The notes below the pieces were generated by a model. The model was not told the origin of the DNA and searched no databases. It was given only the letters and a program-made list of their open reading frames with translations. 44,171 nt of DNA from Spizellomyces punctatus DAOM BR117 (lineage: Eukaryota). The DNA lies in the NCBI GenBank assembly GCA_000182565.2, contig KQ257468.1; one strand, written 5' to 3'. The translations under genes and the position numbers were made by a program. Shown piece after piece: positions 1 to 44,171 of this stretch; the stretch's first letter is position 1; the number at the start of each line of letters is the position of its first letter.

Positions 1-1503
1 CGACGAATAAACAAAGTCCAACGCACTGGGGAGGATTTAAGGAAGAACATCCTGGAAGCCGGTGGCATGCAGACAAAAGCAAAGGTGCAACTGAAACTCG
101 TCCTTGATGCTGAGGCAGATGTCGAGATAAACATTTGGCTGTCCTACGGTAAGCGGTGTCGGTAATTTTACGTTTCTTCGTCGATTTTATTATTAACACT
201 TTCTGGCCACGGATCAGTCATTCTCAAGGCTTCCTGGTCGCCATCATACGATATACGGGTCTCCACAACAGATAAGAAACTTAGCTTAACCTACAAGGCA
301 GAAGTACGCCAAGCTACAGGGGAGGATTGGACCAACGTGGAAATGTCGCTGTCAACGGCCATGCCGACATCAGCCGGAGACTGCCCAGAGTTTGCGAATC
401 CTTGGACCATTAGTACTTTTCGGATGCCAGTAGTGAGACCAACCGTTCGGAGTCTTATGGCGCGGGGCTCAGCCTTTGGTGCTCCGCCGCCCATGGCATC
501 AGCTCCCGCTCCGATGGTGGGTGCTTTTGGAGGGGCACCAGGTGGTGGGTCATTGTTCGGTTCGACTGCTGCCGGATTCGGTGCGGCTGCAAAAGCCTCT
601 CGGAGCGATGATATGATCGATTATGAAGATCAAGATGTCCAGACATTAGCTGCCCCAGCGCAGATGATACACCAGGTGGCCCAAGCAACTTCTGGGTTGG
701 TGTCCGCATCCTTTCATATCCAAACGAAAGCCAATATTCCCAGCGATAACGTCCCACATACGGTAACTGGTAGGTACACTTTCGTGTTGCGCAAGACAAT
801 TCATACGGTGATTCTCACGTATTCGGCCTCTTTGGATTAAAAGTCGCCCTCCTCAAGTTGGTGCCTGCATTCGAGTACGCGGCTGTTCCAAAACTTTCTC
901 CTGCAGCCTATCTCAAAGCGAAGCTGCGCAACACATCGGAGTACGCATTACTTCCGGGGCCCGCCAACATTTTTGTTGACGGGAACTTTGTTGCGAAATC
1001 ATCTCTCAAGAATGTTGCACCCGAAGAGGACTTTGAGTGTTCTCTAGGGTAAGGGCCATCGTTTTTTTGTCTTGCAGTAATGTAATCTTACATATGTTCA
1101 ATCGTGACGGTCTCTCTCCGTATCATATAGCGTCGACCATGCCATTCGTATCACGTACAAACCGGTGACAAAATCTCGCCAGACCGCCGGTGTTTTCAGC
1201 AAAAACGTTACTTTGCGCCATACTCAGCGCCTCAATGTCAAAAATACCAAACGTGTAGCAGCCACCTTGCGTGTTTCGGATCAAGTACCCATTAGCGAGG
1301 ACGAAAAGATCAAAGTCACCATAGTAAAACCTGTGAATGGGGAGGCCTCTAAAGATATGGACGTGGCTCATAAGGATAAAGGGCTTATTGAATGGACGCT
1401 CACGGATGTGCAGCCTGCCAGCGACCTGGACCTGGAGCTTGTGTATGAAATTACATATCCGCAAGGGACAATTGTTTCTGGTATGTACCCATTTCCAGAT
1501 TGA
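1..1503 (+). CDS. DUF4139/DUF4140 (mucoidy inhibitor MuiA-like) protein, 5' end outside window
   Basis: Introns at about 149-217, 770-843 and 1049-1130 join one frame: ASWSPSYDIRV..YKAEVRQATGEDWTNVEMSLSTAMP..IPSDNVPHTVTV..AVPKLSPAAYLKAKLRNTSEYALLPGPANIFVDGNFV..SLGVDHAIRITY. These are DUF4139-type motifs. Stop at 1501-1503. Confidence 0.85.
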
Positions 1504-3227
1504 TGGCTGATGTAGCAGGGTTTGATGCTCAACACCCGATGGTCTCCTAGGAGTTTGATGACCTTGACGCTATCCGGGATGCTGTTTTATCATGGATACA
1601 AACGTTCACAGATCTTCATTATATACCCTTTGTGTACTGTTAGCAAAAGCCAAGAACCGTACATCCATGCTGCTTTGAATGTATATTGTTTTAAGTTAGG
1701 ATCTTGTTTGGAGGACCTCCCCTGATTTCTGATTTATGAAGAATGTCCAATGTCCCCGGTGGACAATAAACTGGCGATATTTCGTATGCGAGTTCAGACA
1801 AAGTGGCCAGAGGTTGACATCAGTAAGTCAGCTAGTATATACTGTTGGCAAAGAAAACATCATCAAATTCGAACCTACGGTGAAAGCGTTATCCATAAAA
1901 ATGCAAATGAGGGCAGTGCGGTGAGTAAAGCAAACCTCACTGGAGCTGTACTATCTGTACTACAAAATTCCTTGATGGCTGCATCATGTCAATTCCCCAC
2001 AAAGACGGAGGCATCAAATACGGACAGGAAAGGTAAGGAACGATAATAGAAATCAGTGCGAGTGCCTTCCGTCCCACATCGACAAGTCCTATGTAGGAAA
2101 TCCAGCAGTGCCTTTTCTGGAACATCACAATACTGCATGGGACGAGGGTGTGGAGAAATGATTGGGACTCTCGATGAAAGTCTCTTGTTTACATTGGAAA
2201 GATTTCCTCCGAGACTGGATGGGCAATTCGAAGAGCCTAAGTATCCAGCCACTATTCATTGCCAATTCTGGTATCCTGCACTGAGCTTTGAAAGGAAGAG
2301 AAGCAAGTGTGTTTGTTTGACAAGGAGGTGATGGCCGCGCTGTGACAACGTAGCGCTCCAATGAGGAATGCCTGATAGCAGAAGCTTGAGTCGGCCACTG
2401 ACATACGTAGCGCATGATGATCCCTTCGAGCACCTCGTCCGAGTCAGGTAGGTCAGCTAGGAACCCAAGCTGCCCGCGAAGGATGTGCATGTGCAAGGAC
2501 GTTACTTTCAAGCGTCCAGTTAAATCGGGATTTTCGCCACCATATCCAGCATCGTCATACCCAACAAGGTTTGCGGGCATGTATGCCCGCAGGATGTTCA
2601 GAAGCCTATTCCGTAAAGATGTGGGCATGCCACTTGCATTTACATGGTTTCAAAAGATTCTTCTAATGCAAACTAACCAACATGTCTTCCCCCCTCTGGT
2701 GCATTCTCGAGTTGCAAGCACGGCTGTCTCTATGTTCATTCATTCATATTCCACGTAGTCATACGTTCACTCATGTCGTTGGTTCTGACAAGTCGCCGTC
2801 GACAGCCCCGGGATTAATCGGACCATCACTGCTTTCCTACTTTTGCTGCTCGCCGTGAAAGCAGTCAATTTTTGAAGAAATCTGAACGTGTTAGTTACAT
2901 CTACCATTAGTTTCGTGCTGCTTACTTGTCAGGATCTACTTTGGCTGAGTCGCTTACCAAGACACAAGCGGCAGCAAAAAAGTAGAAATCACACCGTGGA
3001 AATAACAAGCGATGAACGAAATGTCCTTCTGGTTGCGAAAATGTCCTTTTGGTTGCTGTTCTTCACTGCCCCACACGTGTAGCTTCAGCTGGTTTTTGGC
3101 GAAATCGGTAATCTGAAAGGGCTGCGGGTCGCCCACGCAGCTGAACGGCAGATGCGCCGCTCTCTTGCCGCCAAAAAAAAGGACAATAGTCTTGGCGGGC
3201 GCATGTCCAAAGCTCAACAGTCTGGTC

Positions 3228-3235
3228 TATAAAAG
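3228..3235 (+). promoter_or_regulatory. TATA box (TATAAAAG) upstream of small secreted protein
   Basis: Canonical TATAAAAG about 140 nt upstream of the ATG at 3371. Confidence 0.5.
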
Positions 3236-3370
3236 GAGCCCATGTGGAGGACTCCACCAGTTTTAGCAAGCTTTCTGCATCAACCTCATCGACATCCAAG
3301 TAGGTAAAGAGCCCCATCATCAAATATCCCAACAGTACACACAGCTTACAATGTCCCACTCAGCTTTACA

Positions 3371-3667
3371 ATGAAGATTCCCGCGATTGCCGCTGTTGTT
3401 GGCCTCCTTGCTACCCCCGCCCTGGGCTTCCAGCTTGACGTCTACACTCAGGACAACTATGCTGGCCAACACAAGTCCCTCACCAACACGGGATCCCTCT
3501 CTGGCCAATTCCATTCCTACAAGTGGCAAGGCACTCGTTCCGGCCATTGCGCCCAGTTCTGTAACGGAAACAGGGACCTTGGTTACCGCTGCGATGATTA
3601 CAGCAACAATGCCATCTGGTTTACCAAGGCCATTGTTTACAAGTACCCTAACAAGCCTGGATGTTAA
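3371..3667 (+). CDS. Small secreted cysteine-containing protein, beta/gamma-crystallin-like (98 aa)
   Basis: Intronless ORF with signal peptide MKIPAIAAVVGLLATPALG. Mature part starts FQLDVYTQDNYAGQ, resembling the crystallin Greek-key Y-x-x-x-x-Y/F-x-G motif. Four Cys; strong C-ending codon bias. Confidence 0.75.
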   Translation: MKIPAIAAVVGLLATPALGFQLDVYTQDNYAGQHKSLTNTGSLSGQFHSYKWQGTRSGHCAQFCNGNRDLGYRCDDYSNNAIWFTKAIVYKYPNKPGC

Positions 3668-3789
3668 GAGCGATCGTCATTGGATTAGTGCAAAATGATG
3701 GGTTGCCGAGTTTTGAAGATGGTGTTTTACTCTATGTTTAGATTTCGCTCATAATAAATGCATTTGACATGGTCACGAAAATTCATTGG

Positions 3790-5061
3790 TTATTCTCGTA
3801 TCAGAACATATTCGCTACAGGTTGGACACAATGGGTTCCGCTCCTGTGCTGCCACTCGATATCCCATCGTGTCAAGATCCTTCATCAGCGCTATCACGCT
3901 ATGCAGCCACGTTCCTTTTGTAGGCACTTGTCCAGGCTCCCCGGTGTGAACTTCAACCAGGATTTGCTTTGGAAGGAATGACTCTGTCTCAGCTTTTAAG
4001 CTCTCAAAAACCGGCCATTCAAACCTGCCAAAAAAAAAAAAAGAAATCAATTGCCCTGTTTGATTGCGAAACGTGTTCTAGCAAATCACCTACCCCTCAA
4101 TATCCATCTTTAGGAGCGATATGTGCGATATTCGCAATTCCTTGGCTATAGTGGAGAGCCGCTTGTAAGTCCGCCCGTCAATCACCTCATCTTTATCGCC
4201 GATACACCTAGAATGCAAACCAAGGTCTAATCAGCACCTAAAAGCTCGACCTCAAAACAATCCACATGCCTATACCAGGAATGGAAGCTGGTCACCCTAT
4301 TCGACCACTTGCCGGTGCAATCAAAAGTATGTATTTTGCACTTTCCTTTCGTCAGCTTGGATATCGACTCTTCAAACTGCCCTGAAGTGAGACCGGCGCG
4401 TCAGATGGCAAGTTAAGACAAGCCGCGTACATGGAAGTTCCCGTTGGATCCTAGCGAAAAGATGTGACAGTCGTCCTTGCCAATATCCAGCAGCTCTGTG
4501 CACATCCATTTCCCACCGTCCCCATCTTCACCAATGCTATCGTATTCATGCGAATGAATATTTAATGTCAAATAAGATCAATCTGGATCACCGTACCGTT
4601 TAAGCTGGTTGGCGTCGCATTGGTACGTTACAGGAAGAAGATCGAGAACACTGTAGCCTGGCTTTTGGTCTTGAAAGCGCTTTACTGCCGGATGCCCAAG
4701 CGGAAGCTCCTCCAACATTTCCAGCGTGCTTAATACAGCCTTTCTATAAAAAAGATGCAAGAACTCAATGCTGTAGCCCGTCAGGTACTCGGAATACATG
4801 ATCTCACCTTCTAACATCGTTCCAGCATTTCTGAGACTTGCTCCAGTCGCTTATATCTACCTCCTGTTTGAAGCAATCAAGAGCTTCCTCAGCAATAGCC
4901 CCTTGAGAAGAACCAAAGGAGAACGATCGCAGGCGTCGCGGTGTAGACGGGTGAAGATTGAGACCAAAGAAGAGCACCAGAGCGCAGGTGACTATAGCTG
5001 CTGCAATGCATATACTACGAGATCGAAGTCGGCGGACGGGCCCTTCGTTCACCTGGTGCAT
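3790..5061 (-). CDS. Type II membrane SAM-dependent methyltransferase (Methyltransf_22/METTL24-like), multi-exon
   Basis: N-terminal TM (ICIAAAIVTCALVLFFGL). Spliced product has RIGEDGDGGKWMC, HIFSLGSNGNF, QFEESI, CKIHTFDCT, LLKMDIEG-FEW, PKQILVEVH and ERNPLCPTCSEY, which are typical of this family. Confidence 0.85.
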
Positions 5062-6278
5062 AGTATTGGATATTGACGCGTCAAGAAGACATGTCGTCCT
5101 GGAGAACGCGTTCTGTTAGGCTTACGCTAGCACATGTTGGAACGACTACCGTGCTCGATGTGTGGGTACTTTTCCTTACATATGTGAAACTCAAGTGTAT
5201 GGATCCTCTATGCGACACTATCCACATTCGCAACTTTTCCACCTCACCGTCTATCTTTAGAAACCAACCAAGAGAAGCAAGGAGGGAGATGGGCTTTCGT
5301 TTATGATGACCTAGCCAAAGGCGCGGACATAAGAGGCGTCAACCGCTTCTGTTGGCCTTTCATACTAGTGATAGTACATCTGTACAGATCGGTCCCTTCC
5401 TCCGAGAGATGCTTGAAACATTGCTTAGAGAGCATCCACCAGTGTGCTGTTAATCCATGCTTGACTCCCTCTACATTGCTACTCATACGACTGGTGTCTG
5501 TAGGAATTGGAATGCTGTCATGAGAAAGGAGAGGCGAGAACTTTCTCCACGACATGTCGTATGCTCTTTCCAATGTCGATACCTTGGTACAACGATGCGC
5601 TACAATACTTGCCCTGCCGTAATCAAGTTTGAGTCCAGTCTTTCTCTTTGCAGGGAATCAGGTTCTTTTACAAAAGCTTTATTGGTCGGCGTGCTTGCTT
5701 CAAGGTTCAGCATGTTGCTGGGAAGAGCCACGAGCTGAAGCTGGTTTTGCTTTGACATCTTCGCAGCCAGATCATCTCTCTCTCCGGCGCAATATTGACC
5801 AAAATATTGTCCATCAGCTCATGGGCTATACTATCTGTCTGCTTTTCCCAGAAAGGAACAACTATGTGACTGATCTTCACCCGCAACTGTCAAGATGAAA
5901 GAGCCAAGTTCCGAATGTCGCGAGACCACATTTGCGAACGATTGATGGCGTTACTTGCCTAAACCAACGCTACTTTGGCACGGATAACCACAATTCCTGA
6001 GCTTGTTAAGATAATAGACTGGTCAAATTCAAATGGAACAATGACGTCGGAGCGTTAAGCCTAAGGCAGCATCGAAAGCTGTACTCAAAACCAATAACAT
6101 TCTTCTCCGTGGAAGCAGTTCAAATCGCTTCTTGGAAAAAACTATGGAACCACGGAACGTTAACGTCCATATGGTGGTTAGCAAGGCCTTGCGCCAAAGT
6201 CCTGTTAACTGCAAAACCAGTTTTAAATACATGAAAATCAATATATCTAATTTAATTTCTCTTCTAACAAGCCCAATC

Positions 6279-9102
6279 TTAGCCATAGCCAACTTCTGTC
6301 CAATTACCTACCACCGGCCACTTGGACTGGTCGCTACCGTCCAATACTGTACAAATCTGATCAGGGCCACCCCTAAATACTCTTGCACTCGGTCTAAGCG
6401 TTGTAAAGAGTGCAGTTTCCCCAAATCCTGATCTTGAGACGACGTGGTAGTCCATATCCAACTGGACAAGCCAGTCGAGATAAGCGCGCCAGTGTGTTCG
6501 TTTGTGCGCGTTCACGTCCAGCTGCGGCGTCTTGTCTATGTGAGTTATCGGACCTGCAGTGATAGGCAACCGTGTCAGAAATGGTGCAATTAGATACACT
6601 CGGAAGACAAAAGGCAGCGGACGTTGATCGAAGCTTTTGTAGTGCAATCCGAGTGGCATTCGTAATATCAACCCGAGCCCAAAGCAGTATGATCGGGGTC
6701 CGCTGCCTTATGTCCACTGAATATCTGTACAAAGAGGACAGCCAAACTAACCAGCAATTGCGAACGACTTGTATCCAAGGGATGTGAGTGATCGGCTCAG
6801 AGTCTTCTGTGCCTGTGTAGAATCTGCGGTTATGAAGAAGATAACCTCGCTCTTGCGAAGCCCTCGATCAAGCGCAAACTGCACTCCGCGTGCGACGTAA
6901 CATACGGAGGCGTCGAGCGGCATCCGACCCGCAACGTCAGCCGCAAACGCTGGCTCCCCCGTACCGCCGCCAGCGCGAAATTGAATACCGATTTTAATGG
7001 CAGATCTGTAGCCGTCGATATCGCTGCGCACAGCTTCCAACATCTGCTTTAGCGGTGGTGAAGGTGCGAATAGCGCACGTATCACGGTTCCCAACAAGGC
7101 TTCGCGGTTGAAGGTAAGGAGCGAGTACCACTCAATTAGCGGCCGCCAATATGGGTTTTGAAGCATGAGGTGTAAGAGATCCATATTCGCGTGCAGGTAC
7201 ACAATATCAGCATCAATCCACGGGTCAGGCTTTTCATAAAGACTCTTGGCGTTTGCAGTTGTGTCGACCAAGTCAATCAGACTGACTTCAATGGTCTTTC
7301 GGCCTGTAGCCCAAGACTTGTCGAATCTCCAGTCGAAGCTTGCCGGTATGAGATAATCTTCCAGTGCATCCGGGAAACTTATATCAATACCGAGCGACCG
7401 GTTGGTAAATACACCGTAGTATACGGATGTAATCGCTCCTTTCACTCGATCCCCAAGACCCCCGCAATATGTGCTTCGGCAAACTAACACAACCCAACGC
7501 GATGTCCGTGGGTTGGCTCGCGCTGTTTGCATAGACTGCTCGTAATCGCGTAGCATCCGATCGAGGCCAAGCCGATGCTTCACTCGATCCGCTGTTAAGG
7601 CGCCTAATCCAGTAAAATTGTGAACTACATTGAATGTTTCCGAAATCGCTAGATCTGCTTTTCCCGCATCTGCATCGGCTGGATAGACTGACACGGGCAC
7701 CTTCGGAGGGTTTGTCACGTCCGTAGGAATGGCAGGACTATGATCCTATCAGAGAGCTAAGTGGTCATATTTCGATGCGAATGAATATTGCAATACCTAC
7801 CACAGAAACACTGCTATTAGCAGCAGATTGCCAAGGAAGGCTACTCAATGATACCTCTCCGTTCTTACAACCGAATGTGTTCTGCAGTGCCCAGACCGGC
7901 TGAAAGATTTCATCTGAGGTGACAGGGCGTGTCATTGCGTCCTTTGGGAACACTCCGAGAATTCTCCATCCCGCAAACAACTTTGGCAGTCGCAAAGGCC
8001 CGTAAATACGGTGAGCATTCCAATCGAGCCGGTCAAAACAGCATGGAACGCCAATGAACATGAAGCCGCCAGGTTTGACAACTGTCAGCATCTTGGCCAT
8101 CGTCTGGAGATCACCGGATGGATTCAAGTTGTCGCCGTAGCGTCCCAAGCCGTCGTGCTCCAGAGAGGAGTACGTGAAGACAAAGTCAAAAGGGCGTATT
8201 GAACCCTGAATAAATCCCAGCGAGAACTGCTTCGGTGTGAACGTGGTAATCTGAGGATGTTTTGAGTCGATGGACCCAAACTCTAGAGTGGTAACATGTT
8301 CCGCGCCATATTCAAGCAAGAAGGCTTCAAGCCACGGATTCTCTGAGCCTATGACAAGGCCGCGTTTGCCTTTGACTGCGACCGCTGCGTGGGCGTTGAG
8401 CACGTCGTAAATAGGCTCATTGGGATAGTTGAACCCGGCTACTTTCTTGCGCACTCCTTGCCGGTAAAGTTCCACTTGTTCCTTGGTCCAATCTGATACG
8501 AGAGCTTTATTGCCAAGATAGGCCTTTCCGGCAAGAAAATCTTAGCTGAAGGTAGTCGAATATCGCAGTTGGCTGGATCTTATGTCCAAATTTCACACCT
8601 GATCAAAATACCGCTGAACTACAGGAATACTCCCATTAAATGTATAGTCATCCAAGAGAACTGATGGGATCTCGGAAGGAGCAGGACCATATCTTGCTGC
8701 ACAGAAATGTGTCAGATGGATGCAATACAATGAACCGCAGCGATTGGTATCGTGTCAATTCTACATTGACGGGAACACACCTGTTTCCGCTTTTAGCCAG
8801 GCTTCGAGGAGTGGGAACTCTGGTTTGGCCAGAGGCTTGATATGAGCAGTGGCCGCATCCACATCTGGCTCAACCCAGACACAATCCCTATTGACAGGTT
8901 GCACTGCATCCGCACGGCTGGATGCTTCTGTAGTCTCTTCGTTCGTTAAAGCGGAATGCACCTCCGGAGACCCGAGAAACATGGGTTTGCGCAGCAGATC
9001 GCGGGGCAGGAGTAGAAAGCTGAGAGACAGCAAGCATATGAAGAGGACGCCGGTAGCGTTGCGCAGGAGTCGCCATGAACAAAACGCTTGATTTGCAAAC
9101 AT
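6279..9102 (-). CDS. Type II membrane fusion protein: DUF268 (methyltransferase-like) + GDP-fucose-type GT-B glycosyltransferase (GT37/GT23/GT11-like)
   Basis: TM GVLFICLLSLSFLLL. DUF268 motifs LVIGSENPWLE, SSLEHDGLGRYGDNLNPSGDL, KPGG and NAHRIYG. A 55-nt phase-0 intron (7746-7800) joins SSVSV to DHSPAIPTDVTNPPK in frame. Fucosyltransferase motifs CGGLGDR, IGIQFRAG, FFITADS and, after intron 6554-6751, YLDWLVQLDMDYHVVSRSGFGETA. The start could be the upstream in-frame ATG at 9123 or 9147. Confidence 0.8.
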
Positions 9103-9427
9103 TGTCACTCCACCACTCCACATTGAAACTTCGCAAGCAAGTACCATGAAAAGTCAGGACTGAATTGATGGACGCGTTGAAGGACGCGTCCTGCTGCGCA
9201 CGATCATTACAATCGCCAGCGGAAGTGTTTTCTCCTTGCAAATCGCTGCCAGCAGGCAGTCCCACTCCTCCAGAATATTGCCACAGATCATTCATCCAAA
9301 CTCTTGGCTGCGTATCACCTTTATTTGACATTGAATACTACTACACAATATCCTACGACTAAGCCAAAAACATATAATAGGCTACTGATGAAGAATGATA
9401 AGAATGTCAAATCAACATAAATCGCTG

Positions 9428-10348
9428 TTATTTCTTTGGTTTTTCCTTGGGAACGACGGTTTGCTGTGCAGAGAAGGAAGATCCAGTTAAAGATGCATCT
9501 GAATAGCTCGGCAACTCATCCTCGATGATTGGATTGGGTGTCAGGAGGAAGGGGTCTTGACGGCTTCTTTCCTCGTCTTCCTCACCACCATTGACCGGGA
9601 GGTAGATAAATCCTACAGGAGTCACACCATACTTTTCTGGGTAATCGCGGAGCTCTTGGTAGTAACTCCAAATACAAAGACCAAAGTAGATCTAGAGGCA
9701 GGGTAAATGTCAATAAGGAGACGCCGGGTCTAGCTGCAGTGAAGCGAAAAACTGAAAACACCAAGTCCTTACGGAAACAGCGAAGCACAGCCCTCCCACA
9801 ATCGTATAGGCCGCAAAAGCAACCTTGATCAAGAGATTACAATCGGTATTATTCTCATAGTTGTGTTGTCGGCAAAACTCTTCCAACAGCGGAGCGCTTG
9901 CCGTGAGAGCGATCACAGTTAAGATGAAAACAAAAAGCGACAGGGCGACACTAATCCACTTGTAGATGGCAAAAGCTTTCACGTAAACAATGCGATTCTA
10001 CCACCGAGAACATAGCGGCGTGAGGAAATGGCTGGAATACACCACAAGACAATAACAAAGGCAGTTACCTTGATGGCACCATAAAGTCCTAACCCCACCA
10101 TAGCCATGTCGAACCAGCGCAGTGAATTGATTAGAGGTGAATTGAGTACGGGTGCATTGGAAGATTTGGGTAACAGTGCATTCGGAGAAACGATGTCATT
10201 CAACTACAGAACAGAGCTGCAATTTCAATCCTAGGTTGCGCATACTTGTACTTGATAAAACGATCGTTCCTACCAAGAGAATCGTCGCAATGATGATAAA
10301 CCCAGTGCGCAGATCTATGCTGCAGCAGCAGCTTCCGAGTACTGGCAT
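9428..10348 (-). CDS. Four-TM membrane protein, LAPTM/tetraspanin-like, multi-exon
   Basis: N-terminus MPVLGSCCCSIDLRTGFIII (CCC..LRTG pattern), four hydrophobic segments, a luminal Cys pair (FCRQHNYENNTDC), and a C-terminal ELPSY (PY-type) motif. Confidence 0.6.
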
Positions 10349-13125
10349 CCTTTTTCCGAATAGTGCGCTGTAATGCAGACGAAGCTAGTGTTAAATTCTT
10401 GGCGGAGAGAAAGGTTTTGTGCTTTGAGGAAAAGCGTTCAGCTGCTTATAAGTTGCTGATGGTAGTCACGTGCCAAGCGCCTTGAGCGCCTCTCAACAAG
10501 CTGAAACTCGCCATTCCGCAGCCCATTACCATTATGTTTGTTGAGCTTTGCTTGTATTCAAGATGAAGGTATAGATATCTACAATATATATTTAAAGACG
10601 TCTCTAGGAAATATGGGATGAAGAAATATGGGTAAGATAGATAGATGGATTGGGCGATTTCAGGATCATCAGGATGATCGACTCTCGGTATTGATATCTT
10701 CTGCTCATGGTCCAATGTTAATGAGTGTACATCGGACTAGTGCGTACCGATCATTCACTGTGATCCGAGTTGGCTATATCAGAGCAATATCCAGTACATC
10801 GAGCAAATCCACCGCTTACATGCACACGAAGATATTGAAATACCACGTATAGATCCATACTTCTTTTTCTTGCTACTAATATCGTCATACCCATTCTTTG
10901 TATAATCTCTGTTCACAAGGTGCATTAGAGATTCATGATTGCCAAGGATGCTGTCTGCACGATTCCGGCTGCGTTGTGATCGGCTTTCTGGTTTCAGGTA
11001 AGGTAGCCAGATACCACATGGTGGGACTCTGATTAATCATCACGACGCCGATACCTTGGGAGACTAATTAGCGCACACTAAGCTCCGGCGGGACGCTTTC
11101 GGGAGCAAACCGCCATGTAGCGCTATACGGTTCTGCGTCTGCGCTCTTCGCCTTTGCAATTTTGAGTCTCCCGCCGACTATAAGTACCAGTTTCTGTGAA
11201 GTGGGATATGTTGTAGTTTTCGAGGCTTTTTATCCAGTTATTGGTTGTAACTGCATCATGGTGCTGAAACTTGGGTGTCCGACTCTGGGGGATAAGTAGA
11301 AAAAAAGTGAACTAAGGTATTCATTATACTCCGTCCTTCATTCTGCGTGCTTCCGAAATTTTTGTGCGTCAACCTCATGGTTGAATATTTGATAGAGCCC
11401 GTCCATCAGGGAAGTTATGAACAGAGAGTACTTTCCATAACCCAATCTGAGTCGGCATCGATGTCCCGAAATCAACAAGTATAACTAGCGTTTTTGAAAA
11501 AACAACAAGCGCATGATCTAAACGTTGCGCTGGAAGCAGAATTGAATTTTGTCATCGCTTCAACAACGAGAGATGCAGTAAGTTTGCTTTCGTTAGGTTT
11601 GCGACACCCGCATCCGAGAGTATCGGATTTGCAATTAAAAGAAACGGTGGTGAAGGAATATGTCTCGGAAACGATTTTTGATTTCTGTGCCGGACGCTGG
11701 CAGTACGACCAGTTTGAAAGAGTCCTAGAAACGTATATTTGATATCATGACAAGGGCATTCGCAGGATATGCCATGACCCATTTTATGCTAACATTCTTA
11801 CGAGGTTGGTTTCGGACCCTCTGTTGGTCTCATGCGCGCGCAACTACTTTGTGCTTCCAGAGCCGCAAGCAATAAAGATATCCCCGCTTCTCGCAGTTGT
11901 CTTAAGGGGCTAGCTAGAGACAAAGAGACAGGAGATGTTTGAAAAGGACACGGATTACACGCTAGTCGTTGAGGGTGATTTAGCCATCTGTACCTACTTC
12001 CCATTCAAATTAGTGCAACTAGAGATAAATATGGCTCCGTTAGGCAGTAAACCACTATTCTGGATAGCAGAAATATATGCTTTAACTGAGATGACTTGAT
12101 GGGTGGTAACGGAGGGGTGCTTGAGTTCCTCGAACTCCCTGTGCATGTTCTTCATCGTAATTGTCGATATGGGACATCGAAGGCACCACACGCGGACTTC
12201 CTTTTGCAGATCTACATTTACACAGTAGAGAATCTATATGATTCTAATCTGGATCAATTTTCTTAATGATGTATGAATTTTAAGCATAAGACTGCATATA
12301 TTGACGTTAATTATCTCAGTCAATGTGTGATATCTAGTTACCACTGATATAAACTGGGTTCCACCCGATGTGTAGCGTTTATACAGATGGGTAATGTACT
12401 CCACTTCTAAGCTTATTACAATATAGCGCTCGAGTATAAACACTTCTCAGAGCAAGACTATCTCGCGTGAATGCAGAAAATATGCTTAAGTTCCCGGCTC
12501 CTGTAAGTGAGCTTTCCTGAACATGCACGGGTCACGATTTCATGTTGCATAGGAATGATTAGAATATCACATCCCATGACAAACCACAAAGAACTGTACA
12601 GAGGCGGTACATGACGTCTCGCCGTGCCGCACATCATTCGAACGAAAAAGCATATCTTCATCTCTCACTCCTCTGAAAGTCAACCAAGTGGAGAATCGCT
12701 TCAACTAGATAGAATGCAAGCGACAGCTTCTCGGTTGCCAATCCACTTTAACGGTACTAACTTTGTTACGGCTACGCATGCAAGCCCTCTACGGTGGTAG
12801 GGTGTACAAACAGAACACCATCGTCAATAAAACAAGTAGGGGTCTGAAAATAACCAGCCCGAATACAGCTACCCAACTACCCCTCGTCCTATTTAAATAC
12901 ATAGAAAATGAGTGATGAGTGAATGCTTGCATGGGATAGTCAAGGCAAATGCACTCATCAGATTGCTGGAAGGGCAATAACTTCAATCAATGCAAGTCGT
13001 CCTGTATTGTTTACCTTTATAACGATGCCACAATAAATGTGGTTAATGCAAGTGGCTTACGGCATCAAGCAGCGACACGCTCGCGACGCGTCCAGCTCTC
13101 CTTTTGTTCAAACGTTCAAAACAAA

Positions 13126-14288
13126 ATGCAGTGGAAAAGAACGACAGTCTCAGATTTGCGTATGTGCCATGTGCATTCTTTAAGAGTTATATTGTGTATG
13201 CTGATACCCAGCTACCCTTACCTTCAACCTGACAGGCACAAACCGGAGAATCAGGTCCACGGCCATTGTTGTGTTGATAACACTTTTTGTGCTCCTTTTC
13301 ATTCTCTCCAGCGACTCTCCCGCTGGCCTGAGTGATGCTCCAGCGCACTTGAACAGTAAATTGTCCCCGAAACAGACTATTCCACCAAACACGTATGCAT
13401 ATGCGGCGTATGCTGTCTATGACCAGCATGTGTGTGCCGCTCTCGCCTTGTTCCAAACTATCCGCGAAACGAACCCACACCCAAACATAGACTTTATTGT
13501 CATATACACTGAGAAAGTCACCAAAAAGTCGATCGAGCTGATGCAAGCGGCGGGCGCAAAGTCGCGTCTTGTGGAGATGATAGAGACACAGAATCTGAAC
13601 AGAAAGTCCCCGAACGGGCAAGGACATGTGTGGGACCATCGCGAGAGCATGACAAAGCTTCGAGTTTTTGAAATTTATGATTACAAGCGCATTATTTACC
13701 TGGACTCTGAGTAGGTTCCTTGGTTTTCCTTTTGTCGTCATTGCCAGATATGCTTTAACACGTCTTGTTCACAGTGCAATAGTTGTTCGCAACATGGACC
13801 ATCTCTTCTTCCTTCCCGACTTTCCGCTCTACATGCCCCGCGCATATTGGTTGAGCGACAAGCAGTATACATCCATAATGTTGGTCATCCAACCAAATCC
13901 GTACATGTTTCCAAAGATTAAAGAAGTTGCCGAAAAGATGGAGGCTGACGGCATTGCAACTTATGATATGGACGTGCTCAACATCGCCTTTGCTAATCAG
14001 GCCGGAATGCTTCCGGGGTCTGTGGAACTTCTCACGCAAGACTTGGGAAACCCAACCTCCAAATCGCGATGGTTTCCATGGTGGACTATTGATGAAACTG
14101 TTGCTCAGACCTATGCTATCCACTTTTCGGCCGGTCCCCTCGGCAATCTTAAACCGTGGGCCGGAAACAGGAAGACCATTAAATGGCCCGAAGGACAGCA
14201 TACAATGTACCGAGGAGCATTTGACCGCTGGTGGGACGTGGCCGAGAAAGTTTGCTCCCGAGACCTTGCGCGCCTTGGAACTGAGTGA
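13126..14288 (+). CDS. Type II membrane GT8 glycosyltransferase (glycogenin/GNT1-like)
   Basis: Introns 13160-13211 and 13711-13774. TM AIVVLITLFVLLFIL, YAYAAYA, SMTKLRVF, YKRIIYLDSD (DxD completed by splicing), NMDHLF, PRAYWL, YDMDVLN and HFS..KPW. Confidence 0.9.
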
Positions 14289-15302
14289 GATACTTGGAAC
14301 CATATAAATATGTGTAAGGAGGTTAGGTACTTGTAAAAAGCAGACGGAGAGCCCCTTGGAAATCTCTCCTGCGCTTATGTAAATTTTATGTTCCATAAAA
14401 ATGCGCATTATCCGTGAAAAAGGGAGCCATAACAGTGAAAAGCCTGAGTTTCTAATGCGACTCTGAATGTCGTGGACTTGCTTTTGCTGCTGGGATGTTG
14501 CTGGGAATGACCGCTTTGCTATCAGAAACGTTACAGAAAGAGTAAATAGTTAATTGCAGCATATCGGGCTCCAATTACTACAAGAGTGCCGAATCGTTCT
14601 TGTTTATATCCCGGATGGAATCTTTATCGTCATCGTCATCGACCAGCCGAGAGGGCGGCTAAAAAGGAATAAAAAGCGGCCATATTGCCGGGTCAAATAG
14701 CCTCCCTTTGTATCCTCCCTTCCCATGGGACAACTGCAGTTGGTAAATTGAAAAACCAAGCGGGTTCATTTGAAACTCAGCTGCCGCGTTAAAAAGTTTT
14801 TTTTTCGTGCTGCGCCAAAGAAACTTTTTCATGTGCCGTTGAAATGTTGCTGCGGAACACTGCCTCCTGCGCCCAAACGGACAAACGCAGAGGTGGACAA
14901 GGAGACGTCGGCGGCGAGGCAACTCTCGTTTTGGTGTGCAAACTGGGCAGGCAGTTTGGAAAAGGACCCCAAACACACACGTTGGTGGGATGGTTCATTA
15001 TGATAACGTGCAATAACTTTGTTTCAGCCCAGCCAAAAAGCATTAAGCGATAGTGGTGTTCAAAACACTTTGTTTTTGATTTCTTCTTTCCAACATTTGA
15101 AAGCTGAGCAAAGCTCCAAGAAAAGGCGCATGGCTTCTTGTTCGTCCTACTCCATGATTTACTTTTTTTTTTTTGGCTTTACGATATTTAATGGACATGC
15201 TTTTTGTTATAAAGGCGCACCCAGTACTCGTTTTCCATCCGTTTTTGACTGTAGCGCCGTGACATTACTGGGATAACTGTTGCCTTCGCCATTGGTTCAA
15301 CT

Positions 15303-16935
15303 ATGAGGTTTACACTATTCAGCAATCGGCGTTTTCGCCTTGCTTTCTATGCGTTCCTTTTCGCGGCCCTGATTGCTCTAGTAGCCATTCTGGGTGTCAC
15401 TAATCGCAAGCAGGTATTGCATTGTCTTAAAAAATGAAAGAACTCCAAGACAAGACACACTGATGGTTTACTCATCCGTCTAGGGGAAAAGAAAATTGGA
15501 GGCTTCCAGTCTTTTGGATGCCTGCAGCGGGTTTCCTGCCCTCAACCCGACGAGCTCCTTGGCGGCCCAACGGGTTTTGAACGCTACAGGGGCCTTCGAC
15601 CCCTTCGAGGTTTACTTGAGATCGGTAAGTGCATCTAGACGCTCGGTAATACCATATGCTCGGACGCTAGCTGACTTGTTTCCTTTGTGTATTTTAGCTG
15701 AATGTCGTGTTTGCGTCCATGACATTGGCTTCATTCGACGTGCTCAAAGCCACTGCCACCTATCGCTTTGATTTTGTGGCTCTCGGTACGTATCTCATGA
15801 TCTCTTTGGCATGCTTGCCGCTATTCGAGATATTAACAGTTTCAATCTCTCCATAGGGGACTTTAGCGAAGATCCTACTGTGGATCGTCCGCGACCAAAG
15901 TATGATTTGAACTTTACCATACCAGGTATCTTGAGACGTATTTCACGATGACCATAGGGAGCGTATCGATAATCCATCTGTTATAGGCGTTACAAGTATG
16001 ACTTTTGCCAAAGGCAAGGCCATGCAGAGGCAGGACGTAACCATCGGCCTGACGGGCGACGTCAATGATTATCCGTTCGATACTCAAGAGTCCGCTGTGA
16101 TTACTCTGGAAGGGGTATTCCGCAACACCACCGCCGGCGCAAATGCCACAGTAGCCGTCGTCCCAATTGTGGCGGAGGCCTCGGGTTCGTCGCAGGGTTT
16201 CCGAATTGATTTCCCACCGGACCTTGCTTGTGCTGGTACCCTCGCAGATGGAACTCCTGCCCAAATTATCGCGTCTGCAAAGATATCAAGGACTTTTACA
16301 ACTCAGGTAAGAAACTTGCAGCAACGTTCGGCTCTTTCGTTACCGTAGTGCTGACGATTTTTTCACATGTTTCCAGTTCTTCTCGGTCATGGTTAGCATC
16401 CTACTTTGGATCCTTTCTTTGCTTGTTATCAGCATTTCCTTAAACATTGTCATGCGTGGACGGAAAGTGGAACCACCCGTGATTGCCTTTTCCGCCGCCA
16501 TTCTGTAAGTAGCAGAGTTTGATGGACTGTGTGACCTCATCCCGCAAACTACTTATTGATTGCAACTTATTCAGGTTTGCAATTCCGGGAGTGCGTAATG
16601 CACAGCCAGGTATCCCCCCCATTGGAAGCAACGTTGATGGTAAGCTTACGCTTTTTCGTGCTACTGGCAGCCCAGTCTCTGATAGCCTCCTTTGTCTCTC
16701 CATTATAGTCGTTGGTTTCTTCTGGAATATATCCCTGTGCGCCGTTGGTGGTAAGTTTACGCGTCCGTAGAGTTGGAATCAGCCCTCGTTCATCGTGCTA
16801 ACAATTTTATCCTGAAAAGTCACAATGCTTCTCGGTCGCTATTTCTACCTGGCTACCACGACCCCGGACCCGGCCCCCCCGAAACCGCAACCGTCACAGC
16901 AGACCGTAGTCGAACAGATCGTTATAGATAAATAG
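15303..16935 (+). CDS. DUF4436-family membrane protein (about eight introns)
   Basis: N-terminal TM; GDVNDYPFD; ISRTFTTQFFS; C-terminal TM region with FAIPGVRNAQPGIPPIGSNVDVVGFFWNI, characteristic of DUF4436. Stop TAG at 16933-16935. Confidence 0.8.
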
Positions 16936-18185
16936 ACTGGATCACTTGAGGATGTTTTTCGTCAGCCGAGTAGATCTTGGTTTGATTGGAGAACAACTTT
17001 CAATCACGGATGCCGAACGGTAACCCTCCTGCACTACCGTCAGTGTGAGTTGGTAGCAACCAGAATAGGAATTTTCTATTAAGACAATGCGAAAGAATCA
17101 CCAAGTTGTACTACGCTAATATGCAAAACAGAGAATGACACGCAGTAGGACATAGAACGGTACAGAGTTGCACTGTGCCTCAGAGCAGTATGAAGCTCGT
17201 TGAGGTCCGTTGGAAAGATGACACGACCCTTACCATTGTATTGCCCGAGCGAAACATACTGTCACTCAAACAACTTGGACGACCGCAAGCTTCAGTCCAG
17301 CTTGAATCGATATACAGAAAATCATCTATCCAAACCTTTTTAGCATCCGTAGCTTGGGTTGGTGGAAATACATTTCGAAAACATACGCATGTATTCATTT
17401 ACAAGTTCCGAAAATCCATTGCCTTTAAGAACCAGTTTTGCGTGTGATGCTACCAGCGCGCCTCGGTTATCTGCTGCTTGTAGTTGCAATTGAGGAATTG
17501 GTCGTATTTGTTGTACATGGTCTACTTTTTTTGCAAATAATAGAGGCGGCAGATTGTAAGTGCGGCAGAGGGCCCTCTGAAAGCGGTAGCGTCTCAGCTT
17601 TAGAGCGATCCATTTACAATGCCCATACCCAGCCCAAAGCAGCAGACGATAGCGGATGTATATCATATTTTCAAAGTACTAGTGAGACCATATTCCTCCA
17701 ATAGAAAGAAAGAGGATTTCTATCGAATCTTGCAAGTCAACGTTTCCAAGCGCACCTGAAAAGTTGTAGGTTTCAACTTGCGTCTTGGAGCATGGTTCCC
17801 TAATAATCGCCATCATCGTTTTTCTGTCTCATTCTCCAGCTAGGACAATGCTCGTAGCGTTGGCGTTCCCCAAGCAAATGCATGACTCGCCAGAGTATGC
17901 ATTGTCGAAAATAACACCGAAGCCAAGCGGGAATGAACAACCAAGTGATCGCCGCACGTGACTCAGCGGGGGTTGTGCTGACTTGAGTGCTGACACAGCA
18001 ATGGCAAGTTGCTTGTCCACAATGCACCTCCAGACATCGGATGAATCCGAGTTATAAAAGCTCTCTTAACCCGGCAGGTCGTCTTCAAAAGTATCCAATC
18101 GGCAGAGCAACTGGCCGTGGATTTTCTCTTTAGATTGTCCTTGCATTTCAGTTTCTACTGACTTCACGTAGATTTGGAATCCACA

Positions 18186-19667
18186 ATGGTCGAGATTCAC
18201 ACAGTCTACCCTACCAAAAAATACAAGCGCCCACCTCCACCGTCAGCAATAGCACTTCATGCTCTGGATCTCTGTCCTCCCGTCCAGATCCGTAATCACC
18301 GGTTTTACCACCGCCCACCGTCTCATTTGTTTGGCACCACTACGGACCTAATAGATAAACTGAAATCCTCTCTTGCCCAAGCACTCGAGTTGTATCCGCC
18401 CGTTGCAGGAACTGTACGAGCCAATGAAAAGGGCGTGGCTTACATTGCTATGGATGCCGAAAATGTGTTGGGTACACCGTTCCTGGTCGAACTGAAAGAC
18501 ACGCCGTATGTTGGCGATAGTGAAGATTTATGCCCCCGAAATATCGTGCTCCTACCTCCAGGATCAAGCACGTTAGCAGTGAAAGTAACTCAGGTAATGT
18601 TAATTGCGCTAGTATATGCTCTTTTAAATTACCATCGCTACTCAACCTTGAATGTGGGCTTATTGGTAAAATAGTTTTCCTGCGGAACCATCGCTGTAGC
18701 GGCATCGGTGCACCATCAAGTCACTGATCTTCGGGGCTTTCTCGATTTCCTTGAACTCTGGGCTCAGATTGCTCGAGACGAAACCATCGATTTTACACAG
18801 ATTCCAGAGGATTGGTCTCGTACTCCCGGTCGATTTTTCCCTGATGTTACCCAAAAATCAGCAGTCTCTAACCCTCCTCCAGGATTCATGGTTCTTCCTG
18901 CACCGCCAGCCGGACCGCCTCCATTCTTATTGGCACCATCAGAGGTTTCAAGATGGAGATTCTCCAAAAGTGCTGTAGAACGACTGAAAAATGATCTTTC
19001 ACGCTCTGCTTCTTCCAAAGGACACAAGTCCGATCTGTGGATTTCATCGGGTGATGCACTTTCTGCACTACTTTGCGGTGTCATTACGCGTGCGCGCGAA
19101 AATGCGCATGTGCCGAGGTTGGAAGGAAGATCTAGTTCCAAGTCACCGACCGAGGCACTTATGATGGCCGCTGATGGTCGAGAAAGATCTCCTCAAGGAA
19201 ACATGATTGGTGGAAAATACTTTGGAAATTTCAACCCACTTTTCAGTACTGCCATCTCCCGCTCCGATTTATTATCCCTCACCTGCGAGTCCGCATCTCG
19301 TGTTGCCCTCGACATTAGAAGCGCTATAAACCATCAGCTCTCACCGGAAGCCATTGCCCATAAGATTGCGTTTTTTGAAGCTACCGAAAACAGCACACCT
19401 CCTGGTCGTATTGCTTGGACAGCAGATGTGATAATGACCAACTGGTGTCGATTTGATTTACAAGGGCCAAAATTAGATTTTGGTTGGGGAAAACCGTTTT
19501 ATGCAACGGCTGGGGGAGGTACTTATCCTCCCGCTTACGTGATTTTGACGCAGGAGAAGACCTCTGGGGATGTTTTTGTTTTGATGACAGTGGAAGCGGA
19601 AGGTGCGGATAGATTGAAAACAGACCCATTGTTGAATAAGTATGCAGAACTGGTCACAGGTCATTAA
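18186..19667 (+). CDS. CoA-dependent acyltransferase, Transferase/BAHD family (Tri101-like)
   Basis: One intron (18594-18674). LKSSLAQALELYPPVAG, catalytic HxxxD (HHQVTD), YFGN and C-terminal DFGWG. TATAAAAG near 18053. Confidence 0.92.
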
Positions 19668-20199
19668 AGTCGATCATGCAATTTGACACTCGCTGTATAT
19701 ATCTATAGACCCTTGCTTATTACCCGCTGTAACTATATAGATCAACTGTACGGTAGTGACACTGTAATTACAACCTGACGATGACTAGACATGAAGGATA
19801 TACAAGCTTTCATCTTGATGCCCACATAGCAAAATATTCCCAAATACCGTAGTGTAGCCGCTGCCCTAACCCTCTGAAATGGTTTCGTTATGCACTTTGA
19901 CACATTGCAACCTCGCTCTAAGATGAAGATGTGAATAAATCCATGTGCTTCGCCAACAGACTATCGCCTTCATACGCAACATCGGTGTACATGACTGATA
20001 TTATCGTCGGCCATACATTCTGCAACCGTATACTGGCGTAGCCCTCGCGGGAAACCATCGCGGTCAGCCGTCCGGTCATCTTGTCGATTGAATATTAATG
20101 GTATCCCAGGCGATGGTCAACCGTCGAGAGGCATTGCCATCTGGCCATCGGACGCAAGACTTAATCAACAGATTTTAGGGGTCACACAAGAGCTACTAA

Positions 20200-21880
20200 T
20201 CAGCGGTTGATGGTCGAAAAGTTAAAACACCATGCGGCAGGTTCCATCTTCCTTAAGAGTCAAGAACGCCCCGCCGCTGATGGTAGAAGTTGACGGTTCC
20301 AACGTTCCCATCGCTGTCATCTCGTCCTCATGCTCATTCAACACCCGCTCTTCCGTTTCTGACCATCGCGACATCGTTGCCGTGAGTAGGGACTCATATC
20401 CGAAGGATCCAGTTGTTTGGTCATCTCCTTGCACCTCTTCCGACATGGTCAGTTCCGGCATATTGCCAATGCTAATTGGCCGCACGCCCGTCGGTAATGT
20501 TTGCATTCATCTCGCATTTCGGGTCGCTTTCTTGTCATCATATGGCTCCCGTTCCGATTTGTGCTCCTGCAATGGTACGCACAGAAGGTCCCTAGTGCCG
20601 TGTTTAATCGAGATCCTTGATTTCCAGCTGTGTCCGCTGCGCTTCTACACCAGACGATTTCACAGCTTCTTTCCATATCGATATATCCTCCTTGAAACGG
20701 ATTCCCGACGGATGCAACGCACCCCAATTGCCGATGCTCTCACTGGACTGGACCCGGGAACAATACGTCCAGAAAACACAAGCGGGATTTAACAGACATC
20801 TACCGCGTTGCACTCAGCTACCCCGGCACGCAAGATGGATTCGCCCATTTGGGGTACGCTGGCAGCACACGGGGACGTTTACTCATGGGCTCTGGAAGAA
20901 ATCTAGATTTTATCTCGAATGGGAGGTGCACAAATTCAGGCTCAGGATGAACAAGTGGCATGGAGTTTATACAAGCACAACCGGAGACAGGAGGCGTGGT
21001 GACGGAAGGAGAAAGGGAACCCGATGGCCCAGAATTATCTGTTACCCATCAAGCTGCAGCACAGTGCATCGGCCGATGGTTCCGTGCCCATCAACATTCC
21101 TCTGATACGACAATTGGCCATCAAGTGGCGAACGAATCGAATTCCATACAAACTTCCGTGTGAAATCTTTGGATATCAACGGTAAATGCCGATATGTGGG
21201 GGAATGCAACATACTGACTGATTACCCGGACTCTGAAGAAGGCCGGGCACGAATGGGACTGGACTTGAAAAAATGCAAGAGCATGGAACTGCAATGGGGA
21301 ACTACACTTTATTGGACTTAGTGCTCAACTGGGAAAAATATACAAGATGTTACGGGATGCTATGCTGCTGGTACCCTAAACCAGTGCTATCAATGCTATC
21401 CAATGCAGACTGATGTAACAGAAACAGCTGTAGAATGCTTCTTCCCACTTACGCCTTACCACTGTCCCTTCCACCAGCGAGGAACACGGCAGCGGCAATG
21501 CCGGAGGCTCTCGTCGTTTTCCTCTTGGTGCAGCGGTTTCTGCTGGCGCCGCGGTTTCCTCTAGCGCGGCAGTTTCTTCCGCCGCACGGGCTCTTCTACC
21601 CATGGCGGTCCCCTCTGGACCGGCGGCTTCTTCTGAAGCGGCGGTTTCCTGGAGCGAGGCCAGGTCCCTCCGCTGACAGTGATATTGTTGTCTTGGTTAG
21701 GTCTTCCTCCTTTCGCGGTCGTCCTTTCACTCGTGGTCGTAAAACGCCTGTGCGGTCGTTGATCCCTTTGGGTCGTTAATTCCTTGGTGGTCATCAATCC
21801 CTTCGCGGCGGTCAACTCCTCTGCGCCGTCAATTCATTTGCGGTCGCTAGCTCCTGGTCCCGTAACTTGGTTTCTGCCAT
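20200..21880 (-). mobile_element. Degenerate Ty3/Gypsy-like LTR retrotransposon relic
   Basis: 20222-20400 translates SRWSETEERVLNEHEDEMTAMGTLEPSTSTISGGAFLTLKEDGTCRMVF, resembling the Ty3/Gypsy RT N-terminus (L..G.I.PS.S...SP.F.V.K.DG..RM..D). Many stops and frameshifts upstream. LTRs not found; boundaries approximate. Confidence 0.5.
21520..21860 (-). repeat. Degenerate approximately 18-bp tandem repeat (6-aa ETAA/ELTA period)
   Basis: Recurrent gcggtttc/gcggtc units on the + strand. Minus-strand translations EETAALEETAAPAETAAP and ELATANELTA..LTAAKGLMTTKELTT. Confidence 0.55.
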
Positions 21881-22523
21881 TTAGTTTAGTATATCTATCT
21901 ATATATCACAACCTAATAGACACCCTAAACCCTAACGCTAAGCGACAGAGGTTAGCCGAGTGATACAGGATAACAGCAGCATGACATGATCAATCATCAA
22001 GGACCGACCGAGCGACACCACAAAAACGAGTCGCGCGGGGTACCCAGGCAATCGGAATCAATAAGCAACTTCGAACGGAAGGTACATCATTAAGCCACTT
22101 GAACAGCCAAGCCTTATGGACCACGGCAGAGCTGAGGGACGAGTTTAGATTGTTGGATTTGCTTTGCTTTACATGCTTTTTTTAATAACCCTAACCCTTG
22201 ATGATGTTCATCACAGAATTCATGCGACAGAAAGGGCTCCCTACCTAAAACGAAGTTTGCTCATTCGGTCATGAGCGCTTTGCAAGAGATATTTGACATT
22301 ACGAGCCCACTAGCGAGTTGCGGCAGTAGCAGCATTCGCGGACAGATCTCATTTGCTCATACTGGTATGGAGTCCATATAGGGGCTTGAGATTCCTTGGT
22401 GGCCGGTAATCCCCATGGAGGTGCGACAATTACAATTTTTATTCCCGAAAAATGGAACAACATAGCATCTATCTATCTATTCTATCTGAGCTATCCAGCT
22501 ACTTGGTCATATCACGCGGCGAT

Positions 22524-24875
22524 TCACACTGCAGCCTTGGGACTTAGAGCGGCTTGCGAGGTGACTTCGATAGTGTCTCCAGCTTCTTCCTCTTCACTCT
22601 TGGAGATGGGGACGCGCTTGATAAAAAACGCTGGCAACACGCACATTGCAGTGAAGGCGATAGCCACCTTAAATGCTAATTGAAGACTGTCTTCGTATGC
22701 GTCGATGAGGTAGGATCGTTGGGTATCGTTAAACCGACCGGTGTAGATGAGACTCGGATCGTGACGCACATCCTCGAACGCCGACGGAGCCTGCATACGC
22801 ATTTATGAGAGACTGGGCCCCTAATACACTGCAAGGACAGACCTCCCCTATTTGGGTCCTAGAGACTCACCAAGATCCCTTCGGGCATTTGCGTAAAGGC
22901 GCTACGCAGACGCGATGCCTGAATATTCCCCATAATTGCTATTCCCAAGCTTCCTCCAAGGTTTTGGAAAGATACAGCCAATCCATTGACCACCGCGATA
23001 TCTGACGGTAAAGAGCATTTAGCTACCATGTACAAAAGTGATAGTTCGAACATAGTATACCTTTAGGATCAATGGCCACTTGGCAAGAAAAGAAGGCCAT
23101 TTGCAACACAAGACCGAGCCCGATTCCGAACACGATGAGGAACATGATCTCCGCTACGGACGAAATATCCTTATGAAGGAAGGACAATGAGATGGTTCCG
23201 GCCAGAAAGAATAGATTGCCCAGATGGATGAAAAATGTATAGGCGGGAAGCCACCTGGGAAGTCGTTTAGCAACGTGTTCAGATAAAAAGCCGCTCACAA
23301 TGCCAAAAATGGTGATGCCCAGGAAAATAGGTAGCAGTCGGTACGAGGCGGTTGACGTCTAGTCCAACACTATGAGTAAATTCAGTGTGAAGAAAAACAA
23401 AGCGTAGAGGTACCTCGCGATTGTCAACTACAATGAACCAGACAGGTCTAGGAGCAAAAGGTTAGTCATGGCAGCGGAAGCATCTCCATGCTCAGGCTTA
23501 CAGGTAATATAAGAATCCGGTAAAGGACATTCCAAGGAAGAACAGTGTCATCAACGACGCAACCGTGTTTGGATTCCGAAACAACCTCATAGCAATGATG
23601 GGCTCCGCGGCCACGTGTATTTCAACCAACACAAAGGCAACGAGACCGACACCCGCCAATACGAGCAAAGTGACAGACACAGGAGAATCCCATGCATATT
23701 GGTCTCCGCCAAGACTCTAAAGCATGGCACGTCAAATAAATAGAGGACGCAGACAATCCCGTGATGGGATTTGCAACTTACAATGGGGATGAGCAGGCAC
23801 ACCATCGAGGCAACCAAAAGTATGGCCCCACCAAAGTCTACTCGCTTCAATTTATGCAGGAATGCTGTGCCAGAGGGTTCGGCCGGAAGCATAGATACCA
23901 CCGCCACCAGAGAAATAGCACCGAGAGGGATGCAAATATAGAAACACCAACGCCAGGACAGGTACTGAGTAAGGACTATGACGCATTAGATTTGCAGGTT
24001 CAGGTATGTGAGATGTTGGAGGGAACATACCTCCACCGAGGATAGGTCCGAGCACACTGGACACTGCGAAAGAGCTTGTCAGCAAACTTTGATACTTGGG
24101 TCTTTTTTCTGCAGTGGACAAATACAGTCATGAATGCTGTAAATGTGTAGGTCTTTTTGAGGAGCTCACAAATTGGTATGATTTCAGCTACAATGATGAA
24201 AGAGAGGCCGATCATCCCACTTCCGCCAATGCCGCTTATGGCTCGGAAAGCCAGCAACATTGCAATATTTGTAGCTACACCGCATCCGATGGTCCCCGCA
24301 AGGAAGATCACCAAGGCCACAATCATCATCGCTTCCAGAATTGGGTATTAGAGCATTCCTTCGCAGGTGGGAGCGATGCTTCGCACTCTCACCCTTTCGT
24401 CCAAAGATGTCCGATAGTTTTCCTGAGATGTTGCATATCAGTCGAGGGCAGATGGGCGCGCGTCTGCGAGACAATCTGACTTACCGTATAAAGGTTCCGT
24501 AGCATTTAAGCACAACATGTATGAGATCGCTATCCAACTGAATGCTTGGACAGCGTGGAATTCTGAAGCCATATTCGTTGCTACCGACGCGACCTGTAAT
24601 TAGATATGAGCCTTTCTCTACCGAGTATCGTCCGCGCCCACTGCTTTCCGTACTCACGATTGTTTCATCTAAACTGCCGCAAAATACGGCTGATAGCAAA
24701 GCACCAAAGACGAGCAGTTTCCTGATGGGAGTCATCGGCAATGTGCTAAGTCCCCGCATCTCTCCGTCTTCTATGACAATGCATTTCTCCTCTACGGCAG
24801 CTGGCAGTTAGAAAGAAGCCCCAGTAGCTGCATTCAGGAAAAGACCCAGGGGGACTAACCGGACTTCTCTTCCAT
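22524..24875 (-). CDS. MFS drug:H+ antiporter, DHA2 (14-TM) family, multi-exon
   Basis: LDETIVST, GKLSDIFGRK (motif A), FRAISGIGGSG, SVLGPILGG, WRWCFYI, LKRVDFGG, AAEPIIAMRLFRN and FQNLGGSLGIAI spread across many GT-AG exons. Confidence 0.9.
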
Positions 24876-26260
24876 GTTGGGGTTTGTTGCAGCTGCTGCT
24901 ATCGGGAACTGCGAGGGCTACATAACAGCGTTCTTTAGCTGAACTGCCGTCTTAGCTGACGCGTTCAAAAACCAAGATTCTAAATCCATGAGTATTACAC
25001 AGATTAACTTTTTAAAGTTTTTTTGTCTCCACCGCCATGATATTGTCGCCAACCGGCACAGCTTCGAGAGGAAAAAAAAATATCAGATAGCGGCCGCCTT
25101 TATAATCCGAAGATGGAAGGAATGATACACATTTGAATGCTCTTGATGTTTACGTATATCGTCAGCTTCCGATCGACCACAACCAATTTCCGAGTTGTCC
25201 ACTCCTGCTTTGGTCGAAACGGCGAACGAAAAGGCAAAGGAAATGCCAAGTGAACGGGCAAAAGAAATGGCAGACTAAGGGCGTAAGGTCTTTAAAGTTG
25301 CCGAACAGTACTTCCTTATGGTGGGTTATCGCAAGCGAGCTCATCTGTAAAGTGCTCTGCTTGAAAGACTTGTGGGTGAAAGTGCGTAGACCCGTAAGAC
25401 AACCAGTTCAAACTTTAGGATATCTGAATAGATTAGCAAAGGTGGTAAAATGACCACTTCGGACCCGCCACCGAAACTTGATATCACCAAGACCCTTCCG
25501 AGATCCGGGGAAAGATTTCTGCTGCATTCTGCGAGGCTGGTAATGTTAAAAGAAACCCCATTCTCTATTTCGTCAAAGTTAAATCCTGCCTTTCTTCGCC
25601 TTATCCAATCCGGAGGGACGGCCTTCTTTTCCGTCAGGTTGCGCTCTGATGAAGAAATGCGCGTTATTTCCTCCTTCGATCCACTGCAGTGTTGCTTCAG
25701 TAGAAGAAAATCGATTCCTCAGATCTGAAGGCTGCTGTTGCCGATACTGTAAGCGCCATCTGATAAACGTTGTGTTGAAGATTTCTAGTAGATTCACCAA
25801 TGCTAATGCAATGAAGCCTCTCCACAAGCAAAACCCAGCATGAGATGGTCAATCGCAAGGGCCCCCAATTTTTGAAATGGGTGAAGGCTTTCTTTTGCAA
25901 ATCAAGTAAGATGGACAAAGAGATTATGATGGGACGGTTTAATCCGTAGTGCATAGGGCTCAAAACAAAATGGCTTACATCTCTTCGGGTTGGATAGAAA
26001 AGATAGATTAGATACTAATGTAAAGCATCACGAAATAGTAGCTGGTAGTTACGAACAGAGCACAGAGTAATCATCTCCTGAACAGTCGACCTTTCAACGG
26101 ATTCCTGATCTAGTCTGAAAGGAAACATCTGCATTTTGACAAGCTTTTTCTACTGCATCTACAACCCAAACTCGTATTCTACGTTCCTTTTCACCACTTG
26201 CAGATACAAAAATATACAAACATTGCTGGAATGACTGCTATTCCCAATTAAAATGTACTA

Positions 26261-28142
26261 CTATGTAAAAACTATTCGATTATCCAAAGTTGGTGCTACT
26301 ACTGGTAATCCGTCACGATACTCTATTACTACCTTGTTGCGTGCCCGTGCGCCTCTTTCAGAAAAGTCCCCGCTAACATCAAACGTCTCGATCAACATGG
26401 CCGTTTCGGTAATACCCGCTTCTGGTCCAATGACATGATCCGATTTACAAAATGCATCATAACCATCATACCCGTCCGCAATAAAATTGACCATCGCAAC
26501 ATCGTATTCTTTGGAAGGATCCACCGGCTCACGCAATCCATCAGTATAGTAAAATGCGGAGACAATCCGTTGTTCCTCTGGCCGAGATAAATCGACGATA
26601 ATCTGAAGTCCGGAGAGCTGCAAAAATCGGCCATCCATTCGAGAGTCACCGACGCTGTTTTCCAGGGCAGTGAGCAAGTCGCGACCGGAGATACGCTTGA
26701 CGACAAAGATGTTTCCAAACGGTAAAATGCCTGTGGGCAACCGAGAGTCAGTGTTAGCAGTGCTTCCGGCCCGCGTTCAGAATCTTACCAAACACATCTT
26801 GGACGGTCAATTTCCCATTGTGGATGATCTTGTTGCATCTGATGCTACCCGAATTCACCACTGCGATATCACAGCTATAATACGCACGCAGAATGTCCGC
26901 TAGAAAGTTGCCCATATTTGTCTCCATCGTTCGTCCGACTACCGAACGGCATTCCAGTTCGACGTCACAGTACAGTAGCTCTCGGTCAGTGATAGCGTTC
27001 ATCTCCTTTTGAATTGTCGCGATTATTGCTTGCATTGATTCGTCCTTCGGGTGGCTCATACTATGTATACGCTCGACTGTTTTGGGAAAGGAAGCGGTAA
27101 GAGACCAAGATGACCAAACAGCGCCCAGACTGCTACCGCAGCTGCCCACTCTACCAGACACATCCAGGATACAAATCATTTCAGAATCCAGCTTCAGGCC
27201 CACGAGACTGAGTTCACAAAAGTCGCTGCCGCTTTTCACGATCGTGACACACTTATCTGTCGTATCAATCATGTACTCATGGTCATGCCCGCCCAAGATC
27301 AGATCAATATCTTTACATCCAGCTACCACCGTTCGGTCCTCAAGTAACCGCATATGGGTCAAGGCTATGACGAGATCTACTCTATACTCATCACGCAACA
27401 AGCGGCATACCCGTTGAGCTGTTACCACAGGATCAACGATGCGTACATCCGGCGGCAAATGTTGGCAGTTTGACGACCAGTCGCTAGAATAACGCAAATG
27501 GAAAAATACAGCTGGCCTTCAGTGGAAAGCAGGTAAATGTAGAGCGCCAAGGTCCTTACGTTCCCGCCAAGGCAAAGAAGCCCAGTTTGCAGCCTTGATG
27601 TGTGACGACCATATACTCCTTAGCATCTGCAAGCAATCTACCGGTCGAATCCACTACATTTGACATTAGCCACGGAAAATTGCAGGCACGCTTCAGCTCG
27701 AGCAAAACCTCTTCGCCAAAATCGAAATCTGGAACTAGATTAAATCCTTGTCGGCATGAAAACCCCAACTGTCCTTATCGTACCATGATTGCCATAACAT
27801 GCAATATCGACTTGAAGTTCATTCAACACGGGAACCATGTGCCGACCCTTCAGAACTGCAGCCTCAACTGATGGACTAAATGCGTCACCGCTGAAAACAG
27901 TTAGCGCACTTGGGTATTTGTCCCTTGCACGTTTTAGGGCGTGAGCGAAGCGCGGAAGATGGTTATTTCCAATATTATACTATCGCGGAACAAAGATGAC
28001 TAGATGCTTTTCAAGGATCCTAAACACATTGGCTTACCGCATCGTTGAAGTGGAGAAATGTTACCTTATCGGTATCCGCCGAGTCTACGTTGGTGCCATC
28101 ATGGGAAGATGATGATTCGCATAACCACGCGTCTACGCCCAT
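26261..28142 (-). CDS. 5'-nucleotidase / UDP-sugar hydrolase family (metallophosphoesterase + 5'-NT C-terminal domain), no signal peptide
   Basis: FLHFND, FSGDAFSPS, GNH|DFDFG, FPWLMSNV, IALTHM, ILGGHDH, KSGSDF, ETNMGNFLAD, NSGSIR, ILPFGN and GRFLQLSG. The start codon is uncertain. Confidence 0.9.
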
Positions 28143-28379
28143 ACCACTCGTCGTGAAACGATAATCACAATATGCGCACTCGTAGGAAGCGAGCGCGAGC
28201 GTTGGGCAGCACAAGTTCGCCGTGAGTGCACAGGGTCCAAACCTGATTGACAACAGCAGCTAAATTCTCCAACGAGCCCACTAGCAAGTTTATCTTGAAC
28301 GTAAAGTTGGAAGCCGCGCGTCTCGCGCAATTGACTCCATAAATGTCTCCAGCGGTATAAACTCGGCCCCATCTTGTTG

Positions 28380-30000
28380 TGGTTGTAAAGCCATTATCTG
28401 TTAATGACCTTCATGTACTGTGAACGTTCCAGCATGGCTGCGTAATTGCAAAACTGATGGTGCTCAGCCAGAATTAAGGATGAGCTTGGCACTTGCATAT
28501 CGGGCTACACGGGTGTCCCCACATGGGTTAAATTTCTAGAGTATTCAGAATTGAAAGAGCCATTCATTTGGGTTTGAACATTCTGTACGAATCTTGGCAC
28601 AATTCGGGCTTTGGAGATCATCCAGATGCACACATGCGTGTCAAATCTCCAGCTGCAAGCACAGTGCTAAACAACGGCTTGTGAAGGAGGACATACATAC
28701 TTGACAAACCTTCCAAGATACATGTACTTGCAAGGGAAAGGCGATTGCAAGCTGGGCTCTTAATTGTCGCAATCTAGCTCCTTCTGCCCATCATCAGGAA
28801 GCCAGTTTTCGGTCTTTTGCTGAATGGCAAAGTTGATTACAGCCAACCTCCTTTTAAAATGCTGACCTAGAAAAGTCTCAATGCTAACGGTGGATTATGG
28901 AGCAAAATGTCCAAACATTCTTACCGACAACAGCAGGCATCGTTTCGAAATTTCCTGCACCCTCCTAGCTACTCTGTTCTGGTCGGAAAACCAATCAAAA
29001 GATGTAACATATCCTGGTGGACAGAAAGCTTGCCCATGCTGTTGGGGCTCAGGCTTGAACCAGCATGCAAATTCATAGTGATGAAACGTCGGGGAGCTTG
29101 TCAAAATATGTGCTGCAGCATCCAAACCAGGATTGAAAACTGCAGGACTGGGAATGAAATGCCTACGACGGATCATGTACTTCTCGGGATTCATGACAAA
29201 CAAGGCTTCCAGTTATGGAAGGTTCGGTTGGCACTCCACAGCGTATTTCTTGAAGCAACCAACTAGGCGCTTCTTCTAATGGTTCTTTCTAGGGCTGACG
29301 GAACTGGAGAGTTGAGTGCCTCATTGGAAGACGCATCAACAAGTGATTTCAGATTATGGGGAATGCGAGTAAAATCCTCAACCTCTCTACCATCACGTTC
29401 CTCCAATATACCCTCTACTCCGTCATTCTAACTCGACACGCCATCACCTCCCTTGTAGTCATCATCATCCGTGTCACCACTGCCTCTGTGCGGGAACTAT
29501 CTGTAGAGCCCCCGAGGACTATATTTCGGCATAATGGGGACTCTCGGTATCCCTCCATCAACTGTGGGTGCAAAACCGAAGGAGGGACGGGGTGAACCAG
29601 AAGAAAGAGCGTGTTTAGGATTTCCGGAGCTTTGCTTGTTTCCTGCTTGTTGGCGGTTTGCAGTAACTTTCCAGGGTTTGGGCTGATCAAACAAACTAGG
29701 GAGTTCATTCTCCTCCCTGCTCCATGTAATACACATGGACAACTCATCGAGACCACTCACCGCCATTCTTTCTACTCCTCGCGCAAAAGCCGCTGTAACC
29801 TTTCAGGTCATGGGACACTTTAAAAACAGTGCTGACAATCGCCGGAACTACCCTCCTCTTTGGGCAAGATGTGGACAACATCGATATATAGAATTGCTGG
29901 AGTTTTCGTTGCGGTTTTTGATATTCTTAAGTACTTGGCTATGAAGAACGATCCACCAAAAAACTCGCTTCTTCCCACCGTGCTATCACCATCTCAAAAA
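28380..30000 (-). mobile_element. Possible highly decayed hAT-family transposase relic
   Basis: Broken frames give, in hAT order, DCQHC (BED-like), LFVMNPEKYMIRRR (cf. LNPxYxLPSR), NVWTF (cf. DxWTS) and KLIL..NYAAMLER (cf. TRWNSTYxMLER). No TIRs identified. Confidence 0.3.
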
Positions 30001-30553
30001 GGGTTAGGAGGGATAGTAGAAGCTAGCTTTTGAGCCTGATTCCTCGATACGTGCTACATCATGTGGTTTTGTAGTTAATCACTGCGTCTTTTGCTTTACT
30101 TGCTTCTTATATATGTGCTACCTACCCATCACTCCTATCGGGTTTGCACGCTAATCTGCTGTGCGCGCCTAGATGCTGACAGACAGACATTGTCTTTGTG
30201 GGAAGCTCTCATGAAAACAGTCATTCCGACATCTCTCGGTACTGCGTGGGAGCAAAACGGCAACGTGCTGCGGAAGGCAGGACGGAAGGAAGGCGCTCAA
30301 TCCTACGTGGCTCCTCGTCTATACTGAGGAATATCATAGTCGGTCATACCGACGGTGCGATATCGCATGTAAGCAGATATGTGGAAGCGCTCGCCACAAA
30401 ACGTCAACTTCTCAATGTCACATTTTAACAATCTAAGACTCATTAGGTTGTATGAAGGCTACTGACCATATGCATGTTCAATTTATATATGTAGGCAGGT
30501 ATGTATGCTGCTCCCAAGCACATTGCCCAACAGATTCCCTCGCCCTCCAAACA

Positions 30554-32063
30554 TCAGGCAACAGTCCGACTAGCTTTGGCCACCATAGCGGTGCTCGAAA
30601 ATGAATCGCCAAACATAGCTAATCCCAGAAGGCATGAAACCAGGACGGCGACAATTACAACACCCAGAACCGGTCGGCGTTTGGTGGCGTCAGCACTTTT
30701 GGAGGCAGGCCGAGTCGAACCTTCGCAGGAAGTGTTTTGTGTGGCATTGGGGCTCCGAGACGGACCGTAACCCAAATACAAGTAGCTAGACAGACACTCT
30801 TTGGTTAGCTATCGCCGGTACCTTCAATCAGCAGAAGATAAGATATACAATTGCTTACGTGCTGACGAACAGGACGATGCTTCCGACGGCTGTCAATAGT
30901 GTTATCGGCAATCCAAGAAGAACTGTCGACAACACGATCAGAAGGGCCGTTGTAACGGATTGGGCCAGGCACTTTATAACTGCATCCGCATCTGGAAGTC
31001 GACAACACATTTGATCAGTATTCTCCTTGCTGCCGGAAGTAGAACAACAAGGAGCGGCAAAAACGTACACTTATATACAGCGGTAATGACGAGTCCAATA
31101 ATCGAATTCATGAAAACGACCATCACGGCATTAAATTCGTCGTAGCCCTCGAAAAATCCGGGTTCCGTACTTCCTGGCCGCCAGGCAAGCCAGCAATAAA
31201 CCGTGACGTTGAGAAGGAAGCCACTCGCGTACAGAACCATATTTTGGGCGTGTATTGAGACTGGCTGCTTCAACAGATGGTCATTGATGCAGCTGCATAC
31301 CGAAGTAATGCAAGTGGAGATGAGGAGAAACGCGTAAAGTGAGATAGGGTAGACAGTTCCGCCGTCCCGATATTGCGTGACAATCAACCCGCACACCTGC
31401 AAGAAAGCTGAGCTCAATAACTCTTCTAAAAGGGAAATGAGGAAGTGACATTCCTTACCTGGAGGACTATTGCCATCCATTGCAATGAGCTGACAGTTCT
31501 TGCGAGAAAAAGATATAGGATTCCAGCTGAAATTAGTGTCGAGCCGGACTTGACGAGTTGAATGGTCCCAGGATCCGCCAGACGGAACAGATAGAATGTC
31601 AAATGGTTGTTAGTCCCATCTTTTATTTGAAATTTGTGAGATCGCGTTCGTGAGTACCCCGCAAGACGGCTATCATGGAGGTTAGAATGAAGCACCGTCA
31701 CTTACACATCAGGGTCAGCATCGCGATGCTCCTCATCATTTTTGGTGGCACTTCGTTAATCCAGCTTTGAAACAGTCCATTTACTTGACGGCGCCCCTTC
31801 CAGGTTTGTTCGTTAGGTACGAGACTGTAGGCATCCGGTCGACTTTTCAGCGACTTGCGGTAAAGCGCTGTCGAGATGCAGAACTTTGTAAATTCCGCAA
31901 GTGCCAATGCAGATGCTTGGGAAAATCTGTAATTTCCTTTCGCCTGAGATAGCTTGTAGACGAGCCCAATCGTGGTCTGTACAAGGACAAGACTCATGAA
32001 CGACAACATGGCCGGCCCGAAGCGGGCTACGAGCGCATGCGCTAGAGAATTCTGAGGCATCAT
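30554..32063 (-). CDS. Nucleotide-sugar transporter, SLC35A (CMP-sialic acid/UDP-Gal) family
   Basis: Four introns. AEFTKFCIS, YGTNNHL, ADPGTIQLVKSGSTLISA, LQWMAIVLQVCG, SIHAQNMVLY, GFFEGY and GLVITAVYKYADAVIK match the SLC35A (Nuc_sug_transp) pattern. Confidence 0.88.
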
Positions 32064-32180
32064 GTTTTTCAGAATAGCGGTAGATGAAGATGCACTGGGC
32101 ACCGAGCATAGATTTCTTCACGATTTTATAGAGTCGAAATTCGGACAGGCTACTACTCAAGTCGAGACTCGAGAGTAATT

Positions 32181-32215
32181 ACGCGTTGGTCGGAGGTGCT
32201 TACGATATGACGCGT
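32181..32215. promoter_or_regulatory. Paired ACGCGT (MCB-like) boxes in the divergent promoter of transporter / HAD-NTase
   Basis: ACGCGT at 32181-32186 and 32210-32215 within a 271-bp head-to-head intergenic region. Confidence 0.45.
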
Positions 32216-32334
32216 TTCTCGACTTCTGGGCCGTCGCCTCATAACATGTACTGCTGTCCAACTTGTCCGTACAAGTACTTTGGCTTGTGCCTCTCTGGGT
32301 GTTTACTCATAGAAAGGAATCATATGTGAAAAGC

Positions 32335-33970
32335 ATGAACACCCCAACCAGCACCAAAATCCGTTTGGTCGTCTTTGACCTTGACGGTGTTCTGTTCTCG
32401 TCGAAGGACCTGCACTATGTGGCTCTCAATCGAGCGTTGGAGATCGTCGGCCCCAAGTATGTGATCAATTATGAGGACCATTTGGCCCACTTTGACGGCC
32501 TTCCCACTAAAACGAAGCTGGATAAGCTCACTACTGAGCGGGGATTGGTAAGAGCCCCTTCGTTCCGTGGAAGCAAAGCCTCCAAGCGCTTCTTGTTCCC
32601 TAGTACTCTGTGCTCATGTCTCTTCATTTGGGTCGGCCTATTTTAGCCGGTGTCGAAACATGGAATGATCTGGGATCTGAAGCAACAGAAAACTTTCGAA
32701 GTGATTGCTGATACGTTTCAACCCGACGTTCGACTTCGAGCCGTTTTGCAAGGCCTCAAGGATGCTGGGTATCTCATCTACTGCGGTTCCAACAGTATTT
32801 ATAAGACCATTGAGGTAAGCAAATACTCGACTCAATCAAACACGCCTTTTTGCGGGAAGCTGATTTGGGAGCTCTCCACAGCTCATGCTCCGCAAGAAAA
32901 ATGTCCTCGATCTCTTTGACGCGATCATTAGCTGTGAAGATGTTACGCAACCCAAACCGAGTCCGGCCATTTACCTATGTGCGTGTCTGCGGGCCGGAGT
33001 CTCTCCAAAGGAAACTATCATCCTGGAAGATTCTCAGGTCGGACGCAAGTCTGCTCTTCTTTCCGGATGTCACCTCCTTCCAGTTGATGTTCCTGAAAAC
33101 GTTACACTAAAGAGTATCCTCAATGCAATTGGTGCTATTAACCGGTCCCAAGAAAATCAAGTTATGCGGGTGAAATGGCGGAGCCCCTTGAACGTGGTCA
33201 TTCCTATGAACAAGAGGGTGACACGCGTTGAGCGCTCCACTTTTGAATCATGTGTCGGCTCTGAAAGCGGGCCTCGGGTCACGACGAAAGAGGACCCAAC
33301 CACTACATGCCCCTCGTACTTGGCCCTGGTCAACGGCTGTCCTGTGCTCCAGCTGGCAGTCGAGAGTCTGCACGTAGACGCAAATTTCATCTTTGTAGTT
33401 CCACGCCGGGATTATGAAGAATATCACTTAAAGTACCTTTTGGCCGTACTGAAACCCAACTGCAAGGTGCTCGTGGCTGAAGAAGAGACTCTGGGACAAG
33501 CAGCCTCGGTGCTCTTAGCGAAACAGTACATAAATGATTCCACTCCACTCCTCATTGCCAACTGTACCCAACTCCTGGACTGGGACTCGCATACCTTCTT
33601 ATATCTCATGGATGAACCGGGAGTACAAGGCGGGATAGCAACCGTGGTTCGTTCCGATCCTCGTTATTCATACGTAAATGTGAACGAGAAGGGGTGGATC
33701 GTGGATGTTGCAGAGAAGCGAGTGATCTCCGACATTGCCACTGCCGGTGTTTATTATTGGCGGAGTGGATCCGACTTCGTCAAATACTCAGAAGAGATGA
33801 TGCGGGACCCCAAAAACATGGTCGACGGAGCGTACTACGTGAGTACAGCGTACAAAGGAGCTGTCATCGACGGAATGCACTTCAAAGCTGTCCCATGTAA
33901 TGGGTACTGGCCTTTGGGCCTCCCGGAGGATGTGGAAGCTTACCTGAAACAGACCAATACGGAAGAATGA
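32335..33970 (+). CDS. HAD-IA phosphatase fused to a degenerate BcbE-like sugar-phosphate nucleotidyltransferase domain
   Basis: Introns 32548-32646 and 32815-32881. HAD motifs FDLDGV, SNS, KPSP and EDS are intact. C-terminal domain LNVVIPM..TLGQAASVLLAK..PLLIANCTQ..YSYV..VAEKRVISDIATAGVYYWRSGSDFV..YYVS..LGLPED is homologous to the gene at 35882. Confidence 0.88.
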
Positions 33971-34256
33971 CCAGAGATGCAGGACAACGTCGAAAGCCTG
34001 TAATTTGTAGCTCTGCTTGGATGGGGCGTCTTGATTATCGCCATGCAGTGTTGTTTATTGAACTTAGCGCCTGGAACACTGATTTCCCCGGTAGAAATCA
34101 CTTCTGAGAGCAAGGTTATGCCCATGTACAAACAAAATATAACTAAATAGAGGAATGTCTACATAAGCACTTTTAATAATATCTTGGAAGTGTATCACAG
34201 ATGCGTTCGTGACACAGGCCTGCACCCGCCCAAAACAAAGTGATTGTCACGACTAA

Positions 34257-35559
34257 TTAGCGGCCATTGTTCTCTACTACATCCACGGTCACACACTCTG
34301 TGGGTTGCATTCTCCAGCTCGATCTACCGACCTGGAACTTCGATACGGTCAGTGTTCCAAAGAAGACGTCTTGCCATGCGTCGCTTGCGGCAATCAGGTG
34401 CTCGGGCGATACATCCGCGGAAAGACGCAAAATGGTTGAGTGCACAATGTCGTTTTGATACCGCCGAAATGGCAATCCTTCCTTCTCCAAGCGGCTTTCT
34501 ATTCGCTGCCGCCAGATATTCACGTCCACCGATGGGTATCCGAGCATGACAAGGCCGGTTGACACTGCCACCAAGCCAGACCACTTGATTGTGAGGGGTA
34601 ACAAGGTTGCCATTTCTTCCCGCAAGATGGCAAGATACTTTGACTGATGACAAGCAAATGTAGCACTGTGTTCCTCCCACTGTTCAAAACCAAGGATCTG
34701 CATAAATGTCCAATGAACGAACGAAATTGGGCCAGCAACGTCGTAGATGTTCTGGTTGCCCAATTCTTTGGCCAGGTATGTGTTCAAAGCTGACCAGGCA
34801 GGTGTCGGAGCAAAGTCATCGTAGTACGTATACACTGCAAGGCACCTCCGTTCGTCTATGAGAGTATGGTGCAGAAGCTTATCCACAATCAATGGGTTGA
34901 TGTAGTCGCTTTCTTTTTTGGTGCGATGCCCCACAAGCTTCTTTCTGTTCCGTGTCCGCATTTCGACATACGTAGCGTACAGTGTGGCGAAGTCTGTGCA
35001 TATGCCATAGCAGTTCCAAATGCCAGTTTGATGATCCGATCTTTCAGGCATGACCGAGATTGCTCCTTTTACCAACTCCCTGCCGGGATATGTCCAGATA
35101 CGGCCATCGGACGTTATAACGTGCGGGTCGATATCGTGTGAGAAAGAACGCAATACATCACGACGGCTCAGCAGATATGCCAGTGCATGTACATTCTTTG
35201 CATGACACCACAAATTACCAGCGTACTGGTCAAGGAACGAAGGTTCTATAGGAATCTCCGGCTCGTCGTGGCCAAAAAAGAGTTGGCCTGAATGGCGGTG
35301 CGAATGATGAATTCATTCATGTTAAGACATGAACCAGCCGTCATATTAGAGTCAGATGTGAAACCGTGCGCCTACCGTCTATGCTCCACACGTCCACCTC
35401 TACATCAAAACCCTGCGCAATGGCGTCCTGTATATACGGTAGCGTATTTTCCAATTCCTTCCTCGGCCCACGCGTATTGCCTCGGTGGGCAATAATGACT
35501 GGAACTTCTCTACCTCCAGCAGTTTCGGCGGTGTCGGCCAACATGACAGAGTTTTGCAT
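34257..35559 (-). CDS. GDPD/PI-PLC-like phosphodiesterase domain fused to a 2H-phosphoesterase-like domain
   Basis: One intron (35288-35375). N-terminal IIAHRGN..ENT..GFDVEVDVW..GHD..WCHAKN..TSDGRIWTYPG..VMPE..GICTD. C-terminal half has two HxT motifs (VHWTF, VHSTI) about 90 aa apart. Confidence 0.8.
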
Positions 35560-35640
35560 GAATTTAGCAGGAGTCCTTGCGATTGATGTTCCGTATTGGC
35601 GAATGACACGCGGTATTGTATAGGCAGCGACGAGGCCATC

Positions 35641-35736
35641 ACGCGTCAGCTATAGTTAGGTAAGCTTACGTACTTGAAGCGGTAAAGCGCGTTCGACCTT
35701 GGGGGACCATATGCCGATGGTTTAGGGGTAACGCGT
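35641..35736. promoter_or_regulatory. Paired ACGCGT (MCB-like) boxes in the divergent promoter of phosphodiesterase / NTase
   Basis: ACGCGT at 35641-35646 and 35731-35736, plus extra CGCG cores, in a 322-bp head-to-head intergenic region. Confidence 0.45.
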
Positions 35737-35881
35737 CCGCGTCCACGCTCACACTCTACTTCTTAAGCTCACCCGCTTCCTTGCTCGCGCTACTTGCATC
35801 CAAGCTATTCCAACCATATAAACCCTCCGCACTGCTTTTGTTCACATCCGTACGATGCTTTCCTCCACCAGCACTCCCCAG

Positions 35882-36781
35882 ATGGCTGTCCCCAAGGTAT
35901 GTCCAGCTAGGATCTAATGGAGCACACGGCTGCGCAGCCAGTACCTGGCGTCTCGCATATGCACTCATTCGCTAGCTGCGTACATAATAGACTGATCTTT
36001 TCTTAACCTTTCCACGCAGATCAACATTCTCATCCCCATGGCCGGCGCAGGCAGCCGATTTGCCAAAGCTGGATACAAGGATCCAAAGCCTCTCATCCCC
36101 GTCCGCGGCAAGCCCATGATCCAGGTTGTCGTCGACAATATGCGCGTCCCCGACGCGCACTTCATCTTTGTCGTCCAGCGAGAGCATTATGCACAGTACG
36201 ATTTGGGAAGAAAACTTAGCGCGATCGCTCCCGGTTGCGACATCGTCCAGATTGATGGCCTCACAGAAGGCGCAGCCTGCACCGTACTAAAGGCAAAGTC
36301 TTTGATCGACTCGGACGTACCCCTTTTGACCGCCAACTCCGACCAGTTCTTGGAATGGGACGCGGCCGAGTTCGTGGCCAGCATGACCGACGGTGTAGAC
36401 GGGGTTGTCTCTACCTTCATCAAGGACGAACCTGATGTCAAGTGGTCCTATGCTAAATTGGACGAATATGGCCACATCCAAGACATCCAAGAGAAGAAAC
36501 CCATCTCCAACATTGCCACAACAGGTATCTACATGTGGCGAAAGGGATCGGATTTTGTTCGCTACGCGCAGCAAATGATGGACGCCGGTGACAAGAGCAA
36601 CGGGGAATATTATGTAGCCCCAGTCTACAACTACGGCATTCGCGATGGAAAGAAATATATCACCAAGCATTGTGACCGGATGTGGGGAATTGGAGTTCCA
36701 GACGACTTGAACTTCTTTTTGGCGGAATACAAGAAGCCCTTGATCCGTCCACAAATTGTCGACGGTACAGCGGTTTTCTGA
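35882..36781 (+). CDS. BcbE-like sugar-phosphate nucleotidyltransferase (NTP_transferase/GT-A fold)
   Basis: Micro-exon MAVPK, then intron 35897-36019, then INILIPMAGAGSRFAKAGYKDPKPLI, TEGAACTVL, ANSDQ, KWSYAK, EKKPISNIATTGIY, NGEYYVAPVYN and GIGVPDDL. Confidence 0.92.
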
Positions 36782-37000
36782 CCTGTACATCCTCATTTAT
36801 GACGGATAATTGTATTGTATCATACCTGTATTCAAGGGTGTACAAAATGAATAAATGTAATCGATGCCACGGGAACGTCACCGGAGAGTTGGCGTTTGCT
36901 TGTTATTGTATAGCCACAGTATTAATTACGAACATCGTCTTAATAATGTAACAAGTTACATAGCATAATGTATACTGCCACAGCCAGATATGGCAGACCG

Positions 37001-38152
37001 CTATCCCCGCCGGCTTCTTTCAAGGTCCCATCCGTATGGGACCTTTCCCACTGTATCATCTGCTTTTTTGAATTTCGGCTCGACATTTGAAAGTTCCTCG
37101 GGAGATTCATGACGGCGAAGGATTGTCATTGGCGCCATATCGTAACCGATCTTTTGCGCACGCAGGCGATACAAGATAAGTTTGAGGTGGTTCTCAACAC
37201 CACGAAAGTCAAGTAAGCGACTTACCACCGTTTTGGCTCCCGCCCGCACAAGCAGATCGTGCATGCTAGTCTCTGGGTTTGGCAGACTTTCGTTTCGCGA
37301 CCACATGTTGAGCAAATCATCCAGTCCCGGCCTGATATTCTGTGCCACTGAGAATGGAATCCAGACAAATTGGTCGTTAAACTGACGGGAGGTGTTGGCG
37401 CGATGATCCAACCCGAACAGAAAGCCGGCATGGTACGCGCGGCGAGGGTGGGCTCCAGAGCCAATTTCGTAAAGTACGATATCCTCGGAACTCCGTGGAA
37501 GTCGGAAAAAATGATAAGGCAACACGTCCCCTCTTGTTATGAGAAGATGGGTGTACGGCTCGCCGCATTGGGTGAGGGCATGGTCGACAGCGAGCCGGAT
37601 GGCTGTTATCCAGGATCTGAACTGTTCCAGATGGCGAGAGGCAAACTGATTCGCAATGAAACGACCGTCGGATAAGTAAAAGGGTACGACTTCCGGGATA
37701 CCGTGTTCCGCCAACATGGCTTGCGTCTGCGCCATATTCTGTATGTAGGTCCCCAAACCCTTGACTTTGCCGTTCCCAAAGAAAGATTCAAGCACTTGCA
37801 ATGTGACTAGCTCAGAATCAGGTCCGTCATCATCCCAAAAGCGGTGTGGACCAAAGTAGAAAACGTCCATCGATGGTTGTACTGGATCGTCCAAAGCGTA
37901 ACGCCGCCAGAAGGGCGCTGTAGATCGGACTGTTCGAAGGTAGCCAGAGAAAACCAAGGCCACTTTTGAGCACTTATTAGTGCCATATGACTCCGGAGGA
38001 CGACCACCCAATGTGCGGATCGCAGAGTCGAGATGCGACTTGCCTAGGTGCGACGCGGAAAATAGAATCAAGGCCAAACAAACCACTGCCGAGAATCTCC
38101 TGGCAGCTACGAATTTGAGCCGTTGAAGAAGTGCGGTGCGTGTGGCGAGCAT
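37001..38152 (-). CDS. Intronless type II membrane putative glycosyltransferase ('ALxxSGxxR' family), 383 aa
   Basis: Basic N-tail plus TM (RRFSAVVCLALILFSAS). KVALVFSGYLRT, MDVFY, YTHLLITRGDV, FNDQF and NPETSM resemble a family of uncharacterised GT-like proteins from polysaccharide loci. The function is inferred. Confidence 0.65.
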   Translation of the reverse strand: MLATRTALLQRLKFVAARRFSAVVCLALILFSASHLGKSHLDSAIRTLGGRPPESYGTNKCSKVALVFSGYLRTVRSTAPFWRRYALDDPVQPSMDVFYFGPHRFWDDDGPDSELVTLQVLESFFGNGKVKGLGTYIQNMAQTQAMLAEHGIPEVVPFYLSDGRFIANQFASRHLEQFRSWITAIRLAVDHALTQCGEPYTHLLITRGDVLPYHFFRLPRSSEDIVLYEIGSGAHPRRAYHAGFLFGLDHRANTSRQFNDQFVWIPFSVAQNIRPGLDDLLNMWSRNESLPNPETSMHDLLVRAGAKTVVSRLLDFRGVENHLKLILYRLRAQKIGYDMAPMTILRRHESPEELSNVEPKFKKADDTVGKVPYGWDLERSRRG

Positions 38153-38670
38153 GGATCCGTGGGTGGATTGGGACTGGCTTTGCTACGTGTTGATGGGCAG
38201 AAACTGCGTCCTCTCATCCACGCGAAGCGCAGCAGGCCGACGTGTTACCTAATCAAACATTGACAGCCATCAACGCACGACGGAGCATTCGGGGGCCAAT
38301 ACAGCGGCACCTACATAGTTATTAGAGAGGCACCGAGTTGAATTCTGCCATTGAGGTAGAGCTATATAGGATGTGGCGACCAGATGAAATCCAGCCGAGG
38401 AACGGTAATAAGGTCAGAATCACTACGTAGTACACTTCAACAAGAGAAAGACCTAACCAGAGGGGACTTCGCGTTCAGGAGGTCTTTGGTACAGTCAACA
38501 AGCACCATGCAGAAGGGTGGAACCTAAACTCTTCGTCAAACTGTCCACCTCCAAGGAAGTTTGGGGCATTCCACTGAAGTTTTAGTCAACAGGAACTGAG
38601 TGCAACTTCACAACACAACTCTGGTAGTCTCAAGCAGCCTTTATAGGGGTCGCATATGAGGAAGTCTTTT

Positions 38671-39969
38671 CTAATCCTTTATTGAATATGTAATATTACG
38701 CACAGACCGAGTTCTCATAAACCTCCAGTCCTGCAACGACCGCCCAGGGACGCGCCTTCTGTACCTCCTCATGTCCAGCAGCGCTTCTTTTACGGCTTGT
38801 GCATACAGATGGCACATCTCCTCCGTCCCACTAGCGATTAAATCCGCCCCAGGAATCAATAGTTTTCTGGCGTCGCAGTTGTAATGGTAACGAAACCCTG
38901 TCCCATATCGGTTATCGAGATATGGTAGCAGATCGATAACTTTACCACAATGCACGGGTTGACTCTTACGTTCCACTTCCTCTATTGTACATAATGGACC
39001 GAGCAGCCGCGAGGCATTCCCACTAGGAGATGAAGCAAGCGAAGTAGTAGGAATCGGCATCTTCGTATTCCCAACGAGAAAGGAGAGGATCATAATCTCC
39101 CAGGTCTTCGATCATATCCCGTTTGAGCAGCCATCGATGAATGGGGTGTGCGAGCTCGTACACCTCGGTCCTCTTTAACGGTTCGAACACCGGGTCCAAT
39201 TGGCAGTTTCATTGACCAAATGCGGGACCCTATAGGGGATGAGAATGCCAACCCTTGAGCTGTCATGTGTGATCAAATCTTTGAACCAGCTTCTCGGAAA
39301 TTTCACGTCATCATGAACCTCGAGAATCAGTGGTACGATGGCCTTGTGCTGTTCCGGTGTTTTCCGTCAAAAATCTCGTGCATTATTTGTATCTGTGGGA
39401 GGACAATGCCCAGATTGCTGGTGTTGATAATGCGATCACATTGCGGACGAGGGTCAATCCAACCTCGCTCTTCATCAAAGTCGACGTCGTCGACGGCGAG
39501 AAATTTGTGCCAGAAGAGGTCCGGCAGAGCAGACTTGAATTCTGATGAAATGTCTGCATATGGCGCATTGCTGAAAGCACATACGTCCAGTTCTGCGAGC
39601 TCTGTAATGTCCGACGTGGCCAGTGAGGTTAAGGACATCAAGAGTCGACCGTTCACTTAACAACAGTGAAACCTTTAAACGAGGACAAAAAGTCTCCTTT
39701 TAGCCGTGCCATTTGTTGTCATGCGCTGTTTGACTAGTACCAACTTACGGCGATGCGCAATTTGGGAGACATTGGAAGTGGGTATCAATCATATCAATGA
39801 CGGGTAATGCCGCTTTGAACGACCTCCTTGATAAACTCCACCACGGTGTGGACGCTATCAAGCACACAGCGCACAGCAGAGCAATGAATCTCGGAAGCGT
39901 TGCGTGGCGGGGCCCCAAGTACCCGACAACATTATGCATAGAAGGAGCACAGTTGTAGAGTCGTGTCAT
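38671..39969 (-). pseudogene. GT2-like (GT-A) type II membrane glycosyltransferase pseudogene
   Basis: TM FIALLCAVCLIA, then FLAVDDVD, NTSNLGI, ILEVHDDVKFPRSWF and WLLKRDMIEDLGDYDPLLSRWEYEDAD, which are GT2 hallmarks. They lie in different frames, with a stop/frameshift at about 39327 and a TAG at about 39023. Confidence 0.7.
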
Positions 39970-40059
39970 TAGTCTCTTAGGACCGGGGGCCATGGAGAAA
40001 ACATATGTCGCTAGCAGGATGGAGACGTTCACCTCGAAAACGATCGTGTTGGTCCGGCA

Positions 40060-40520
40060 AGACTCGTCGGGAACACTGTGCCCGCCACTTACACAAATGT
40101 TAGAATGGATGAGCCCAAGGAGCATGCCTTTGTTTGCTTACGTTGATGAAGTCGAGCACATCCAGCTTTGAATCCACATACATTGAATCTACGTGCCAGT
40201 CATGCAAATCATATGCCATTGACTATTGACATAATTAGTGAAACTTGCAAGGAACTCATCCGCTGCATTGATCTCCAGTCCCTCGGTAAGTTTTTCCAAC
40301 TCTTCATATACGGCGGTCATTGCATCTACCAATGTACAAGCCTCGGATTGATCACCAGCACATTGGCATTGGCCACTGCATTCCTTTTTTTCCCGAAATA
40401 TTCTGATTTGCATCTGCAATACTTTCCTGGTTTTGCATTGCATACTTTCGAAATATGTCCGGTCCAGGCCCCTCTCGTAAATGACACAGCTGCTTCCATT
40501 TCACTGAATACTCGAAGTAG
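40060..40520 (-). mobile_element. Possible Mutator/MULE transposase fragment
   Basis: EFLASFTNYVNSQW..FNVYG..HSNI resembles the MULE F..YF...W..WNVY....HPNI segment. It lies between the 5' ends of the two GT pseudogenes. Confidence 0.3.
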
Positions 40521-40527
40521 GTCACAG

Positions 40528-41283
40528 GTCACCCAAAAGTCGATCGACGCCATGCACGCTGCTGGTGTAAAACCGCGCCTGGTCCAAATGATTGAGATGA
40601 AGAACCTACACGGAACATCGCCAAACAGCCAAGGGAATGTATGGGATCATCGGGAAAGCAGACAAAGCTCCATATCCGTAAGGTCATTGACTACAAGCGG
40701 ATCATATACCTTGACTCTGAGTAAGTTTTCATGGACGACGTTTTGCGGTGCTTCTGGAACCTGACTTTTGATCATATCCATATACTCTAGCACTATCATC
40801 TTGCGGAATGTGGACTCTCTCTTCTCCCTCCCCAAATACTCACTCTACTTGCCATCCATTATGATGGTCATTGAGCCACATCGGTACCTGTTTTCGAGAC
40901 TCATGGAGGTCGCAGACAAGATGGAGGCCGGGGGTGCTGCCACATATGACATGGATCTTATCAATAATGCCTTTGGAAATGTATCTGGCATGCTCCTAGG
41001 CTCGGTCGAACTTCTCACACAGGATTTGGGGAACCCCACTGAGAAAACACACTGGTTCCCATGGTGGATTGTGGATCAAGTGGTCACCTTCACATACGCA
41101 ATTCACTTTTCTTCTGGCCCCCTTGGTAACCTAAAACCTAGGGCGGCAAACAGGAAAGATATCAACTGGCCTCAAGGACAGCATCCCATGTATCAAAGTG
41201 CTTTTGAGATCTGGTGGGATGTCGCCGAGAAACTTTGCTCACCGAACCGAAGCTTGCGCGGCTGGGCACAGAATGAGTTCTAA
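40528..41283 (+). pseudogene. 5'-truncated, frameshifted paralog of the GT8 gene at 13126
   Basis: Direct similarity to 13517-14288 (VTQKSID.M.AAG..RLV.MIE; WDHRES; GSVELLTQDLGNPT; YAIHFS.GPLGNLKP). The intron sits at the same position (40721-40790). Frameshift near 40660, loss of RAYWLSDKQYT, KPW changed to KPR, and no TM exon. Confidence 0.88.
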
Positions 41284-41820
41284 GGGTCTGAAGGTAAGAG
41301 GCGGAGCAGTAGCGACCCAGTTGCGTTGTTTTCCCCCACAAATAAATTCAGGCGAGTTGACAAGAATATTTGGAGTAGATGTCTTTGCCAACAGCACGTC
41401 TTCAGATATAGTTGTCATGTGTTCTCTCTTTTGGTACATTACAAGTGGACCCTGCACATATTGTTCAACACTGCCTACTAGCTTGGGTCCGTACCGGTAT
41501 TTGACGAGTCTCTTAATACACACCAGATTTGGCTTCCTGCTACTGAAGATACGATGACCTCCCATTTTCGCCATAACATTTTTGAACTGAACTCGAAGGT
41601 GTGTCCCGGCCTTCCAGACCCAACTCTCCTCTCGGGTGCATCTAGTGCATATACACAAGGAACAACGAACTTGCGTTAGTGCAGCCACATAATGTGCAAA
41701 CAGACCCTAATTTAGATAAAAGAGTGCGGCGAACTAGAGAGACTGCTAAGGTTGTTACACACAGATGATATTTATTTTCCCAAGCATTATATCTTCACAC
41801 AATCACAAAGTATGGTACAC

Positions 41821-43122
41821 TCAATAACGGGCACTAATCCAAGTCTTTGCCTCCTTGACAAAAGACCGATGAACCAAGAAAATATCGACCGTGGGATGGG
41901 TGTCGGACCATGCCTTAAACTCCGATGGCCGCACTGCCGGTTCCCCCAAGAAGCTGTTGTACACTTTGCCGGTTTCCGTAGAATCTTTTGCCTTGGCTTC
42001 GTGAGTGAACCAAGACGTCCGAATTTCATAACCGTAGCCATCGAGTAGCGTTAGAATCCCTGTCGGATCATCACCCAAAAGGCGAGCTTGAAGTGAGGGT
42101 ATGTACTCCATCATAATCATGGGCGGTCTGTTATCGGTTGCAAAAAGAGATTTTTCGCCACCCTTCAGCACTTCGCTTTCAAAGCCTTCGACATCCATTT
42201 TCATGACACCAAATTCGCCCGCACGCCGGTCGTCCTGTACAATCCCATCAAGAGTGTGAATGGAAACATCGGCGCGGACGCCGTGCTGGTCGGCTACTGG
42301 CTTCTTGCTGTCCTCGCCGCACTGAAGGATGCCATTTCCATGGTTTTCGTTATGCGAGATGATACGACACTCGTCGGGTTGTGCGCCAAGGCCCATTGCA
42401 TAATAGTCAACATGACGGGCCAAGTCTCGGTTAGCACAGAGAGATCGCCGGATAAGGTACTAGAAACAGCCAAAGTAGAGGGGTCAGCGTTCAATACATT
42501 TTGCTCAAAACTTCAAGCCTGTACATTGGAATTACCTCATTCTGGGGCATCGGTTCAAAAACTGCCACGCGATGCCCGTGCGCAGCAGCCGTGACTGTGT
42601 ACCACCCGACATTGCCTCCAATATCGAGGAACGTTGCTCGATCTTGTCCCCTCACGTCGTTCGCAAGCTTCAGAGCCCAAAGCACTTGTCTTGTTGCTGC
42701 GTGTTCCCACACGCCTGTGCGAATGATGATGGCCGATACGGCATCCATGCCCGTGTCATACAGTGTCAGCTTGTAGGATACCCCATCCAAATCGATGGTC
42801 TTTTCAACGGTCTTGTCGGGAAGCGGGGTCACCGCGGCGGTGCGGCAAAATGCGTTTTGCTCAATGGCTAGGAGCAGAAGAAGGTAAACCATTAATCGAC
42901 TGTTTAACAATGTGAAGAAACAGCGTGGCTGCGCGATCCGCACTTACCTGCACGGGTGCGCCAAGCTATCTTATTTTCATACCAACTTTTAGGCATACCA
43001 AAGCTTGTTCTGGTAATCTCCGTCGGACGACCCCAGGGGACGGAAACGAACAAGAGGAAGGCCACGGCTGCCAGTGCGAACCACATGCGAGGTGAGCGAA
43101 AGTGGTTGCTCGAGAATGCCAT
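41821..43122 (-). CDS. Type II membrane FkbM-family (Methyltransf_21) SAM-dependent methyltransferase
   Basis: TM WFALAAVAFLLFVSV; two introns; GVWE, FLDIGGNVGWYT, VAVFEPMPQN, TLD, MKMDVEGFESEVLKGG and IMMEY. Confidence 0.9.
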
Positions 43123-44171
43123 AGTGAGTAGTGGGTAGTGGGTAAAGAAAAGAGAACCCAAGGTTTTCGGTTGTCAGAAATATTAACTTTTACTGACTGG
43201 TCGTTGGTGCTGTCTGGGCTGGGTAGAAGGATGGCCAGGAATCTTCAGTTTGTTAAAAGACGGGCAAACGCGACTCGCGTCGCGTTACATAATCTCCACT
43301 GGCCCAACCCCGACTCCAGCCCAGTCGCGTTAATCGCCCGTTGAACACTCAACTAGAGCGGACTTTCTAGTAACGCGAGTGTCCCCCCTGGGCCCCCTCG
43401 CCAATATATGCGACACAACTAATGATTACGCTAGCAAAATCCCCACACAGTCAGACATGGAGCACGAAAAATAGCAGGGGTGTTCACCCCCCGGCATTCT
43501 GGGACTGGACAAGGAAGGCGTAATTGCTAGAGGGTGAGCATTCCATAACGAACGTTTCCTTCCCTCCGAAGCTAGTCGTAAGGTAAGAATCAAATCATCT
43601 CGATATGGCATCTGCGACCCTTGAGCCATAGACTGCAACGTGGAGTGTGGCAATCAACCGTTGGGAGAGTTAATACCGTCCGTCAATATCATTCGGGAGG
43701 ACTAACTAGCCTACGAGGGACCAGTCAATATGCCAATCATGTGTTCATCCAAAATGGTTTACCCTATTTGCGGTTGCATTTCGTTAAGGATGGTCAAGTT
43801 CCATGCAGGTGCAAGGGTTCAGCAATGTTTGATGTGTCTTTTATTCAGCTTTTATGCGGGAATAGATGGAGAGGGAAAGGGAGATTTGAGGGATTCGGTG
43901 GAGGAAGGAGTTGTCGTGGCCTTAGCATTTATAACCTGATTTATTCGGGGTGGTTTCCCCACTGCCAAATCTCCAATCTTCCACTCTCAAGCTCCCCACC
44001 CCAGCCGTATCACCATACATGCATCATAAAGCAATATATTTCTCCCAGCTCAAAATCATATACAATAAAGCACGTATAACCACAGAAAACACAAACCACA
44101 TCAACCGAACCACCGAACCTAAATCTCTATTCTACAGCCGCCCTGGACACTGACACCGCCGATCAACTACT

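What the first reader, a model, noticed from the sequence alone, without database searches (positions are those of the whole stretch)
34257..35559. Fusion of two unrelated phosphodiesterase folds (GDPD/PLC-like + 2H) suggests cyclic-phosphate chemistry
Seen: an N-terminal AHRGN/ENT/DVEVDVW/GHD domain continues without a stop into a domain with two HxT motifs (HWTF, HSTI). Known: GDPD/PI-PLC enzymes act via cyclic phosphate intermediates, and 2H enzymes open cyclic phosphodiesters. Inference: beside a nucleotidyltransferase and a HAD phosphatase, the protein could form or open a sugar 1,2-cyclic phosphate. That would put a phosphate on the anomeric carbon of a ketose such as fructose or xylulose before nucleotide activation, a step kinases do not normally provide. 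This mechanism is speculative.
Basis: partly seen in the sequence, partly recalled or inferred. Interest (0 to 1): 0.75.

Follow-up and report, generated by a model that had tools for sequence, protein, structure and literature searches.

The report
Two-phosphodiesterase fusion in chytrid sugar cluster
A soil chytrid fungus makes one protein that joins two unrelated phosphate-cutting enzymes inside a small gene cluster for building an activated sugar; the same parts recur in bacteria, viruses and other eukaryotes, which suggests an untested route to a rare sugar building block through a ring-shaped phosphate.

Summary
The fusion is real, but the gene is eukaryotic and has an 88-nt intron. The spliced 404-aa product is identical to Spizellomyces punctatus SPPG_08203. 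Modelling confirms a miniature GDPD barrel plus a 2H domain, with catalytic residues intact. The pairing is not chance: 31 of 153 proteins of this 2H subfamily carry the mini-GDPD, in both orders, and 5 are NTase–miniGDPD–HAD–NTase–2H polyproteins. The window encodes those same five domains in three adjacent, transcribed genes, beside a GT-A-fold transferase and a probable nucleotide-sugar transporter. The core module is NTase + mini-GDPD (120 of 137 loci); 2H is an add-on (2 of 137). HAD and a RuBisCO-like protein alternate almost perfectly as partner, which hints at a ketose-1-phosphate substrate. Best reading (0.45): NTase activates the sugar, mini-GDPD expels NMP to give a 1,2-cyclic phosphate, 2H opens it to the anomeric phosphate, and an NDP-sugar results. 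A nucleotide-sugar role is likely (0.85); the chemistry and the sugar are untested. Main rival: 2H repairs spontaneous cyclic by-products.

The parts
35376..35559 (-). Exon 1 of the fusion gene (residues 1-61 of 404; HRG at 35479-35487, EN, DVEVD)
35288..35375 (-). 88-nt GT-AG intron
   Evidence: Splice scan; the spliced product equals the annotated 404-aa protein P0278; not spanned by reads
34257..35287 (-). Exon 2 (rest of the mini-GDPD, linker helix, 2H domain, stop)
   Evidence: minus-strand 3'-end read pile at 34138-34404
34950..35505 (-). Miniature GDPD-like domain (~155 aa, spans the intron): HRG, EN, ExD, GHD, WCHAK, FSHD
   Evidence: Profile of 62 standalone homologues, E 8e-63 on P0001; fold Z 10.5 to 1o1z; invariant columns
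34260..34964 (-). 2H phosphoesterase domain with N-terminal YxEMxxRN helix; HWT 34707-34715, HST 34434-34442
   Evidence: Fold Z 13.9 to 1vgj, 11.7 to 2fsq; both His invariant where aligned
36038..36781 (+). Nucleotidyltransferase NT1 with intact GxGxRF motif, divergently transcribed; true start may lie a little upstream (open frame 261 aa)
   Evidence: PF00483 E 7e-12; PDB 4evw E 1e-14; 3' read pile
32335..33970 (+). HAD phosphatase fused to a second, degenerate nucleotidyltransferase NT2 (no GxGxRF); modelled introns 32548-32646 and 32815-32881; 489 aa
   Evidence: 3' read pile
37001..38152 (-). DUF7796-like, GT-A-fold putative glycosyltransferase with N-terminal membrane anchor; in-frame intron 37151-37225
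   Evidence: E 8e-9 to the neighbour-family profile; Atlas; family fold GT-A, Z 11.8 to 3zf8; RNA joint; hydropathy
30974..32102 (-). Probable nucleotide-sugar transporter, multi-exon, not modelled in full
   Evidence: PF04142 on one exon only, E 0.012, 15.2 bits, below the 27-bit cut-off: weak

Best explanation
The protein is two steps of a five-domain pathway that makes an unusual nucleotide-activated sugar for glycan decoration. Proposed order (all chemistry inferred): (1) HAD trims or shifts a phosphate to give a sugar 1-phosphate, most likely a ketose 1-phosphate; (2) NT1 attaches NMP to it; (3) the metal-dependent mini-GDPD lets the neighbouring 2-OH attack the phosphate and expel NMP, giving a sugar 1,2-cyclic phosphate; (4) the 2H domain opens the ring to leave the phosphate on the anomeric carbon; (5) NT1, or an NT1/NT2 pair, re-activates it to an NDP-sugar, which the transporter imports for the membrane-anchored GT-A enzyme. 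Where 2H is absent, the mini-GDPD would open its own cyclic intermediate, as GDPDs do. Layered odds: nucleotide-sugar pathway 0.85; a cyclic phosphate passed between the two domains 0.45-0.55; ketose 0.4; the exact order as written 0.25.
For: Shown: both folds with intact catalytic residues. Of 153 proteins of this 2H subfamily, found with the 2H part as query (146 new, plus 7), 13 are MINI-2H, 12 are 2H-MINI, 5 are NT1-MINI-HAD-NT2-2H, 7 join 2H to NT or HAD-NT, 1 has MINI with 2H under the cut-off, and 115 match 2H alone. The fused MINI domains fall at several places in a weakly supported tree. Three more join this 2H to a full-size GDPD (1 of 3 over the Pfam cut-off). The window carries the same five domains in three adjacent genes, each with a 3' read pile. 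Mini-GDPD loci carry the NTase in 50 of 57 genomic and 70 of 80 viral loci, and a DUF7796-like GT-A protein in 53 of 137. Plasmid loci show the order NT-PDE-HAD-NT. The one locus found by a 2H query in viral contigs (L148) has HAD-NT and MINI next to it. Among 120 NT loci: RuBisCO-like+HAD 1, RuBisCO-like only 24, HAD only 79, neither 16 (Fisher p 1e-13); a class II aldolase sits in one E. coli plasmid locus. From established knowledge (recalled): GDPDs go through a 1,2-cyclic phosphate; the 2H CPDase opens ADP-ribose 1'',2''-cyclic phosphate to the anomeric phosphate (its structure 1fsi is matched at Z 8.3); RuBisCO-like enzymes act on or yield ketose 1-phosphates. A cytidylyltransferase acting on a ketose's primary phosphate has precedent (CDP-6-fructose, PMC10918830). 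NT1/NT2 binding: weak support only, 0.54 against best control 0.00, runs agree in at least 93% of contacts, partner pLDDT at least 83; scores of 0.60 or under were reached by 5 of 78 solved complexes and by all 4 mismatches that passed.
Against: No enzyme assay and no substrate. 2H is present in only 2 of 137 mini-GDPD loci, and 115 of 153 2H proteins match no module domain in the same chain (their neighbourhoods are mostly unknown). Distant 2H relatives in 12 of 401 CPR genomes lie outside glycan loci. NT2 lacks the GxGxRF motif found in 121 of 135 locus NTases, so it may not catalyse step 5. The RLP/HAD exclusion is not phylogenetically independent. No locus with this module could be tied to a solved glycan. 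The known fructose-adding genes of P. multocida look like a different set (bcbG is longer than 958 nt). The transporter call is weak. The third GDPD metal-ligand position appears to be His rather than Glu (mapping inferred), so the chemistry may differ.
Confidence: 0.45

Rival explanations
1. Metabolite repair. NT1 makes the final NDP-sugar directly. Such donors decay to NMP plus a dead-end sugar 1,2-cyclic phosphate, and the mini-GDPD and the optional 2H only hydrolyse these by-products or recycle spent donor.
For: 2H is dispensable in 135 of 137 loci; NT2 is degenerate; both domains are hydrolase folds; metal-catalysed cyclisation of NDP-sugars is known chemistry (recalled).
Against: The mini-GDPD is tightly kept with the NTase, even in compact phage and giant-virus loci (70 of 80), which fits a required step better than a clean-up. 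Two hydrolases plus two NTases fused in one chain (5 of 153) look like a relay.
Confidence: 0.25
2. Same relay, but the substrate is a polyol or cyclitol (glycerol, ribitol, inositol), or an aldopentose. The cyclic phosphate moves the phosphate to a neighbouring hydroxyl, and the NDP-polyol is then used to add a phosphodiester-linked unit.
For: GDPD and PI-PLC folds natively act on glycerol and inositol phosphodiesters (recalled; one search matches are GDPDs). A degenerate NT from a bacterial locus weakly matches inositol-1-phosphate cytidylyltransferase (E 7e-5).
Against: The co-occurring transferase has a GT-A glycosyltransferase fold, not a phosphotransferase fold. RuBisCO-like and class II aldolase partners point to carbonyl sugars.
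Confidence: 0.2
3. The protein is an ordinary glycerophosphodiester or RNA/nucleotide-end phosphodiesterase, and its place in the cluster is incidental.
For: Closest solved folds are GDPDs and RNA ligase/CPDase-type 2H proteins; distant 2H relatives occur outside glycan loci.
Against: Repeated fusion in both orders and five-domain polyproteins; NTase next to the mini-GDPD in 120 of 137 loci; the N-domain is a truncated barrel below the GDPD cut-off (14.7 against 23.6 bits).
Confidence: 0.07

Closest known systems
Glycerophosphodiester phosphodiesterases (PF03009; e.g. PDB 1o1z, 1vd6, 7e0v)
   Same: Barrel fold and N-terminal HRG / EN / ExD / HD catalytic layout
   Different: About 150 aa against 220-250; below the Pfam cut-off; W-x-H-x-K at the third strand; encoded with nucleotidyltransferases rather than glycerol-scavenging genes
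2H phosphoesterases (LigT-like 1vgj, Atu0111 2fsq, Appr>p CPDase 1fsi, AKAP18)
   Same: Fold and two HxT motifs
   Different: A distinct subfamily with an N-terminal YxEMxxRN helix and extra invariant Arg/Asp/Trp; fused to mini-GDPD, HAD and NTases; 8-16% identity to the best-matching solved 2H chains
[quoted passage not shown]
   Same: A nucleotidyltransferase-fold protein of the BcbE-like group (family name recalled; also used in PMC11641403) is needed for a ketose branch whose donor chemistry that paper does not define
   Different: No BcbE/F/G sequence was compared here; bcbG is longer than 958 nt, so it is not the standalone small phosphodiesterase; no 2H reported
'Form IV-like' RuBisCO-like proteins of phages and Beckwithbacteria (PMC6389311) and the scan's earlier RLP-NTase-cupin-miniPDE cassette
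   Same: Same mini-GDPD and NTase family; a RuBisCO-like protein lies in 25 of 137 mini-GDPD loci
   Different: The chytrid version uses HAD, adds 2H and a second NTase, and no RuBisCO-family match was found in its genome; the passages of the paper that I read assign no glycan role

Membership tests
GDPD (PF03009) | Catalytic His/Arg (HRG), ExD metal ligands and second His (HD) | tested here: met
   Aligned to GDPD chains 7e0v and 3i10; invariant in 62 homologues; present in P0001
GDPD (PF03009) | Barrel fold of GDPD type | tested here: met
   Z 10.5, rmsd 3.7, 147 aligned to 1o1z; many further GDPD entries at Z 7.5-10.2
GDPD (PF03009) | Full-length domain reaching the Pfam cut-off | tested here: not met
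   14.7 bits against 23.6, profile positions 1-45 of 244 only; domain about 150 aa
GDPD (PF03009) | Hydrolysis of glycerophosphodiesters | not testable with these tools
   Needs an assay
2H phosphoesterase superfamily | Two HxT/S motifs | tested here: met
   His in 140 of 140 and 152 of 152 aligned rows of 153 (13 and 1 gaps); T/S in 140 and 150
2H phosphoesterase superfamily | 2H fold | tested here: met
   Z 13.9 to 1vgj; Foldseek E 3e-7 to 1vdx
2H phosphoesterase superfamily | Membership of a named Pfam 2H family at cut-off | tested here: not met
   No 2H Pfam hit on P0001; PF13563 18.4 against 27 bits on P0002; one relative, P0217, passes
2H phosphoesterase superfamily | Cyclic phosphodiesterase activity | not testable with these tools
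   Needs an assay
BcbE/F/G ketose-branch system | Orthologues of BcbE, BcbF and BcbG together | tested here: inconclusive
   No Bcb sequence was obtained from a tool; only the bcbG length bound and E. coli DNA searches without a useful match
Form IV-like RLP-NTase cassette | RuBisCO-like gene with the NTase | tested here: not met
   PF00016 not found in the own genome (0 of 1; control rang in 5 of 14 genomes; the search is exon-wise)
Form IV-like RLP-NTase cassette | Shared NTase and miniature phosphodiesterase | tested here: met

The most novel reading that the evidence does not exclude
A eukaryote activates a ketose (fructose-, xylulose- or ribulose-like) by a phosphate-walking relay: NDP on C1, cyclisation by a miniature GDPD, regiospecific opening by a 2H enzyme to the anomeric C2 phosphate, and re-activation. 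It then installs the ketofuranose on Golgi glycans with a DUF7796 GT-A transferase. The same logic, with HAD or a RuBisCO-like enzyme feeding it, would be a general route to ketose donors in bacteria, phages and giant viruses.
Probability: 0.27. Interest if true: 0.82.

Novelty: new variant of a known kind. Interest (0 to 1): 0.6.

Why it matters
How ketoses get onto glycans is open. A 2019 review of E. coli O antigens finds no NDP-xylulose genes in the clusters (PMC7685785, passages). A 2026 genetic study shows BcbE and BcbG are needed for a fructose branch without defining the donor (PMC13552107). This cluster, from a culturable saprobic chytrid, packs a complete candidate pathway (NTase, mini-GDPD, 2H, HAD, second NTase, transporter, transferase) into a few expressed genes. 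Three soluble proteins and 31P NMR can test it. A positive result would give biosynthetic roles to a miniature GDPD, a 2H subfamily and DUF7796, explain a module that is common in phages, giant-virus contigs and SAR11 islands, and predict an unrecognised sugar on chytrid glycans.

Tried and rejected
Reading the two halves as one uninterrupted ORF: rejected, there is an intron. Two separate transcripts: no 3' read pile after the N-domain (depth 0.2-0.6, against 37 at the gene's end); low depth makes this weak. No RNA holder was listed by the run index; the raw-read run X7 was laid instead. PDB sequence search with exon 2: 0 matches. Pfam on the separate exons: 0 families. Linking the module to a solved glycan failed: E. 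coli DNA searches gave no match or only two plasmids, and the mini-GDPD gave no plasmid match. Equating BcbG with the small phosphodiesterase, a recalled idea, was dropped on gene length. Context searches for the standalone 2H found little: none in metagenome contigs (299 stretches, 0 confirmed), 1 of 36 stretches in viral contigs, none with two other queries, none on plasmids. The mini-GDPD and the longer ~210-aa bacterial PDE align only over the first ~53 columns (hhalign probability 75%), so I treat them as cousins, not one family. A PDB sequence search with the DUF7796 profile gave nothing credible; its fold search listed no CMP-Kdo-type transferase, which is inconclusive. Atlas feature hits for the 2H part were all under 0.9, leads only. 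Trees of NT and MINI domains have weak backbones: no donor or direction of transfer is claimed. Ten paper searches found no description of this fusion or of the module's chemistry; the library lacks most subscription papers.

Full report
OBSERVATION. The window is eukaryotic. A scan of GT-AG pairs gives an 88-nt intron, 35375..35288, and a 404-aa product. That product is identical to the annotated Spizellomyces punctatus protein SPPG_08203, XP_016604661.1. The gene is single-copy in the own genome. A search with exon 2 returned 7 proteins of 920 candidates; 5 carry both domains (S. palustris, three Geranomyces, one metagenome fragment) and 2 carry only the C-domain. One RNA run (about 6% of it read) shows read piles at the 3' ends of the fusion gene, both NTase genes and the transferase gene, on the expected strands, and no pile after the N-domain. 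It shows two other introns of the cluster, but it does not span this one. That the library is 3'-biased is my inference from the profile.

FOLDS. AlphaFold2 on P0001 (96% identical; 103-sequence alignment) gave pLDDT 94.5 and pTM 0.91. Residues 204-398 match 2H proteins (1vgj Z 13.9, rmsd 3.1, 175 aligned; 2fsq Z 11.7; Appr>p CPDase 1fsi Z 8.3) and residues 11-164 match GDPDs (1o1z Z 10.5, rmsd 3.7, 147 of 226); Foldseek agrees. The N-domain belongs to a family of standalone ~150-aa proteins (253 hits of 258 candidates) with invariant HRG, EN, ExD, GHD, WxHxK and FxHxxD. Its first ~55 positions align with the catalytic start of GDPDs, but it misses the Pfam cut-off. In the 2H subfamily both histidines are invariant where aligned, and extra Arg, Asp and Trp positions are fixed in an 18-sequence subset.

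THE MODULE. A search with the 2H part alone gave 187 hits, of which the best 150 were listed; this makes 153 proteins. Their architectures are: 2H alone 115, MINI-2H 13, 2H-MINI 12, NT1-MINI-HAD-NT2-2H 5, NT2-2H 4, HAD-NT2-2H 2, NT1-2H 1, and 1 MINI protein whose 2H fell under the cut-off (profiles built by me). Three of the 115 carry a full-size GDPD instead (60 proteins scanned). The window encodes the five polyprotein domains in three adjacent genes: HAD-NT2 (32335-33970), MINI-2H, and NT1 (36038-36781). Beside them lie a membrane-anchored DUF7796-like protein, whose family folds as a GT-A glycosyltransferase (Z 11.8 to Mnn9 3zf8), and a probable nucleotide-sugar transporter (weak single-exon hit). 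DUF7796-like genes occur in 53 of the 137. Plasmid loci with a longer ~205-aa cousin show NT-PDE-HAD-NT, the order of the polyprotein, and WavE or other transferases are often nearby. A published Campylobacter gene table lists a similar set of annotations (PMC7901785, passages); I did not compare those sequences. So the core is NTase + small GDPD-like enzyme, and 2H is a recurrent add-on. Against over-reading: distant 2H relatives in 12 of 401 CPR genomes had no NTase or mini-GDPD nearby (10 widened to 7-13 kb, 2 left short).

SUBSTRATE HINTS. A RuBisCO-like protein is in 25 of 137 loci. Among the 120 NT loci it almost never occurs with HAD (both 1, RLP only 24, HAD only 79, neither 16; p 1e-13). 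The loci are related, so the p-value overstates the case, although RLP-linked NTases fall in several clades. HAD and RLP therefore look like alternative suppliers of the NTase substrate. RuBisCO-like enzymes act on or yield ketose 1-phosphates (recalled), and one E. coli plasmid locus has a class II aldolase. No RuBisCO-family match was found in the chytrid genome. NT1's best PDB match is the Vibrio structural-genomics protein 4evw. In P. multocida, bcbE and bcbG mutants lose the fructose branch (PMC13552107; I read parts 1-4 of 6 and searched its one supplement), but bcbG is longer than 958 nt and I could not compare those proteins. A cytidylyltransferase for fructose-6-phosphate is known (PMC10918830, passages).

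MECHANISM. Shown: gene structure, folds, residues, domain co-occurrence, expression. Inferred: HAD gives a sugar 1-phosphate; NT1 adds NMP; the mini-GDPD cyclises with loss of NMP; 2H opens the ring onto the anomeric carbon; NT1 or NT1/NT2 re-activates; transporter and GT-A enzyme use the donor. The transporter and the GT-A fold argue that the end product is a nucleotide sugar and not a free cyclic phosphate. NT2 lacks the GxGxRF motif (present in 121 of 135 locus NTases) and may be a non-catalytic partner. A predicted NT1/NT2 complex has weak support only (0.54 against best control 0.00; contacts agree at least 93%, partner pLDDT at least 83; at 0.60 or under, 5 of 78 solved complexes and all 4 passing mismatches; related NTase oligomers are solved, so likeness may contribute). 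The chief rival is metabolite repair, because 2H is missing from 135 of 137 loci. A polyol substrate is the second rival. An ordinary GDPD or RNA-end enzyme is unlikely.

COMPARISON AND NOVELTY. It works like a GDPD plus a 2H cyclic phosphodiesterase. It is a 2H-superfamily member by fold and motifs, but it reaches no named Pfam 2H family and is not a canonical GDPD. Ten literature searches found no account of the fusion or of the module's chemistry; the library omits most subscription journals, so biochemical work may exist there. Passages of PMC6389311, PMC7685785, PMC11641403, PMC12409901, PMC9614988, PMC13171598 and PMC7725333 were read by term search only; their supplements were not read and could bear on the novelty claim. 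The scan itself has repeatedly noted the RLP-NTase-cupin-miniPDE cassette on other DNA. I found the RLP link in my own data before that look-up. What this finding adds is the HAD/2H/second-NTase branch, the five-domain polyproteins, and an intron-bearing, transcribed eukaryotic cluster with its own transferase.

VERDICT. Real feature; new variant of known folds within an uncharacterised nucleotide-sugar module; interest 0.6. The most novel reading, a cyclic-phosphate relay for ketose activation in a eukaryote, has probability about 0.27 and would merit 0.82.

Noticed in passing
window 30554-30860 (-) and read pile 30400-30666: A further minus-strand gene with an RNA-supported intron (30786-30858) and a hydrophobic stretch typical of a type II membrane anchor; its 3' pile is as deep as any in the cluster. 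Possibly another Golgi enzyme of the cluster.
   Followed up: no
window 41821-42423 (-) and 7765-8475 (-): An FkbM-type methyltransferase (PF05050, E 4e-9) and a DUF268 protein (E 8e-37). FkbM genes also occur in some mini-GDPD loci, so the first may belong to the cluster.
   Followed up: partly
L109:8617-9732 and 24 other loci: RuBisCO-like proteins next to NTase + mini-GDPD, nearly exclusive with HAD; six SAR11 loci have two NTases flanking the RLP.
   Followed up: partly
L046:806-4090: The full five-domain polyprotein on a 4.7-kb contig of an Oxalobacteraceae MAG; it groups with four of the other polyproteins and may be a mis-binned eukaryotic contig.
   Followed up: no
P0137, P0143, P0169, P0180, P0188: Algal-type members of this 2H subfamily: a diatom protein (Coscinodiscus) with an unannotated C-terminal tail, and three fusions to a full-size GDPD.
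   Followed up: no
L179:6022-14984: E. coli plasmid cluster of NTP transferase, GtrA flippase, GT2-annotated protein, PI-PLC/GDPD-family protein, uridine-kinase-like protein, HAD and class II aldolase, found in 2 of 5426 genomes: perhaps a lipid-carrier version of the pathway.
   Followed up: partly
L148:3650-6058: Giant-virus contig with HAD-NT, 2H and mini-GDPD in a row, all broken by frameshifts (decay or sequencing error).
   Followed up: no
window 34031: T>G difference in 7 of 35 plus-strand RNA reads, in the stretch between the convergent gene ends; a strain difference or an alignment artefact.
   Followed up: no
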